From positions 672,001 to 736,000 of the forward strand of contig JBGAHS010000001.1 of the NCBI GenBank assembly GCA_044226015.1: DNA of 64,000 bases, given 5' to 3'. The notes below the pieces were generated by a model. That model was not told the DNA's origin and made no database searches. It saw only the letters and a list, made by a program, of their open reading frames with translations. Both the position numbers and the translations under genes were made by a program. Of the stretch, positions 1 through 64,000 are shown piece by piece (positions within the stretch are counted from its first letter, which is position 1; each line of letters starts with the position of its first letter). The DNA is from Candidatus Obscuribacteraceae bacterium (GTDB lineage Bacteria > Cyanobacteriota > Vampirovibrionia > Obscuribacterales > Obscuribacteraceae).

Positions 1-1413
1 TTCTCCGTAGAGTGGATCAAGCGATGATGACAGTAGCACTCCGTCGCCAGGTTTCGCCACCATTTTTAGTATCATCGATAGGAGTTGTGGTCTATCGGGT
101 CCAACAAAAAGGTGCTCAGGGTTTGCGTTGTAGTGACAGTAAAAAGATAGGAACTGTGCCAGCTTCTCTCGAAAATGCGCATCGCCCTTCTCATGGGGAT
201 AGGGTATGGTGCGACGTTGCAGTAGTTCGTTGGAAAGCCGTTCAAGAAAACCAATTTGTTCTTCGCTTAGACGAGAAAGGTCGAGCTCTCTGCGAAGACC
301 ATCAAGAGAGAGCTGGTGGAGGTTTCTTAGAAAACCTAATGTAGGTTTCTCAAACTGTGTCTCAGCCTGGTAAACGAGTAAATCATGGAAAATACTCTCG
401 CCTCGTTTCTTCAACTGAACAGCGGTTGATGCTGGAATCGATTGCCGAGACTCTTGCGAAATGAAGAAATGAAATTTGATACCGTAGGCTTCCTCAAGAT
501 TCACAAGTTGCACCAGGTCGGTGTCATCTGCTTGCTGAATTCTTCTAACCCAGGTCAGCGAAGGAGAGTAACCGCGTCTTTTGAACATTTCTTCTATGGC
601 TTGTTGCCCGGGTCTTCCACCAAGAATTAGCGTCAGCGAGCCCTGCAGGTTCAAGCAAAGTTGTGCTTCCTCAAGTGCTCGAGCGATGAGTGGCAATCCA
701 AATCTGTCTTCTAAAATACCCTGGTTAAAGCAGTAATTGCTCAAATCATATAGGTCTTGATACGACAAGTCTTGCAATGATTCAGCATTTTTTTCGGGAA
801 CCGGGTGAAGGACTTGAGGAATGCAGCCTATGATGCGGTCAAACTTCTCATCTCGCGATAGTGGCGTTTGCAAAAGATCAGATTGTTCTGCGCGAAATGC
901 TTTGACTATAGGAACCCCAGATAGCGCCATTCTAAGGGAACCATCTTCATTACTGCCATTCAGCCATTTGTTTATATTTGCCAGCGTCACTGCAACGGGG
1001 TTGATATCCAAGCCCAGCACTTCCACCACAGGGCTGCGTTGCAGCAAGAGCAGGCTTATCCAGCCGGATCCGGTGCCAAGTTCAACGATCTTTTTTCCAC
1101 GAAAGTGCTCAGTGTTTTTCAAGAGCCCTTCAGCGAAAGTACGCCCCCAGAACTCGGGAGAAAACACCGCCGGGTTCAGGATGAGTCGAATAGGCTCGGC
1201 GACACCGGGCACCTTTAAATTCTTGAAGGTCAAATGACCCGAATTCTCTCCCAGCTTGTCTAATTTTGCAGCTAGTTTATGAAGCACGCCACATGCATCA
1301 GCTGAAGTTTGTTCGTTCTCCAGCATGTTCAGTAGTTTTTCCAGAAACGCAAGTATTTCGGCTGGGCTGCTGCTGACTATCTCGTCAACTGACGGCAACA
1401 GTTTTGGTGACAT
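1..1413 (-). CDS. Plant-type methionine S-methyltransferase (SAM methyltransferase fused to a PLP-aminotransferase-like domain); 3' end lies beyond the window
   Basis: Not in the ORF track. Translated by hand from the ATG at 1413 (MSPKLLPSVDEIV...), open to base 1. Contains FSPEFWGRTFAEGL, SAM motif ELGTGSGWIS, GLDINPVAV, SDLL, IIGCIPQVLHP, LSNYCFNQGILEDRFGLPLIARALEE, GGRPGQ, IQQADDTDL and PYPHEKG, in the order I recall for plant MMT. Confidence 0.85.
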   Translation of the reverse strand, partial: MSPKLLPSVDEIVSSSPAEILAFLEKLLNMLENEQTSADACGVLHKLAAKLDKLGENSGHLTFKNLKVPGVAEPIRLILNPAVFSPEFWGRTFAEGLLKNTEHFRGKKIVELGTGSGWISLLLLQRSPVVEVLGLDINPVAVTLANINKWLNGSNEDGSLRMALSGVPIVKAFRAEQSDLLQTPLSRDEKFDRIIGCIPQVLHPVPEKNAESLQDLSYQDLYDLSNYCFNQGILEDRFGLPLIARALEEAQLCLNLQGSLTLILGGRPGQQAIEEMFKRRGYSPSLTWVRRIQQADDTDLVQLVNLEEAYGIKFHFFISQESRQSIPASTAVQLKKRGESIFHDLLVYQAETQFEKPTLGFLRNLHQLSLDGLRRELDLSRLSEEQIGFLERLSNELLQRRTIPYPHEKGDAHFREKLAQFLSFYCHYNANPEHLFVGPDRPQLLSMILKMVAKPGDGVLLSSSLDPLYGE

Positions 1414-1576
1414 GGAAGCTCTCAAAATGTAGTAATAAACGAGCAAATACTACAAGATTTCCCGGACGGGCGTGTGATTTCCGGTTCACCCTGTTTTATT
1501 GCTTGGAACAAAAGTGACTGGACATCGATCATTCTCGTTTATTTCTGTGGAATAAACGCAGCTCTCTTGGATAGAT

Positions 1577-1762
1577 TTATTGCAGAAAAGGCGCATGGAA
1601 ACAGGCTCTTGCTCGGAAAGTGCGCTGCTTGTTAATCAACTCTTTAGCTTCCATTTTCATTTTGTATTCGCTTACCTCCTTTGGTTCGGTCACTGGCGCC
1701 TTCGCTGCAGCTTTAGCAGCGGTCTTGAACTTGATGGATTGTGAGTCAACGCTTCGTTTCAT
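1577..1762 (-). CDS. Possible small basic protein (MKRSVDSQSIKFKTAAKAAAK..., 61 aa)
   Basis: Internal ATG of track ORF 1577-1867. Fills the gap between MMT and the kinase. Lys/Ala-rich, with a weak RBS. Confidence 0.35.
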   Translation of the reverse strand: MKRSVDSQSIKFKTAAKAAAKAPVTEPKEVSEYKMKMEAKELINKQRTFRARACFHAPFLQ

Positions 1763-1851
1763 ACATGCATTTTCTGAATCGTAGATTTTTGTCTCTATAG
1801 ACCAGAATTTGCGTATAATGAAACTACCTGCTGTCGTAAGCAAGTTCGGAG

Positions 1852-3804
1852 GTGCGTTTGGATTCAATAATCGGATCCACCATCGATGAAAAATTCCTGG
1901 TCCAAGCTCGTCTTGGTGTTGGTGGCTTGGGTACGGTTTTTAGAGCTGAGCAGGTTGATTTAGACCGAGCTGTTGCGCTCAAGGTTCTTCATCCTAACAT
2001 TATCGATGATAACGAGTTGACGACTCGCTTTCTGCAAGAAGCAAAAATTCTTGCGGAATTAAGCCATCCGAACATCGTTAAGGTATACAGCTTCGGCGTC
2101 ACGCAAGATTCGCTTCCCTATATGGCGATGGAGCTTCTTGACGGAAGAACGCTGGATTATTTCATTCGAAATAAGCTTTTGAGCTGGCAAGAGGTTCTTG
2201 ATGTTGCTATCCAAATATGCGATGCGGTCCATTACGCCCATCGAAATAGCATAGTTCATCGAGATATCAAGCCAGCCAATGTCATGGTCAAGAATGCAAG
2301 TGGGCAAAATTCGGTGAAGGTTTTGGATTTTGGTTTATCCAAAATCATACACAATAGCGACACACTAAACAGATTGACACAAACTGGAACTCTCATTGGC
2401 AGCGTCAACTATATGAGCCCTGAGCTTTGCGCCGGTGGCAAGGCTGATGAGCGTTCTGACATTTATTCTTTTGCGTGTTTGCTTTATGAGTGTATAGCAG
2501 GTGAACCGCCCCTGGTATCAGATAATCCGCTATCAACGGTGAACCTGCAAATCAATCAAATGCCTGTTCGCCTATCAAAGCGTAAGACCCAAGTCGAAGG
2601 CTTTCCTGAAGAGCTAGAGAAAATAATATTTAAGGCTCTTCAGAAGAAACCAGAAAAAAGATTTGCCAGTATGAAAGAGTTGTTCGATGCTTTGTGTAAC
2701 TTGAGAGATGGTCGCGCAGCTGAATTGGATTTCTCCTCGATTGAGTATAGTTCAGGCGGCTGGACAGTTGCTAAGCCTTCCGTTTCTATTTGTGTTGGAA
2801 TTATCATCGTTTCAATGTTGGGCTTCTATTTTTCTCAAGCAAATTTGGCTCCCAGAAAAACATCTAAGAAGCTACTAGCGCTTCCTGTGGATGATAGGAC
2901 ACGGCATCAGTTCAAGGCTCGTGCCCTTCTGAAGGATGCCGATACCATGATCAAAGAGAAACGCTTCAAGGCTGCACTGGCGCTGGTCAAGCGAGCTGCT
3001 GGTGAAGTTGCGCTTCGTTGCCCCGCTAGCCGTGGGCGCACCCAATCACTACAAGACCTGTATATATCCCGAGAGCTGGCAAAAGACCTTATCGCAATCG
3101 GACCCACAAGCGGCTTTCCAAACGATATGGATGAGTTGAAAATGAATAACACTCCAGAACTTTCTGGTTCGGACTATGGGGACCTTTTATCTTCGGTTGC
3201 AATAATTCAAGCTTATCTAGGGGTGATTTTACCCTCGGAGTTTAGCCTTCTTGAGGCTGTTTCTACGAATTACAGAATTGGACGAAAAGAAGAAATCAAA
3301 AAGCTGATAGAGCAAATCGCTATTCCGCAGAAGAGTTTCGAATTGGGCGCTGACACATTGGTGCTTTATTGGACCATTCAGCGTATCGTGCACTGTTATG
3401 CTCTGGCTTGTACTGATATCAGTGCCGCAAGAAAGGAAGTGGTCGAGATTGAAAAAGAATTACGAAAGAAATCTGCAGACCTGACGCCTCGCTGGCGCCG
3501 TGACTCTTATAATCCTCTGGCACAACTCTATCTGGATTTAGGCTTTGAAGAAGATTACCAGCGAATTGCATTGGAGCTCATTCCTATCGGGAAGCAATTG
3601 GAGTCTGGTTATCCCGGAAGCCTGATGATGCTTGCCGGACCGCTTGGCACTAGTTTGGATAAAAGCAATAAGAAAGCACAGAGGCTTGCTATGTTTAAGG
3701 ACTTGAGAGCCTTTTATGAAAAACTGATTCCAACGGCAAAAAATGACTACACCCTGGGTATTCTCAAAAGCTCTGAAAAGCAATGTAGAGAAAAGATGCG
3801 CTGA
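1852..3804 (+). CDS. Hanks-type Ser/Thr protein kinase with a TM helix and helical C-terminal region
   Basis: LGVGGLGTVF, VALKVL, HRDIKPAN, DFG, YMSPE, SDIYS. Hydrophobic segment VSICVGIIIVSMLGFYF. Confidence 0.95.
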   Translation: MRLDSIIGSTIDEKFLVQARLGVGGLGTVFRAEQVDLDRAVALKVLHPNIIDDNELTTRFLQEAKILAELSHPNIVKVYSFGVTQDSLPYMAMELLDGRTLDYFIRNKLLSWQEVLDVAIQICDAVHYAHRNSIVHRDIKPANVMVKNASGQNSVKVLDFGLSKIIHNSDTLNRLTQTGTLIGSVNYMSPELCAGGKADERSDIYSFACLLYECIAGEPPLVSDNPLSTVNLQINQMPVRLSKRKTQVEGFPEELEKIIFKALQKKPEKRFASMKELFDALCNLRDGRAAELDFSSIEYSSGGWTVAKPSVSICVGIIIVSMLGFYFSQANLAPRKTSKKLLALPVDDRTRHQFKARALLKDADTMIKEKRFKAALALVKRAAGEVALRCPASRGRTQSLQDLYISRELAKDLIAIGPTSGFPNDMDELKMNNTPELSGSDYGDLLSSVAIIQAYLGVILPSEFSLLEAVSTNYRIGRKEEIKKLIEQIAIPQKSFELGADTLVLYWTIQRIVHCYALACTDISAARKEVVEIEKELRKKSADLTPRWRRDSYNPLAQLYLDLGFEEDYQRIALELIPIGKQLESGYPGSLMMLAGPLGTSLDKSNKKAQRLAMFKDLRAFYEKLIPTAKNDYTLGILKSSEKQCREKMR

Positions 3805-3829
3805 GCTGAGCCTTCGGAATGTTTCTTGC

Positions 3830-5188
3830 TCAGTCAGTGCCAACTGGCATTGTGTGTTCAAGAATGAATGCTGATGCATTTTGCGTTCCATTTATGGCTC
3901 GGGCAATATGCTCGAATAAATCAACGCCGCTCTCCAGGCAATCTTCGTGAATAGAGAAATGAGATGAGTGCGCATTGTCTTTGCCGAGGTTGTCTTTGGC
4001 AATGCCCAAGCCGAAATAGGCTGAGGGAAGGCTCGCAGTGTAAAAGGAAAAATCTTCTGCGAACATGCCTTTCTCTTCCGGCAATATCTTCATTCCTTCC
4101 GCTTCTAACGCGGCGGCAAGTCTCTTGCACAAACTAGAATTATTGACGGTGACTGGTACCGAGTTCGTTATTGTTGCTTTTGCTTCGACACCATATGCGG
4201 AGGCAAGCCCACTCACAAGCTGCTGCACAAGTTCGCGATATGATTTGCCACGAAAGAGCTTTTCGTCCATGCCGAAGAAGGCACGAATGGTGCCCCCTAT
4301 AGTGATTGTTTCTGGAGCAACATTAGATTGCGAGCTCGACCAATCAGACGTGGTAATCGCGCAGACTGCCGGTGTGTAGATGGGGTCAGTGCATCTGCCT
4401 GGCAGCTTTTCCAATTCTAGAGTTATTAGCGATGCAAGAGAAGCAAGGTCATCACGTGCGGATGGAACCGCAGCGTGGCCACCGATGCCATTTATCTCGA
4501 CTTTTATGAAACTACTACCAGCAAGTATTGGACCGCCTGATAGCATGTGGTTGCCTACTGGAGAACCATTTGCACAGTGCTGAGCAAATATTGCCTGAAC
4601 TCCCAATCGTTTCAAAATGCCGTCTGCAACTATTTCGTCGGCTCCGCCCGGGCATTCTTCCGCGGGTTGAAAGAGAAGCACGATTTTTCCTTTGAACTTG
4701 CTCTTGTTTTGAATTAGCCGATGCGCTGTCTCCAAAAGAATCGCGGCATGGGCATCATGTCCGCAATTGTGCATCACTCCAGGAATTTTGCTGGCAAACT
4801 CAAGTCCGGTTTTTTCCAGGCATTTTCTTGCATCCATTTCCGAGCGCAAGCAAATAACAGGACCTTCCTCGCCCGTATCCAACACTGCCACAACGGTCGT
4901 AGGAGCTGACTCAACGCTGAGCAAATTGCTGTATCCGAACTTCGTTAACTCTGCCCTGATAAATGCTGCAGTCTTGTTTTCTTCTTTTCCCAGTTCTGGG
5001 TACTGGTGGAACTGATGATAATACGACTGAACTGGAGCATCCTTTTTTGATTCGGAAATTCTTTCTGCGCCTGCTAAAGCGGCGCCTGTGTGGGACGCCT
5101 GGCTTAGAAAGATACCCAAGATAAGCAGTCTAGGAACTAACTTTGACCATTTGGTTTCAGTCAAAATCTTCTTTGGGACTGCAATCAT
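3830..5188 (-). CDS. M20D-family amidohydrolase with a probable signal peptide
   Basis: FHQYPELG, LRSEMDA, MHNCGHDAH, FQPAEE, GGHAA, AEDFSFY, NAHS. N-terminal hydrophobic stretch. Confidence 0.9.
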   Translation of the reverse strand: MIAVPKKILTETKWSKLVPRLLILGIFLSQASHTGAALAGAERISESKKDAPVQSYYHQFHQYPELGKEENKTAAFIRAELTKFGYSNLLSVESAPTTVVAVLDTGEEGPVICLRSEMDARKCLEKTGLEFASKIPGVMHNCGHDAHAAILLETAHRLIQNKSKFKGKIVLLFQPAEECPGGADEIVADGILKRLGVQAIFAQHCANGSPVGNHMLSGGPILAGSSFIKVEINGIGGHAAVPSARDDLASLASLITLELEKLPGRCTDPIYTPAVCAITTSDWSSSQSNVAPETITIGGTIRAFFGMDEKLFRGKSYRELVQQLVSGLASAYGVEAKATITNSVPVTVNNSSLCKRLAAALEAEGMKILPEEKGMFAEDFSFYTASLPSAYFGLGIAKDNLGKDNAHSSHFSIHEDCLESGVDLFEHIARAINGTQNASAFILEHTMPVGTD

Positions 5189-5249
5189 GGGCTATTCCTT
5201 TTCTTATTTTGCAGAAATACTAGGACTAGAACCTGTAGCCTGGTTCAAG

Positions 5250-6551
5250 CTATCGTGCAGAAGCTGTTGTAGCCTGTTCTTTTCCTGGCTTGAGATAAGT
5301 CACGCCGCCCAAGTATGACACGAGGACGCCTGGTACTTTGACTGAGCCATCGGCTTGCTGATAGTTTTCCAGGATAGCTGCTAGTGTGCGACCTATAGCT
5401 AGCCCTGAGCCATTGAGTGTGTGCATGTATCTCGGCTTGCCACCATCGGCGGGGCGATAGCGCAGGTTCGCTCTTCTGGCTTGAAATTCACCAAAATTAC
5501 TGCATGAGCTGATTTCTCTGTACTTGTTTTGTGCAGGGAACCAGACTTCGAGGTCATAACACTTGCGAGCTGAAAATCCCATGTCTCCTGCACAGAGAAG
5601 CATTCTGCGATAAGGCAGTTCAAGAGCCTCAAGTATTGCTTCCGCGTCACTGGTCATTTTCTCATGCTCTTCTTCAGAGCTTTCGGGCAAGGCAAATTTC
5701 ACGAGTTCAACTTTATTGAACTGGTGCATGCGAATGTAACCGCGCGTGTCCTTTCCTGCTGCACCAGCTTCTTTTCGGAAGTTTGGCGTATAGGCAGTGT
5801 GATAAATCGGAAGCGCACTTTCTTCGAGAATCTCATCGCGATAGAGATTGGTTACCGGTACTTCTGCGGTCGGAACGAGGTAGAGTTCTTCGCCGTCAAT
5901 TTTGTAAAAGTCACCGTCAAATTTCGGCAGCTGTCCTGTTCCTACCATGCATTCTCTGTTGACCATGATTGGTGGAAACACTTCGCGATAGCCTTTGGCT
6001 CCGTGAAGGTCAAGCATGAAGTTCATGAGCGCCCGCTCCATTTTTGCACCCATGTCCATGAGCGCGACAAAGCGAGATTCTGCAAGTTTTACGCCACGTT
6101 CAAAATCGAGAATCTGCAAGTCGGCTCCGAGTTCGTAGTGGGCTTTTGGATTCTCAATCTTTGGAATTTCGCCCCAGACCTTAACTTCGACGTTGTCGTT
6201 TTCGTCTTTGCCGCAAGGTACGTCGGCTGCTGGCACATTCGGTATTGATAGAATTTGTGTATCGCGTAATTTTTCAGCCTCTTTCAAGGCTGGTTCTACT
6301 GCTTCTTGCTTTTTCTTGAGCTCTTTCACTTCAGCTCTGAGACTTTCCATCTCTTCTTTGGCAAGTTTTCCAGACTTGAATTGCTCGGAAATTTCATTTG
6401 ATCGCCGTCTAAGAGCTTCTGCTTCTGCCAGAAGTTCTCTGACTTGCTTGTCGGTGGACAGCAATTCAGAAATGCTCCAGCCACCGTTGCGGTGGTCGAG
6501 ACCCTTTTGCACTTCATCAGCATTATCGCGAACAAATTTTATGTCGAGCAT
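5250..6551 (-). CDS. serS: Serine--tRNA ligase
   Basis: MLDIKFVR start, [52 protein letters not shown]. Confidence 0.99.
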
Positions 6552-6622
6552 TTTTTTTTCTTCTCTTTGAACTTTGACAACTGTTTTTACGTTTTAAGTA
6601 CAGAAGCCCTTCCTCTGGAGGA

Positions 6623-7066
6623 ATGACAATGTACGCGAAAAAGAGATTATACCTTAGTCAAGTGGAATGGCGAAAGGCTAGAGACCGTAACGCGAAGCGA
6701 ATTGCAACAAGGGGTGAGAATCTGGCATGCGAATATCTTGAAGACAAGTGCTACAAGATTCTGGCTAGAAACTACCGTGCTGGGCGAATTGGAGAGATTG
6801 ACATCATTGCTCGTGACAGAGATGGAGTCATAATTTTTGTCGAAGTTAAAACGCGGACCATAGAAGCTCCTGTCTCCGGTATCCCAGAATTGGGATTTGA
6901 TGCGGTTGACTATCGCAAACAGAGAAAAATCCTCAGTGCTTCACAAGAATTTTTGAAGTCATGCGACTTAAGCCATTTGCGTTGGTCCTACGATGTTGTC
7001 GTGGTAATAATTCCGCGTCATCCGCCAAGCCTCATTGAAATCGCTCACGTGGTTAATGCCTTTTAG
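6623..7066 (+). CDS. yraN: YraN-family (UPF0102) putative endonuclease
   Basis: GENLACEYL, ILARNYR, GEIDIIA, FVEVKTR, AVDYRKQRKI, terminal NAF. Confidence 0.92.
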   Translation: MTMYAKKRLYLSQVEWRKARDRNAKRIATRGENLACEYLEDKCYKILARNYRAGRIGEIDIIARDRDGVIIFVEVKTRTIEAPVSGIPELGFDAVDYRKQRKILSASQEFLKSCDLSHLRWSYDVVVVIIPRHPPSLIEIAHVVNAF

Positions 7067-7509
7067 TCTGAAGTTCAACGGACGGTGCCAACATGAGTTA
7101 TAGAGGGAGTTTGCTCTGTCCATTGCTGGAAAATTCCCGATGGGAGTAATACCGAATATGGTGCTTTGTCATGCCGCTGAAGATTAAAGCAAATTCCCGC
7201 TTTAGTTCTTGATTGTTCACAATGAGCAGATATTCAACAAGGCTCGTATCCCTGCTTTGTCTGGTCAGCGGGATCAGATTTAACTGAGTATTGGCGCATC
7301 TCTCAGCACTCAGTGTATGGGCTGAGCTCGGGGATAGAAGATGAGCCGGCGCTAGTTCTGATGCACACTAGATATACAGTGTACGTAATTCCCCCAGTGA
7401 CTCTGCTGGTGCGTTCTGATAGCCTAAAATTCGTCCGCGAAATAATGGTCTAGCGGTTTCAGAGTAAATTCAGCAGACCGAGTCACCGATTTTAATCAAG
7501 GAAGAGCCT

Positions 7510-8415
7510 GTGTTTAAGTACTTTTTCCGCAAAAAAACAGAGGAAGCTCTCAGAAAAGGTTCAGCGAAAAAGCCACAAGCTGTCGCGTCTGACGTTTGCA
7601 AGCGTGCGATCGGTATGTTTCCTGACTCGGTCAGTCGCGAACCCGACTTTAAAGACACTGTCACGCTCAGATTTCATCACTTGCTCATCAGCCTCGAAGG
7701 CGCAGAGCGCACTGGATGCCTGAAAATTTCATCTCACTTAGCCCGTTCAAGATCAGCGCTCCTTCTCTTTAGAGGACGGGTGGTCGGCGCTGTCTACGGC
7801 AGGAAATACATGCGCGGTCAGTACTTACATCAGGACGCCCACCGTTGTGCGCTCGCTGATTTGGCAACACCAGGTAACCTTCTAGATGCTTACGAACTTC
7901 CAGAAGACCTTGTGCTGGCAGCGGCTTCCCTCTTCTACGGCGAGACATTGCAATTAAACATGGGACAGCCGGTTGAAGCCATTTTCGACTCAGCGCTTGG
8001 CTCATTGATTCGGTCTGGAATGCCTGGCTGCGTCATCGTCAACAGCTATACCGAAGAAACAGTTTGTATTGTCTATGTATCAAATGGGCGAGTAGTTGGC
8101 ATGTTCAGCGCTACTGAAGGTTGGACCCGTGGCACCCCAGATGTCTTGAAACGGCAGATCGCTGGACGTCAGTGCAAAGTGCATGCAGCAATTCTCCCTC
8201 TTACAGACGCTCGCTCGGTCGGCTTTAGCCTCTCGGGCATTGGAGATTTAGCTCCGAACGCCTCATTTGATGCCACGCCATATATGGATTTCACACCTGC
8301 ACCTTCTGCGACAGTCATGACGCCGTCTCGCGAGGCTGTAGCGCAAGCGGTGAGGCAACACCGGAATACCAGAGGTCATGTTAGAGCCGCAAGAGCATAC
8401 GCTCAAGTGTCCTAA
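7510..8415 (+). CDS. Protein with two PATAN/DUF4388-like units
   Basis: LLISLEGAERTGCLKI...LLFRGRVVGA and LGSLIRSGMPGCVIV...YVSNGRVVGM both fit the L..L....+TG.L........F..G.+..A pattern. Confidence 0.55.
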   Translation: MFKYFFRKKTEEALRKGSAKKPQAVASDVCKRAIGMFPDSVSREPDFKDTVTLRFHHLLISLEGAERTGCLKISSHLARSRSALLLFRGRVVGAVYGRKYMRGQYLHQDAHRCALADLATPGNLLDAYELPEDLVLAAASLFYGETLQLNMGQPVEAIFDSALGSLIRSGMPGCVIVNSYTEETVCIVYVSNGRVVGMFSATEGWTRGTPDVLKRQIAGRQCKVHAAILPLTDARSVGFSLSGIGDLAPNASFDATPYMDFTPAPSATVMTPSREAVAQAVRQHRNTRGHVRAARAYAQVS

Positions 8416-8640
8416 CAACAGGGCTTCCACCTAATTAGTCTTAAAAAGAAAGCTGAGAGCGCATTATTGGCTCATTTCAATAGAATGCCAAATTTCAGCA
8501 GCATGAATCTGCTCGCCTGACAACTTTCGCTGCTGCTTTCTTTCATATAAGTTTTAAGCTTGCTCATGAATTTGCGCTTTAATCTCTCCGCATAGACGAT
8601 AATGAAGGCTTCTTCCTTTAATTCGTGACGGAGTCTTCGT

Positions 8641-9987
8641 ATGAGTTCGCCGGTAAATTCAGTCATTACACCGAACATGCAAATTCGTCCCCGCACTTGC
8701 ACGGTCAATGAGCAGGGGCATCTCGAAATTGGCGCCTGTGACTCAGTTCAGCTCGCCGAACAATTCGGTACGCCACTGTGGATAATTGATGAACAAACGG
8801 TGCAAGACAGCGTTCAATCATATAAGGATGGCTTGATTGAATATCCTGACTCACAGGTATTTTATGCCGGTAAAGCTTTTCTATGTCTGGCTATGTGCCA
8901 GCTACTAAAGCAAATGAATCTCGGTCTAGATGTAGTTTCGGAAGGCGAGCTATTTACGGCGTCTCAGGCTGGTTTGCCTGCCGAAAAAATTTGCATGCAT
9001 GGCAATAATAAGTCAGAGTCTGAACTGCGTGCGGGTTTGACTTACGGCGATGTCCTCATCGTAGTAGACAGTCTTCCAGAGCTTGAACTGCTTAATAAGA
9101 TTGCGTCTTCGCTGGCAAAGAAAGCTCGTGTATTGTTTCGCGTGATACCAGGGGTAGAGCCAGATACGCACCAACATATTAAAACCGGACAACACGACAG
9201 TAAGTTTGGAATTCCTCTTTCTGAGATTCCTGAGGCGATTAGAAAGGCTAGAACACTGAGTTCTATCAATCTGCTTGGACTTCATGCGCACATAGGAAGC
9301 CAGGCGCAAGAGCTGCAGCCGTTCCTCGATAACGTCGATGTATTCGCCGAACTTGCTTCGAAACTGAAGCAAGAGCTGAATTTTGAAATAAACATTCTCG
9401 ACCTGGGTGGTGGACTCGGTATCAAATATTCCGAAAAAGACTCTCCCGTGAGCAGTTTTGAGTGGGCGCAATCAATCGTCAGAAGATTGAAGACCTCATT
9501 TACAAATCGCTCTCTCAAGTTGCCTCATTTAATGATTGAGCCCGGACGTTCTATTATCGGAACTGCTGGGGTAACTCTTTATCGGGTGGGTCATTGCAAA
9601 GACAACCCGGCTGGACGCAGGTTTATCGCAGTTGACGGTGGAATGGCTGATAATCCCCGACCCATTACTTATCAGTCAATTTATACGGCATGTTTAGCAA
9701 ATAGAGCGAATGACCCTCCGAGTGTGGATCCGCAGACCATAGTGGGTAAATATTGTGAGTCAGGAGATATAATCATAAAAGAAGCCTTCCTGGCAGCAGA
9801 CTCGGGCGATTTGATAGCCATTTTCGGCACTGGTGCCTACAATTTCAGCATGGCGTCAAATTACAATCGCAGCCCGCGCCCGGCGTGTGTACTCGTGTCT
9901 CATGGCACGGCAGAACTTATTATTGAGCGGGAGAGCAACGAAGATTTAATTCGTAAGGATAGAGTTCCGAACCGTCTGTCTCGCTAA
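8641..9987 (+). CDS. lysA: Diaminopimelate decarboxylase
   Basis: FGTPLW, YAGKAF (PLP lysine), HGNNKS, HAHIGSQ, DLGGG, EPGRSI, VDGGMADNPRP, GKYCESGD, GAYNFSMASNYN. Confidence 0.97.
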   Translation: MSSPVNSVITPNMQIRPRTCTVNEQGHLEIGACDSVQLAEQFGTPLWIIDEQTVQDSVQSYKDGLIEYPDSQVFYAGKAFLCLAMCQLLKQMNLGLDVVSEGELFTASQAGLPAEKICMHGNNKSESELRAGLTYGDVLIVVDSLPELELLNKIASSLAKKARVLFRVIPGVEPDTHQHIKTGQHDSKFGIPLSEIPEAIRKARTLSSINLLGLHAHIGSQAQELQPFLDNVDVFAELASKLKQELNFEINILDLGGGLGIKYSEKDSPVSSFEWAQSIVRRLKTSFTNRSLKLPHLMIEPGRSIIGTAGVTLYRVGHCKDNPAGRRFIAVDGGMADNPRPITYQSIYTACLANRANDPPSVDPQTIVGKYCESGDIIIKEAFLAADSGDLIAIFGTGAYNFSMASNYNRSPRPACVLVSHGTAELIIERESNEDLIRKDRVPNRLSR

Positions 9988-10019
9988 AACCACAAATCGA
10001 CGCCCTTTCCGAGGAATAA

Positions 10020-11054
10020 ATGGACGACACCTGGCACCAGCTGATGAATAACCTGCAGCTTGCCGGGCATGTTGATGTCTGGGATACAGCGAAAGTCGCT
10101 ATCCAAATTGTCATCATTTTATACGCAATAGTATGGACATGGCGGCGCATTCGTGCGACGCAGGCCGAGCGTCTTGTTAAAGGCATTATGTTGCTGGTCA
10201 CCTTCTGGTTCGCATGCCAGTGGATGGGGCTGACCATCATCACGGCCATTTTGCGTGAGATGATACCAGTTCTTTTAATCGGAGTCGTAATCGTGTTTCA
10301 GCCCGAATTGCGACGGGGGCTTGGTTATCTCGGACGCACTCGCTTCAGGGTTGATTTCTCACTTTCCGACACTCAAAACGAAAAGACCAAAGAAGTTATC
10401 GAGCAGATTATCAAAGCCGTTCGCGAGCTTTCGCGCAACAAAATTGGTGCACTAATTGTGGTGGAACCTCCAGAGGGAGAGCGTGATTACATCAGCCCAG
10501 GCACCACTCTAAATGCCGAAGTTACATCGAGCCTTTTGCTCAGTATTTTTCACACCAGCTCTCCATTGCATGACGGTGCGGTAGTTATAAGACAAACAAA
10601 AATTATCGCTGCTGGTGTTATATTGCCAATGACAGATAGTTTGAAACTTAGTCAGAGGTACGGCACTCGTCATAGGGCCGCACTGGGACTTTCCGAAAAA
10701 TATGATGGACTTTGCATTGTGGCATCGGAAGAGACCGGCGCTATCTCAGCAGCTAACCGCGGCATGCTGGTTCGCTACAATTCAGCCGATGAGCTAGCAG
10801 ATGCGCTTAACTACATGTATCATCAAGTACCTGATGAAAAGCCAGGGGCAACGCAGACCCCGCTGCAATCTTTTCTGCAGTTATTCAATAGAACAAAAAC
10901 GGTTGTACCAAAACCAGCCCCAATTGTTGATCATCCCAGGCGGCGTGCGGGCGATTTCCCACGGGACGATGAACTTGATTCATCCTCGACGGAGCTTGAA
11001 CGCATCAAAACTAATGATGAGTATCTGTCTGAAGGGCACGCAGAAACAGTTTGA
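10020..11054 (+). CDS. cdaA: Membrane diadenylate cyclase (c-di-AMP synthase, CdaA/DacA)
   Basis: Three N-terminal TM helices, FQPELRRGL, PLHDGAV and YGTRHRAA catalytic motifs, SEETG. Follows lysA as in cyanobacteria. Confidence 0.95.
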   Translation: MDDTWHQLMNNLQLAGHVDVWDTAKVAIQIVIILYAIVWTWRRIRATQAERLVKGIMLLVTFWFACQWMGLTIITAILREMIPVLLIGVVIVFQPELRRGLGYLGRTRFRVDFSLSDTQNEKTKEVIEQIIKAVRELSRNKIGALIVVEPPEGERDYISPGTTLNAEVTSSLLLSIFHTSSPLHDGAVVIRQTKIIAAGVILPMTDSLKLSQRYGTRHRAALGLSEKYDGLCIVASEETGAISAANRGMLVRYNSADELADALNYMYHQVPDEKPGATQTPLQSFLQLFNRTKTVVPKPAPIVDHPRRRAGDFPRDDELDSSSTELERIKTNDEYLSEGHAETV

Positions 11055-11057
11055 TTC

Positions 11058-13076
11058 ATGAGCGAACCTCTTGCCGATAATGAGCATCAGAACTCGACTC
11101 CATCTGCCAATCATGCTGACCTGGGCGTAGAGCTTGAAGCTGATTCTTGCCAGCAGGATCCTTCCGCCAAGCTCAACTCCGAGAGTCCGTCAGAATCTAG
11201 ATTTATTCAGCGGGAAATAAAGTCTTTTAGCGATGTCGTTGAGATGACATTGAAAATTCCGCGCGTCATTGCGCTGGTTTGGGAAGCGCACCCTCATCTT
11301 GCCTTGGTTTTTGTAGTTGACCAGATAATTTCTGGTTTGGCACCTCTGGCTTCTGTTTGGGTGCTTAAAACTCTGGTCGATACAGTTCCCTTGTTTGTAA
11401 AAATACATGGAGTTTCTAATGGTGTCGCATTTGGTGCAGTGCCAGGGAATTTAATCCTAGCTTTGCTTGTGCTCGCATTGTCCTGGCTTGCCCAAGAAGT
11501 TTCCAGACCCATCACGCATTATTGTCAGGAACAAATCAATGACGAACTGACAAAACGAATCAATTTCAAGATTATGGATAAGGTAAACAGTCTAATTGAT
11601 ATCAGTATTCTTGAAAATCCGAAATTTTACGACAAGCTTCAATACCTACAGAATGACTTAGCTTATAGACCTATTCAACTGCTTTCTGTGATGTCTCAAT
11701 TTATCAGAGTGATTATTATAGTTCTTACTTTGGGGACTCTTCTTGCAGCACTAAGCCCCTGGCTTGTTCTAGTGTTAGTCGTTTTTATCGCACCTAAGGT
11801 AGTTTGGTCTCTCAAGCACCTCTACGAATTCTGGGAAGTTTTGAACGGTGATGTTCCAGACCTTCGAAAAATGCGCTACTACATGAGTGTGGTCACCAAC
11901 AATCTTGATGGTAAAGAAGTGCGGCTGCTTGGGCTTGGCGAGTACTTCAAAAAGCTTTATGACGAGACCTTTAGCGAATTTCAGCACCGACGCAGTTCTA
12001 TGCGTAAGAGGCATCTTCGGCGAGATTTTTTTCTGGGCATCTGTGCCGCGTTCGGCTCGATGATTGGTTATGGTTATACCGTGTTTTGCGCGTTAGCTGG
12101 ACAGATTTCTGTTGGCAGCATGGCTATGTATTTGGGCACTATAGTCCAGATGGAGCAGCAGTTGATGGAGCTAGCCTTTGTTGTGGCTGAGCTTTACAGG
12201 CACACGCTATACGTGAGCGAGCTTTTCGATTTCCTTGATTTGGAACCTGTGATACCAGTTCCGGTGGCTGAGAATTGTGTTCCGGTACCTGAGAAAATCA
12301 CTAGCGGAATTGAATTCAAAGATGTCTACTTTAAATATCCGGGCTGCGAACGATATGTGCTTGAGGGCGTTTCATTCACTATTGCTCCCAGTCAGACTGT
12401 TGCGATAGTAGGCGAAAACGGCGCAGGCAAAACAACTATAGTCAAATTACTTTCACGATTATACGACCCGACTGCGGGCGCGATTCTTGTTGACGGCATC
12501 GATATTCGCAAGTTGAACCCAGCGGAATGGAGAAGCCGAATGGCTGTGGTATTCCAAGATTACTGCAAATATCAAATGACGCTGCAGCAAAACATAGGGG
12601 TAGGCCAGGTTGAAAAATCCAATGACTTACTTGCTATAGAACATTCCGCTGAGAGAGGAGGGGCTGCAAGTATTGCTAAAAAGTTTGAGCAAGGCTATAG
12701 CACTATGCTTGGAAAAGCCTTTGAGAAGGAGTCTGTGGGTGTTGAACTTTCTGGAGGCGAATGGCAACGCGTTGCTTTGTCTCGTGCGTTTATGCGAACG
12801 GCTGGACCCGATCGTGCTCATCTACTGATTCTTGATGAGCCGTCAGCATCGCTTGATGTTCAATCGGAAACGCAAACTTACTTGCGCTTCCATGAGCTGA
12901 TTGCAGATACTATGGGCATACTCATAACGCATCGTTTCTCTACAATAAAAATCGCCGACAAAATTATTGTTTTAGAGAATGGTAAGGTCATCGAAGAAGG
13001 TACGCACAATGAACTTACTGCCAGCGATACTCATTATGCAAGGCTCTTTGATATGCAAGCGAAGCACTATCGTTAG
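11058..13076 (+). CDS. ABC transporter, fused permease and ATPase
   Basis: Multiple TM helices, Walker A GENGAGKTT, signature LSGGEWQR, Walker B LLILDEP, ITHRFST. Confidence 0.95.
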   Translation: MSEPLADNEHQNSTPSANHADLGVELEADSCQQDPSAKLNSESPSESRFIQREIKSFSDVVEMTLKIPRVIALVWEAHPHLALVFVVDQIISGLAPLASVWVLKTLVDTVPLFVKIHGVSNGVAFGAVPGNLILALLVLALSWLAQEVSRPITHYCQEQINDELTKRINFKIMDKVNSLIDISILENPKFYDKLQYLQNDLAYRPIQLLSVMSQFIRVIIIVLTLGTLLAALSPWLVLVLVVFIAPKVVWSLKHLYEFWEVLNGDVPDLRKMRYYMSVVTNNLDGKEVRLLGLGEYFKKLYDETFSEFQHRRSSMRKRHLRRDFFLGICAAFGSMIGYGYTVFCALAGQISVGSMAMYLGTIVQMEQQLMELAFVVAELYRHTLYVSELFDFLDLEPVIPVPVAENCVPVPEKITSGIEFKDVYFKYPGCERYVLEGVSFTIAPSQTVAIVGENGAGKTTIVKLLSRLYDPTAGAILVDGIDIRKLNPAEWRSRMAVVFQDYCKYQMTLQQNIGVGQVEKSNDLLAIEHSAERGGAASIAKKFEQGYSTMLGKAFEKESVGVELSGGEWQRVALSRAFMRTAGPDRAHLLILDEPSASLDVQSETQTYLRFHELIADTMGILITHRFSTIKIADKIIVLENGKVIEEGTHNELTASDTHYARLFDMQAKHYR

Positions 13077-13411
13077 AGCTTGCCGCCTGCCATTTATTTT
13101 GCCTATTAGCTTCTCCCGTCGAACGCCTGATTGAAAATGATGAGAGCGGCTCTTCGACCTGAAAGCTCACTTGCAATCAATATAAATGTATCGATGTGAA
13201 TTCTTGTTCGTTCTTTGTCTGTTTACATTCTTAAGACAAGCAACCGAGTAATAGTGCAGCAAAGCGGCTCTTGATAAGCCTTTTCGGTGCTAGTGCGGGA
13301 ACCAGTCTGGGGTCGTTCCGTCAGACTTTCCATTCGTACAAAAATGCCGTTGCCTGAACTGAAAAAAAACTGGTTCGCACGTGCTCAGATCCCTGTTACG
13401 AAGGAGGTTTT

Positions 13412-13798
13412 ATGATCGAAGTCGAAAAAGAACGTGTTGAACAGCCAATCGTTGTGCAACCAGATAGCAGTTCCGCTGTGGGTGTCGTAGTCTTTTTAGT
13501 CCTTGCAATTGTCCTCTCGCTGGTGATTGCATTTTCGCTCGGTAGTAACAACTCGTCTACAGTTGTAGCGCCTACACCGACAACACAATACGTGCCAATT
13601 CAGGGACCAGCCGGACCACCAGGACCTCAGGGTCCAAGTGGACCTCAGGGCACGTCCACAACTTTTAGCGCACCGGCTCCAGTAAGTACACCGACACCAG
13701 CGCCGGTGGCTTCGCCTGCACCAAGCCCTGTTGATAATTCAGTAAACACGGATTCGAGTGGTTCAACTACAACCACAACCGAAACCACACAACAGTAA
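13412..13798 (+). CDS. Small single-TM protein with a short collagen-like Gly-Pro-X stretch and Pro/Thr-rich tail
   Basis: Strong RBS AAGGAGG upstream. One TM helix. GPA-GPP-GPQ-GPS-GPQ-GTS triplets. Confidence 0.8.
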   Translation: MIEVEKERVEQPIVVQPDSSSAVGVVVFLVLAIVLSLVIAFSLGSNNSSTVVAPTPTTQYVPIQGPAGPPGPQGPSGPQGTSTTFSAPAPVSTPTPAPVASPAPSPVDNSVNTDSSGSTTTTTETTQQ

Positions 13799-13886
13799 GT
13801 TTTCTTTGGGAACCAAAATTGATTTCCTCAGTCTTGTTTCCCAGATGATGAAACCTGGCAGATCATCAAATGTTTTGGAAAGAAAG

Positions 13887-13920
13887 GAGCAGCCGTCGAA
13901 AGCGGCTGCTCTATATATTT
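13887..13920. terminator. Hairpin, probable intrinsic terminator (possibly bidirectional)
   Basis: GAGCAGCCG(T)-CGAAA-(G)CGGCTGCTC, flanked by A-rich sequence on the left and TATATATTT on the right. Confidence 0.6.
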
Positions 13921-14247
13921 GAGTTTGTGAATCTTCTTGCAGACACATACTTGCTCACAAAGATCCAAGATACCGAAGAAGTAGTTTGTCTCTGTTGGGA
14001 ATTGTTCTGGGAACCAAATCCATCCGGTTCAGTCTTGTCTTTCGGAAGAAGGACAAGTAAAAAGTAGTGAACTGAGAGAGCGCGTTGAATCATGGATTCA
14101 CGCGCTCTTTTGTTGCCTATTTGTTGCTCAAATGGCGAACCTTCATGCACAGTTATCTGTCGGCAACTATATGGTGGCAGCCCTATATTTTGATGGAACA
14201 CACGAATTCATTGCCAGTCTCACGTTGCAGGAAAAAGAGAATATGCA

Positions 14248-14451
14248 ATGAAAGAAGTAATCCTAACGCTATTATTTATGGTTCTGCTTGCGGGCATTTA
14301 TTTGGGTGGACCGGTCTCACAATCGATGTTTCATTTTCTTGTGGTTATGACCTTGATTCAGATATTTACGGGAGGCTCAAATCTAAAGCCTGACTCAGGT
14401 TCTGTTCACACCGGTCACGTTCATCCTGCTCACGTTCACCCCAGCTCGTAA
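14248..14451 (+). CDS. Small two-TM membrane protein with His-rich C-terminus
   Basis: Two hydrophobic segments, tail VHTGHVHPAHVHPSS, purine-rich leader. Confidence 0.55.
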   Translation: MKEVILTLLFMVLLAGIYLGGPVSQSMFHFLVVMTLIQIFTGGSNLKPDSGSVHTGHVHPAHVHPSS

Positions 14452-14472
14452 TTCTGTGAGAATGCCGCAGAA

Positions 14473-15642
14473 TCAGGATATTGAGTCCGAGTTTCTGCAC
14501 AATTGCAAAATTGTGTCTGCGATCGAGTAGACGGCGTCGACACGATCCAAATTATGATCCGAAGGCAGCGGTTTACTTAGTCGATCGCTGACCAATTCCA
14601 GATTCTCAACAATATGTACAATGTCCGATGGCTTGCGGATGCCTTGCGCGAGCCCAGTTTCGATAAGCATGGTGGCTGTGCCCGACTCTTGCGGCATTGG
14701 TTTGGTTACTAGATCAATAGCCATAGGCATTCGTCGCGCGATGGCTTCAAACGTTGTAAGCCCACCTGCTTTTGTGACCAAGAGATCGCAGGCTGTCATT
14801 ACTTCAGGCATAGAACTTACATACTTCAAAACCACTGTTTTGAAAGGGGATTTGAGCTTTTCCTGATCCATTTTTTGCTTCAATTTCATGTTCTTGCCGC
14901 AAATAAACAGAACCTGAAATTCTCTCTTGCATTCTGCCAACGATTTGTAAATCTTCAGCATATTGCCACCACCGGCAGAACCAGCACTTACAACAACCGT
15001 TGGTAGGTCGGGGTTCAACCGGTATTCACGCAAGAAATCGCGTTTCGATACAACTGGTTCTTTTATGAATGCTGGCTGAATAGGCATTCCAATTACTTGA
15101 ATTTTCTCTGGACTCAAGCCTAGTGAAACCAGCTTGTTGAATGTTATATCGTTCGGCGCTATTGTCAGATCGGCATCAGGACAGGCCCAGCCAGTCCACA
15201 AATTTGCGTTGGGATCGGTTAGAACCGTGAGAAGTTTAACCCGTCGACTCATGCCCAGTTCTTTCATGGCTCGAGCAAGAAAGTGATTAACCATAGGATG
15301 CACTGAAACAACAATGGTTGGTTCTATCGAACTCAACTTCTTTTTCATGTAAGAAGCTGCCAGTTTGTAAGCTATGGCGTTTTCATTTGGCTTTACAAGT
15401 TCGATCAGGGTGATGTAGTACTTCATCCATTCTTGCTTGTTTTTGAGCAGACCATTATAGACCTTTGCAAACAGTCGATTAATTGAGTTGCTCTCCTCGA
15501 CCAGATCTTCGAGGATGATATCTGGCACAAGTTCATTGCGCTCTTCGCAAATTTCGTGAATAGCGCGACGGAGTGCTTCTGCAGCACTGCGATGACCTGC
15601 ACCAGTATCTGAGAAAACTAAAAGTACTTTCGCTTTTTCCAT
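14473..15642 (-). CDS. GT28 diacylglycerol glycosyltransferase (MGDG synthase/UgtP family)
   Basis: SDTGAGHRSAAEAL, VSVHP, VLTD, GMPI, GSAGGG, ICGKN, DLLVTKAGGLTTFEA, PQE. Confidence 0.9.
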   Translation of the reverse strand: MEKAKVLLVFSDTGAGHRSAAEALRRAIHEICEERNELVPDIILEDLVEESNSINRLFAKVYNGLLKNKQEWMKYYITLIELVKPNENAIAYKLAASYMKKKLSSIEPTIVVSVHPMVNHFLARAMKELGMSRRVKLLTVLTDPNANLWTGWACPDADLTIAPNDITFNKLVSLGLSPEKIQVIGMPIQPAFIKEPVVSKRDFLREYRLNPDLPTVVVSAGSAGGGNMLKIYKSLAECKREFQVLFICGKNMKLKQKMDQEKLKSPFKTVVLKYVSSMPEVMTACDLLVTKAGGLTTFEAIARRMPMAIDLVTKPMPQESGTATMLIETGLAQGIRKPSDIVHIVENLELVSDRLSKPLPSDHNLDRVDAVYSIADTILQLCRNSDSIS

Positions 15643-15737
15643 AAGCTATTCTTCTCACAATTCAATGCAAGAATATCATGGTCTGAAACTTCGCGGAACT
15701 TTTCTTTTTGCTCATGATCGCCACTGGAGGCTGCTCG

Positions 15738-16508
15738 ATGTCAATTCTAAATCTGGTCGGTGTACAGCTCGATATTGCCTGGGAAAATAAAGAGCAAAAC
15801 AGAAAGAGGCTAGTTGAACTTCTTGTAGCAGCAAAGCCTGCAGCGGATAGCTTGATCGTCCTGCCTGAACTCTTCGAAACCGGCTTCAGCATGAATTCGC
15901 TGTTGGCTTCGTCAGAGCTTAGTATGTCCAAAAAGTTTCTCTGCGAAACATCGAAGCGATTTTCTTGTTCAATTCTTGCTGGGCTTGCTGTGCGCGATAT
16001 AGACGGGCGGGTGGAGAACTCTGCGATCCTATTTGATGAAATGGGCGTAGAAAAAGGAAGCTATAGCAAAATGCATTTGTTTTCATTTGCAACTGAGAAT
16101 GAGCATTACATCCCGGGGGCAAAGCTAGTTAATTTCAATGTTTCTGGCTTCGAGCTTGCTCCTTCCATCTGCTACGATCTGCGCTTTCCTGAACTTTATC
16201 GTAAGCAAGTAGCGGCGGGTGCTGAATTATTTGTAGTGATTGCAAACTGGCCGACCCAGCGGGTCGAGCATTGGAAGGCACTTTTGAAGGCTCGAGCCAT
16301 TGAGAATCAAGCATTCGTATTTGCTGTAAATCGTGCTGGCAAAGATCCCGCAAATAGTTATCCCGGCAGCAGCATGCTCCTTGACCCCTACGGAAATATT
16401 CTGATAGACGCGGGCTCCGAAGAATGCGTTATCCAACATTCTATCGACAGAAGTAAGCTAGTTGAATATAGAAAATCTTTTCCAGTTCTAAATGATTTGC
16501 GCCTTTAG
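15738..16508 (+). CDS. Carbon-nitrogen hydrolase (nitrilase superfamily, YafV/Nit-like amidase)
   Basis: E-K-C triad in LPELF, YSKMHLF and ICYDLRFPE. Also ARAIENQ. Start moved to the ATG at 15738, behind a GGAGG RBS. Confidence 0.92.
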   Translation: MSILNLVGVQLDIAWENKEQNRKRLVELLVAAKPAADSLIVLPELFETGFSMNSLLASSELSMSKKFLCETSKRFSCSILAGLAVRDIDGRVENSAILFDEMGVEKGSYSKMHLFSFATENEHYIPGAKLVNFNVSGFELAPSICYDLRFPELYRKQVAAGAELFVVIANWPTQRVEHWKALLKARAIENQAFVFAVNRAGKDPANSYPGSSMLLDPYGNILIDAGSEECVIQHSIDRSKLVEYRKSFPVLNDLRL

Positions 16509-16588
16509 TGGAAACTTTTCGTAGAAAGGTTCGCCTAAGCCAGCACACAAATGTTCTGTGCTGCACGCACTAAATTGGAGGGATAGTC

Positions 16589-17647
16589 ATGAAAGGGAAT
16601 CAATTCGCGAAGTACGCTCGCGTGTTCTGCCAGGCATTAGCCGTCGGCGTAGTGCTGCAAGCGTTATCTTTGCCAATCGCAAATGCACAGGCAATTGAAG
16701 TGCATAAGGCTTATATCAGCTCAGTGCCAAATCCTATTCGTTTTGCGGGTGACGAAGTTTTCGCCATTCGCACTCCTGCTGGTGAGTTTACCGCAGAAGA
16801 GCGCACCATGATTGTAGAGAGAAATCTCAACAACGCCCTGCTTGGTGCAAAGGATCGGTCGCCCAATGCCGTTTCCGTCGAAATTGTGAATAGCTTGCCA
16901 GTAATAAGATTGGATGGCAAGCATGTTGTCACTATTGATACAGTTCTGGCTTCGGTAAACAATACAACTTGCGACAACCTTGCGTTTAAGTGGGCAGACA
17001 ATCTTCGTCACGTGCTTGCTGACACAGCTAAGGTAGACAATTATATTGCCCAAATGGATGGTGACTTCCTGGCAGCACCGTATACGCCACCAGCGTGGCG
17101 CGAACAATGGCAGGCTGCTCGATTGAATCATGCAGCCAATGCTTATCGTCGCGATATGCCACGGAATGGTTTCGTTTCCCAACTGGCGCTGAAAGACGAA
17201 GGCTTCCGTCTATTGATGAAGCGCGACCCTATCGGAGCCGAAGCTTTCTTCAAGACAGCGCTAAGCACAAACGGTGACAACGAACGTGCACGTTATGGAT
17301 TGGGTCTTGCTTTATTGAAGCAAGGAAAACCCCAGACAGCTTTGATGCATTTGCAAATGGCCAGTTACCTTGAGCCAGATGATGCGCAAGTTCACATGGC
17401 CATGGGTGAAGCTTTTGAAGCCCTTGGTCATGATCAAGATGCCATTGTTGCATATAAAAAAGCAAGCGAATTGAGCCCAGAAAATCCTGAGCCGGCTTTG
17501 TACGTAGCCGATATGAGAGAAGAACGTGATCAGATCAAGCGATCATCAATTGAGCTTTCCCGTGCACAACTTGAGTGCGCAGACAGCCATTACCTGAAAA
17601 TTCGCAAGAAAGACCAGGTAGCATGGCGCTTGTCTAAACCATATTAA
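16589..17647 (+). CDS. Secreted TPR-repeat protein
   Basis: Signal peptide ending ANA. TPR-like helices ARYGLGLALL and VHMAMGEAFEALG...YKKASELSP. GGAGG RBS. Confidence 0.8.
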   Translation: MKGNQFAKYARVFCQALAVGVVLQALSLPIANAQAIEVHKAYISSVPNPIRFAGDEVFAIRTPAGEFTAEERTMIVERNLNNALLGAKDRSPNAVSVEIVNSLPVIRLDGKHVVTIDTVLASVNNTTCDNLAFKWADNLRHVLADTAKVDNYIAQMDGDFLAAPYTPPAWREQWQAARLNHAANAYRRDMPRNGFVSQLALKDEGFRLLMKRDPIGAEAFFKTALSTNGDNERARYGLGLALLKQGKPQTALMHLQMASYLEPDDAQVHMAMGEAFEALGHDQDAIVAYKKASELSPENPEPALYVADMREERDQIKRSSIELSRAQLECADSHYLKIRKKDQVAWRLSKPY

Positions 17648-17874
17648 CGGCGCAGAACATAGTAGCTTCACCGACCAGTTCTGTGAAGCTACGAAAATTG
17701 TTCCCCAGTGGTCGAAAATTACAATACTTAGCCCCTGGAAGCTCTGGGAAGAGCTTCCACTCGCTGAGTATTGCTTTCGACATTTTAAATGCCAAGGTGC
17801 CGTGCAAATAATTGTTCTCCTAATTTTCTGGCAATGGCAGTAACAATTACTATCACCATAGAACTGAGGGCCCA

Positions 17875-18474
17875 ATGTCTAAAGAGAAAGATGCATCAAA
17901 AGAAATTGCCGAGCCAAAGGCTGTGTCGGAGAGTTCAGCTCTTCACAACGAAGCATTTTCTGAGATGAAAATGAATGCAGTGCAAAACAAAGCATCTACC
18001 AACTCGTCCGAGCGAGCACAATTTCTCGACTGCCCACCAGTGCCTGGCTATGGACATACTCAAGATGACATCTTTCAGCATAATACACGGACTCCAAATG
18101 GACTAAATCATAACCCCATGGAGATGACCATTAACTCCGGACATAGCGTTGATAATGAAATGACAGTTTTTGCAAATCCATCGCTGCGAGAAAATTGGCT
18201 TGCTCATGATGAGCTTCGTGCAATTCCGCACCCTCAAGAATCGCGACATCATAGTCATCGGCATGCTATCGCACCGGCAGAAGGCGGGGGGCGGCCACTA
18301 CCGCAAGATCAGGTTGTTATTCCAAATGTATTATCACCTGGAAGTTTGAGACTACCTGATTTGCCCAGGTTAAACCCAATTGCATCAGCACCGCTAGACA
18401 TAGACCACGAGCGCAACGCCGAACGAGCCCGGCAAGCTGCGCAGAGCGCTCCTTTCCGTCATGTTCGCCATTAG
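17875..18474 (+). CDS. Hypothetical low-complexity His/Pro-rich protein
   Basis: 199-aa ORF with a GAGGG RBS. No recognisable family. Confidence 0.6.
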   Translation: MSKEKDASKEIAEPKAVSESSALHNEAFSEMKMNAVQNKASTNSSERAQFLDCPPVPGYGHTQDDIFQHNTRTPNGLNHNPMEMTINSGHSVDNEMTVFANPSLRENWLAHDELRAIPHPQESRHHSHRHAIAPAEGGGRPLPQDQVVIPNVLSPGSLRLPDLPRLNPIASAPLDIDHERNAERARQAAQSAPFRHVRH

Positions 18475-18484
18475 GTGTGGAACT

Positions 18485-19678
18485 TCAACCCTCTAACGCA
18501 TTGCGCAATGCATTAGGAAATTCACGTGCTTCTCTTTCTGAGAAATAGTGCAATGATGCTCTAATACAGCTTGGGCTCGGTATAGTTCTAACGATTGTCT
18601 TGTTCTTTTCCATATGCTTCACCAAATCTGAATGTGACGCATCAGCAAGCTTGAATGAAACAAGGCTCGACTTTCCATCATTGTCCAGGAAACTAACGCC
18701 TGGTATTTTTGCTAATTCTTCGCGGAGAAGTTTGACGTTGTTGTTTATGAGTTCATATCGCAACTGTGAATTGCCAAAATTCTGATGCTCTTTTATTGCT
18801 GCACGCAATCCCGACAGTAATGGAAACGGTGCAGTAGCTACTTCAAATCGCGATGCGTCGGGTAGCCATCCCGTTGGCTTGCCACCGGCGTCAAACTGGC
18901 TTCCTCTCCATCCAGAGAAGGTGGGTTCGATGAGCTCCAGTGAGCCAGGCGAAACGTAGAGACCTCCGAGCCCCTCCGGACCCCCGAGCCATTTATGTCC
19001 TGTTATCGCATAAAAATCTGCATTGAGATTGGCAAGATCCAGCGGCAGCACTCCGGCAGATTGTGCACCATCCACCAGAACCAGTACGCCATGGCTGCGG
19101 CAGAGTTCAACGATTTCTTTGCATGGAAGCACTCTGCCGGTGTTCCACAGAACATGGCTGAACATGAAGAGCCTTGGCTTCAATTTCAAAGCTCTCTCTG
19201 TTTCCTGCAGAATTTCCTGGTCAGATTGCAGGTTCGCAAAATTGCAGATTTGCAGATTCAACTTTCTTCTTTTACATAGTTGATTGACTGCGGTCATCAC
19301 GCCGTTGTGCTCGGAGTCGGTTGTAAGAACAGTCTCTCCTTCTTTCCAATCGACGCCCCAGAGCGCTATGTTGCAGCCCTCAGTTGCATTTTGTGTCATG
19401 GCCCAATCAGCGGCTCTTCCGCCGAACTCTGACGCTAGCGCTTCCTTTGTTTGATGAATGAGTTCCAGCATCCATCCCCATATAAAGCTGCTAAAGGGAC
19501 CATGCTCTTGCACATAACTGTAGGCTGAGTTGATTGCCTCTAAAGCCGCAATCGACATCACTCCCTGTCCACCGAAGTTCAAGTAATTCTTGTTCTTCAG
19601 TCCTGGAAATCTTTCACGCTGCTTGTTGATGCGGTCTTCTTCAATTTGAACTTTCAAGTGCTTCTCCGATTTCTTCAA
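18485..19678 (-). CDS. Class V PLP enzyme resembling cyanobacterial L-cysteine/cystine C-S lyase (C-DES)
   Basis: YLNFGGQG, TQNATEG, SEH, SHVLWNTG, VDGAQSAG, TGHKW (PLP lysine), RFEVAT. Overlaps the 3' end of pyrF, so the true start may be slightly downstream. Confidence 0.85.
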   Translation of the reverse strand: MKKSEKHLKVQIEEDRINKQRERFPGLKNKNYLNFGGQGVMSIAALEAINSAYSYVQEHGPFSSFIWGWMLELIHQTKEALASEFGGRAADWAMTQNATEGCNIALWGVDWKEGETVLTTDSEHNGVMTAVNQLCKRRKLNLQICNFANLQSDQEILQETERALKLKPRLFMFSHVLWNTGRVLPCKEIVELCRSHGVLVLVDGAQSAGVLPLDLANLNADFYAITGHKWLGGPEGLGGLYVSPGSLELIEPTFSGWRGSQFDAGGKPTGWLPDASRFEVATAPFPLLSGLRAAIKEHQNFGNSQLRYELINNNVKLLREELAKIPGVSFLDNDGKSSLVSFKLADASHSDLVKHMEKNKTIVRTIPSPSCIRASLHYFSEREAREFPNALRNALEG

Positions 19679-20396
19679 CTATTTTCTTAGCCGCCGATTT
19701 CGGGTCTTTCGCACTAGTTATTGGTCTGCCAACTACCAGGTAGTCAGACCCGCGCTTAATAGCTTCAAATGGTGTAGTGAAACGGCTCTGGTCGTTCGCC
19801 TCAGCCCAAGTCGGGCGTACACCAGGTGTGACTATTACCATGCTTGAGCCAAGTTCTTTGCGAAGTGGAGCTACTTCTTCTGGAGAGGCAACCAGTCCGG
19901 TTATGCCATTCTCTTTGCACTGTCTTGCTAGCCTCAGTACGTGCTCTTCAATGCTTCCATTTACTGCAAGTTCGCGACTGAGGGTGTCCTGGCTGATGCT
20001 GGTCAAAACGGTGACCGCAAGCACCACCGGTGGTGTTATGTTGTTCTTCTCTGCTCGAGTTCTAACAGCATCAGCCGCTGCTTTTAACATGCTTGAGCCA
20101 CCACCTGCATGGATGGTGAACATGTGCACCCCATGGTTGGTAGCTTCTTCGGCAGCCTTAGCTACCGTATTTGGAATGTCCAAAAATTTGCAGTCCAGAA
20201 ATATCTTGCAGTTGGCTGATTGAAAGATCTTTAATATTTCGGGTCCGTAATGTGTAAACAGTTGGAGTCCAATTTTGAAAACTCCCACATGCTCATGAAG
20301 CTCGTCGAGATATCGACGAGCTTCTTCAATATTCGAGGTATCTACCGCCAGAATTAAGCGGTCGCGAGCCTTAATGCTTGTAGCTGACGCTTGCAA
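19641..20396 (-). CDS. pyrF: Orotidine-5'-phosphate decarboxylase
   Basis: ILAVD, FKIG, FLDCKFLDIPNT, TIHAGGG, VTVLTS, TPGVRP, DQ, VVGRPIT. Confidence 0.97.
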   Translation of the reverse strand: MQASATSIKARDRLILAVDTSNIEEARRYLDELHEHVGVFKIGLQLFTHYGPEILKIFQSANCKIFLDCKFLDIPNTVAKAAEEATNHGVHMFTIHAGGGSSMLKAAADAVRTRAEKNNITPPVVLAVTVLTSISQDTLSRELAVNGSIEEHVLRLARQCKENGITGLVASPEEVAPLRKELGSSMVIVTPGVRPTWAEANDQSRFTTPFEAIKRGSDYLVVGRPITSAKDPKSAAKKIVEEIGEALESSN

Positions 20397-20446
20397 TGCT
20401 TAGCCCCTTTAATGGGAGTGACCTTGCGAACCCTTAGCTAACTGAT

Positions 20447-20668
20447 TTATTTCTCAGCGCCTGCTTTTTCAAGCTTCTTATAGCGCTTGACGAAGCGGTC
20501 TACACGCCCTTCTGTGTCAACAATCTTCTGCTGACCGGTGTAATAGGGGTGGCAGCTGCTGCAAATTTCAACTCTTATCTGATTTTTGGTTGATCCGAGT
20601 TCAACCTTGTTGCCGCAAACGCAGACTGCGACAACTTCACCGTACTTCGGATGAATACCTTCCTTCAT
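20447..20668 (-). CDS. rpmE: 50S ribosomal protein L31 (zinc-binding form)
   Basis: [29 protein letters not shown]. Confidence 0.98.
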
Positions 20669-20913
20669 CTCAAACCTTCAATGTATAAGGAAACGAAAAT
20701 AGCGCCTGAAGGACGCCAGAGCATGATCTTAGCAGATATATGCCAGGAGTAAAGCAAAGTATTAACGCAGAAGTTACCACTTCGGCGGCTTGGACGCTTT
20801 ACCAGTGTCGATAGTAAGGATAGTAAACCTTCCCCTGATCGCTGGCATCTCCCACTGGGCATGGATACAAATCAGGACTCAAGGTAGGCTCCTGCCAGCG
20901 CTCCGGCGATGGA

Positions 20914-21480
20914 TCACTGGTTAATTGGTTGGTGAACTTCAAGCCCTTCGCCAGGTGTCATGGTCAGTCTCTGCCCTTCAACATTCAAATAGACCGGTTC
21001 TTTGCTTTCGATTGATTTCACCGTGCGGGCGATTTGTTCAACTCTGGTTTGAATTGAGTCACCACTGCCATTGGCCGAAAAGCGGTGAGATAGGTTCAGT
21101 TCGATTGCACCATTTGCTTCGTTCATACCGAGCAGAATGGTTCCGCGCGGTATTTCACTTCCCAAACCAGTAGCGCATTCTTCTGCCGTTGGTCCATCAA
21201 GCAGTGCGCGAACCGCTGTTTCAAGTTTGTTCTTCCTGAGAATTCCTGCTTTGCGTTTGATTTGTACCAGGTCTAAGTTACCGTTATCGGACTTCACAAA
21301 GCACAAGTTGAAGACGCTATCTGATGCCGATTCCTCCAACGTATGAACCGGGTCTTGAAGTATCGTATGAGTGAAGCTGCATGAGCTAACAAATGCGATA
21401 CTGCTCAAAATCGAGACTACGGATGCCACAGCTTTGTGCTTGCCGGGGGGGAAGTGCCCCGCTAAAGTGTGTTTTGTCAT
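20914..21480 (-). CDS. GerMN-domain protein, possibly a lipoprotein
   Basis: ALLDGPT..E...GLGSEIPRGT.LL, LNLS..F...GSG, QIART, VYLNVEG. Confidence 0.85.
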   Translation of the reverse strand: MTKHTLAGHFPPGKHKAVASVVSILSSIAFVSSCSFTHTILQDPVHTLEESASDSVFNLCFVKSDNGNLDLVQIKRKAGILRKNKLETAVRALLDGPTAEECATGLGSEIPRGTILLGMNEANGAIELNLSHRFSANGSGDSIQTRVEQIARTVKSIESKEPVYLNVEGQRLTMTPGEGLEVHQPINQ

Positions 21481-21503
21481 CGAATTTTCTTTCTAGTTGC
21501 AGT

Positions 21504-22676
21504 TTATCTGCTGGCGTTTTCTGCAGGTTTTTGTTCCGCAGGCACCGGCTTTGGTACCAGTAATAGCTTACCTGCAAATTGCACATTTTGCTCACCAAGT
21601 TGAAATTTCGTAAGTCGAAATGCATGAGTCTTTCGGTCGAACTTTCCAACGTCCAATAAAGGATTCAGTAGGTCTTCGCTAAATTTGGAGAACTCAGCCG
21701 GGTTCATTATGTCCTTCGAATCGACCGTTGTCTCCTTCAAGAAAATGAACCGTTCACCATCCAGGTATGGCTTGGCGACTATATCGAGAGTGATACCTGT
21801 TTCTTTTGGAGCATTAGCTGTTATCAGCCAGGTGTTGATTTTGACTTTGCCGTTTTCAATTTTGACCTTGGGTTCTAAGACCTGCAAATGCTGGTCGCCC
21901 AGACCTGGAAGTTGCAAGCGCAAAAAGTTTAGTTGCGATGAAATCTCAGGGCTTTGCAGTGCTCTTGAAACATCCTTTTCATCTACCTGTCCAGAGACTG
22001 CCACCATGACCGGTGCCCCGACTCCTGCTGCCCCCTTTGAGGTCCTAAACAAACGGACCTGTAAAGGTGTGGTGGTTTCTAGTTTCAGGTCTGCAATTGG
22101 GATCTTCCGGTAAGAGCAATGATTCAGGTCAATCGAAACTGACTTGAATTTGCCGGCGAGGCAGTCGCTCATCGCATATATTTTGAAACGTACCTTCGGA
22201 CGACCATGCAGAAAAAGTTTGGCGCTTATTGAACTGCCCAGGTTCAAGCTTGTTTCTGTTAGCCAATTTAGTCCAGAATACTTTTGGACGTTGCGGCTGA
22301 TTTTTCCTGATACATGAAATGGTGGTGCTAGCTCAGCGCTGGGGGCTGCCTTCTGCTCTGAGGAACTGGATTGCACGCCAGGCTCGGAAGCTAACAGCAT
22401 GCTTTGGTCATCTTCAAGAGAAAATGTGGACTTTGAATCGCAGATTGATGAGAAATTTCGCTCTGTCTTTTCTCTGCAAAAGCAGTCTATATGAGAATTC
22501 ACGGCGAGCTGCGTTACGCTATGTGAATGATTGCTGCTCTCTTCGACTAATTTAATTGTTGACTCATAAGCTGTTGTCGAGGAGAGCCCGGAAGCTTCTC
22601 CTGCAGTAGTGCTAGTGCTGGCTAAAACACCCAGCACCACTTGTGATATCAACAATGAAACGAGGAATTCGTGCAT
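21504..22676 (-). CDS. DUF2993/LmeA-like lipid-binding protein
   Basis: N-terminal hydrophobic segment, LAGKFKSVSI, VDEKDVSRAL, terminal beta-strand pattern. Confidence 0.55.
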   Translation of the reverse strand: MHEFLVSLLISQVVLGVLASTSTTAGEASGLSSTTAYESTIKLVEESSNHSHSVTQLAVNSHIDCFCREKTERNFSSICDSKSTFSLEDDQSMLLASEPGVQSSSSEQKAAPSAELAPPFHVSGKISRNVQKYSGLNWLTETSLNLGSSISAKLFLHGRPKVRFKIYAMSDCLAGKFKSVSIDLNHCSYRKIPIADLKLETTTPLQVRLFRTSKGAAGVGAPVMVAVSGQVDEKDVSRALQSPEISSQLNFLRLQLPGLGDQHLQVLEPKVKIENGKVKINTWLITANAPKETGITLDIVAKPYLDGERFIFLKETTVDSKDIMNPAEFSKFSEDLLNPLLDVGKFDRKTHAFRLTKFQLGEQNVQFAGKLLLVPKPVPAEQKPAENASR

Positions 22677-22764
22677 AACGCTTGCTTCTTGACTTGATTG
22701 AGCATAGCAGAATTATGTCTTTGCATAAAAGGAAAGACAAGCCAAAATCTCATTTGTAAAGCGC

Positions 22765-23679
22765 TTACTTGCCTTCGGTTGAAGGACCCTTCATCTTTTC
22801 GTTGAGCGCTTCCTTGAGCAGCTCGTTCTGCTTCAACAAAGCCTTTAAGTGCTCATTGGCAATGGCTAATTCCGCCTGCAACTCAGCTACGGTTTGCTCA
22901 TAGGTCACGCCAGTTACAGGGTCTCTTCCTGGCATCTTAGGCAGGAGGACGTAGCCAAGTTGAACGGCCTTCAAAGCTGCAGCCGTTCTTGTTGGAACTT
23001 TCAATTTAGCAAGAATACACTCGATATGCTTTTCAACTGTTCTCAGTTTCATATCTAATTCTTCGGCGATCTCTTTATTACGCAAGTCAAGACGAATCAA
23101 GACCTCGATTTCTCGATCGGTCAGATTCGTGTTGGGCATCGCGTTGGCTGGCGTTTGCTTCACCAATTGAGTGATTTTGGGGTCACAATAAGGCAAGCCC
23201 CTCGTTACCTGATCAATCGCGTCAAAAAGAGTTCTGGGACCAGAACTCTTCAAGCAGAATCCGCGTACACCAGCCCTTATCAGCTGATTGTGGTACTTGG
23301 TCGCGTGATATGAGTCGGTCAGAATTAGTAAATTAGTTTGTGGCATTTCAGTCGTAATGCGACGAGCCACTTCGACCCCATTCAGGATATCTAAATCGAC
23401 ATCCAGTATTACGAATTGTGGGTTGAGTCGTCTGATAATTTCGGTCGCAGCCATACCGTCGGAAGCTTCACCGATAATTTCAAGAACTTCGGAGACAACT
23501 CTTTTCAACCCGAAACGGATGAGCTCATGACGCTCGCAGACTACTGTCTTGGGGCGGAAACTTGAACCACGAGAAGGTAAACCGGATTCCAACGAAAACT
23601 CCAATTTTTTGTACTCTACAAGTAGAACTTCTGAAATGATCTCAGCTTGACAAAGTTTTGTCCGCGCTAATTCTATCAA
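22765..23679 (-). CDS. NarL/FixJ-family response regulator (receiver plus LuxR HTH) with coiled-coil tail
   Basis: IIGEASDG, VILDVDL..LNGVE, ILT, FCLKSS. HTH LTDREIEVL...NKEIAEEL...TVEKHIECILAKL. Start uncertain. Confidence 0.9.
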   Translation of the reverse strand: MIELARTKLCQAEIISEVLLVEYKKLEFSLESGLPSRGSSFRPKTVVCERHELIRFGLKRVVSEVLEIIGEASDGMAATEIIRRLNPQFVILDVDLDILNGVEVARRITTEMPQTNLLILTDSYHATKYHNQLIRAGVRGFCLKSSGPRTLFDAIDQVTRGLPYCDPKITQLVKQTPANAMPNTNLTDREIEVLIRLDLRNKEIAEELDMKLRTVEKHIECILAKLKVPTRTAAALKAVQLGYVLLPKMPGRDPVTGVTYEQTVAELQAELAIANEHLKALLKQNELLKEALNEKMKGPSTEGK

Positions 23680-24039
23680 TTCTTGAAGCGCAGTGTAACG
23701 GTTCTGAAAGTCCGCATGAGAGCAAACTTACGCAATTGCGTTCTGTTCGTCAAGAGTTGAGCTGTTTCTTGCTGTCTAAAATCGCGTTGTCAGGTGATCT
23801 TGCCCTATGTTTTCAAGTGTAATTGTAAGCTTGGGTCATCCTTATCCATCATAAGTTTTGAGAGTTCTCACCATGATTTCAAGGTGTTGCCTGTCATGAC
23901 TTGCCGGGGTACTATGGGTGGTGCTTACTAACTTGTAGCGATTTGTCTAAACAATGATTTCGCTAGCAAGCGGTGTACTAAAAGACGCCATCACCTTTAC
24001 TAACTTTCTCGGCCTTAGTGCCGCTGGAGACGGAGTACG

Positions 24040-25485
24040 ATGAAGACCACGTTGCTGCAAAAGGCTCAAAGGGCGAGTTCGCTTATGTTCGCTCTCTCTC
24101 TGCTAATGCAACCAGCCTTAGCACAGTCAACCCCTTCACTCGCTCCGAGAGCGACTAACATTCCGACCGTCAGCCCATCGGTGGCTCCGCAGAGTACCAT
24201 TCTGCCGACTGACACTCTGCCACTACCGGCAGTGCAGAACCGCATGACCTTCGCAGAGAATTTGCAGCTTCGCATTTTGCAAAAATTACCAGCCCGATTT
24301 TATTTCAATGCCACTTGCGAAACTTCGGTTCGTGATGAAACGAACCCATTTCAGTTTCCTAAAAAAGCATCTCTGATGCGTCAGCTTCCTCCTCCCACTA
24401 TCTGGCGATTACTCAGCTACACACAGCAGCAGCAGCTGTATGATACTGTCGGATTGGTAGCAAGAAATGACGCTGTGTTCCGTGTACTACCTAACATCAC
24501 GGCGGGGTGGACTCTGACCCCACGCACGCGTTTGTATGGTAACTACTTCATGATTCGCGACCAATTGGCTCACGAAATCAGAATCAACACAGTAATTCAC
24601 TCAATAGGTGTTGGTATTCAGCAAGACATTCCCGTGACATCACGAGGAAATTTGCAAGCTGAATTTCAGTTCCGTGAACTTTATTCATTGCACCAACAGT
24701 CAGTTTTCGACTTCTTGCCTGGTCTGACCTTGTCTTATGTGCTGACACCACGCATAGTGCTATTCACTAATGCCCTCATGCAGATGCGCGGTAAGGCCTT
24801 TTTCCAGGCTCCAACAAAAGAGTTAGACCCCTTCTTCACATGGGGCGGACTCTATCAGAAAAATGGTTGGACTTTCTCTGCGTCCACTACCTTTGTGCAG
24901 AACTTCCGGGAGCCTTTCGTTCATAATTCAACAATTCCAGTAAACAACTATTCCTTCATTTCTGACTTTGAAATTGCCAGACGCGTAATTAAGCAGTTGC
25001 CTGGTTTGCAAGCCTTCGTCAGAGCTGAGCCAATTTGGAACTTCCACGGAAAGAACAAGCCAGGCTTGTCCGGTATGGACTTTCGTGTTTTCTTTGGCAT
25101 GAGAATGTCTATGGCTAAGCCTGCCTTGACAGGGGCTCTTGAGCAGCTCAAGCAGCAGCTTGAAGAACAAGAACTCGAGCAACCAGATCCAGGTCAAAAG
25201 AAACCAGGCAGCGAAACTAAGCCATCTGCTCTTATACCGGCTCATGAGCTCATTGCATCAAGCCCTCAACCAATGCATGGTTTCTTGAATGCTCAGGGCA
25301 AGGAAGATGCCGAAGGCCCAATGCAGGAGTTTGCAAATCAGAGTGAGGACCCTCTAGCTGGTCCAGCCACCAATCAATTTGCAGATCAAATTGGTCAAAG
25401 CGCACCAGTTGATCCAGCCAATGAAACTGCAGCACTGATACCAGATCAGACTTCTGTTGGAGCAATGCCAGTTAGCCTGCACTAA
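24040..25485 (+). CDS. Secreted protein, probable outer-membrane beta-barrel with acidic C-terminal tail
   Basis: Signal peptide ending ALA. Run of amphipathic, aromatic-edged strands (LPNITAGWTL, FLPGLTLSYVL, FRVFFGMRMSM). GGAG RBS. Confidence 0.6.
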   Translation: MKTTLLQKAQRASSLMFALSLLMQPALAQSTPSLAPRATNIPTVSPSVAPQSTILPTDTLPLPAVQNRMTFAENLQLRILQKLPARFYFNATCETSVRDETNPFQFPKKASLMRQLPPPTIWRLLSYTQQQQLYDTVGLVARNDAVFRVLPNITAGWTLTPRTRLYGNYFMIRDQLAHEIRINTVIHSIGVGIQQDIPVTSRGNLQAEFQFRELYSLHQQSVFDFLPGLTLSYVLTPRIVLFTNALMQMRGKAFFQAPTKELDPFFTWGGLYQKNGWTFSASTTFVQNFREPFVHNSTIPVNNYSFISDFEIARRVIKQLPGLQAFVRAEPIWNFHGKNKPGLSGMDFRVFFGMRMSMAKPALTGALEQLKQQLEEQELEQPDPGQKKPGSETKPSALIPAHELIASSPQPMHGFLNAQGKEDAEGPMQEFANQSEDPLAGPATNQFADQIGQSAPVDPANETAALIPDQTSVGAMPVSLH

Positions 25486-25528
25486 ACAAGTACAAGTTAA
25501 ACTCAGTTTTGTCTTTTATTTGGAGCAA

Positions 25529-28500
25529 CTAAACTGGGCGCAGCTTGTTTGAGATTGGTCTCTTAACAAGTCTTCCGATTTTGCTTGAAAGGTCTTTGAC
25601 CACTCCAGTGATTCCGGCCTTTATAGGCATGTCCTGGTGGTTTGCGCGTGTCGGAACGCCAGCTGCAACAGGCATGTCTTGATGGTTGTTGCGAGCAGGA
25701 ATTCCTACTGCCAGCGGAATATCTTGCTGATTTGCTCTCAACGGAGCACCGGCTGCGATAGGCATATCTTGTTGATTTGCGCGTACTCTTGCCGCTGCAG
25801 AACTTGGGATGTCCTGCTGATTGTTGCGTATGCGTGATGCGTTTGCAACTGGCATGTCTTGATGATTTCCGAAAAGACCGCCGATGATGAGTTCTGGAAG
25901 TCTCATCTTTTCAGGCTTATGAGCTTTCGCAGGCTTTTGTGTGGATGAATTTGTGCTCGACTGTTCGGCTTCTGTGCCACCGCTGACGGTGCCCAAATAG
26001 CTGTCGAGTAATTCGCGATCAATGGTTGTTTCACTCACAACTGTCACGAGATTGTCTATGTTGAAATCTCTTTGGAGAGTGTTGAGGAAAGTGGTGATTT
26101 CTTCAGCTTCTGGAAGCTCGAGAACCTGTCTGCTCTTAAGTTCAACGATTCTCTTGCCGTCAATATTCTCTTCACGAATGTTGGCGCCGTTCAGGTCTGC
26201 AATCAGCCAGGCTATTGCCTGGTTTTGATAAAGCGATTCTGCAATTGATTGCAGTGTTTCGCCTTCGCTGACCATGTGTGTGCGGCGATGAAGAATTTTG
26301 TGAGCATCGAGATTTGGAGCAACGGTTCCGATTTGTTCGCCGGTTTCCGGGTCAACAAGCATGAGTTCATTTCTTACTTTTGCTGCGCCGCCCATGGCTA
26401 TAACTGCCGCTATGGTGAGTTCGACACCCGTTAAATATCTCTTGTTTTTGTCAGCGCCGAATTCTCTGATGCGGCGAATGGGGAGTCCGTTTTCATCGAC
26501 GCCATCTTCATATTCAAGTTGAGCTAACTCAGCATTGCTGATACCAACAACTCCTTGTGTGTCTACCTTGTTTGTCAGAACTTGACCATGGATGTCGACC
26601 GGGCGTCCCTTTGCGTCAACCAGAACCCCATCGACCTTTTCGATATTCATTTTGCCAGCAGGCAATTCATTGCTTTTGTGATTAGCCAGCAAGGTGTCAG
26701 CTAGATGCTTGCCACCATTTACGGTGTCAAGGTTGAACTGCGTTTTGCCATTGACCAACTCAGAGGAAACTATGCCTTTTTCTGTGAGCGTTGCCATGCT
26801 GGCATCTTTTCTGGCGATAATGGTGCCATCTTCTGCTCTAACAATAACTTTGCCAGCTTCAATATTGAGCTGTCCGTTTAGATTGCCACGCTCTTGTAGT
26901 CCCGCTGCTGTGACTGCTGCCGTTTTTTCTCCAACTAGCAAAACGCGATCTGAAAGTCCTGCTACTGATGTTGAGGTGACTGCCAGTTTGTCAGCCATGA
27001 TTGATGTGGCTAGCGGCTTTTCCGAGAGTGAAAAGGCGGTTCTTTCCGTGTTGCTTATGCCTAGCATGGCAGCAATATTCTTTTCCACAGCGATCAAGTT
27101 AACCTTGTCTGTAGCAGCCAAGGTGTTAAGTGCAATTGCTTTGCCAGTTGTGGGGTCAATTTCGCTTCCCGTTGAAATTCTGGCAAACGATGGCAATGTG
27201 AGTTCTCTGCCTGCGCCGATGACGTTTTGCACTGATTTGTCAGCGCTTGCAACGTTTTGCAATGGAATACTCAGATCTACTGGTCTGGCTCGGTGGTCAT
27301 CTGTGTCAAGCGCCACTTTTCCTGCCTCGCTGCGAACAAGCTGCGACGGCTCAACGGAAGCAACCCGCGCAGGTTCCTGCGCTGATTGTGCTTTGCCTAA
27401 ATCTATGGTGTTAAACGATGTTCGTTCGACGTTGTTGGAAGCTGCAATTGTTCTGTCACTCTGTCGCACGTCTGCGAAATCTCGCACGTCACGGCTTGAA
27501 CCAGCCAGTGTGCTTGATTCTCTTTCTCGCCCAGCACTTTGTTCTCTGGAAAAATCGCGGCTAGAGGAAGCTTGCTCGGTTCTTGAAGCCGAATTCAGCG
27601 CTGCGTTATTCTCGGTTCTAGCTGCCAGGTCTACTCTGCCACCGGCAGTGGTGTCGCGGAAGCCGAGATCTCTTGTTGCCACATCTTTGCCTGGGTCGGC
27701 AGTTTTGAACTGCGGCAACTCCACCTTAGCTGCTTGGTCAGAGCCAACTTGCGGCCTGAAATCGGCAACCGCTGGTCTTCCGTCAGGTGCTTTCGTGCTG
27801 AAATCAGCGAGGTGCGGACCTTCCGAATTCTTTGAGTCAGAGCTCTTGAAATCTGCTCTAATCTCAGGTGCTTTCAGTTCTGATGATTTGAAATCGACTC
27901 TGGCAGGTTCGTTTGATTTAGCCGCAAAGTCAACTCGTCCTGTCGGAAGTGAGCCATTTTGCTTGGCTTCATCAATTGAACACGCGCCCGGTTTTCCATT
28001 GTAGCCATTCAGTTGATCGAGAAGTCCGGTCGATTTCTCTGTCTGGTTGTTAGAGCGCATGTCTGCAGCTGCAACATTTTTTTGTACTTCGCTTGTTCTC
28101 AATCCCAAGTCAGTACGAATGGCTGGGTCGAGTTTCGATGAGTCAATTTTGAAAGATGGTTCCACCCGCAATCCGTCAAAACGATCTTGCAGTTTCTGCC
28201 CGTCTTCTGGTTTTACTTCTGTATTGCGCGAGCCGATCTGAAAGCCATTTTGTCTGGCTTCTTCAACGGTGCACGGTCCTACTTTTGAATTGCCACTTTG
28301 AAGTTGTTCAATGAGTGACGGTCCATTTGAACCGGTCGAACGTTCTACTTTGGATGACTCGTCTTTTGGAACGTTCAACGCATCGCTTTTAGATGCTCTG
28401 TTGATTTGATCGTTGGTTGAAACTTGAACTGCTGCATCAATCTTGAAACCATTTTGTTTGGCTTCTTCTATGGTGCAAGGACCAACTTTGTTGTTTCCCT

Positions 28501-29221
28501 GGCTCAGTTGCTCGATCAATGATGGTGTTTCTGATTTGCGTACTTGCTGCTCAGCTGCGGCAGTTTGACTAGCTGTTTTCATGCTTTCGATGTTGAAACC
28601 ATTTTGTTTGGCTTCTTCCACGGTGCAAGCGCCGCGTTTTACTTCGCAATTGTTCAACTGGTCGAGCAGTGAAGGAGAGGTGTTGGTTTGTGTTTGCGTC
28701 ACCTGCACATCGCTTCTGCCGGCTGCGATCAAGCTGCGCTCGTCGACAGGAGCCTTGGCTGGCGTTTCTGCTTTCGCCATCGCCATTGCTCCTGCTGAAG
28801 CTGTCGCTGTTACTTCTATTGTTCCAGATTTACCTGGAACTTCTGTATTTTTGTTTGAGTCAGTCTTAACCGCGTTGAACAGCGCTTGTTGTCCTTCTGA
28901 AGGACGTGTACCCAATCTATCAGCGAAGGTCGGAATCGTGGTGGTCACTTCGCCACTGTTGGAAAGCCTGTGCTCATCGGAATTGTGAATGAATGCTGAG
29001 CTGACACCATTTTCAGTGCCTGGACGCTTGAGTCCTGCATTCTTTAATTCGCTAGTGATTAGATCGTCTTTTGTCCCGCCAGTCAGCCGATTGAGAACAG
29101 AGGACGCGAACGCTTCAGCGGTCATTCTCAAACTGGCTTCTGTGCCGACAGCCTTATCTGTGCTCTGAGGTCTTTCGCCCTCAGTAGCTTCAGTTTTTGC
29201 TTTGTGTTTGCTGTCGTCCAT
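25529..29221 (-). CDS. Large repetitive protein with a LysM-like domain
   Basis: 1230 aa. RTHMVSEGETLQSIAESLY...WLIADLN...VLELP is LysM-like. Two internal repeat families. Confidence 0.75.
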   Translation of the reverse strand: MDDSKHKAKTEATEGERPQSTDKAVGTEASLRMTAEAFASSVLNRLTGGTKDDLITSELKNAGLKRPGTENGVSSAFIHNSDEHRLSNSGEVTTTIPTFADRLGTRPSEGQQALFNAVKTDSNKNTEVPGKSGTIEVTATASAGAMAMAKAETPAKAPVDERSLIAAGRSDVQVTQTQTNTSPSLLDQLNNCEVKRGACTVEEAKQNGFNIESMKTASQTAAAEQQVRKSETPSLIEQLSQGNNKVGPCTIEEAKQNGFKIDAAVQVSTNDQINRASKSDALNVPKDESSKVERSTGSNGPSLIEQLQSGNSKVGPCTVEEARQNGFQIGSRNTEVKPEDGQKLQDRFDGLRVEPSFKIDSSKLDPAIRTDLGLRTSEVQKNVAAADMRSNNQTEKSTGLLDQLNGYNGKPGACSIDEAKQNGSLPTGRVDFAAKSNEPARVDFKSSELKAPEIRADFKSSDSKNSEGPHLADFSTKAPDGRPAVADFRPQVGSDQAAKVELPQFKTADPGKDVATRDLGFRDTTAGGRVDLAARTENNAALNSASRTEQASSSRDFSREQSAGRERESSTLAGSSRDVRDFADVRQSDRTIAASNNVERTSFNTIDLGKAQSAQEPARVASVEPSQLVRSEAGKVALDTDDHRARPVDLSIPLQNVASADKSVQNVIGAGRELTLPSFARISTGSEIDPTTGKAIALNTLAATDKVNLIAVEKNIAAMLGISNTERTAFSLSEKPLATSIMADKLAVTSTSVAGLSDRVLLVGEKTAAVTAAGLQERGNLNGQLNIEAGKVIVRAEDGTIIARKDASMATLTEKGIVSSELVNGKTQFNLDTVNGGKHLADTLLANHKSNELPAGKMNIEKVDGVLVDAKGRPVDIHGQVLTNKVDTQGVVGISNAELAQLEYEDGVDENGLPIRRIREFGADKNKRYLTGVELTIAAVIAMGGAAKVRNELMLVDPETGEQIGTVAPNLDAHKILHRRTHMVSEGETLQSIAESLYQNQAIAWLIADLNGANIREENIDGKRIVELKSRQVLELPEAEEITTFLNTLQRDFNIDNLVTVVSETTIDRELLDSYLGTVSGGTEAEQSSTNSSTQKPAKAHKPEKMRLPELIIGGLFGNHQDMPVANASRIRNNQQDIPSSAAARVRANQQDMPIAAGAPLRANQQDIPLAVGIPARNNHQDMPVAAGVPTRANHQDMPIKAGITGVVKDLSSKIGRLVKRPISNKLRPV
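25617..25867 (-). repeat. About six copies of a 15-aa coding repeat N[HQ]QD[MI]P...
   Basis: NHQDMPVANASRIRN / NQQDIPSSAAARVRA / NQQDMPIAAGAPLRA / NQQDIPLAVGIPARN / NHQDMPVAAGVPTRA / NHQDMPIKAG. Confidence 0.9.
27945..28680 (-). repeat. Four dispersed copies of a ~30-aa Cys-containing motif
   Basis: SLLDQLNNCEVKRGACTVEEAKQNGF, SLIEQLSQGNNKVGPCTIEEAKQNGF, SLIEQLQSGNSKVGPCTVEEARQNGF, GLLDQLNGYNGKPGACSIDEAKQNGS. Confidence 0.9.
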
Positions 29222-29490
29222 AAAAAATATTGGCTCAAATCAGGACGGAATCTAATTGTGTTTGCTACTTACGAATCTGATAACTCTTCAATCAAATAAA
29301 CCTATTCACTGGTAGTTTATGCGGTCTATTAACGTGGGTTAAGGGTTTTATCGACAGTAAGAAGTGCACAAATCTGCAGTTGTATTTCTAGTGGCCCAGC
29401 GCGAAACTAATCAATAATTCTTTTGCTGGACCACAACTGCAGTCTATTGATATTGGGTAAAATTTTTGTGGAACGCTATGGGCAAAATAC

Positions 29491-30156
29491 ATGGACAAGG
29501 TTAAATCTGCGCTGAGCCCTCAATTTTTATTTTGGCGAGGTTCTGCTGGCTGTTTTTCGAGCCGAAGCAATTTAATCTGCCTTGTATCACTTTCGTTCTT
29601 CTTATCTATAGGAAGCTGCCTGGCCGAGAACTCAAATGAAAGTGTTCCAGCTAAGGGCGAGATTAATTCTCTGGCTTCATCTAATACTGAGACTGTTGAT
29701 GCAGCCATCAGCTCGTCGGCAGAGCCAAGAGCCGTTGAAGTGGAAAAATGGGACTTTGGAGTCGTGACAGATAGAAGTGGAGCAACGAAAGATTGGAAGT
29801 TGCACCCTGTTGTTCTAATTCCCAACCTGGCAGGCGTTCAGTATGGATGGAAAATAAAGACCAATTCTCAGCTGCCAATTTTCGTTCGTGAGGAATTTAC
29901 CTTGCCAGAACCACCGAGCACCTGGAAGTTGCGGCAAGGTGGAACCAGCGAATTAAAAAATGGCGGAGAGCAGTGTATTCTTGAGAGTTTTCAGTCAACA
30001 GATGATGGCTGGATCGGTCACGCATGGACAGCATCGCATGGTGACCCTCCGGGCAAGTATGAAATTAAGGTCTGGGTGAACGGAAAACTAGCCCACGATT
30101 TTCTATTCAATGTGGGGGAGCCGCCACAGCTGGAAAACAGCTCTAGAGATTGGTGA
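29491..30156 (+). CDS. Hypothetical exported beta-rich protein
   Basis: Signal-like segment, Trp-rich, C-terminal DPPGKYEIKVWVNG..F.FNV typical of Ig-like sandwiches. Confidence 0.65.
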   Translation: MDKVKSALSPQFLFWRGSAGCFSSRSNLICLVSLSFFLSIGSCLAENSNESVPAKGEINSLASSNTETVDAAISSSAEPRAVEVEKWDFGVVTDRSGATKDWKLHPVVLIPNLAGVQYGWKIKTNSQLPIFVREEFTLPEPPSTWKLRQGGTSELKNGGEQCILESFQSTDDGWIGHAWTASHGDPPGKYEIKVWVNGKLAHDFLFNVGEPPQLENSSRDW

Positions 30157-30208
30157 TCAAGCCCTGTTAGCAGAATTTAGCTTTTTCATGGGAAAATTAC
30201 GAAACCGA

Positions 30209-30246
30209 TGGGACAAACCCCAATTGTCCCACGCGTGTATATAACT
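30209..30246 (+). promoter_or_regulatory. 8-7-8 palindrome next to a -10-like TATAAC, upstream of the TPR/rpoB-paralog operon
   Basis: TGGGACAA-N7-TTGTCCCA at 30209-30231, followed by TATATAACT. Confidence 0.35.
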
Positions 30247-30291
30247 TAAGCTGTGCTCATTCTTCCGGATTTCTCTCGTCCGAGTTGGCAA

Positions 30292-32343
30292 ATGAGCAAA
30301 ATGAATCGCCGTTTCTTAATAGTTACAAGTTGTCTAATCTCCCTCGTCGCAGCAAGTGCGTCAAACTCAGCTAACGCAACAAAGCTGAATGCGCGTCCAC
30401 TGCCTTCAGAGCGAGAATTGAAAGATTTCGAAAATAGCCAGACTAGCGCGCCGACAGTGAGCCGCTTCTCTCGTCGCATGGACTATCGCGACGAAGAAAA
30501 GGCGAAGCAAGAAGCCGCTGAGCAGGCAAAGAAAGAAGCAGTCGAAAAGGCTGCTATGGCTGAAAAAGAGCACTTCGCTGCCGGCAAGAAAGCCCAGCAA
30601 GCTGCTTTGGAAGCTAACAATAACGGAGTCGCGATGGGTAAGGCCGGTCGTTGGACCGAGGCTATCCAGGCTCATGAGAAGGCTGTTCAGCTTGACCCAC
30701 AGAACAAGCAATACAGAATCAATCTGTCAGCTTGTCGCACAACATTCGGTCAAGCACGTTTGAACGCGAAAGATTTTGATGCAGCTTCTGGACTTTTCCG
30801 CAAAGCTCTTGCAGCGGCACCAGACAATGGTTTAGCGACCAAGCTTCTGAACGATACCTTGAAGAAGCAAGGCAAAGACCCGAGCTCAGTTGAAGAAAGA
30901 GTTTCTATAGGTGACCAGCTCATGGCTGTTCGTGATGTAGAAGCTGCACTTGTTGAATACCAAACAGCGCTTCAACTTGAATCATCCGCTCGCACTTTCA
31001 CAAAAATGGGTGATGTTGCTCTTCACTGTGGTCAACTTTCAACAGCAGCTAACTGGTATCGTCAAGCTCTGAACAAAGATGCTAACTTCAGCTCAGCGCA
31101 CAGACAATTGGGCATGCTTCAACTGCAAGCTCAAGACAACACTGGTGCCGCAGCTTCACTTCGCAAGGCAGTTATTCTAGATTCAAAAGACAACGTTGCA
31201 GGTCAAGCTCTCGTTGAAATCTGGCGCCGTCAAGTCGCGACAAATCCACTTCTTGCTGAAAATCATCTTGGTCTAGCAGGCGCACTGCAGTTGACCGGCG
31301 ACTTCCATGGTGCTGAAGATGAATACAACAAGCTCGCAACTCTAGAGCCAGGAAATCCTGGATTGCAAGCTGGACGTGCATCACTTCAACGCGCTAGACA
31401 GCATGCAGCTGCCGAAAAGCACAGAGCGGCTGCCGAAACTTTGTTCAACCAGGGACTGAAGCGTGAAGCTCTCGCTGAAATTGGTCAAGCAGTCATGATT
31501 GAACCAAAGAATGCTCGTTATCAATTCCTTTTGGGTGAATGCCTCGAAGCAAATGGTGACCTCCGTGGTGCTCACCAGGCTTACATGACTTGTGTACTCA
31601 TCGACCCAGAAAAGAACCAGGAAGCTGCTTACCGCATGAAGGAAATGCAGCGTGGTTCTGGAAACAACATGCCTGTGCAACAAGCTCGCATGCCACAAGC
31701 ACCGATGCAAATGCAACAAGCTCCAATGCAGATGCAGCAAGCTCCAGTGCAAATGCAACAAGCACCGATGCAAATGCAACAAGCTCCAATGCAAATGCAA
31801 CAAGCTCAGGCTCCACAAGTTCAAAAGAATATGTTTGAAGGTGGCAATGGCATCGCCAATGTAGCTAACACTCAAATGGGTTTTAGCACTCACGGTGATG
31901 AATCGCGTATGCCAGCTCCGCAACAGCTTGCAGCTGTTCCGCAAATGCAGCAGGCAGCTCCAGTTCAAGCTCCAGTACAAGCTCCAGTTCAAGCAGCAGC
32001 GCAAGCACCTATCGGAAGTCAGATTGACCCAGCGCTTGCTCAAAAGTTGAACGAGCTCGAAGCAGCCAGAGACCATGAATCAGCAGTTGGCTTGCTGCGT
32101 CAAGTTCTCACTCAGAACCTGCAGAATCCAGATATTCACCACAAACTGGCTGTGAATCTGTTGGCTGCAGGCAACGTGACAGAAGCAATCTCTGAGTTCC
32201 GAATTGCATCGGCACTTCGCCCAGGCAACAAGGAGTTCGCAATCGACCTTGCAAGAGCAATGGAAATACACAAACGTTCCCAGGAAAGCGCGAATGAAGA
32301 GCAAGTTCCAGCAGCATCAGGAAAAGAGGTAGCCGTTAAATGA
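30292..32343 (+). CDS. Secreted multi-TPR protein with a Gln/Pro/Met-rich linker
   Basis: Signal peptide (MNRRFLIV...ANA) and many TPR units (EAIQAHEKAVQLDP, AHRQLGML, ARYQFLLGECLE). Its stop codon overlaps the rpoB-like start (ATGA). Confidence 0.88.
   Translation: MSKMNRRFLIVTSCLISLVAASASNSANATKLNARPLPSERELKDFENSQTSAPTVSRFSRRMDYRDEEKAKQEAAEQAKKEAVEKAAMAEKEHFAAGKKAQQAALEANNNGVAMGKAGRWTEAIQAHEKAVQLDPQNKQYRINLSACRTTFGQARLNAKDFDAASGLFRKALAAAPDNGLATKLLNDTLKKQGKDPSSVEERVSIGDQLMAVRDVEAALVEYQTALQLESSARTFTKMGDVALHCGQLSTAANWYRQALNKDANFSSAHRQLGMLQLQAQDNTGAAASLRKAVILDSKDNVAGQALVEIWRRQVATNPLLAENHLGLAGALQLTGDFHGAEDEYNKLATLEPGNPGLQAGRASLQRARQHAAAEKHRAAAETLFNQGLKREALAEIGQAVMIEPKNARYQFLLGECLEANGDLRGAHQAYMTCVLIDPEKNQEAAYRMKEMQRGSGNNMPVQQARMPQAPMQMQQAPMQMQQAPVQMQQAPMQMQQAPMQMQQAQAPQVQKNMFEGGNGIANVANTQMGFSTHGDESRMPAPQQLAAVPQMQQAAPVQAPVQAPVQAAAQAPIGSQIDPALAQKLNELEAARDHESAVGLLRQVLTQNLQNPDIHHKLAVNLLAAGNVTEAISEFRIASALRPGNKEFAIDLARAMEIHKRSQESANEEQVPAASGKEVAVK
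31696..31800 (+). repeat. Five 21-bp tandem coding repeats (QAPMQMQ)
   Basis: CAAGC[AT]CC[AG][AG]TGCA[AG]ATGCA[AG] x5. Confidence 0.92.
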
Positions 32344-35300
32344 GCTTCTATTTCCAACCCCCAGATCTAGCTGAATTCCCGAGACGTTCGTACAGAAAGT
32401 TTCTCGAAGAAACAATTGGCAAGCTTTTCACTGAAATTTCGCCAATTGGCAGTGAGTTCAACAACCGTTTCGAAATCTCTTTCATCGGCACCGATGGAAA
32501 GGCTCACTGGAAGTTCGAAGACTACGGCATCGACTCCGGCTACCCAACATCGGCTGAACATGCTCGCAAATCTAACATGACGCATGCTCGCAGATTGCTC
32601 ATGGACATCTGGCTTCGCGATACTCAGACTGGCGTACTGAGAAAGACCACCGCTTACATGGGTGACGTTCCAGTAATTACCGACCGCGGAACCTTCGTCA
32701 TCAACGGTTCTGAGCGTGTCGTCCTTGGACAGTTGGTTCGTGCTCCTGGCGTATACTTCTCCAACCCAGACAATCAAATCTACAAAGCTTTGATTCTTGG
32801 TGAACTTGGCGCTCCAATTTCTTTTGAACTCGACCTCGAGACCGGAACAGGCAAAACCAGCCGCGCTAAGTGCCGCATCAAGTTGCCAAAGCGTGGATGG
32901 GTTTCAGCTGTAACCGTTTTGACAGCAATGGGCGTTGATTGGGATACATTGCAAAAGCGCATCTTCCCTTTGCTCAACAAGCATCGCATTGAGTACAAAC
33001 AACTCAACGCTTCCGAAGCCCTCTCAACCCTGGGCAGAGCCTGGAAGCCAGACGGTGCCGGCGGCGCAGGTGCTGGTTCTTCAGCACTTCAAGAAATCAC
33101 AGACCGTCGTCGTTATTCACTCGGTGATCTCGGTCGTCGTCGCTTCAACCGCAAACTAGACTCTGAAATTCAATCACTTCAGCTCACCAAAGAAGACATT
33201 CTTCTTGTTGTTGAATACTTGCTCAACCTGCCACTCGGCAATGGTACGACCGACAACATCGACAGCCTTGAAAATCGTCACCTTCGTGGAATTGGCGATG
33301 TTCTGACCAAAGCTGTTCGTCCAGCGCTTGCGCAGATGGTTCGTTCAGTTCGCACAAGACTCGAACTGCATGAAGATGATGAAGAAATCGGCAGCCCACA
33401 GGACTTTCTTGATGTTCGTCCTTTCGCAAATGCAATCAACAAGTTCTTCTCGGGCAATCCGTTGGTTCAATATCTCGACCAGCAAAACCCACTTTCTGAA
33501 CTTTCACATCGCCGCCGTATCACATCTTTCGGACCTGGCGGTATTGACCCGAACGCTGCACCGACAGAGATGCGCGACGTGCATCCAAGTCAGATTGGTC
33601 GCGTTTGCCTCGTAGAATCTCCTGAAGGTAAGAACTGCGGTATGGTGTCTTATATGGCAACATTCTGCCGCATCGATAACGACGGTTTCATGACCGTTCC
33701 TTACCGCCGTGTTGTTGATGGTGTAATGACAGATGCTGTCGATTACCTCACACCAGCTGACGACAAAAAATACACACTTGCACCACCCGATACCAAAGTT
33801 GATGGCATTCGCATTTGTGGACCAACAGTTTATGCTCGCCGTGGAGAAAGCTTCTATAACGTCGAACCGAGAGAAGTCGACTATATAGGAATTGCTCCAC
33901 AAGGTTTCCTCTCCGTCGGTTCCGGATTGATTCCTTTCCTCGAGCATGATGATGCCAACCGCGCTTTGATGGGCGGCGGCATGATGCGTCAAACTCTGCC
34001 TTTAATCAAGCCAGAGCGTCCACGCGTCGGAACCGGCATGGAAAAGATTGTTGCTAAGTCTTCTGGTCACTCAATCACCGCAAGACGCGCTGGCACAATC
34101 ACCAAGGTTACTGGCAAAGAAATTAGAGTGACACAGGCGTCTGGCGAATCGCGCACTTATCCTCTAATCCGCTATGACAGAACCAACCAGAACACCATTC
34201 TCGACCAGCGTCCAGCTGTGAAAGTTGGTGACAAAGTCGAAGCCGGACAAATCATCGCTGATGGACCTGGCATCGAAAAAGGCGAACTGGCACTCGGACG
34301 CAATCTCCTCGTAGCTTTCATTCCATGGAATGGACAGAACTATGAAGATGCTATCGTTGTCCGCCGTGGTTTGGTTCGTGACCACAAGCTAAGCCACATC
34401 GAAATCGAGAAGCACACAATCGGCGTTCACCAGACATTGCGTGGACCAGAAATCTTGACTCCAGAGCTTCCGAATATTTCTTCGAAAGATCTTGAGCATC
34501 TCGACGAGCGTGGCATCGCAAAGGTCGGCGCTTATGTTGAGCCTGGCGACATCCTGGTCTCTAAGCTTTCACCAAAAGAAGCTAAAGCAATGAGCGCTGA
34601 AGAAGAATTGCTTCAAGCAATCTTCGGAAAAGTCGCAGAAGAAATGGCTGACACCAGCTTGCGTGTTCCACACGGCTCTGGCGGTCGCGTCATCGATGTG
34701 CGCATCTTCACCCCGGAAACAACTCCAGAGTTGAAAGCTGGATTGATTTGCGAAATCGAAGTGCTCATCGCAAGACTCTGCCCGGTAGAAGTTGGCGATA
34801 AGCTCGCTGGACGCCACGGAAACAAGGGTATCGTTTCCATCATCGTTCCAGACGAAGACATGCCATATTTGCCAGACGGCACCCCTGTTGATATTTGCTT
34901 GAACCCACTGGGCGTTCCAAGCCGTATGAACATCGGACAGGTACTTGATACTCAGCTCGGTCTCTACTCGCAAATTCTCAACCGCTACTATCGCATTCAT
35001 CAATTCGATGAATCGTTGAGCCCAGATGCTTCGTTCAAACTAGTCAACGATGCACTTGCTGATGCTCGCAAAGTTCCAGGTTATGAGTGGATTGGCGAAA
35101 ACGGCAAAACAACACTTTATGACGGCAAGACTGGCGAGCCATTTGATCGTCCAGTTCTGGTCGGTCGCCAGTACATGCTGAAACTGAATCAATTGGTTCT
35201 GCACAAAATTAATGCTCGCTGCGGACTGGGTGGTCCATACGCTGCTGTAACCCAGCAACCCGTTGGTGGTAAAGCGAATCACGGCGGTCAGCGCATGGGT

Positions 35301-36179
35301 GAAATGGAAGTTTGGGCAATTCAAGCATACGGTGCTTCCCATATCCTTCACGAAATGATGACTGTAAAATCTGATGATGTAGAGGGACGTCACCAGATTT
35401 ATTCAGACATGGTACAAGGCAAAGAACTTACATCCGGAAAGAGAACCGCTGCGTTCGACGGACTTTGCTGCGAAATTCGTGGACTGGGTCTGGAAGTCAC
35501 TCTGGGCAAAGTTCTCGATGTCGAAGAGCCAATCGAGTCCAAAGCCTGCACCAAGAAGGGCAATGTCAAAACGAAGTCACTGGAAGAAGAATATCAAGTC
35601 AGCCATGTCGATCAACTCGAAGAAGACGGCAAGAAGATGGTCGAAATTCCAGCTGGCGATTATGAACCATTGATTCGTCCAACCGCTGAACCAGTTCTTG
35701 TTTCACTCGGAATGGGCAGAAATGCAAACAAAGTTCAATTTGATATGTCGGAAGAACCACTTATCGACGACATCGATGAAAACACTGAGTTGCAGCTGAT
35801 CGATGATTTCATCAGTGCCGAAACCGACGACATTATCGCTGCGCTCGGCAACGACAAGCCTGTTCAACCAGAAGCACCATGTTTGCGTAACATTGGACTC
35901 GATGATGTCGAGGACGAAGCCGAAGACATCTTCAGTATCAGTTCAATTATCAGAGCTGAAGCTGGCGACACTTCGATTCAAGGAACCGATGCTGCAAGAG
36001 CCGCAGTGCGTGCCGCTCAAAAGAGTCTCTGGGGTGATGATAAAAAAGATGAGCTGAGCTTTCCATCGTTCAGCGAACTCTCTTCACTTTCGCAACAACT
36101 TTCACAGCTCCTCGTTGGCGAACCCGAAAACGAGTTCAAGCCAGCAAATAATGAGCTGACGATTCTCACCAAGGAGTAA
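32340..36179 (+). CDS. rpoB: DNA-directed RNA polymerase beta subunit, divergent orphan paralog with acidic C-terminal extension
   Basis: GTFVINGSERV, DQQNPLSELSHRRR, RDVHPS, ESPEG, IPFLEHDDANRALMG, GELALGRN, NYEDAI, GDKLAGRHGNKG, NPLGVPSRMNIGQ, GGQRMGEMEVWA, TVKSDD. AGAGGT RBS. No adjacent rpoC or rplL. Confidence 0.95.
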   Translation: MSFYFQPPDLAEFPRRSYRKFLEETIGKLFTEISPIGSEFNNRFEISFIGTDGKAHWKFEDYGIDSGYPTSAEHARKSNMTHARRLLMDIWLRDTQTGVLRKTTAYMGDVPVITDRGTFVINGSERVVLGQLVRAPGVYFSNPDNQIYKALILGELGAPISFELDLETGTGKTSRAKCRIKLPKRGWVSAVTVLTAMGVDWDTLQKRIFPLLNKHRIEYKQLNASEALSTLGRAWKPDGAGGAGAGSSALQEITDRRRYSLGDLGRRRFNRKLDSEIQSLQLTKEDILLVVEYLLNLPLGNGTTDNIDSLENRHLRGIGDVLTKAVRPALAQMVRSVRTRLELHEDDEEIGSPQDFLDVRPFANAINKFFSGNPLVQYLDQQNPLSELSHRRRITSFGPGGIDPNAAPTEMRDVHPSQIGRVCLVESPEGKNCGMVSYMATFCRIDNDGFMTVPYRRVVDGVMTDAVDYLTPADDKKYTLAPPDTKVDGIRICGPTVYARRGESFYNVEPREVDYIGIAPQGFLSVGSGLIPFLEHDDANRALMGGGMMRQTLPLIKPERPRVGTGMEKIVAKSSGHSITARRAGTITKVTGKEIRVTQASGESRTYPLIRYDRTNQNTILDQRPAVKVGDKVEAGQIIADGPGIEKGELALGRNLLVAFIPWNGQNYEDAIVVRRGLVRDHKLSHIEIEKHTIGVHQTLRGPEILTPELPNISSKDLEHLDERGIAKVGAYVEPGDILVSKLSPKEAKAMSAEEELLQAIFGKVAEEMADTSLRVPHGSGGRVIDVRIFTPETTPELKAGLICEIEVLIARLCPVEVGDKLAGRHGNKGIVSIIVPDEDMPYLPDGTPVDICLNPLGVPSRMNIGQVLDTQLGLYSQILNRYYRIHQFDESLSPDASFKLVNDALADARKVPGYEWIGENGKTTLYDGKTGEPFDRPVLVGRQYMLKLNQLVLHKINARCGLGGPYAAVTQQPVGGKANHGGQRMGEMEVWAIQAYGASHILHEMMTVKSDDVEGRHQIYSDMVQGKELTSGKRTAAFDGLCCEIRGLGLEVTLGKVLDVEEPIESKACTKKGNVKTKSLEEEYQVSHVDQLEEDGKKMVEIPAGDYEPLIRPTAEPVLVSLGMGRNANKVQFDMSEEPLIDDIDENTELQLIDDFISAETDDIIAALGNDKPVQPEAPCLRNIGLDDVEDEAEDIFSISSIIRAEAGDTSIQGTDAARAAVRAAQKSLWGDDKKDELSFPSFSELSSLSQQLSQLLVGEPENEFKPANNELTILTKE

Positions 36180-36185
36180 CTTAGA

Positions 36186-37901
36186 ATGGCAGATGCACCA
36201 AAAAAGAAAGGAAGGTTTGTGAGACTGACGAGTCTCACGATGCTGACTGCATCCGCATTAATGACTGTGGCACCTGCAGCACTCGCTGACTACGCCGAAT
36301 GTTTAGGTGGACCGCGGCAAACAGATACTCTGAGAAATCCATTAGTTCCGGGCGCACCAAGCGGTTTGCCCGGACAAGCCGTTACAGGGTCCAGACCGCC
36401 AGCTGTCGGTGATGGTTCATGTCCTGCTCCCTTGATTCAAGGTGATGGCAACGGTCCAACCCGTGTCACAAGCGGTTATGCAGATCGCGGACATGGCAGT
36501 ATTTTCCAGGCCGGTGGCAGCCAGGGCGCTAAGGTTCCTTATGGCTACATCGGTGGTGCGGGTCGCTATCCGACATCTGCTGGTCGTCAGCAAGGTATGT
36601 ACGATTACGGTCAGGGTGCGCGTTACGGCAAAAATACTTATGAAGCCGGCGCAAGCAATCTTGGTCAAACAACATATGAGTCCGGAATGGAATTGTATGG
36701 ACAACGCAAGTATGACGCTGGTCAAGGCATGTATGGACAGACCATTTACCAGGGCAATGGTGGTGGCTATGGTCAACGCACCTACGAAATGGGCGGACAA
36801 ATAGCTGGTCAATCTACCTATGAAAGCGGCATGGGAAATTATGGTAACCGCAGCTATGACTACGGTCAGGGACTTGCTGGACAGGGCACCTACCAGAGTG
36901 GAGCCGGCAATTATGGTCAAAGAACTTATGAAAACGGATCTGAGTTAAGCGGCTCGTCTATGTATGACAATGGCGCTGGAAATGGCGGCATGCGCAAATA
37001 CGATAATGGCGGCGGCAACACTGGCTCGCGTATGTTCGACAATGGTCAGGGCAATGGCGGCACTCAGTATTATTCTGGTAAAGGTCGCGGCGGTCAGATG
37101 ACTTACGACAATGGCCAGGGTAATGGCGGAAAAAAGCTTGGTGATGGTGGCGCCGGAAATGGTGGCACCCGTAGCAATGATTTTGGAACAGAGGCCAACG
37201 GCAGCAGAATCAACAATGATGGTGGCACGCGCACAGGTGCGCAGGGTGTCTACAATGCTGGTGGACCACGTTCAAATGCAGACCAGTCGAATGATAATGT
37301 ATTTGCCCATGACAGACAGGGCAACAACTATGATTTCCAGGGTCCGCTTCCAACAGTTCGTACATTCTGTCGTTATTTAGTTATTCTCGGTGTTGTTGCC
37401 GCCTGCGTTTGGGTAGGCATGGCAGCCATCGGCGTTGTGATGGGTAATCGCAATGGAGTTGAAAGAGTTGTCGGAGCGATTGCAGGTCTTCTGCTATTGC
37501 TTGCAGGCTACACCATCTGGAAGATTGTCCAGATGAATACGTTCAAGGCCAATACCACTGGTGTCTGGTCAATGACTCGCGGAATGGCTCAGCCCAAACC
37601 ACAAAATGGACCAGTTAATCCTCCGCAGAACTTCGCTCCTCCAGAAGACCCAGGTCAGACTCCAGCAGCACCTGGACCAGGAGCCAACCAACAAGAGCAA
37701 CGTCAACGTACTGGTCCTCAAAACTACCGTCCAACGCAGGGTCAGACACCACGTGAAATTCAAGGTCCCTACAACTATCGTCCACAAGGTGGCTACACCG
37801 GTCACCCACAAGGTCCAAACAGAGTCGGCAGCTATGACATTCCTCCTGCCAATATCGTGCCTGAACCGCCCGAAATGCCTGTAATCAACCCGAATAGATA
37901 G
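36186..37901 (+). CDS. Exported Gly/Tyr-repeat protein with a TrbC/VirB2-pilin-like two-TM hairpin and Pro/Gln-rich tail
   Basis: AAGGAG RBS, starts 6 bp after the rpoB-like stop. Signal peptide ending ALA. 12-aa repeats. TM pair YLVILGVVAACVWVGMAAIGVVMG-NRNGVERV-VGAIAGLLLLLAGYTIW. Confidence 0.75.
   Translation: MADAPKKKGRFVRLTSLTMLTASALMTVAPAALADYAECLGGPRQTDTLRNPLVPGAPSGLPGQAVTGSRPPAVGDGSCPAPLIQGDGNGPTRVTSGYADRGHGSIFQAGGSQGAKVPYGYIGGAGRYPTSAGRQQGMYDYGQGARYGKNTYEAGASNLGQTTYESGMELYGQRKYDAGQGMYGQTIYQGNGGGYGQRTYEMGGQIAGQSTYESGMGNYGNRSYDYGQGLAGQGTYQSGAGNYGQRTYENGSELSGSSMYDNGAGNGGMRKYDNGGGNTGSRMFDNGQGNGGTQYYSGKGRGGQMTYDNGQGNGGKKLGDGGAGNGGTRSNDFGTEANGSRINNDGGTRTGAQGVYNAGGPRSNADQSNDNVFAHDRQGNNYDFQGPLPTVRTFCRYLVILGVVAACVWVGMAAIGVVMGNRNGVERVVGAIAGLLLLLAGYTIWKIVQMNTFKANTTGVWSMTRGMAQPKPQNGPVNPPQNFAPPEDPGQTPAAPGPGANQQEQRQRTGPQNYRPTQGQTPREIQGPYNYRPQGGYTGHPQGPNRVGSYDIPPANIVPEPPEMPVINPNR
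36600..37265 (+). repeat. About 18 degenerate ~12-aa coding repeats Y[DE]xGxGxxGxxx
   Basis: For example YEAGASNLGQTT, YESGMELYGQRK, YDAGQGMYGQTI, YESGMGNYGNRS, YQSGAGNYGQRT, YDNGAGNGGMRK. Confidence 0.88.
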
Positions 37902-37987
37902 AGATTAGAGCTAGTTCAGGAAAGAAAAAATCAGTATTAGAGACGGTTTTCACGCTATTCGAGAAAGAAAATAAACGGTACAACAAT

Positions 37988-38722
37988 ATGGTAATCGAGA
38001 TACAAGCAGGAAAAATGGCAATGAGCATGGCACTTGCCGCCGTGATACTCTCCGCCATTGCTCCAGCGGGCGCTACGCAACCTCGTAGTGAAGTCCGTGA
38101 GGATCGATTCGACAGAAGCACACCGCCACCCGCGCCAACGCGGGCACCACTGACGGGAAATGTATACTCTGTTCGCACCAATCCGCAGCCTGTTCTCAAC
38201 GTGCCTCATCCTGAGGTCTCAAAGCAAAGCACACCACAAGAATGGTTCAATGCGCTGGACACATATGTGGGCTTTTACAGACCAACCGACAAGGATAAGT
38301 ACGTCATAAATACCCCATTTAACGATGAGGTAGAGAAGGTAAATGCCTTCTGCAAAACTGTCGCTGGCGTTGCGCATAAATATCGAGCATTGGCCAAAAA
38401 CCTAAAAGCTATGCCGATTTCGACAAATCTTCCTGACCAACAAAAGGTCAAAGAATATAGAGATTTGCTCGCTAATTGGTACGACGACTCTGCGGTTGTT
38501 TATGAGGACATGATTCGTCCCAGACCAGCAGCAAAAACAAAAGAAGAACTGCAAGGCATGATTGGTTCCATCAGGGACAGATCAGAAAGCTTGAAGTCAA
38601 ATCTGGAACTTCTGCAAAAAATGGATTCAGACATCAGACTCTCTTGCCATGTAGACCCACCCAAATACGATGACATGATTCGCAAATATGCTGGCGAAGC
38701 TGGCTACGCAGGTCATCGCTAG
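37988..38722 (+). CDS. Hypothetical secreted alpha-helical protein
   Basis: Signal-like MALAAVILSAIAPAGA followed by amphipathic helices. No family recognised. Confidence 0.7.
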   Translation: MVIEIQAGKMAMSMALAAVILSAIAPAGATQPRSEVREDRFDRSTPPPAPTRAPLTGNVYSVRTNPQPVLNVPHPEVSKQSTPQEWFNALDTYVGFYRPTDKDKYVINTPFNDEVEKVNAFCKTVAGVAHKYRALAKNLKAMPISTNLPDQQKVKEYRDLLANWYDDSAVVYEDMIRPRPAAKTKEELQGMIGSIRDRSESLKSNLELLQKMDSDIRLSCHVDPPKYDDMIRKYAGEAGYAGHR

Positions 38723-38794
38723 CTCCTCCCCACTCTCTCCAATTCCCACACTTCAGGCTAATTTTTTGCCTAAAAAACAGAGGACTCCACCATC

Positions 38795-39571
38795 ATGGCC
38801 ATCCAATTAAGCGAGCGAGATATGATGATCTTCAAGTTCATTGAAGAGCACCAGGTACTTCTCGAAAAGCATATTGCCTGGTTCATTTCCTGCGATGAAA
38901 AGCCAGTCTTGATTCGCGATAGACTCAGGAAACTTTTTTACCTCGACTATCTTCTTTGTCAACGTCACGCAGGCAAATTGCCCTGGTGGACAACTCCGAC
39001 AAAGCCGCTAGTCTATATGCTCTCGCCCATGGCGCGTGGTATGGTAGCAAGTTCAGAGTGCGAGATGGACCTATCAGATACTGATGTTCAGCGCCACTTG
39101 CTTGAAGTAGCAAATTTGCGCATGATATTTTTGACAGACCAGAAAGCTGGACTCATCACCGAGTTTCACTGGACAACTGTACCGAGCGTGAGTTCACTGG
39201 CAACTATTTGTGCGACAGTTTCTTTCAACAGAAACGGCAGAGTTCATAGAGCCGCTGTGATCAACAACTTTGGCATCGCCGCAGACAGCGCGCGTGAGGC
39301 TGCAGAAAAAGCTATCGCAGATGGAAGCTCAGATATGATCTGGATAATTTCTTCTGATGAAGCTCAGCAAGAAACTCTGCAACAAGCTCTTAGCAGTTCG
39401 AATATTGCAAACAGAATTGCATTCACTACTCACCAGGAAATATACAAAGCTGGTGTTGTTAAAGCAAAATGGCAGAGTGCAAGCAAAGCTTATGCTCCCG
39501 TTATTGCCGAATCTGTCGTCGTGGCACACACCAATATGGCTTGGAATCCAAGCATGGCAACTCCAGCCTGA
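38795..39571 (+). CDS. Replication-relaxation (Replic_Relax)-like winged-helix protein; nuclease motif apparently degenerate
   Basis: LSERD..IF..I..H..L...HI, RDRLRKL...YL, P..Y.LS..A, RHLLEVANL. No PD or ExD motif seen downstream. GAGGA RBS. Confidence 0.6.
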   Translation: MAIQLSERDMMIFKFIEEHQVLLEKHIAWFISCDEKPVLIRDRLRKLFYLDYLLCQRHAGKLPWWTTPTKPLVYMLSPMARGMVASSECEMDLSDTDVQRHLLEVANLRMIFLTDQKAGLITEFHWTTVPSVSSLATICATVSFNRNGRVHRAAVINNFGIAADSAREAAEKAIADGSSDMIWIISSDEAQQETLQQALSSSNIANRIAFTTHQEIYKAGVVKAKWQSASKAYAPVIAESVVVAHTNMAWNPSMATPA

Positions 39572-39672
39572 GCGAGATCGGCTGAAATCCTTTCCAGCAC
39601 TATGTTGGAACCCTGAGTATATTGAAAGAGCGATGTATCCCATCGCTCTTTTTTGCTAAGATTGCCAATAAC

Positions 39673-41187
39673 ATGGATCATAATCGGGAAATTGAGGCAG
39701 ATGAGGTTCGCGGCGAGACCGTCGTGAGCCCTCCTGAGGATCTGGCAAAGGTCGAGCACTCTGCTTCTCAGCCAAGTGCTGTAGATGCCAGAGCAAACAC
39801 CGATAGATCTGGTCAAAAACTTTCTGAAGAACTTCTAGACGCCCCCCTTGTACATGGTGGGCTCTGGAAAGCGATCTGGCTAATGTCCTGGCCGCTTTTA
39901 ATCAGCACTGTTGCCACGTCCATTGTTGGAGCAATTGATGTCCAGGTTTCCGGCTACCTGGGCAAAGAAGCGCAGGCTGCTGTGGGCATCGCAGAGCACG
40001 TGCTTTTCCTCTTTATGGTGTTCATCTTCTCTGTCAGTGTAGGCACCACGGCCATTGTTTCACGAGAGTTCGGCGAGGGAAATCTTGCTGGTACCATTGA
40101 TGGTGCCAGTCAATCGATTCAGCTTTCAGTTAGCAGTGGGTTTGTTCTTGCCTTAGCTGCCCTTTGTTTTGCCCATGTTTTGTTGCCATTCTTGAGCAAA
40201 GACCCTGAGATAATTCAGCTAGGCTCTACCTATCTGTCTATATTTAGCCTTTACATGGTACCTTTCAGTTTAATTTGCATTATCAATTCAGCCTTTCGTG
40301 CAATTGGTGATTCCAAAACGCCTCTATTTATTGTTCTGTTCGAGGTGATTGCCAACATTTTTGGTGACTATGCGGTTGTGTTGTGGAACTGGCCGGTTCC
40401 AGGTTTAGGTTTACGTGGTATCGCTGGGGCTGCGGTTGTATCCGCATTTATAGCTGCAGTGGTATCACTGGTGATGATTCGCCGATCACCTTTGCGTGAG
40501 GCACTGACATTGAATCGCCTCGGAAAATTTGATTGGAGCTGGCAAAAACGAATCTTGAAGATAGGCTTGCCTTCTGCAATTCAGCGGCTCGGCTGGGCGG
40601 GTAGCGTCTTTGCAGTTTTCTTCATTCTGGCTCAATTAAAAGAAAGTACTGCTGCTCTGGCCTCATGGACTATTGGAATGAGAATTGAGGCTTTACTTTT
40701 CATGCCACTAATGGCTTTTTCGCTTGCGGTCTCATCGATAGTAGGGCAAAATCTTGGTGCAGGTAAGCCAGAAAGAGCAATAAAAGCTGGTTGGAACGTC
40801 ACTCTCATTGGAGTGATTTCCATGTTTATTCTAGCCGCTGGCATGTATTTGCTGGCAGATCCTATTGCGCATTCCATGAGTCAAGATGCAAAAACAATTT
40901 CATTTGCGGCAGATTACATGCGAATAAATGCCATGGGCGAGCCATTCCTTGCCGTAGCTATGGTACTCATGGGTGCTATGCAAGGTGCTGGTGATACGAA
41001 GATTCCAATGTGGATTTCCTTGTTCTGCAATTGGGTGGTGCGTTTGCCTCTTGCCTGGTGGCTGGCGCTTAATTGCAAGCTAGAAACAAATGGTGTCTGG
41101 TACGCGATGATCAGTTCTGTCTTAGCCTGCGCGATTCTCTGTACTGTCAGATATCAATCGAAGCAGTGGCTCAAGGTGAAAATTTGA
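39673..41187 (+). CDS. MATE-family efflux transporter
   Basis: About 12 TM helices, WPLLI, AQAAVG, FRAIGDSKTPL, VGQNLGAG, MQGAGDTKIP. Confidence 0.93.
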   Translation: MDHNREIEADEVRGETVVSPPEDLAKVEHSASQPSAVDARANTDRSGQKLSEELLDAPLVHGGLWKAIWLMSWPLLISTVATSIVGAIDVQVSGYLGKEAQAAVGIAEHVLFLFMVFIFSVSVGTTAIVSREFGEGNLAGTIDGASQSIQLSVSSGFVLALAALCFAHVLLPFLSKDPEIIQLGSTYLSIFSLYMVPFSLICIINSAFRAIGDSKTPLFIVLFEVIANIFGDYAVVLWNWPVPGLGLRGIAGAAVVSAFIAAVVSLVMIRRSPLREALTLNRLGKFDWSWQKRILKIGLPSAIQRLGWAGSVFAVFFILAQLKESTAALASWTIGMRIEALLFMPLMAFSLAVSSIVGQNLGAGKPERAIKAGWNVTLIGVISMFILAAGMYLLADPIAHSMSQDAKTISFAADYMRINAMGEPFLAVAMVLMGAMQGAGDTKIPMWISLFCNWVVRLPLAWWLALNCKLETNGVWYAMISSVLACAILCTVRYQSKQWLKVKI

Positions 41188-43168
41188 GCTTTTGCTCATT
41201 CAGAAAAGCGCGGATGTCAGAGACCTCTTTGCGGTGCATGTCATCAAATTCTGCCGGTTTTTCTTTCACCCATTTTTCGGCTCCTTGTAAGTACATTTCT
41301 GCTTCGCTTATTTTGTTGTTTGCCACCAGCAGGCGCACTAATTTGCCGGCAATATTTGATGCGCTGCCAGGACTTGCTACGGTTGGCGGCAATTGCTCAA
41401 TTTGTTGGAACGCTGTTTTCAATTCATCAACAGCATCCTCTGATTTACCAGCGCGGAAGGATATTTCACTCAAAGTATCTAACAAGTTGATTTTGTCTAT
41501 TCCTTCTGTTTTTGGATCTTTGTTGATGGTGGCAATCTCCTTCTTTGTAGCGAGATAGAGTTTATCGAACTCATGGAATTTCTTGAAATGCAATTCTGTC
41601 TCTAGTTCCGCAAGATGAAGTACTGCGGTGTCGACCTGACGGTCAGCCCCGCTCTCTAACTCTACGTAGTGTTTTACAGCCTCGAGAAATCTTCTGCTTT
41701 TGAATTCTGTCTTGTCCGAGAGAAGATCTAGAGTTGTGGAATGAATTTGCCATGCCATGCTATGCAGGCTGCCCTCACTGCCAACAATCGTCACAAGGTG
41801 GTATGAAATTTCTGAGCCCTCACCTTGCTTAAAGAACTCGTTATCATAATTCATCATGATAAAAACTTGACCAGGGTCGAAGCTTCCTTTTTTCGGAGTC
41901 AGACCCTCAACGATGCTGCTGACGCCTCTGAGAATAGCGAGGTCTTGATGAGCAAATTCATTGCTTTTATGATTATTTGGATACTCTGTTCCTAACAAAT
42001 TATATGCTTTGGCTGCAAGTGCGAGAGCCTGTTCTTCCTTTCCTTCCTCTTTCGCGCGATGTGCATCAGTAACATACTGTTTTGCTCGAGCTATTGTAGA
42101 CTCGCGGACATTCCTTTTTATTCTAACGGCAGGCAGCTGGTCGTTAGTCGTATGTGAGGTAAAGAAGATTGAGAGCCCAATCACTGTTATTAACACGATG
42201 CAAATTGCAGCAATGAAGGCCCACTGCTTTTCATTTCGTTTTGCCGCGCGGACCTTAGGTGCTTTATCCAGTGTGATGTCGTTCAAAACCTGGTTCAGTT
42301 TCTCAGCAAAAACTTGAGCTGATGCTGGACGATCAGCTGGGAGTTTTGCCAATCCCCACAATAAAAGTTTGGACAGTTCTATCGGTACTTCCATACGGCT
42401 GCTGAACTCTGCGGCTGTTGGAACTGGTGAATTGACGTGCATGAGCATGGTATCAAAGGCAGAGTCACCTTTAAATGGAGCTTCGCCTGAAAGAGCCATG
42501 TACATTACACAGCAAAGAGAGTAAATGTCTGACCTTCCATCGATGCTGGAGTTCTGACATTGTTCTGGGCTCATGAAAGAAGGGCTACCAACGACAGTTC
42601 CTGTGCGTGTCAGGTTCAAGGATTTTTCGTCGTAGAGTTTTGCTATTCCGAAATCCAAAAGCTTTACTATAGGTTTATCTGGATTTTCAGAATTCTCGCA
42701 AATCATTATGTTTGCTGGCTTGATGTCTCTATGCACAATGCCTGCAGCATGTGCTTTTTGTAGTGCTGAAAGTAATGGAATAAAGATGCTTTGAAAACGA
42801 CGAAATGTGAGAGGCGCATTCTTTGCGATTTCGTCAGATAGCGGAACACCATCCAGGTATTCGAAAATCAAATAGGGCTCTTCATTTTTAGTTAGCCCGT
42901 ACGCGAGTGTTTTGACTATTACCGGGTCGTCCATCGCTGAGCACAACTTTGCTTCTTGATGAAACCTGTCAATTCCGTTTGAGCCAGCCAGAGTAGCTTT
43001 AGAGAGTACTTTTACGGCCACGATTCGATCAAGCCTGCGTTGCCTGGCCTTGAACACTTGAGCCATGCCGCCTCTACCAATAGGCTCAATTATTTCGATT
43101 TCCGGAATGCTGGGAAAATCAGCTTGTACTGGTTTTAGCTCAGGATTTGATTCGTCCTGATGATTCAT
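41171..43168 (-). CDS. Hanks-type Ser/Thr protein kinase with a TM helix and TPR-like C-terminal region
   Basis: IGRGGMAQVF, VAVKVL, HRDIKPAN, DFG, FMSPE, SDIYS. Start taken at MNHQD, behind GAGAGG. Confidence 0.95.
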   Translation of the reverse strand: MNHQDESNPELKPVQADFPSIPEIEIIEPIGRGGMAQVFKARQRRLDRIVAVKVLSKATLAGSNGIDRFHQEAKLCSAMDDPVIVKTLAYGLTKNEEPYLIFEYLDGVPLSDEIAKNAPLTFRRFQSIFIPLLSALQKAHAAGIVHRDIKPANIMICENSENPDKPIVKLLDFGIAKLYDEKSLNLTRTGTVVGSPSFMSPEQCQNSSIDGRSDIYSLCCVMYMALSGEAPFKGDSAFDTMLMHVNSPVPTAAEFSSRMEVPIELSKLLLWGLAKLPADRPASAQVFAEKLNQVLNDITLDKAPKVRAAKRNEKQWAFIAAICIVLITVIGLSIFFTSHTTNDQLPAVRIKRNVRESTIARAKQYVTDAHRAKEEGKEEQALALAAKAYNLLGTEYPNNHKSNEFAHQDLAILRGVSSIVEGLTPKKGSFDPGQVFIMMNYDNEFFKQGEGSEISYHLVTIVGSEGSLHSMAWQIHSTTLDLLSDKTEFKSRRFLEAVKHYVELESGADRQVDTAVLHLAELETELHFKKFHEFDKLYLATKKEIATINKDPKTEGIDKINLLDTLSEISFRAGKSEDAVDELKTAFQQIEQLPPTVASPGSASNIAGKLVRLLVANNKISEAEMYLQGAEKWVKEKPAEFDDMHRKEVSDIRAFLNEQKLKFSP

Positions 43169-43344
43169 AGCCCAACCTCTCTCGCAAAATTTGCGACTCA
43201 CTCTAGACTGTTGGGGGGTAATATCTTCTATTCCCAATCCAACATTCGATTCACATGAATTGGATAAAACTAACCATTCTTTGAGTAAGCCAAAACTCTG
43301 GTTGTTTCCCTTCTCAAAACAAGGGCAGCATCATTACTTGCAAA

Positions 43345-43392
43345 TTAAAAGTGAATGGCACCTGGACCGGGAAGGGTAGTGCCATTCACTTT
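43345..43392 (-). terminator. Intrinsic terminator-like hairpin downstream of the 43418-44155 gene
   Basis: 14-bp perfect inverted repeat AAAGTGAATGGCAC / GTGCCATTCACTTT, with a U-rich tail on the minus strand. Confidence 0.7.
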
Positions 43393-43417
43393 GTATCAGA
43401 ATCTATAATTACTGAAC

Positions 43418-44155
43418 TTAGTTGCCTTTGAGAGCTTTGCCGGTGGCTTCAAGCCCTTGCTTGAGTGCATTTTTGTCCATTTGCATCATTCCGCCGCCAC
43501 CGTGCTCAATAGCATTATTGAGTTCCTTGGCGCCATTCATTATGCCTCCACCCCACTGGTGGAATCGTCTGCCGAAATGGATGCCTTGTCCATCACGTTG
43601 AATAGTTGTGAAGCCGTTTTCGTCGAAGCTGACTTTCGAGCCATCTTTGAATTCAACGCTCGTTTCGCCGTACTTATCTGTGGAAACCTTGTTTACGTCA
43701 CCTTTTATGGTATTGCTTCCATCTGGGTTGATAGAGATGCTATCGCCATTTGGTGTGAATAGAGTTTGCTTGCCGTCTTCACGTACAATAAAGTCTCCGG
43801 TAGGAAGCTTTTCGACTCCGTCTTTTGGCTTGAAGAAATCCTTGAGCTGATCGTGCATCTCATTCATGCCATTCTTATCAGTGATATTCTTGATGGCATC
43901 GATAATCTTCTTGTCGTCATGTATGGCGTTTATGCCTTCATGCTTTTCATTTTTTGCTCCGTCTTGAATACTCATCGATGGTAATGCGTCTGCTGCGGCC
44001 TTGCCTACGGACTTGGCCATTTCGCTCACTGTGGAAGCTGCGCCGGTGCTGGCAGAACGCAACGCTTCTTCTGCTAACGCAGATTTTGGTGACTCTTTTG
44101 CTTCAACTTGTTCTGATGGTTTTTTCTCAACAACTTCTTGTTTCTCTGCAGCCAT
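43418..44155 (-). CDS. Hypothetical protein with short beta-hairpin repeats
   Basis: AAGGAG RBS. Motifs FTPNGDSISINPDG and EFKDGSKVSFDENG. Terminator follows. Confidence 0.8.
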   Translation of the reverse strand: MAAEKQEVVEKKPSEQVEAKESPKSALAEEALRSASTGAASTVSEMAKSVGKAAADALPSMSIQDGAKNEKHEGINAIHDDKKIIDAIKNITDKNGMNEMHDQLKDFFKPKDGVEKLPTGDFIVREDGKQTLFTPNGDSISINPDGSNTIKGDVNKVSTDKYGETSVEFKDGSKVSFDENGFTTIQRDGQGIHFGRRFHQWGGGIMNGAKELNNAIEHGGGGMMQMDKNALKQGLEATGKALKGN

Positions 44156-44437
44156 GATAATGCGCTCCTTCCAATTTTCCTGGTACGTTCCAAGCCTTAA
44201 TTAGTCCGTACAACTTTTGGTTAGAATCAATTTGCAACCAACTCATCGATTCGTGACCCTTGATGAAATGATTATGCTTTTTGCAAACTTCGAAAACTAG
44301 TCGACCCTCCGTATTCCTCTTGCGCAAATCCGCAAACCTAATGCTGGTGTGTCTTTGCGTATTTGGGCTTGCACAATTGTGCAGTGCTTCATCGTATTTG
44401 CCGCTTTGACTCGTCGTGCTTTTAGCTTATATTTAGG

Positions 44438-45310
44438 ATGGCTGGCAAGATGGTAGATTGTGTGGTTGAATCAAGCGAAAAAAGCAGTGAAGATGGCGTC
44501 GAGCGCCAGGTTGCTCAGTCTGGCTCGGAGAACCTTTTACGTGATGCACAGGGGCAGCGATTTGGTAATCGCGAACTAGATGCTGCTGTAGCTGAAATTC
44601 AGCGGCAGGAATCTTACAAGGGTGCCGTTAAGACTGAAGCTGATGCCGAGATAAATTGGAATCAGTCTATAGGTAATGCGAAATCGCTAAGTGCTGCAGA
44701 CATAAAAAGCCGCTTGAATGACAATAATCTTTCTCCCCAAGCAAAGGGATTTTTGCAATTCCTGGACGATAACTTTTCAAACCTTGCAGGTGCTGTAAGC
44801 AAGGATGCATCTCATGTGAGCAAAGCTGATTTGATGGCGATTGGTGGAATGAATTCTGTTTCCCCTGAACGAATCGATGCAGGTGCCAAGTTCTTGAAGG
44901 ACCATTTTTTTGAACTCTCGGGACTCGATGATAAAGTAAGCGCCCAGCGAATTGACAGGCTTATTTACGACCATTCCTTTCAGCTGTTTTCAAAAGAAAC
45001 GCAAGATCGTCTTTATGATATTGCGAACGTGGTCAAAAGTTCGGACCAGAGTCCGCAAAGTTTTGAGCAGGGTAAACGAGTTCGCTCAGGTTTGACCAGA
45101 GACGACGCGAATACGCTGCAAGCGCAAGAATTGAGCGATAACCTTCGCATTCAGGCTTTGCAGAAAGCACTTTACGGTGCAAAGCTGCAGCGCTTTGATG
45201 GGAAAACACTCGGTGGTGATTCCAGCTCGCAATACAATGCAGCTGCGCAAAGATATCGTGAGCTACAGAAGAAGGGGCTGGATAGTTTCCTCGCTGCTCA
45301 AGATAGATAA
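44438..45310 (+). CDS. Hypothetical protein with a duplicated helical, EF-hand-like unit
   Basis: FLDDNFSNLAG...VSKADL and FLKDHFFELSG...VSAQRI. Confidence 0.65.
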   Translation: MAGKMVDCVVESSEKSSEDGVERQVAQSGSENLLRDAQGQRFGNRELDAAVAEIQRQESYKGAVKTEADAEINWNQSIGNAKSLSAADIKSRLNDNNLSPQAKGFLQFLDDNFSNLAGAVSKDASHVSKADLMAIGGMNSVSPERIDAGAKFLKDHFFELSGLDDKVSAQRIDRLIYDHSFQLFSKETQDRLYDIANVVKSSDQSPQSFEQGKRVRSGLTRDDANTLQAQELSDNLRIQALQKALYGAKLQRFDGKTLGGDSSSQYNAAAQRYRELQKKGLDSFLAAQDR

Positions 45311-45409
45311 CAATAATTAGAAATGAATATTGGCCATTTAGTTCGCCGCGATGTCGCTAAGTCAGGGCTCCTGTTTACAGTCGTGAGAATTTCTGCTTTT
45401 GCTGTCTGC

Positions 45410-46723
45410 TTAGCGGTAGCCCGGTCTAGGTATGGTTTTTGATGGTGTGCGCGGTGGGAGAATAACTCTTTCGACCTCTCCTGAACGTTCTGAGAAGGCA
45501 CCATTGGCGGTATTAGTGCTGGCATTGAACTGGCAATTAAAGCTTACTATCTGGCGTTGTGAATTTGGAGGGAAGTCGAGCACAGAATTGCCATTCAAAG
45601 AGGCAACTGCATCTAGCAGGTTCTTCTTAAAATCAGGTGCCTGAGTACTGACTCGCAAAATCTGTGCTTCTATTGTTTTGTTTCTTCTGACTGTTATGCG
45701 CAGGGTTGCTATTCCAAGTTGACGTCCGCGTGCCGCCCAGTTTCTATACATCGCATTGCTGACCTTTTGATACCACGCATCCCACAAAATTGACTGATCA
45801 ACAGGGCGCAGCGGAATGCCCCAACCCAGGTTTGTATTCATGTTGATGGGTCTTATAGGAGGAATCGAGCCAGGTAGCCTTCTGGTGTAGAAATTGGGGT
45901 CTACAGCCAGGTTGTTCTGGGGTAAGTCCCAATTTCCCCAATCTGCCTGACCTTGAATACGATTAGCTCTTCTGTAGCCCGGCATGTTCCCTTGCCAGCC
46001 ACCATATGCGGTGTTATAGCCCCAGTAGTAACCATACCAGTTGTCTCTTCCCCGACCCCACCTGTAGGGGATGCCTACGGTCCAGTAGTTGCCAACCCTC
46101 CAACCGTTTCCGATAGACCAACCATTGCCTACTGACCACCTGTACTCGGGCACTGTCTTTGTCCGCCACTGTCTTATTGAGCCCAGGCGGCTGAAATCTT
46201 GTCTGGGAGTCATTGCTTTCAGAGGCAACTGAAAGTTTTCTGCTTTCAACGAATTGTCTAAATTGCTGCCGTTCAAGTTGCTATTGTCAGCCTGTCCCTG
46301 CAAAATCGAGCTGTAATCAGAGCCTGGGAGGACACGCACAGATTTGCCGAACAAGTCCGGAAAAGAGCGCTTCAAATGATTCATCAAATCTTGTCGTTCG
46401 ACTTTCCCTTGTAGTTTGCTGCGATCGTAGAGCCCGTCACCGAATAACATGTCTTGAGATTCGTATTTTTGGTCTTGCAGAGCATTCCTTTCCAGGCTCG
46501 AACTGAAGCGAGGAACTTTTTTTTCTTCAGGGTCGGCTTCCTCATTTTGTTCAACTTTGCCCTCTAGCTGATCTCTGATCGAAGGCGTTGAACCGACGAT
46601 GAGGTCATCTGCGCGACTCGCCGTAGCGCTTAGAAGTCCAGTGAAAAGAAGCAATGAAAGCTCAATTGGTCGGCGAACGTGCCAAGCTGAAAACCTGTGA
46701 TGAAGGCAGATCGGGCGTATCAT
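45410..46723 (-). CDS. Exported protein with a Trp/Gly-rich region and C-terminal TonB/TolA-like domain
   Basis: Signal-like segment, WSVGNGWSIGNGWRVGNYWTVG repeat, WDAWYQKV...ITVRRN...LDFP. Confidence 0.65.
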   Translation of the reverse strand: MIRPICLHHRFSAWHVRRPIELSLLLFTGLLSATASRADDLIVGSTPSIRDQLEGKVEQNEEADPEEKKVPRFSSSLERNALQDQKYESQDMLFGDGLYDRSKLQGKVERQDLMNHLKRSFPDLFGKSVRVLPGSDYSSILQGQADNSNLNGSNLDNSLKAENFQLPLKAMTPRQDFSRLGSIRQWRTKTVPEYRWSVGNGWSIGNGWRVGNYWTVGIPYRWGRGRDNWYGYYWGYNTAYGGWQGNMPGYRRANRIQGQADWGNWDLPQNNLAVDPNFYTRRLPGSIPPIRPINMNTNLGWGIPLRPVDQSILWDAWYQKVSNAMYRNWAARGRQLGIATLRITVRRNKTIEAQILRVSTQAPDFKKNLLDAVASLNGNSVLDFPPNSQRQIVSFNCQFNASTNTANGAFSERSGEVERVILPPRTPSKTIPRPGYR

Positions 46724-46733
46724 GCGCAGCTCC

Positions 46734-47414
46734 TCAACGTGGGGCAGTCACACGTTCGTAATCACCATGCTTCCATGAATAACCTTGTGGACCGTCGTTG
46801 CGGTCAGTGTAAGTAAATTTCGTTGTAAGGCTAACTTCTCCACGCTGTGACTTTATGGGAAAGCTAAGCGCTAGTGGATCTAGCAGCTGCAATGTTTTTC
46901 CAACGGCGTGTTCGAACATCTGTTTTTGATTTGGTGAAAACTGTTCATCAGGGGCAACGTGGAAATCCTTCAGTTGAAAATCGATGTCACCGCTTCGGCT
47001 GATTTTTAAGTCTACACTGGCGTCTCCCGGTATATTGCCGCATTCAAGCCAGTTATGATAAATGGCACTACAAAGACTCTTGTGCCAGTGTTCCCACTCT
47101 ACAACCAGTTCTTTGTCTGAGCCATCAGCACTGCCTTGCAGCGACTTTGCAAAACTATCAAATGTAGATTTGTCCAGCATTCCCGCCACAGAGTTTGCTA
47201 AGGCGTTATTTGCGCTTGTTTTTTTCTTCACCGAGTTTGGTATCATTTCCATCGCGTCACCAACCGGGCGGCTTGGTAGAGCTGGACGAGTTACGCGCTT
47301 AGCAGTGTTCTTCTGTTCAATGCGTCCTTGCAGCGGTTCATCGGCCTGGCACGAGAGCATGCTTAAATAAGCGCAAGTCGATAGGGCTAATAGTTTGACG
47401 AGCTGTCGCTTCAT
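46734..47414 (-). CDS. Exported protein with a TonB/TolA C-terminal-like domain
   Basis: Signal peptide, WEHWHKSL...KISRSGDI...LSFP..S.R. Paralogous to the 45410 and 59497 genes. Confidence 0.65.
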   Translation of the reverse strand: MKRQLVKLLALSTCAYLSMLSCQADEPLQGRIEQKNTAKRVTRPALPSRPVGDAMEMIPNSVKKKTSANNALANSVAGMLDKSTFDSFAKSLQGSADGSDKELVVEWEHWHKSLCSAIYHNWLECGNIPGDASVDLKISRSGDIDFQLKDFHVAPDEQFSPNQKQMFEHAVGKTLQLLDPLALSFPIKSQRGEVSLTTKFTYTDRNDGPQGYSWKHGDYERVTAPR

Positions 47415-48412
47415 CGAATCCAGCCTCCCACCCCGACATTGTTTGTAGCTTCTCCTCCAGCCATAGGATGCACCTGGTTGAGTGCTATTTTGGCTGAGTC
47501 AATGAGCGCCTCATCTTGTGCGACCTGAATTTCTTGATCTAGTTCAATGAGCGCTCTGCGGTAAGTCTCGTCGGTGGGTTCCAGATAGATGGCCATCTTC
47601 AAATGATATGCGGACCACTCGAAGACTTTTAGCGCTCGTAGCGATTGCCCCAGTGCAAAATGCACCTTTGGCTCGTTTGGAAATACTTTTACGAGTTGGT
47701 TCAGCTGCTTTGCTGCCTCGTAATAATCGCCGTTTTGAAACGCGAGTTTAGCTCTTTGTCCAGCATCCACGAGGTTATCTTGCCGTTTGTTTTCTCTTGC
47801 CTCGGCATCGATGCGCATTTTAAGTTGAACGTCTGTAATTGCTTTCTGAAAGTCTCTGTCAGTGGGTTTCAAGGCTAAAGCGTCTTTGTAATAAGACAGT
47901 GCTCGGTTAAGGTCGTTATGCCATTCTGCGATTGCACCCAGGTTGTACTTTGCGTCTGCATTCTTCGGGGTAAGTTGCAGTACTTTCTTGAAGAGCTTTT
48001 CTGCTTCGTCATACCTCTGCCCATTAAACGCTGATACGCCTTTTTCAAAAAACTCAAGTGCGTCCTCTTCGATGGATAGGTCCTCGAATGGTTTCAGTTT
48101 TTGATATCCCTTAGTCATCGGTGCTTTTGACATTCGAGGACCTGTTGCAGCATAAGTGCATTGAGAACTCAAAATAAGAATTACCAGAGACAGCGCGACT
48201 GCCGCATAGCTTGATGAAAATTGAACCTGTTTAGCCAAGACCTTATCCTCCGTCTTGAACATGCCCAGTTTCAAGCAGGAATATCTCCCTGAACCAAATA
48301 TCTTTGCAAGCTGTAAAGCATTGCCAGGGTTGAATAGTTTGCTGTCGGATACTTTTATGCTGCGCCAGGGGATCTGGCGGCAGAAAATCTGCCAGCAGAT
48401 GTGCCAGAACAC
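47411..48412 (-). CDS. TPR-repeat protein, probably exported; true start likely downstream of the track start
   Basis: EAEKLFKKVLQLTP, AKYNLGAI, VHFALGQSL. Hydrophobic signal-like stretch near aa 70-90. Confidence 0.8.
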   Translation of the reverse strand: MFWHICWQIFCRQIPWRSIKVSDSKLFNPGNALQLAKIFGSGRYSCLKLGMFKTEDKVLAKQVQFSSSYAAVALSLVILILSSQCTYAATGPRMSKAPMTKGYQKLKPFEDLSIEEDALEFFEKGVSAFNGQRYDEAEKLFKKVLQLTPKNADAKYNLGAIAEWHNDLNRALSYYKDALALKPTDRDFQKAITDVQLKMRIDAEARENKRQDNLVDAGQRAKLAFQNGDYYEAAKQLNQLVKVFPNEPKVHFALGQSLRALKVFEWSAYHLKMAIYLEPTDETYRRALIELDQEIQVAQDEALIDSAKIALNQVHPMAGGEATNNVGVGGWIR

Positions 48413-48430
48413 ACGCCAGAATAAGCGCAG

Positions 48431-50146
48431 TCAGGAGCTGGCTTCATCCTTGCTGAGTAAGCGAACTCGGCGAATCATGTCTTGACCCACTGAAAGCTGC
48501 CGAATCAAACGGGAAGCGTGAGAGCTGGCTTCTGGAGGATGGAAATCGAATGAATACACGCCTTGCGGCAGGGTGAGAGTGCAACGTCCCTCGTCGGAGG
48601 TGAAAACAGGCATGGCGATTTCTTCGATATGACCAAGGTCTTGAATCGGTTGCTGCACTAGCTCGTAGGCCTCGAAACTTACCTGGCAATTTGGAATCGG
48701 CTCGTCATTTTCGGAGACGACTTCAAAATTAACCAGGCACACGTCTTCGATGAGCAAGTCAGCAGTCACCTTCGCTCCAGCAACGTCGATTAAATGCCCC
48801 GTTGATGCCTGATTGTTCAAAACCAGCCAATATTTGCCTTCGAGCAATCTAAATTCGTATGAACCGTCATCGCCTGTGATACCAACCCAGACCGGACGAC
48901 GTTTTGCCGCCTGGCTGTCGAAGGCACCGTCATTGGTGGCAAAGAGTGAGAGTTGAACACCTGGGCGAGGTTCTTTGGAAGAATCTTGAACAGTGCCTGT
49001 AAGTAGCACTCCTTCCTCCATATCCACATTGTGTTCGGTATCCTGATCAAGAATGATGGTGCCCTTGCATGGCGCCAGATCCATCGAGGCTACTGTTCCT
49101 AGCGAGTCAGGTTGCGCGGCGACCACTACATCATAGGTTCCACCAGGCAACGAGAAGTGGTAATAGCCTTCTTCGTCGCTGTGAGTAATTGAGTCGAGAT
49201 TGTTTACTCCAATTACATTCACCGATGCGTTCGGAACAGCTTTCCCTTTGTGAAGCACTTTTCCGGTCAGTTTATAGCCAGTATCAAGCGAGTAATTTCG
49301 AACTCTGTCGTGGTCAACAAAAATTGCTGAAAGCGACTTCTCGGCCAGGTGCGAATCTTCTGGTGGCAGCAAGCGAATAGAGTAGTTTCCTTCCTGCAAG
49401 AGGCATTCGAAACTTCCATCTTTCACAGTGATTGTATTTACTGTCATTGCAATTTCTCTTGCAAAAACATTTTCTGGACGATCATTGCAGGTGACAATGA
49501 CCTTCACTTCGTCCATCGGGTGCCCTTCTTTGTTAGTTATCTTGCCTTTGAAGCTAATCAGGGAAGGAAGGGTAATGTCGTGCTGGCAGTCTTTGCTCAG
49601 GTCGACAACCTGGAAGAAGGGGCAAAGGAAGGGAACATCGCGCTTCTTTCCTTTAACTACAGGACCGTCATACTCAACATGTTTGAGGGCAAGGTAATAC
49701 TTTCCTCGGGGCAAGCCGAGGCTGAAGTTTCCACTTTCGTCTAGTTTTTGTGTAACGCGAATGACGTGAGGTTCGATTCCAAAAACAAGAAGCTCTGCAT
49801 CTCTGACGCTTTTGCTGTTAGCGTCTCTTACAGTGCCCTGGAGAATAACTCCTGTATTCAAGATGACATCGAAGTTTGTGTTGCTTGTGACTTTTATTGC
49901 TTCTATCGACTGACGAGAAAAGCGTGTGTTTTCGCTTGGAATAATTTCCAGGCAGTAGATGCCTTTGCGAACGTCAAAGCTGAATACACCTTTATTACCA
50001 GTTACTTGTTCGCAAAGAAAGTGTTTGACCAGCGAACCGCTCTGGTGCCAGTAGTCGTAGAGTCTCACTATGGCGTTAGTTACTGGCAAGCCCTGGCTTG
50101 TGACGCTTCCGCCCAAATTGAAAGAAAGCTCTCTGGTGACGACCAT
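48431..50146 (-). CDS. Tandem carboxypeptidase-regulatory-like (prealbumin-fold) domain protein
   Basis: About six units of G.V....G.P...A.V...T...G.F.+.L..G.Y.+, for example LSLPRGKY, LQEGNY, LPGGTY, LLEGKY, LPQGVY. Confidence 0.8.
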   Translation of the reverse strand: MVVTRELSFNLGGSVTSQGLPVTNAIVRLYDYWHQSGSLVKHFLCEQVTGNKGVFSFDVRKGIYCLEIIPSENTRFSRQSIEAIKVTSNTNFDVILNTGVILQGTVRDANSKSVRDAELLVFGIEPHVIRVTQKLDESGNFSLGLPRGKYYLALKHVEYDGPVVKGKKRDVPFLCPFFQVVDLSKDCQHDITLPSLISFKGKITNKEGHPMDEVKVIVTCNDRPENVFAREIAMTVNTITVKDGSFECLLQEGNYSIRLLPPEDSHLAEKSLSAIFVDHDRVRNYSLDTGYKLTGKVLHKGKAVPNASVNVIGVNNLDSITHSDEEGYYHFSLPGGTYDVVVAAQPDSLGTVASMDLAPCKGTIILDQDTEHNVDMEEGVLLTGTVQDSSKEPRPGVQLSLFATNDGAFDSQAAKRRPVWVGITGDDGSYEFRLLEGKYWLVLNNQASTGHLIDVAGAKVTADLLIEDVCLVNFEVVSENDEPIPNCQVSFEAYELVQQPIQDLGHIEEIAMPVFTSDEGRCTLTLPQGVYSFDFHPPEASSHASRLIRQLSVGQDMIRRVRLLSKDEASS

Positions 50147-50229
50147 GAATCCAGCCTCGTTTGGAATTCCAATGCCTCGAATTGTATTATGCTGAGCCTG
50201 AAAGGTTCAAGCCTGCATGTCTTTATGGT

Positions 50230-51615
50230 TTAGATGTTCTTACTTTGACACTGGGCCTCTCGGACAGATTCGAAGCCCAGGTACTTTAGCCCCGCAGCAA
50301 CCGTAGCAAAAGAGCCTGCCCCAATTCTCAAAAGCTCTGGTACCTCACGCTCTGCAGCTTCGAATGCCGCCTGAATATTCTTATATTCAGAAGCTAATGC
50401 CCCCAATTGGCGTGCCTTCTCGATGATCTTGGCAGCCGGTACCACCGGACGCCTGCCGATGGCTTGAGAGGCGTAAACTCGGTCGCCAGGCTGAATGAGC
50501 GCCGATAAAATCTTTTCGAAATGTTTTGACTGATAGAAGGAAAGAATGAATGCTCGGTCTTTGTTTGGAAATAATTCATCAAGTGAGTTACGCAAAGCGG
50601 CAGCGCCGGCTTCATTGTGGGCTCCATCTAGAACCAGATTTTTGTGTTCGAAAAATTGCATGCGTCCAGGCCAGAAGAAAGAGTTCAATGCTCTATCGAA
50701 TTGAGGCAAGACTTCTTTGCCTAGCTTCAGTTCCCATAAACCGAGCAAAACTGCTGCTACCGCTGCATTATGGCGCTGATAGCCTTTTCGATTACTTATT
50801 AGCTCGAATAGGGATATTGTTGTTCCTTCTGAACCTGCTCTCATTATTTGAGCATAGCTTAATGCTCGAAACCGTTCATTCAGAGCATTCATCAGCGTTT
50901 GTTCTTCAGAGCTCGCTGTTCCACTGTGTAATTCGAGTTTTTCGTTGACGATGATGACTGGAGCGTTTTTCTTTCTGGACTCATCAAGAATCACTTCCAG
51001 AGCGCTTCCTGTGCAAGCCGTCACCAGTGGTACGCCGCATTTTATGATGCCCGATTTCTCGCGTGCGATTTCTTCGACTGTTGAGCCAAGTATGTGGGTG
51101 TGGTCGAGGCTTATGCTCACGATGGCTGTGGCTACAGGCGAATGCAAAACTGTGGTGGCATCGAATTGTCCACCTAAGCCGACCTCGAATACACCAACTT
51201 CCACTTCGTTTTTTGCAAAGTGAATAAAGGCGATAGCAGTAATCAGTTCAAACCATGTCAGAATACCGTGCTCAGGATGGCGCTTCCCGAAGCTTTCGGA
51301 GAGCATTCTCAGTTCAGAACATATTTCAGCGAAGTCATCATCGCTGATGGCATTTCCATCAAGCTCAACTCTTTCGTTGTACGAAATCAAATGTGGACCT
51401 GTGTATCTGCCGCATTTTATGCCGGACTGTCGGAATGACTCGGCAAGCATGCAAACAACTGAGCCCTTACCATTTGTGCCTGCAATATGAAGACTGGCGT
51501 AAGAGTCTTGCAAATTTCTCAGTTCTTCCATAAACAGCTCGAAGCGCTCTAAGCCCGGCCGGACAAGCGTTGGCGAGAGGCTGTCTATGTACGCGATTGA
51601 TTCTTCGTGATTCAT
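50230..51615 (-). CDS. folC: Folylpolyglutamate synthase / dihydrofolate synthase
   Basis: HIAGTNGKGS, PHL, FEVGLGG.FDAT, LDHT..LG, EKSGIIK, WPGR, DGAHN. Confidence 0.95.
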   Translation of the reverse strand: MNHEESIAYIDSLSPTLVRPGLERFELFMEELRNLQDSYASLHIAGTNGKGSVVCMLAESFRQSGIKCGRYTGPHLISYNERVELDGNAISDDDFAEICSELRMLSESFGKRHPEHGILTWFELITAIAFIHFAKNEVEVGVFEVGLGGQFDATTVLHSPVATAIVSISLDHTHILGSTVEEIAREKSGIIKCGVPLVTACTGSALEVILDESRKKNAPVIIVNEKLELHSGTASSEEQTLMNALNERFRALSYAQIMRAGSEGTTISLFELISNRKGYQRHNAAVAAVLLGLWELKLGKEVLPQFDRALNSFFWPGRMQFFEHKNLVLDGAHNEAGAAALRNSLDELFPNKDRAFILSFYQSKHFEKILSALIQPGDRVYASQAIGRRPVVPAAKIIEKARQLGALASEYKNIQAAFEAAEREVPELLRIGAGSFATVAAGLKYLGFESVREAQCQSKNI

Positions 51616-51664
51616 ATTGCTTTGGTCGAATTATATAATGAAGAGCCCCTGAGGAGATTTCGGT

Positions 51665-52201
51665 TTGGCACTCTATACACGGAAGCATCTTGTCGCTTCA
51701 GAGAGAATTTTTGAAGGCAGCATTTTCAACGTGCGCAAGGACACTTTGCGGCTCAGTGAGAACGCTAAGGACCTCACCCGGGAAGTTGTTGAACACAATG
51801 GCGGCGTTGTTATTGCTTGTCAACCAGAGCCTGGAAAAGTAATTTTGATTAAGCAATATCGCTATCCAATTGATGAAGAGCTCTACGAATTGCCAGCAGG
51901 CAGAGTTGAACTTGGAGAGGACCGTTTCATTGCGGCAAAGCGTGAATTGACAGAAGAGACTGGCTACATCGCCGCCAAGTGGAATGAGCTGGGGCACATG
52001 TATTCCGCGCCTGGCTTCTGTTCTGAGCTACTTTCCTTTTATCATGCTACTCAATTGGCCTGGAGTGGCAAAGACCTGGATGAGGATGAGGAAACCGACG
52101 TGCATGTAGTCGAGCTCGAAGAAGCCTGGTCCTGGGTTCGCACAGGTAAGATTCGTGATTGCAAGACCGTTGCTGGTTTAGGAATGCTATTACACCCGTA
52201 G
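51665..52201 (+). CDS. Nudix hydrolase, ADP-ribose pyrophosphatase-like
   Basis: REVVEH, KQYRYP, Nudix box GRVELGEDRFIAAKRELTEETGY, SAPGF, LDEDE. Confidence 0.92.
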   Translation: MALYTRKHLVASERIFEGSIFNVRKDTLRLSENAKDLTREVVEHNGGVVIACQPEPGKVILIKQYRYPIDEELYELPAGRVELGEDRFIAAKRELTEETGYIAAKWNELGHMYSAPGFCSELLSFYHATQLAWSGKDLDEDEETDVHVVELEEAWSWVRTGKIRDCKTVAGLGMLLHP

Positions 52202-52316
52202 TCTTGACATCGACAGATAACGATCTGTTAAAGCGCTGTGACAGAGCGGTTTGGATCGAAGCACCCTGAAAAAGGTCTGCTATACTTTCCCATGTTCAAT
52301 CTGAAGAGGCGTCAAA

Positions 52317-52568
52317 ATGGGCAAAAAGGAATCCAACTCCGAAATGAGCTTACCAGTTCTGGGAATGCTGATTGTTGCACCACTGGGAGCTATTGTAGTC
52401 GGTGCTCAGATGGAAGTTGTTAAGGTCTGGCCTTTGCCAGTGTCAATCGCTCCATACTTCGGTGCTGAAGTTGGCGTCTGGTGGGGATTGATTGTAGGTG
52501 CTCTCGTAGGACTGTTTGTTGGCTACATTGCTGATGAAAGGCACTACGACGACACAGTTTACAAATAA
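52317..52568 (+). CDS. Small two-TM membrane protein
   Basis: GAGG RBS, two Gly-rich hydrophobic helices, terminator downstream. Confidence 0.75.
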   Translation: MGKKESNSEMSLPVLGMLIVAPLGAIVVGAQMEVVKVWPLPVSIAPYFGAEVGVWWGLIVGALVGLFVGYIADERHYDDTVYK

Positions 52569-52595
52569 GCAGCTGTATCAAAAACATTGAAAATC

Positions 52596-52630
52596 AGGGC
52601 ACAAAGACTGTTCTTTGTGCCTTTTAGTTT
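52596..52630 (+). terminator. Intrinsic terminator
   Basis: GGCACAAAGA-CTGT-TCTTTGTGCC followed by TTTTAGTTT. Confidence 0.75.
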
Positions 52631-52793
52631 GTTGTTCCTTTTAAACATTATTTGTGGAATTTCGTGCCAGCTGTCTGATTTAAGAAGCGTCCGACGCGCT
52701 AATATATGCAGATTGCATTGCTAAGCACTGTTTTCAAGCAGCTGCGTTTGCGTGTGTATTCGGTTCAGTTTCGGTTTTACCGGAGGACAAGGA

Positions 52794-54605
52794 ATGAAAG
52801 TGGCGGATAAAGGTGCGGCTGATCTTAAAGAAGGCGTGTTCAGAGCGTCAGGCAGTTCCACCCGCGTGCCAGGCGGCGTGCGGAAGGAAGTTATCAAAAA
52901 GTATCCGGTAAAAGCTAATCTCGAAGATTACGATGCAACTTATGCAAGCTTTTCTTGGGACGATGCGAAGAAAGACATAAGCTGGTTTGCAGATGGCAAA
53001 ATCAACGCCGCTTTCAACGCATGTGATCGCCACATGAATGACGGACGTAGAAACAAAGTTGCTCTTTATTCGGTTGATGCAAACAACCATATGGAGACAT
53101 TTACTTTCCAGGACATCTACTATCTTTCAAATCGTCTTGGGAATGCTTTGAAAAATCTGGGAGTTGTTAAAGGCGACCGAGTATTCATCTTTATGCCTAG
53201 AGTTCCAGAACTCTACATCTCGACGATGGCAATCGCAAAAATCGGCGCGGTAATTGGACCACTATTTTCCGCTTTCGGACCTGACGCGCTGCGCGACAGA
53301 TTGCAGGACAGTGGCGCCAAGATTGTAATTACGACAGAAGATCTCAAGCCAAAACTTGATGAGATTCGCGATCAGTTGCAAGACCTGGAATACGTTATTG
53401 TGGTGCGCAACGAAGGCGAGTTGAAACCGGGAGACCTTTCTTTTGAAGAGTTGATGGTCAACTCTTCAGAGCATCTTGCTCCGACTCACGTAAGCCCTGA
53501 AGACCCTCTCTATTTGCTCTACACTTCAGGAACGACAGGAAAAGCAAAAGGCATTTTGCACGTTCATAATGATATTGTCGGTCTGCATGCAACTACTAAG
53601 TGGGTCTTGGATCTTAGAGAAGATGATGTGTACTGGTGCACCGCAGACCCTGGTTGGGTCACTGGCACCGCATATGGTATCTTCGGACCATGGTCTAATG
53701 GTGCCTCTGTGGTGGCGTATGAAGGTCGCTTCGATGCGGCTGGCTGGTATCAATTGATCGACAGATTAAAGGTCACCGTTTGGTACACTGCACCTACTGC
53801 CCTTCGCATGCTCATGAAAGCAGGCGATGATGAAGTGCATAGACATTCACTTGAAAGTTTGCGTCACATCTTGAGCGTGGGCGAGCCATTGAATCCTGAA
53901 GTTATTCGATGGGCATACAAACTTTATGGATTGCCCGTGCACGACAACTGGTGGCAAACTGAAACAGGCATGCAGCTTGTTTCCAACCTTCCTTGTTTGC
54001 CGATTAAGCCAGGCTCGATGGGCAAGCCCCTGCCAGGCGTTCATGTGACAGTTGTAGATGATGACGGCAACGAACTTGCTCCTGGACAGCTAGGAAGACT
54101 GGTTGTGCGTCCAGGCTGGCCATCTATGCTTCGTCAAGTTTGGAGAAACGAAGAGAAGTTCAAAGAGTATTTCAAGATTGATGGATGGTACTTCAGTGGC
54201 GACAATGCTTGGCGTGACGAAGATGGCTATCTCTGGTTTGTTGGACGTGCTGACGATGTAATCAATACAGCAGGACACAGAGTCGGACCATTTGAAGTCG
54301 AGTCAGCGCTAGTTGAGCACGAAGCGGTAGCTGAGGCAGGCGTAATCGGCAAGCCAGATGAAGAGCGCGGCGAAATCATCAAAGCGTTTATCGTACTTGC
54401 AAATGGCGTACAAAACTCGCCAAAGCTTCTTGAAGAGGTCAGAGACTTCACAAAGAGAAGGCTTGCAGCACACGCTTACCCGCGTGAAATCGAAGTTCGT
54501 GATAGTTTGCCAAAAACTAGAAGCGGCAAAATCATGCGTCGCTTGCTGAAAGCATGGGAGCTTGGTCTTCCTGTTGGTGACACGTCTTCACTCGATGAAG
54601 AATAG
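52794..54605 (+). CDS. acsA: Acetate--CoA ligase
   Basis: YTSGTTGKAKG, WCTADPGWVTG, SVGEPLNP, DNWWQTETG, GRADDV, LPKTRSGKIMRR. Start moved to the ATG at 52794, behind GGAGG. Confidence 0.93.
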   Translation: MKVADKGAADLKEGVFRASGSSTRVPGGVRKEVIKKYPVKANLEDYDATYASFSWDDAKKDISWFADGKINAAFNACDRHMNDGRRNKVALYSVDANNHMETFTFQDIYYLSNRLGNALKNLGVVKGDRVFIFMPRVPELYISTMAIAKIGAVIGPLFSAFGPDALRDRLQDSGAKIVITTEDLKPKLDEIRDQLQDLEYVIVVRNEGELKPGDLSFEELMVNSSEHLAPTHVSPEDPLYLLYTSGTTGKAKGILHVHNDIVGLHATTKWVLDLREDDVYWCTADPGWVTGTAYGIFGPWSNGASVVAYEGRFDAAGWYQLIDRLKVTVWYTAPTALRMLMKAGDDEVHRHSLESLRHILSVGEPLNPEVIRWAYKLYGLPVHDNWWQTETGMQLVSNLPCLPIKPGSMGKPLPGVHVTVVDDDGNELAPGQLGRLVVRPGWPSMLRQVWRNEEKFKEYFKIDGWYFSGDNAWRDEDGYLWFVGRADDVINTAGHRVGPFEVESALVEHEAVAEAGVIGKPDEERGEIIKAFIVLANGVQNSPKLLEEVRDFTKRRLAAHAYPREIEVRDSLPKTRSGKIMRRLLKAWELGLPVGDTSSLDEE

Positions 54606-54624
54606 TTAGAGAGGAAGCATCAAA

Positions 54625-54882
54625 ATGGAAAGTGATAACAAAAGAGATTTGATGGCTGCGATCATCATTTCTGGAGTTATGGTCGACAAAGTAAGATGGC
54701 TTGGCGAACACAAGCGCAGTGGTTCTACAGAACGTTTGGAAGGGCTGTTAGATGATTCCTTCCGCGATCTGATTTGCGGCTCTTACATACTTGTCGATGA
54801 AATGCTCAAGCGCCGTGAGGTGCCGGCTCCGAGAATTGAGAAGAAACTCACTTCGGCACCAGACCCAACCGGCAAATCCTAA
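54625..54882 (+). CDS. Small hypothetical protein
   Basis: GAGAGG RBS, 19 bp after acsA, terminator downstream. Confidence 0.65.
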   Translation: MESDNKRDLMAAIIISGVMVDKVRWLGEHKRSGSTERLEGLLDDSFRDLICGSYILVDEMLKRREVPAPRIEKKLTSAPDPTGKS

Positions 54883-54961
54883 ACGAGTTCAAAGGGCACC
54901 AAGGGATAAATCCATCCGGGTTTTGAAGCTTGGAAGCTCTATTGCAACGACAACACAATTG

Positions 54962-54991
54962 CGGCTCGTCAACAATGACGAGCCGTTTTTT
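54962..54991 (+). terminator. Intrinsic terminator
   Basis: CGGCTCGTCA-ACAA-TGACGAGCCG followed by T6. Confidence 0.8.
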
Positions 54992-55176
54992 CTTGCCTGT
55001 GAGCGCCAGCTCAATGACGAGCCGTTTTTTATTGCCTGTGAGCGCCAGCTTAGGATCGGGGGGTGCCACCCTCGGAAAGGGGGGTGCCAGCTTCGGATCG
55101 GGGGGTGCCAGCTTCGGATCGGGGGGTGCCAGCTTCGGATCGTGGAGCAGCAGCTTCGGATTGGGAGCGCTGCTAT
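54973..55176. repeat. Compound intergenic tandem repeat: 2 x 39 bp followed by about 6 x 21 bp
   Basis: CAATGACGAGCCGTTTTTT[CA]TTGCCTGTGAGCGCCAGCT x2 (54973-55050), then TCGGATCGGGGGGTGCCAGCT-like units (55051-55176). Confidence 0.9.
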
Positions 55177-55193
55177 CCTGCCAGCTTCTGAGG

Positions 55194-57353
55194 CTATTTA
55201 TCGGTTTCGGTCGGCGTGTTCTCGGCGTCTGCTGTTGGCTCGGTAATAGACGAAGGACCTGCTTCTGCTTCAAGAAGCGCCGTGCTATCTGCTGGTGATT
55301 TGCCCGTTGCTACCTTGTAGAGAATAATTCCCATAAGAGCATAGAATCCCACTCCCAAGAGTTGATAGCCATCTTCACCGAGCGCACGTATAAGTGGCTT
55401 TTCCATACTTATTTTTTCAAGGAAAGAGTAGATCTCCGGCGGTATTGATAGTAGTGCCACAACGACTCCTGCTAAGGCTCCGCCCGCAACCAGTCCTGTG
55501 GCGAACAAGCTGCCTGCTCCCAGCTCATCATCAGCGTGACTGTGTGCTGCATTCGTTTTCTTTGTGCGCATATCGACTATCTTCCTGACGCATCCGCCAA
55601 CAAATATAGGCAGAGTTGTTGAAATAGGGAGGTATGCGCCTACTGCAAAGTTCAATGAATTCACGCCGCAAAGTTCCATTGTCATTGACAGGCAAACGCC
55701 AATCAATACGAAGTTCCAGTCAAGATTAAACGACAACATCCCTTTAATTAGTGTCGCCATTAGAGTGCCTTGTGGCGCGGGGAATTTGTCACTTCCTATG
55801 GCATGCTGAATGCCTGCTGCCACCATATCTGGTGAAGGATGATCGAGAAGCTTTACTGTAAGTCCTATTATTACTGATGAGATTATGGCGCCAATAAACA
55901 AACAAATTTGCTGATATTTTGGTGTGGCGCCAACTATATAACCCGTCTTCAAGTCTTGTGATGTGGCACCGCCGTTTGCTGCAGCAATACATACTATTCC
56001 TCCAACAGCGAGCACCATTGGTTCACAAAGCTTTCCTGTTAAACCAAATGCAATAAATACCAGTGATGTTGCCATCAGAGTCGCAATTGTCATGCCAGAA
56101 ACTGGGTTTGAGCTCGAACCGATCAGTCCAACAATTCTGCTTGATACTGTCACAAAGAAGAAGCCAAAAATAACAACCAGAATCCCAATGAGACCCTTTT
56201 GAAGGAAACTTTCTCCAGGAATTTGGGGAAGAATAGCGATCAGTGCCATCAACGCAAGTGAGCCGTAGAGGACAGTATTCATCGATAAGTCGTTTTCCGT
56301 GCGAGAGCGTTCTACGACAGTTCCATCCGGCGCTTTCTTGAATAAAGCTAAATTCTCTTTGAAAGAACTAACGATTGTAGGAATCGTTTTAAGCAGAGTC
56401 ATGAAGCCGCCAGCAGCTACTGCACCAGCACCGATCTGGCGAATGTAAGCCTTGTAGACTGCGTCCGCGGTGTTGGCGAACGTGTGGCTATCTGGTTGCC
56501 ATCCGCCTGGTCCTCCTGCTGTGCTCAAATCTGCAAGATATCCTAATTTGACTAGCTGTGCTGCTATCGTATCCATCGGTACAAGACCAGCAAGTAGAGG
56601 TATCATTCCGAGCCAGGCTAGTACGCCTCCAGCGACCAGAATTCCAGCTATGCGGAAGCCGATGATGTAACCTACGCCCATGTATTCTGGTGTGATTTCA
56701 CCACTTACGGTGGCAGACGGGAGAAACTTGTTGGCTTGAGCAGTCACATACTTAGGTGATTCCGCGATAACCCTGAAAACGTGTTGCAATGCGGCGTAGA
56801 GCACCGCGAATCCAAGTCCCTGGTAGGCTGTCTTTGCAAATTCTCCACCCTTGTCACCCGCAATTAGAACTGAGCCACAAGCCGTTCCCTCGGGATATGG
56901 AAGATTGCCGTGCTCTTTGACAATCAATGATCTGCGCAGCGGAATCATCATTAGAGTTCCGAGCAATCCACCCAAAACTGCTAAAGTGAATATTGTCCAA
57001 TATTCGAAATAATGAGCGCCCACACTCTGCCCATTGTCTATTGAAAGGAAGAGAAAGCCCGGTAGTGTGAAAACTACACCTGACGCAATCGACTCTCCGG
57101 CCGATGCCGTGGTTTGGATGATGTTGTTTTCAAGAATTGTTGTTTTTAAGAAGCGCTGACCAATTGAAATTGCCAACACCGCAACTGGAATTGATGCAGA
57201 AACAGTCAATCCTGCTTTCAGCGCGAGATAGACGGTCGCTGCTCCGAAGAGGAGACCGAACATTCCGCCAAGAATTATCGAAAGCGGCGTGAACTCCTTC
57301 ATTTTTGATTCCGGAGCTATGTATGGTTTGAAGTCAAGATTGCTTTCTGTCAT
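55194..57353 (-). CDS. OPT-family oligopeptide transporter
   Basis: YLALKAGLTVSASIP, ENNIIQT, LPYPEGTAC, SSNPVSGMTIAT, SQDLKTG, PAPQGTLM. Confidence 0.95.
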   Translation of the reverse strand: MTESNLDFKPYIAPESKMKEFTPLSIILGGMFGLLFGAATVYLALKAGLTVSASIPVAVLAISIGQRFLKTTILENNIIQTTASAGESIASGVVFTLPGFLFLSIDNGQSVGAHYFEYWTIFTLAVLGGLLGTLMMIPLRRSLIVKEHGNLPYPEGTACGSVLIAGDKGGEFAKTAYQGLGFAVLYAALQHVFRVIAESPKYVTAQANKFLPSATVSGEITPEYMGVGYIIGFRIAGILVAGGVLAWLGMIPLLAGLVPMDTIAAQLVKLGYLADLSTAGGPGGWQPDSHTFANTADAVYKAYIRQIGAGAVAAGGFMTLLKTIPTIVSSFKENLALFKKAPDGTVVERSRTENDLSMNTVLYGSLALMALIAILPQIPGESFLQKGLIGILVVIFGFFFVTVSSRIVGLIGSSSNPVSGMTIATLMATSLVFIAFGLTGKLCEPMVLAVGGIVCIAAANGGATSQDLKTGYIVGATPKYQQICLFIGAIISSVIIGLTVKLLDHPSPDMVAAGIQHAIGSDKFPAPQGTLMATLIKGMLSFNLDWNFVLIGVCLSMTMELCGVNSLNFAVGAYLPISTTLPIFVGGCVRKIVDMRTKKTNAAHSHADDELGAGSLFATGLVAGGALAGVVVALLSIPPEIYSFLEKISMEKPLIRALGEDGYQLLGVGFYALMGIILYKVATGKSPADSTALLEAEAGPSSITEPTADAENTPTETDK

Positions 57354-57496
57354 TTGAAAATCGCCCGAAGAATAGGCGTTTGATCATACCATCGGCAGTC
57401 TCTTAAGTGCTAAGCTGGTACTGTGTTATGAGCCCTCAGGATCTGACATAAAAAATAATCTGAGGCGATTGCTAAGTTCTCAATTGGATAATCACT

Positions 57497-58960
57497 ATGC
57501 TTTCTATTGTTGAAACGAGCGTTAGAAGAACAATCCTTTTTTTCATCACCACAGTTTGTTTGTTGTTCACTACTTTTACCTCAACTCCTGCTATGCCAGA
57601 TCAAAACGAACAGAGCAAGATAGAAGCAGAACTAAAAAAGGTTCTATCTAACTCCTGGAAAATAAGCGGCGTAAATTCTGGCGTCACGCCAGCTGACTGG
57701 TGGACAGATTCTCCCAATTCTGGGGTGTGCTTTGATTTGAGCAATGGTAAAGAACAGGCAAAAATCTATTTCTTGCCGCTTGATTGGATTGGCATCCGCA
57801 AAAAGCAAAATGCAAAATCGACTCACTACACCGAAGGTGTCTTGTGCGGTGAAAAATACAAATTAATCGCGGACAATGCAGATCAGAAGCTTGTGGACGC
57901 TCTCTATAATCTCTTCAACCGCAGCTTCAGCACTCCTTCGCTGGTAAATTCCGGGTTCACGCGGTCGCAGCAGATTTTTAAAGGAAAAGAAACAGCCGCC
58001 GAAAAGAAAGCTGAGCAGTTGGTGAAAGAGCATTGCAAGACTCCCGACGAATTGGATGAAGCGGCGCATTCGCTAGTGGTTCTCGGGGTTCCAGCAAGGT
58101 CAGTTTTTGTGCGAGCTGTACACGAAACTAAAAATGATCGCACTTTCTTGATTTCCAGTTTAGGTTATTTTGATGATAAGACATGCGTTGACGCTTTGTG
58201 TAAGGTCTTGTTGAATCCAGGTTTTTCAGACCATGAGCGCTACTATGCAACAATGGCGCTGCGCTCACACTACGATGAGTCGATTTACGCAGCGCTGTCG
58301 AAGGCAATAAAGTCCTGCAACGATTCCGAAGCGCTTTCGGGAATCTTGAAGGAACTTTCTAAATTCAGAAACCCTGCAGTCTGTGCGGACGTTATGGCTG
58401 CGTACAAGCGCATGAGCAACAAGTATTATCAACAGACTGCGATTCAAACTATGGCTGCTTGTAATTGCAAGGAAGCTATTCCCATGTTGCAAGAAATTGT
58501 AGATAAAAATAAGGCTGAGTCTGCTAAACAAAACAAGAGTACTGAACCGCAAGTTCGTGTGGCATCGGTCAGTGCGATGCCCGGAGGTATTCCCTTTCAG
58601 GCTGCAGAGCTTGCGCTTCTTCGCTTGAATGCAGATTGGGGAAAAAGTGGCAAACAGCTGCGCCTATTTTTGTTGCCACCTGATGATGCGCAGATAGGCA
58701 AGAAAATGACACTGACCATTTATGTCGAGAACATAGGCAAAGCTGAGCTTCCATCGTGGAGTTATCCCGTTGGGCTAAAGCTCGACGGAAAGCCAATAAA
58801 CATAATGGATGAGGGCGGGCGTTCTTACAAGATAGCACCAGGTGCGGTGCACGCTATTTATTGGGACTTATCGAAAGATGTTAGAAGCAAGGGTCAACAT
58901 AAGCTTGAATATTCCATTGATGACGCAGTCGCAAAGCCTGCTACATTCAGTGTGAAATAG
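57497..58960 (+). CDS. Secreted HEAT-repeat protein with a C-terminal Ig-like domain
   Basis: Signal peptide, HEAT-like helices (CVDALCKVL..RYYATMAL, AIPMLQEI), terminal LTIYVENIG...GQHKLEY. Confidence 0.65.
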   Translation: MLSIVETSVRRTILFFITTVCLLFTTFTSTPAMPDQNEQSKIEAELKKVLSNSWKISGVNSGVTPADWWTDSPNSGVCFDLSNGKEQAKIYFLPLDWIGIRKKQNAKSTHYTEGVLCGEKYKLIADNADQKLVDALYNLFNRSFSTPSLVNSGFTRSQQIFKGKETAAEKKAEQLVKEHCKTPDELDEAAHSLVVLGVPARSVFVRAVHETKNDRTFLISSLGYFDDKTCVDALCKVLLNPGFSDHERYYATMALRSHYDESIYAALSKAIKSCNDSEALSGILKELSKFRNPAVCADVMAAYKRMSNKYYQQTAIQTMAACNCKEAIPMLQEIVDKNKAESAKQNKSTEPQVRVASVSAMPGGIPFQAAELALLRLNADWGKSGKQLRLFLLPPDDAQIGKKMTLTIYVENIGKAELPSWSYPVGLKLDGKPINIMDEGGRSYKIAPGAVHAIYWDLSKDVRSKGQHKLEYSIDDAVAKPATFSVK

Positions 58961-58997
58961 CCGTTGCGATCTAATGTGTAGAGATTCAGAGGTAAGC

Positions 58998-59372
58998 GTG
59001 GCTGTGATTCAAAAAGTTGGAGCCGTAATCTGGCGAAGTGGCAAGGTCGAGGAAATGCTGCGATTTTATCGCTTGCTTGGTATTCCGTTGGACCACGATT
59101 CACATGAAGGTGAAGGTCATACTCGCCACTACGAGGCTGATATCGGTGGTGTGCATTACGCACTTTTTGAACGCCAGCAAAATTCAAATCTGGATGCTGG
59201 TGCATTTGACGTCACCATGTTGGGATTCCAGGTTAGCGATTTGACTGAATTGGTTAGTAAACTTGAGCAAATCAATACCAGATTCAAAATCAAGATAGAA
59301 GACACTCCGTGGGGTAAGAGGGTGGTCGTTTTCGATCCTGACGGCAGACCGGTAGAGCTTTACCAGCCCTGA
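58998..59372 (+). CDS. VOC/glyoxalase-family protein
   Basis: FYRLLG, LGFQVSDL, DTPWGKR...DPDGRPVEL. GTG start behind AGAGG. Confidence 0.88.
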   Translation: MAVIQKVGAVIWRSGKVEEMLRFYRLLGIPLDHDSHEGEGHTRHYEADIGGVHYALFERQQNSNLDAGAFDVTMLGFQVSDLTELVSKLEQINTRFKIKIEDTPWGKRVVVFDPDGRPVELYQP

Positions 59373-59496
59373 GGATGCCCAGCTTTCTTGCATTGAGTTC
59401 ATAAAAATAAGACAGCCCAGCACTTCGATTAATTTGTTGGCTGCCAAACAATTCGTTTGCCTTGACTGCCTTTCCAAATGCACTGTGTGAAAGCTA

Positions 59497-60210
59497 ATGA
59501 TGTACTATTTTGATATGAGGAAGCCGAGTTTTCATTTTTTAGTTCTACTCATTTTCTTGATGTGCTGCTCTGCAGCCAATGCGCAGTTTCGTGTTTTTGT
59601 TGGAGATAAGCCACCCGAGGAAGGTGATGATCGACCAAAGCAACAAGAACTAGTGAAGCAAGAAGCAAAAATGGACACATATGACCCGGCGTCTGAGTTT
59701 CCTGCCCTGAAAAAGCCTTTGAAACCAGGTGAGACACTGTCCGGAAACATCGCTGAACATGAGTTGGCAATTGATTGGGATGGATGGCGAAATAAGTTTG
59801 CAAAAACGGTGAAAGACCGAATGTTTTCAAACGCCTATGAAGCCCTCAGCGTAAAAAATGGAGCCATAACCTGGTATCACTGCGAGGTGACTCGCGATAA
59901 GCAGTTAAAAAATGTTCGCATTATCAGGTCATCGGGTGATTTTTGGTACGACAATGCTGTGATTAAGGCCATCAACAAAGTAGATGGAGACCCAATTCTC
60001 GAGTTTCCTAAGGGGTCGATCAGAACAGAAGTTGCCACAGATATTGGCATTCAATTTGGAAAAGGCCAGAGAGGAGAGTTGCGGTTTAATGACGTTGAGT
60101 ACAGACCGTTGACCCCAGAGGAAGCTAGCAGTAAACAAAAGGAATCTGAGCAGGCGCCTCAAGAGCCTGTCTCAAGAAAGAAAAGACGCGGACATCACTC
60201 TGACGATTGA
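59497..60210 (+). CDS. Exported protein with a TonB/TolA C-terminal-like domain
   Basis: Signal peptide ending ANA, WDGWRNKF, VTRDKQLKNVRIIRSSGDFWYDNAVIKAI, LEFP. Confidence 0.75.
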   Translation: MMYYFDMRKPSFHFLVLLIFLMCCSAANAQFRVFVGDKPPEEGDDRPKQQELVKQEAKMDTYDPASEFPALKKPLKPGETLSGNIAEHELAIDWDGWRNKFAKTVKDRMFSNAYEALSVKNGAITWYHCEVTRDKQLKNVRIIRSSGDFWYDNAVIKAINKVDGDPILEFPKGSIRTEVATDIGIQFGKGQRGELRFNDVEYRPLTPEEASSKQKESEQAPQEPVSRKKRRGHHSDD

Positions 60211-60626
60211 ATTGGCGAACAAGGTTCTTACGCTTCTGGAGATCTGTTTGTGGCACCATATCTGGTGTCTTGAGTTTCGTGCAGTTTTTGCCCACAACGT
60301 TTTGTGTTGGACTTTAATCAAATGAAAAGTCTTGAGACGAAAGGCGGTCTATCTGGGGTCTAAGGCTATTCTGGTCTGACGCGTATGTCTTTTGTATATA
60401 CCCGTGCGTTTGATCTTCCGTTTAGTTAAAGAAATAGGCTTCGACTGGTGAGATAATCAAGGAATCTGCGAAATACCGCCTCTGGCGGTGTTCTCGAAAA
60501 ATTTTCACTGACAGATACCAGAGCTTTCCAGCTTTTTGGGATTGTTTTGAACTTTTTGCACGAGATTTGCGTCATAGAAGAGGGTTAGAAAAGGTTTGCC
60601 AAGAGGCAAGCGCTTGCGGAGTTCGA

Positions 60627-62033
60627 ATGGAAAGAGAGAAAGAGAAAAATTTCAGACGCTTTCGACGCGACCGGGAAGAGGATGCTCCCGAATCGATAGA
60701 AACCAATCTTGAGAGAATTCCACCGCAATCCATCGAGGCGGAGCAGGCCGTTCTTGGTTCGTTGTTAGTCAACCCCGAAACTATTTCGAAAATCGTTGAC
60801 ATCATCAAGCCCGAGAATTTTTATCGCAAAGCGCACCAGATAATTTGTACGTCAATTATCGAACTTTTCGAAAAGGGTGAACCTGTTGATCTTGTAACTC
60901 TGCCGAGTTATTTGAAGGATCAGCAGAAGCTTGAGATTGTTGGCGGAAGGCAATATTTGACTGACCTGGCAATGTCTATTGCCACCACTGCAAACGTTGA
61001 GTACTACGCCAAGACAATCAATGAAAAAGCACTTCTGCGAAACCTTATCAAAGCCGGTACTGAAATTGTTCAAACATGTTTTGATGAGCCTGACGCCGAA
61101 GTCGCAGTTGATAAAGCTGAGCGTCTCGTATTCGGCATCTCCGAAAATCGTGCCATGCAACAGCTCACGCCAATTCGTGATGTAGTAAATGATTCATTTG
61201 CCAAAATCGAACAGCGATATGAGCAAAGAGACGCTCTTTCTGGCTTATCCACTGGCTTTTACGATCTCGATGAAATGACCTCAGGCTGGAACCGATCTGA
61301 CCTTGTGATTGTTGCTGCTCGTCCGTCCATGGGAAAAACAGCTTTCACCTTGAATGTTGCGCAGCATGCAGCTGTTGAATGCAACGCTCCCGTTGCCTTA
61401 TTCAGTCTTGAAATGTCAAAGGAACAGCTCGTTCAACGTCTTCTTTGTTCTGAGGCACGCATCGATGCGAATAAATTGCGCTCGGGTTTCCTGCAAACAA
61501 ATGACTGGACTGCCCTGGCAAATGCCATGGGACGATTGGGTGAGGCCCCGCTCTATATCGATGACTCTCCGGTGGTTGGCGTTCTCGATATCCGAGCAAA
61601 GTGCCGCCGACTGAAAGCCGAATTGAAAGACTTGGGCTTGATCATCATCGATTACATTCAGCTGATGACTGGTAAGAAATCGACTGATAACCGACAGCAA
61701 GAAGTTTCTGAAATCTCTCGCGGTCTCAAGCAGCTCGCAAGAGAACTACATGTTCCGGTAATTGCTTTGTCGCAGCTGTCTCGGGCTGTGGAATCTCGTC
61801 AGAATAAAAGACCTATGCTTTCTGACTTGAGAGAATCTGGAAGTATCGAGCAAGACGCCGACATCGTTATGTTCATCTACCGTGATGACTACTACAATCC
61901 TGAAAGCGAACAAAGAGGCGAAGCAGAAATCATTATCGCTAAACAGCGTAACGGTCCGGTTGGAACTTGTGAGTTGCTCTATCAGGCTAGCATCACGAGG
62001 TTCTTAAATAAGGCTGCTCACGTCACTGGCTAA
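60627..62033 (+). CDS. dnaB: Replicative DNA helicase
   Basis: PPQSIEAEQAVLGS, AARPSMGKT, FSLEM, IDYIQLM, LSQLSR, RPMLSDLRESGSIEQDAD, KQRNGP. Start moved to the ATG at 60627, behind GGAG. Confidence 0.98.
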   Translation: MEREKEKNFRRFRRDREEDAPESIETNLERIPPQSIEAEQAVLGSLLVNPETISKIVDIIKPENFYRKAHQIICTSIIELFEKGEPVDLVTLPSYLKDQQKLEIVGGRQYLTDLAMSIATTANVEYYAKTINEKALLRNLIKAGTEIVQTCFDEPDAEVAVDKAERLVFGISENRAMQQLTPIRDVVNDSFAKIEQRYEQRDALSGLSTGFYDLDEMTSGWNRSDLVIVAARPSMGKTAFTLNVAQHAAVECNAPVALFSLEMSKEQLVQRLLCSEARIDANKLRSGFLQTNDWTALANAMGRLGEAPLYIDDSPVVGVLDIRAKCRRLKAELKDLGLIIIDYIQLMTGKKSTDNRQQEVSEISRGLKQLARELHVPVIALSQLSRAVESRQNKRPMLSDLRESGSIEQDADIVMFIYRDDYYNPESEQRGEAEIIIAKQRNGPVGTCELLYQASITRFLNKAAHVTG

Positions 62034-62112
62034 TCTGGTATTACGAGCTGGTGTTTATTTCCTGTGGGTTTGGGGCGTATAATCGCTATAGTCGGGAATT
62101 TACAGGTGCCCT

Positions 62113-62814
62113 GTGAAACTAACAGCCATGATTAAATCTGTTGCGGCAAGCGCTGCTGTGCTCTCATTTTTCATTGGCAGCAGTAACCCTGCTGATTCAC
62201 AAAATAACCGAGACCAGTTTGTTCGTTTGCAAACAACGAAGGGTCCCATTGTAATTCGAGTTTTCTACAGCATGGTGCCCTACACAGCTGGTAATTTTCT
62301 TGATCTGGTCGAAGCTGGTTTCTACAGCGGGTTGACCTGGCATCGAGTCGAGAACTGGGTAATTCAGGGTGGCGACCCCAATGGTAATGGCTCGGGAAAC
62401 GCGACCGACCCCGCTACTGGTGCGCCAAAGTTCTTGAAACTGGAAATTAACCGCACTTTGAACCACAATGCGCCTGGCACTGTGGCAATGGCTAGAAGCA
62501 ACGACCCAAATAGTGCAAGTTGCCAGTTCTATATTACCAAGTCGCCTGCACCGCAGCTAAATGGACAGTATGCTGTGTTTGGAAAAGTTGTTGACGGCAT
62601 GAATGCTGTATACGCTATTCGCAGGGGAGATCAAATTTTGTCTGCAGAGATTCTCAACACTGGAGGCGGAAACGGTGGTTCTAGCGCAAGCTCCGGCGGT
62701 TCTTCGGGCGGTTCTAGCGGAGGCTCTGCTTCCGGTAGTTCAGGTCGCAACTATTATGAAAGTAATGAAGCGCCCCGAGACAAGTCGGGAAAGCCTAAGG
62801 ACTCAGGATTTTAG
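62113..62814 (+). CDS. Exported cyclophilin-type peptidyl-prolyl isomerase with Gly/Ser tail
   Basis: TAGNF..L...GFY, HRV..WVIQGGDP, GTVAMAR, SASCQFYI, LNGQYAVFG.V..G. Signal peptide. Confidence 0.95.
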   Translation: MKLTAMIKSVAASAAVLSFFIGSSNPADSQNNRDQFVRLQTTKGPIVIRVFYSMVPYTAGNFLDLVEAGFYSGLTWHRVENWVIQGGDPNGNGSGNATDPATGAPKFLKLEINRTLNHNAPGTVAMARSNDPNSASCQFYITKSPAPQLNGQYAVFGKVVDGMNAVYAIRRGDQILSAEILNTGGGNGGSSASSGGSSGGSSGGSASGSSGRNYYESNEAPRDKSGKPKDSGF

Positions 62815-62937
62815 ATTCATTTCGCGGCAACAAAGTAATTTTAAAAGTCACAATTTACAGGGCGCACCAGAAAATTCTATTCTGATCAATTATTATTCTG
62901 GCATCGAGTTTTTTAACCTGTGCCGAGGAGAGAGGCT

Positions 62938-64000
62938 ATGAGCATTGTTTTCACAGCGGAAGAGCTCGAAACTCTTCTTTCTCATCGCATTTTGTTTTTT
63001 GCAGATCGCGTAATTTTTGATGCCCAGCCACCCCTGTCCAGTGAGGACCTTGCTGCTGTTGAGGCTAAATGCTCTGGCAAGATTCCCCCGGCGCTATCTA
63101 CGCTCTGGTCGAAGACTGCTGGTGGCAGCATTGCATATAATCTGAAGATTGACCTCAACGATCGTGAAGAGGCTATCAGTTGGACAGAACTCTTCTACAC
63201 TGGCAGTAAGCACTACAAAGATTTGAATGCCTGGATAGATCATGAATTGGAGCTTTCCAAAGATGCCGCTGAAGAGAATGGCACAAAATGGAGTGGCAAA
63301 TTAGACTATCTTCCATTCGGCGGGTTCGAATATTGCGACCGCATTTATGCTGTTGTAACTCCTGGAGCCAACTATGGGAAAATCGTTGCCTGGAAGCAGG
63401 GGCTGCCCCCTGCTTGGACAGATTGCCTTCATGAGGACATCAGCGTTGGCTTTGCGAACGACCTTTACGAGGCATTCACTGAATTGTACGTAGAAGAAGA
63501 CCCGCGCGACAAGAATGCAAGATACGCTATGGGCAAAGAACTCATGGAATATTTGAATGAATGCGTTGAGGCAGGGCTATCCCGTGAACTTGCTGATAAG
63601 GTCGTTGCCTACTTCTGTCAGGCTATGATTGATTGGAAAAGCGCACTAGAGAATGGCGATATTTCAAGAAAAATGGCGGTGGCAAAGGCAGCTTTGCGCC
63701 ATGCAATTTTTCGATCAGATTGTGCCTTAATTCGACAGCTGGCGTCCGCCGGGGTTCCCCTGAACAAAGCTATTGAGGGCAATGCTCTTGCTACAGACCT
63801 CGCGCTAAAGTCGTCGAAGTTTGAAGCTGTAGATGTTCTAGTTGAGGTCGGCGCTAAAGTTCGCAGCGATATTTTGCGTCACGTAAGCGCCGAGATTCCT
63901 GCTGCCACGACAAAGAAATTGTTGGACAAAGGCGCGATACCTGATGCTGAGCAGATAGTTAATTGTGTTGCTTGCGGTTCGTTTGAAAGTGCACGGCTTA
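62938..64000 (+). CDS. SMI1/KNR4 (SUKH)-like domain plus ankyrin-like repeats; runs off the window
   Basis: Not in the ORF track. ATG at 62938 behind GAGGAGAGAGG. Translated by hand: PPLSSEDLAAVEAKCSGKIPPALSTLW...GG, YLPFGG, YGKIVAW, then QLASAGVPLN, VLVEVGAKV, LLDKGA. Confidence 0.7.
   Translation, partial: MSIVFTAEELETLLSHRILFFADRVIFDAQPPLSSEDLAAVEAKCSGKIPPALSTLWSKTAGGSIAYNLKIDLNDREEAISWTELFYTGSKHYKDLNAWIDHELELSKDAAEENGTKWSGKLDYLPFGGFEYCDRIYAVVTPGANYGKIVAWKQGLPPAWTDCLHEDISVGFANDLYEAFTELYVEEDPRDKNARYAMGKELMEYLNECVEAGLSRELADKVVAYFCQAMIDWKSALENGDISRKMAVAKAALRHAIFRSDCALIRQLASAGVPLNKAIEGNALATDLALKSSKFEAVDVLVEVGAKVRSDILRHVSAEIPAATTKKLLDKGAIPDAEQIVNCVACGSFESARL

Follow-up and report, generated by a model that had tools for sequence, protein, structure and literature searches.

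A second RNA polymerase beta subunit encoded with secretion-related genes in Obscuribacteraceae

The window, a 64,000-nucleotide stretch of the genome of a Candidatus Obscuribacteraceae bacterium (GCA_044226015.1, contig JBGAHS010000001.1, positions 672,001 to 736,000), encodes a second RNA polymerase beta subunit, hereafter beta*, an identity that sequence comparison confirmed. Its gene is the second of a five-gene operon (Table 1). The tie of this operon to a domesticated conjugation/secretion-type system, one of the possibilities raised in the initial annotation, is supported by paralogy, a matching distribution and a common promoter box, TGGGA. The system in question is an order-wide chromosomal locus that encodes VirB4- and VirD4-like ATPases and a relaxase-like protein. 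It is near-universal in its order, and a search of 294 genomes from other families of the class gave no match to its VirB4 at E<=1e-60. Together, the fixed operon and the remodelled beta copy suggest a specialised second version of the cellular RNA polymerase.

Table 1. Features of the beta* operon and its surroundings, in window positions
Feature	Position	Strand	Basis
NarL/LuxR-family response regulator, candidate box binder	22765..23679	-	Pfam Response_reg and GerE
Tandem boxes TGGGA-N4-TACG and TGGGA-N4-CCCCA, 20 bp apart, probable activator sites	30189..30222	+	Conserved upstream of the TPR gene
Probable -10 hexamer TAAGCT, 24 nt after the second box	30247..30252	+	Box-hexamer spacing; predicted
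Gene 1, TPR-repeat protein with signal-like N-terminal segment, probably exported	30292..32343	+	Pfam TPR families
Gene 2, beta*, second RNA polymerase beta subunit, 1279 aa	32340..36179	+	Host rpoB identity, PDB match, residue analysis
Gene 3, exported/membrane protein, 571 aa, possible minor pilin	36186..37901	+	N-module profile match, hairpin
Gene 4, exported four-helix-bundle protein, no known family, 244 aa	37988..38722	+	AlphaFold2 model
Gene 5, cytoplasmic Replic_Relax-like protein, 258 aa	38795..39571	+	Profile match to the Replic_Relax family of the VirB4/VirD4 locus

The ORF list of the window carries the five co-oriented ORFs at the positions first reported, and their spacing is likewise as described: the TPR stop overlaps the beta* start in the ATGA at 32340-32343, and gaps of 6, 86 and 72 bp separate beta* from gene 3, gene 3 from gene 4 and gene 4 from gene 5. 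The first ORF (30253-32343) opens with a GTG at 30253, the likely start being the ATG at 30292. Signal peptides had been assigned to three of the products. In a crude hydropathy check (not SignalP), hydrophobic N-terminal segments were found in nearly all homologues of these three, namely the TPR protein (32/33), gene 3 (30/30) and gene 4 (30/31), and in 0 of 32 beta* and one of 29 gene 5 homologues. Three RNA libraries yielded contigs that match beta* and genes 3-5 over short pieces with few differences. This is no more than a weak hint: the runs had been selected with this same stretch (shares 0.06-0.10), DNA carry-over is possible, and uncovered parts carry no meaning.

Beta* contains all six Pfam Rpb2/beta domains, exceeds both NCBIfam rpoB cut-offs (NF001616, 1068 vs 896; TIGR02013, 1034.9 vs 801.15) and has chain 8syi_C as its best PDB match (E 1.6e-271). 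The core, at residues ~1-1060, is followed by a conserved extension to ~1145 and then by a long, acidic, variable and unstructured tail that ends in an FPS motif in 35 of 56 sequences. Public records label the protein plainly as rpoB. A canonical rpoB-rpoC1-rpoC2 locus lies on the same contig, so beta* is not the only rpoB of the genome; the two beta proteins are 41.7% identical over 1067 aa. No second rpoC1 or rpoC2 was found by tblastn, phmmer or a DxDGD motif scan of the genome (92% complete), nor was a second rpoA. The sole rpoC1 and rpoC2 follow the canonical rpoB, and no rpoC adjoins beta* at any locus examined. The initial proposal of a second, divergent and conserved beta subunit without a beta-prime of its own is thus supported (42% identity, no second rpoC). 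Since rpoC1, rpoC2 and rpoA are each single, a working beta* enzyme must use the host subunits.

Homologues of beta* were detected in 88 of 103 genomes of the same family, in 1 of 3 of a sister family and in none of 294 others of the class, with assignment to Obscuribacterales made by record titles. The five-gene order is intact in every locus not broken by a contig end, and because the arrangement recurs in many independent assemblies, chimerism is excluded. A sole rpoB, an unconserved neighbourhood and a chimeric contig, the three findings that could have undone the initial annotation, were thus not what emerged. For all five genes dN is far below dS, and purifying selection is strong; across 10 genome pairs, in which dS is near saturation, the median ratio of beta* dN to host beta dN is 1.8. 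The operon was not found in genomes G008, G019, G037 and G038, and beta* is split into two ORFs in one locus (L036). G037 and G038 nevertheless keep VirB4 and an intact Replic_Relax paralog; in G038 (88% complete) the regulator is also present, but neither beta* nor gene 5 was found, and the operon does not lie beside the regulator. Matches to the operon in phage (all 36 records) and plasmid (all 68 records) collections were all below 60% identity, and no relative of gene 5 was found in viral contigs. That the operon is cargo of a mobile element, as had also been suggested, is not supported: inheritance is vertical, and searches of phage, plasmid and viral collections did not recover the operon.

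Intermediates between beta* and ordinary beta were absent from the best 120 of 831 matches, where identity falls from 66% to 46%, and from an 81-genome sample of the phylum. In the RpoB tree beta* had a very long stem (1.08 in FastTree, 3.4-4.6 under PMSF), and its origin had no stable placement. The stem joined two long-branch sequences, which was flagged as a long-branch meeting; without these two, beta* fell into a polytomy with the betas of the phylum, in an analysis that used 22 of 67 rows. Placing beta* as sister to the rpoB of the host order itself was not rejected (p-AU 0.36), which is not proof of that relation.

Gene 5 provides one tie to the secretion locus. It is a paralog, probably nuclease-dead, of the Replic_Relax gene of the order-wide VirB4/VirD4 locus, a relationship that is new here. 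The Replic_Relax likeness noted initially holds at the profile level: gene 5 aligns over its full length with the Replic_Relax family of the locus, which is itself Pfam-positive for PF13814 (hhalign, 97.4%, E 9e-12, 228 columns), while a direct Pfam match was seen in only one of 29 gene 5 members (E 0.0043, below the cut-off). The paralog directly follows virD4 in the same genome, and Replic_Relax clusters are among the Atlas neighbours of gene 5. The locus family retains the D (27/27), E (22/27) and D (25/27) of a PD-(D/E)xK-type motif. In gene 5 the first D is found in 17 of 29 sequences, and the aligned E-x-D columns hold hydrophobic and Asn residues, with no acidic residue among the five commonest. 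With the nuclease motif lost, the protein is unlikely to nick DNA. Its N-terminal helical domain is near-invariant, with a winged helix predicted from the family and a modelled pLDDT of ~50. The C-terminal domain is predicted to have a restriction-endonuclease-type fold, its top VIA matches being mostly nucleases (Z up to 7.9, rmsd 3.3, 102 aligned residues); Foldseek returned nothing at E<=0.001. Gene 5 thus resembles Replic_Relax (PF13814) in aligning end to end with a Pfam-positive member in its own genome, and differs in lacking E-x-D, in adjoining an RNA polymerase subunit rather than a coupling protein and in being vertically inherited.

Gene 3 consists of a signal-like segment, a Pro/Gly-rich N-module, genus-specific Gly/Tyr repeats and a conserved two-helix membrane hairpin (~388-452). 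A second new link is that the N-module is held in common with secreted proteins of the VirB4/VirD4 locus, as judged by its profile match to a secreted-type protein at the head of that locus (hhalign 95.9%). By hydropathy and alignment, gene 3 has the signal segment and two-helix hydrophobic hairpin expected of a VirB2/TrbC pilin; no Pfam pilin family matched any of 30 gene 3 members, and the VirB2/TrbC likeness first described is suggestive only. The best non-self match of the hairpin in its own genome (E 0.056) is the pilin-like protein of the VirB4/VirD4 locus, which has no Pfam or NCBIfam match itself, and the two align with a probability of 12% (E 0.0023). Gene 3 is a possible minor pilin. 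The gene 4 model has a pLDDT of 81.9. No known fold or family was matched by family search, Foldseek (E<=0.001), VIA (best Z 10.3, within the range usual for helical bundles) or Atlas (best score 0.80), and one weak paralog was found at C10:278579 (E 8e-5).

The third new link is a conserved TGGGA-box promoter that precedes the operon and several promoters of the VirB4/VirD4 locus. Of 33 loci, 29 carry the boxes upstream of the TPR gene; another set, which overlaps the first, has the box in 65/65 loci and the double box in 56/65, and 39 of 2000 control windows of 330 nt contain it. The start of the operon region in the initial annotation, 30209, falls inside this conserved box, which that annotation leaves unmentioned. 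A TAnnnT follows at 21-25 nt in 64 of 65 loci, and among 68 intergenic boxes genome-wide it starts 23, 24 and 25 nt after the box in 12, 6 and 3 cases, a geometry that fits ordinary sigma70 promoters. Box scores of at least 12 occur in 61 of 4064 promoter regions vs 10-28 in shuffles, and in 5 of 12 regions of the secretion locus, at 4 distinct sites. Before the first gene of that locus the strict pattern was absent (0/14 sites), and a variant, TGGGA-N4-CCG, was seen by eye in 10 of 17 relatives (2 cut, 5 none). Long sigma70 genes had no convincing box (1 weak site of 9), and a generic promoter/terminator scan gave no excess over shuffles. In a hand-picked set of 21 proteins scanned from box-bearing places, 8 are enzymes with a lytic or wall-acting role. 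Leader-like N-termini were not significantly enriched among the box genes (odds ratio 2.3, p=0.056). The NarL-type regulator divergently adjoins the operon in many relatives, three other genes lying between them here. It was detected in 21 of 37 beta*-anchored loci, and in 25/27 f1, 2/3 f2 and 0/15 other genomes. NreC may serve as a model for the TGGGA box, although our literature search found no paper on this.

The residues of beta* (E. coli numbering) divide into kept and remodelled sets. E813, D814, K1065, K1073, R1106 and R678, which we take to be the NTP/metal-binding residues of beta, are each kept in 31/31 paralogs. Four nucleic-acid contacts invariant in 21/21 canonical copies are replaced, namely H1237 by Q, W183 by P and N684 by G (31/31 each) and R540 by P (30/31). 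W183A destabilises promoter complexes in E. coli, and given these replacements the activity of beta* may be impaired or unusual. Across 125 paralogs, the 517 columns that never vary in 41 canonical betas split into 265 that stay identical, 131 that are relaxed and 121 that are fixed to a different residue, the replacing residue being invariant in at least 95% of the 125 sequences; such invariance suggests new function rather than relaxed selection. By the domain borders used here, the barrel regions that face alpha have few fixed changes (7/47 and 6/62 columns), and the fork/Rif region (32/97), protrusion (16/52), flap (20/79) and switch 3/clamp (17/69) have many. Such changes are numerous in the RNA channel, rifamycin pocket, flap tip and switch 3. 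In the pocket, S574Y, S531T, L533F, S512V, Q510P and I572V are fixed in 31/31 paralogs; H526, also in 31/31, and D516 are kept. In E. coli, S574Y is listed among the changes that confer rifampicin resistance.

Our preferred reading, which we regard as evenly poised, is that beta* takes the place of beta in the host core while a secretion programme is under way. In this scheme the linked NarL-type regulator is the probable activator: it would bind the TGGGA boxes just upstream of -35 and switch on the operon, parts of the VirB4/VirD4 locus and other genes, including lytic enzymes. Beta* would then join the cell's single alpha, RpoC1 and RpoC2 in a second isoform that still polymerises RNA, deals in its own way with promoters, nascent RNA, sigma region 4 and beta-binding factors, and probably resists inhibition by rifamycin. 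Transcription would thereby be reshaped while the programme runs, with gene 5 a likely cytoplasmic DNA-binding or adaptor partner and genes 1, 3 and 4 envelope parts of the same programme rather than polymerase subunits. The intact NTP/metal residues, the few fixed changes facing alpha, the single rpoC1, rpoC2 and rpoA and the box enrichment in the secretion locus are consistent with this, and RpoB(R), by analogy, offers a precedent as part of a second, developmentally regulated polymerase. Against it stand the replacement of H1237, W183 and R540; three exported-looking partners out of four, left unexplained by a plain alternative polymerase; G038, where regulator and VirB4 occur without a detected beta*, which may thus be dispensable for the programme; the sigma70-like geometry, by which box promoters need not be read by beta*; and the lack of a convincing box at long sigma70 genes.

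Beta* might instead serve the secretion machine directly, which we consider possible yet rather doubtful: either as a polymerase with the dead relaxase as specificity factor on DNA handled by VirB4/VirD4, or by export to take over the RNA polymerase of a target cell. In the first form, itself unlikely, a beta* core recruited by gene 5 would make primers or short RNAs or move DNA instead of transcribing genes. The position of the Replic_Relax paralog after virD4, the clustering of beta* changes along the RNA/DNA hybrid and exit path and the common promoter box would fit, but no origin of transfer or substrate was identified, G037 and G038 keep VirB4 and the paralog where the operon was not found, and we know of no precedent for a beta-only swap in DNA handling for a secretion machine.

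It is decidedly unlikely that beta* is chiefly an inhibitor-resistant isoform like Nocardia RpoB2, sustaining transcription under rifamycin-type antibiotics encountered while in contact with other microbes. The six fixed pocket substitutions point that way, and S574Y would match S474Y of RpoB(R) if the 100-residue offset of H426N/H526N holds; however, H526 and D516 are kept, divergence spans the whole protein far past the pocket, and the operon partners and common promoter are left unexplained.

The second form of direct service, export, seems improbable. To our knowledge, predation has not been reported for Obscuribacterales. Gene 5 would act as pilot or adaptor while the system delivers beta* to a neighbouring or prey cell, where beta* would enter the recipient's RNA polymerase and redirect or block it. 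Co-regulation with the secretion locus, as judged by the box, the lytic enzymes at box-bearing places, the acidic tail with its FPS end and, in the part of the source available to us, the proposal of a T4SS as attack device of the related predator Vampirovibrio (PMC4451040) speak for export. Slow, steady evolution unlike that of a host-adapting effector, the size of a 1279-aa protein needing two foreign partners and the non-significant leader enrichment speak against it. We give equally little credence to beta* as a titrator that binds alpha or RpoC1/RpoC2 in a dead core and damps general transcription during a life-cycle switch: its assembly-facing regions are the best kept and several nucleic-acid contacts are replaced, but the six NTP/metal residues are invariant and so are the replacing residues. 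An artefact, contamination or decaying mobile-element remnant, to which the split ORFs and the four genomes without a detected operon might point, is refuted by order-wide conservation, distribution and dN far below dS, the linkage to canonical rpoB and the phage, plasmid and viral searches also opposing it, and retains very little probability.

The accepted view is that bacteria use a single core polymerase and vary only sigma and accessory factors, near-identical rpoB duplicates being the known exceptions. If the replacement of beta holds true, beta* would be a genuine core isoform sharing beta-prime with the normal copy, a bacterial parallel to the specialised eukaryotic polymerases; if it served the secretion machine directly, a core transcription subunit would be put to a use of which the literature searched gave no description. 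Beta* is also a natural experiment on which beta surfaces can be rewired, and the secretion locus and promoter class bear on the lifestyle of Obscuribacterales. Labelled as rpoB, it can corrupt rpoB-based trees and contamination estimates of these genomes.

Phage and element multisubunit RNA polymerases bring their own beta-prime. Beta* resembles them, as far as the consulted part of the source describes them, in being a divergent beta-like protein encoded apart from the rpoBC operon (PMC7481178), and differs in lacking a beta-prime of its own, in its cellular-type domain layout, in not being phage- or plasmid-borne and in being near-universal in one family rather than patchy. Conjugation-derived VirB4/VirD4 systems include the T4SS proposed for predation by Vampirovibrio chlorellavorus, of the same class, and Obscuribacterales carry VirB4- and VirD4-like ATPases alongside a relaxase-like gene; the Vampirovibrio system is described as T-type and partly plasmid-borne, whereas the locus here is chromosomal, and the portion of that description consulted mentions no polymerase subunit (PMC4451040). 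For bacterial rpoB duplicates, our literature search found only near-identical actinomycete copies. According to the sections available, Nonomuraea RpoB(R) is a stage-regulated second beta that shifts gene expression, is set apart from its twin by five substitutions plus a deletion of six residues, carries S474Y and depends on H526N (PMC5431353, PMC3536979, PMC10719064). On that partial account, RpoB(R) and Nocardia RpoB2 share with beta* the presence of two rpoB per genome without a second rpoC, a second beta using the common core, and changes within the fork/rifamycin region, one of them probably at the same Ser-to-Tyr site. Beta* stands apart from them in being only 42% identical to its twin, in keeping H526, and in its 121 fixed changes, new C-terminal extension, family-wide fixation and operon with secretion-related genes.

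The five open reading frames reported in the initial annotation are present in the window, where the overlapping ATGA and the close spacing of the genes are also as described. The second gene was said to encode a second, divergent RNA polymerase beta subunit, and its 1279-aa product (beta*) indeed contains all six Pfam beta domains, scores above the NCBIfam rpoB cut-offs and is a true RpoB-family protein. It shares 41.7% identity over 1067 residues with the canonical beta of the source genome (G000; 92% complete, 3% contamination), whose normal rpoB-rpoC1-rpoC2 cluster lies on the same contig, 600 kb from beta*. Sensitive tblastn, six-frame phmmer and a DxDGD motif scan retrieved no second rpoC1 or rpoC2 from this genome, which has one rpoA copy. 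The GC content of the operon is 0.49–0.51, against 0.47 for the contig, without a sharp edge.

With the whole of beta* as query, a copy was found in 34 of 36 genomes of the host family (69–86% identity), the two genomes without it being 58% and 85% complete, in one of three sister-family genomes and in no genome among 21 from other orders. When 400 genomes of the class were searched with its N-terminal 487 residues (E<=1e-120), it was retrieved from 88 of 103 family genomes (two of the misses carry beta* fragments according to the whole-protein search), from one of three in the sister family and from none of the 294 elsewhere. An 81-genome sample of the phylum yielded no additional copy. Of 90 relatives recovered by scanning GTDB species genomes with gene 5, 80 were retained; their record titles mostly read Obscuribacterales, Obscuribacter or Melainabacteria, some bore other labels, and Ca. 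Obscuribacter phosphatis was among them. The five genes were complete and in order in 66 of these 80 loci, the remaining 14 run off the contig and none shows another arrangement, and 29 of 37 beta*-anchored loci were complete and eight cut, counting three genes below the ORF filter that were found by tblastn; the two locus sets overlap, and related genomes are not independent.

Across ten genome pairs, dN was far below dS for all five operon genes; in the beta* core it was 0.08–0.21, a median of 1.8 times that of the canonical beta, and synonymous sites approached saturation. We compared alignment columns between 41 canonical betas of the phylum and 125 beta* sequences, some of them present in more than one source. 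Out of 517 columns invariant in canonical betas, beta* has the same residue in 265, is fixed to a different one in 121 and is relaxed in 131. Residues E813, D814, K1065, K1073, R1106, R678, D516 and H526 (E. coli numbering) are retained, as are the hydrophobic flap-tip residues L902 and F906. Changes that are fixed, or almost so, comprise H1237Q, W183P, R540P, N684G, Q510P, S512V, S531T, L533F, I572V and S574Y, the flap-tip charge changes K900E, R903Q and E908K, and IKE to LRK at what we take to be the Mfd/CarD contact site. Switch 3 is preceded by a two-residue insert, a conserved stretch of about 90 residues extends the C-terminus and is followed by an acidic tail, and the core has about 11 cysteines compared with about four in canonical betas. 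W183 is described as stacking on the +1 base, with W183A destabilising promoter complexes (PMC4499132), H1237 as contacting the initiating substrate (PMC5737558) and S574Y as one of the changes linked to rifampicin resistance in E. coli (PMC2872623, Table 1). We read the residue pattern as that of a subunit that has kept its core for assembly and chemistry, whereas its nucleic-acid and factor-binding surfaces underwent a single rewiring and have stayed fixed since.

A TAAGCT hexamer and a pair of TGGGA boxes precede gene 1 and are conserved in 29 of 33 loci despite saturated synonymous sites. In a second, overlapping locus set, a box was present in 65 of 65 and the box plus -10 in 64 of 65, compared with 39 of 2000 control windows. 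A box matrix built without the window's own sequence (score >=12) matched 61 of the 4064 promoter regions of the source genome (10–28 in five shuffles). It matched 5 of 12 regions (four distinct sites; binomial p ~2e-5) of a secretion locus that had been picked before the scan was run. There, 13 of 15 relatives retain the box in front of a 241-aa gene, and two sister-family genomes lack it; a variant before the first gene matches the strict pattern in 0 of 14 and is visible in 10 of 17. Genome-wide, TAnnnT peaks 23–25 nt downstream of the box, as for an activator site directly adjoining the -35. The likely candidate for the box binder is a NarL-type regulator that shows 78–95% conservation, often lies divergently adjacent and is restricted to the same order. 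A Pfam scan of 21 proteins from 20 hand-picked box-bearing places found three thermolysin-type proteases, a lysozyme, an L,D-transpeptidase, a phospholipase D, a beta-amylase and, below the cut-off, a glucosaminidase-like protein; nine had no match. This promoter class may represent a predation or contact programme.

In the secretion locus, a pilin-like protein of 142 aa, a large membrane protein and two proteins of secreted type are encoded in one run with a VirD4-like coupling protein and a VirB4-like ATPase; the names VirB6-, VirB8- and pilin-like are putative assignments made here without family matches. The pilin-like protein is nearly invariant across the order, with up to three copies. 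Gene 5 is similar to Replic_Relax proteins (Atlas score 0.93–0.96), two typical members being retrieved by profile search at E 1e-5 and 2e-4, and aligns end to end with the Replic_Relax family of the secretion locus (97.4%, E 9e-12); an acidic motif kept by that family is lost in gene 5. The N-module of gene 3, a predicted exported or membrane protein, matches the secreted proteins heading the locus, and its hairpin shows a weak match to the pilin-like protein. These resemblances of genes 5 and 3 point to a link between the operon and the secretion locus. A VirB4-like gene was found in 102 of 103 genomes of the family (some matching a second, weaker paralogue alone), in all three of the sister family and in none of the 294 others, a range nearly coinciding with that of beta*.

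Coordinates of features in the source genome (G000) and other compared genomes
Feature	Location	Strand	Remarks
Secretion locus	G000:C10:63035-90226 (L161, L162)		Chromosomal; VirB4/VirD4 and intact Replic_Relax gene
Replic_Relax gene	G000:C10:63038		Sole Pfam-positive member of the genome; end of secretion-locus run
Second VirB4-like gene	G000:C1:171194-186376		Split by stop near 183874; with second copy of large membrane protein
Large membrane protein, third copy	G000:C4:238905
Weak gene-4 paralogue	G000:C10:278579-279796		Beside stand-alone LuxR-type helix-turn-helix gene, near ECF sigma operon
Sigma70-family factor	G000:C8:9632-10279		Strongly divergent region 4; nine long family members in genome
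Box-preceded proteases, peptidoglycan hydrolases, other enzymes	G000, genome-wide, e.g. C1:706463, C1:708115, C10:270582, C10:479010		No signal peptide; charged leaders at start
Double box	G000:C11:510787 (L237)	-	Near-perfect, with -10; upstream of just a 78-aa ORF
1230-aa protein	window 25529-29221	-	Inserted between regulator and operon in this genus; C-terminal domain with eight further matches in genome; no Pfam match
beta* in two ORFs	G018:C3 (L036)		Frameshift or assembly error
Two beta* copies	G013:C21, C50		Genome 8% contaminated
ORF with rpoC1 catalytic motif	G060:C1 (L048)		1834 aa, vs ~600 in other class members; fused rpoC1-rpoC2 suggested for family f7

The genes present, their conservation, the pattern of residues, the paralogy and the shared box are direct observations. 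On these sequence data, we put roughly even confidence in beta* joining the host core as a second RNA polymerase isoform. The regulator would induce the operon, beta* would assemble with the host's only alpha, RpoC1 and RpoC2, the resulting enzyme would differ in its use of promoters and factors, and the gene 5 product might act as a partner. However, three operon partners look exported, and one genome (G038) has the regulator and VirB4 while the operon was not found in it; its congener G039 has the regulator, the double box and the operon genes. That beta* instead serves the secretion machine directly appears rather unlikely; such a role would be categorically new.

The paralogue and its operon are real, conserved and apparently undescribed. 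No description was found in the literature searched on Vampirovibrionia, Obscuribacterales or rpoB duplication, although they may be mentioned elsewhere; the available part of PMC8047818 does not mention Obscuribacter, and no published description of the secretion locus was found. Beta* may operate in the manner of the actinomycete RpoB(R) (PMC5431353, PMC3536979, PMC10719064), but it lacks the defining features of that group.
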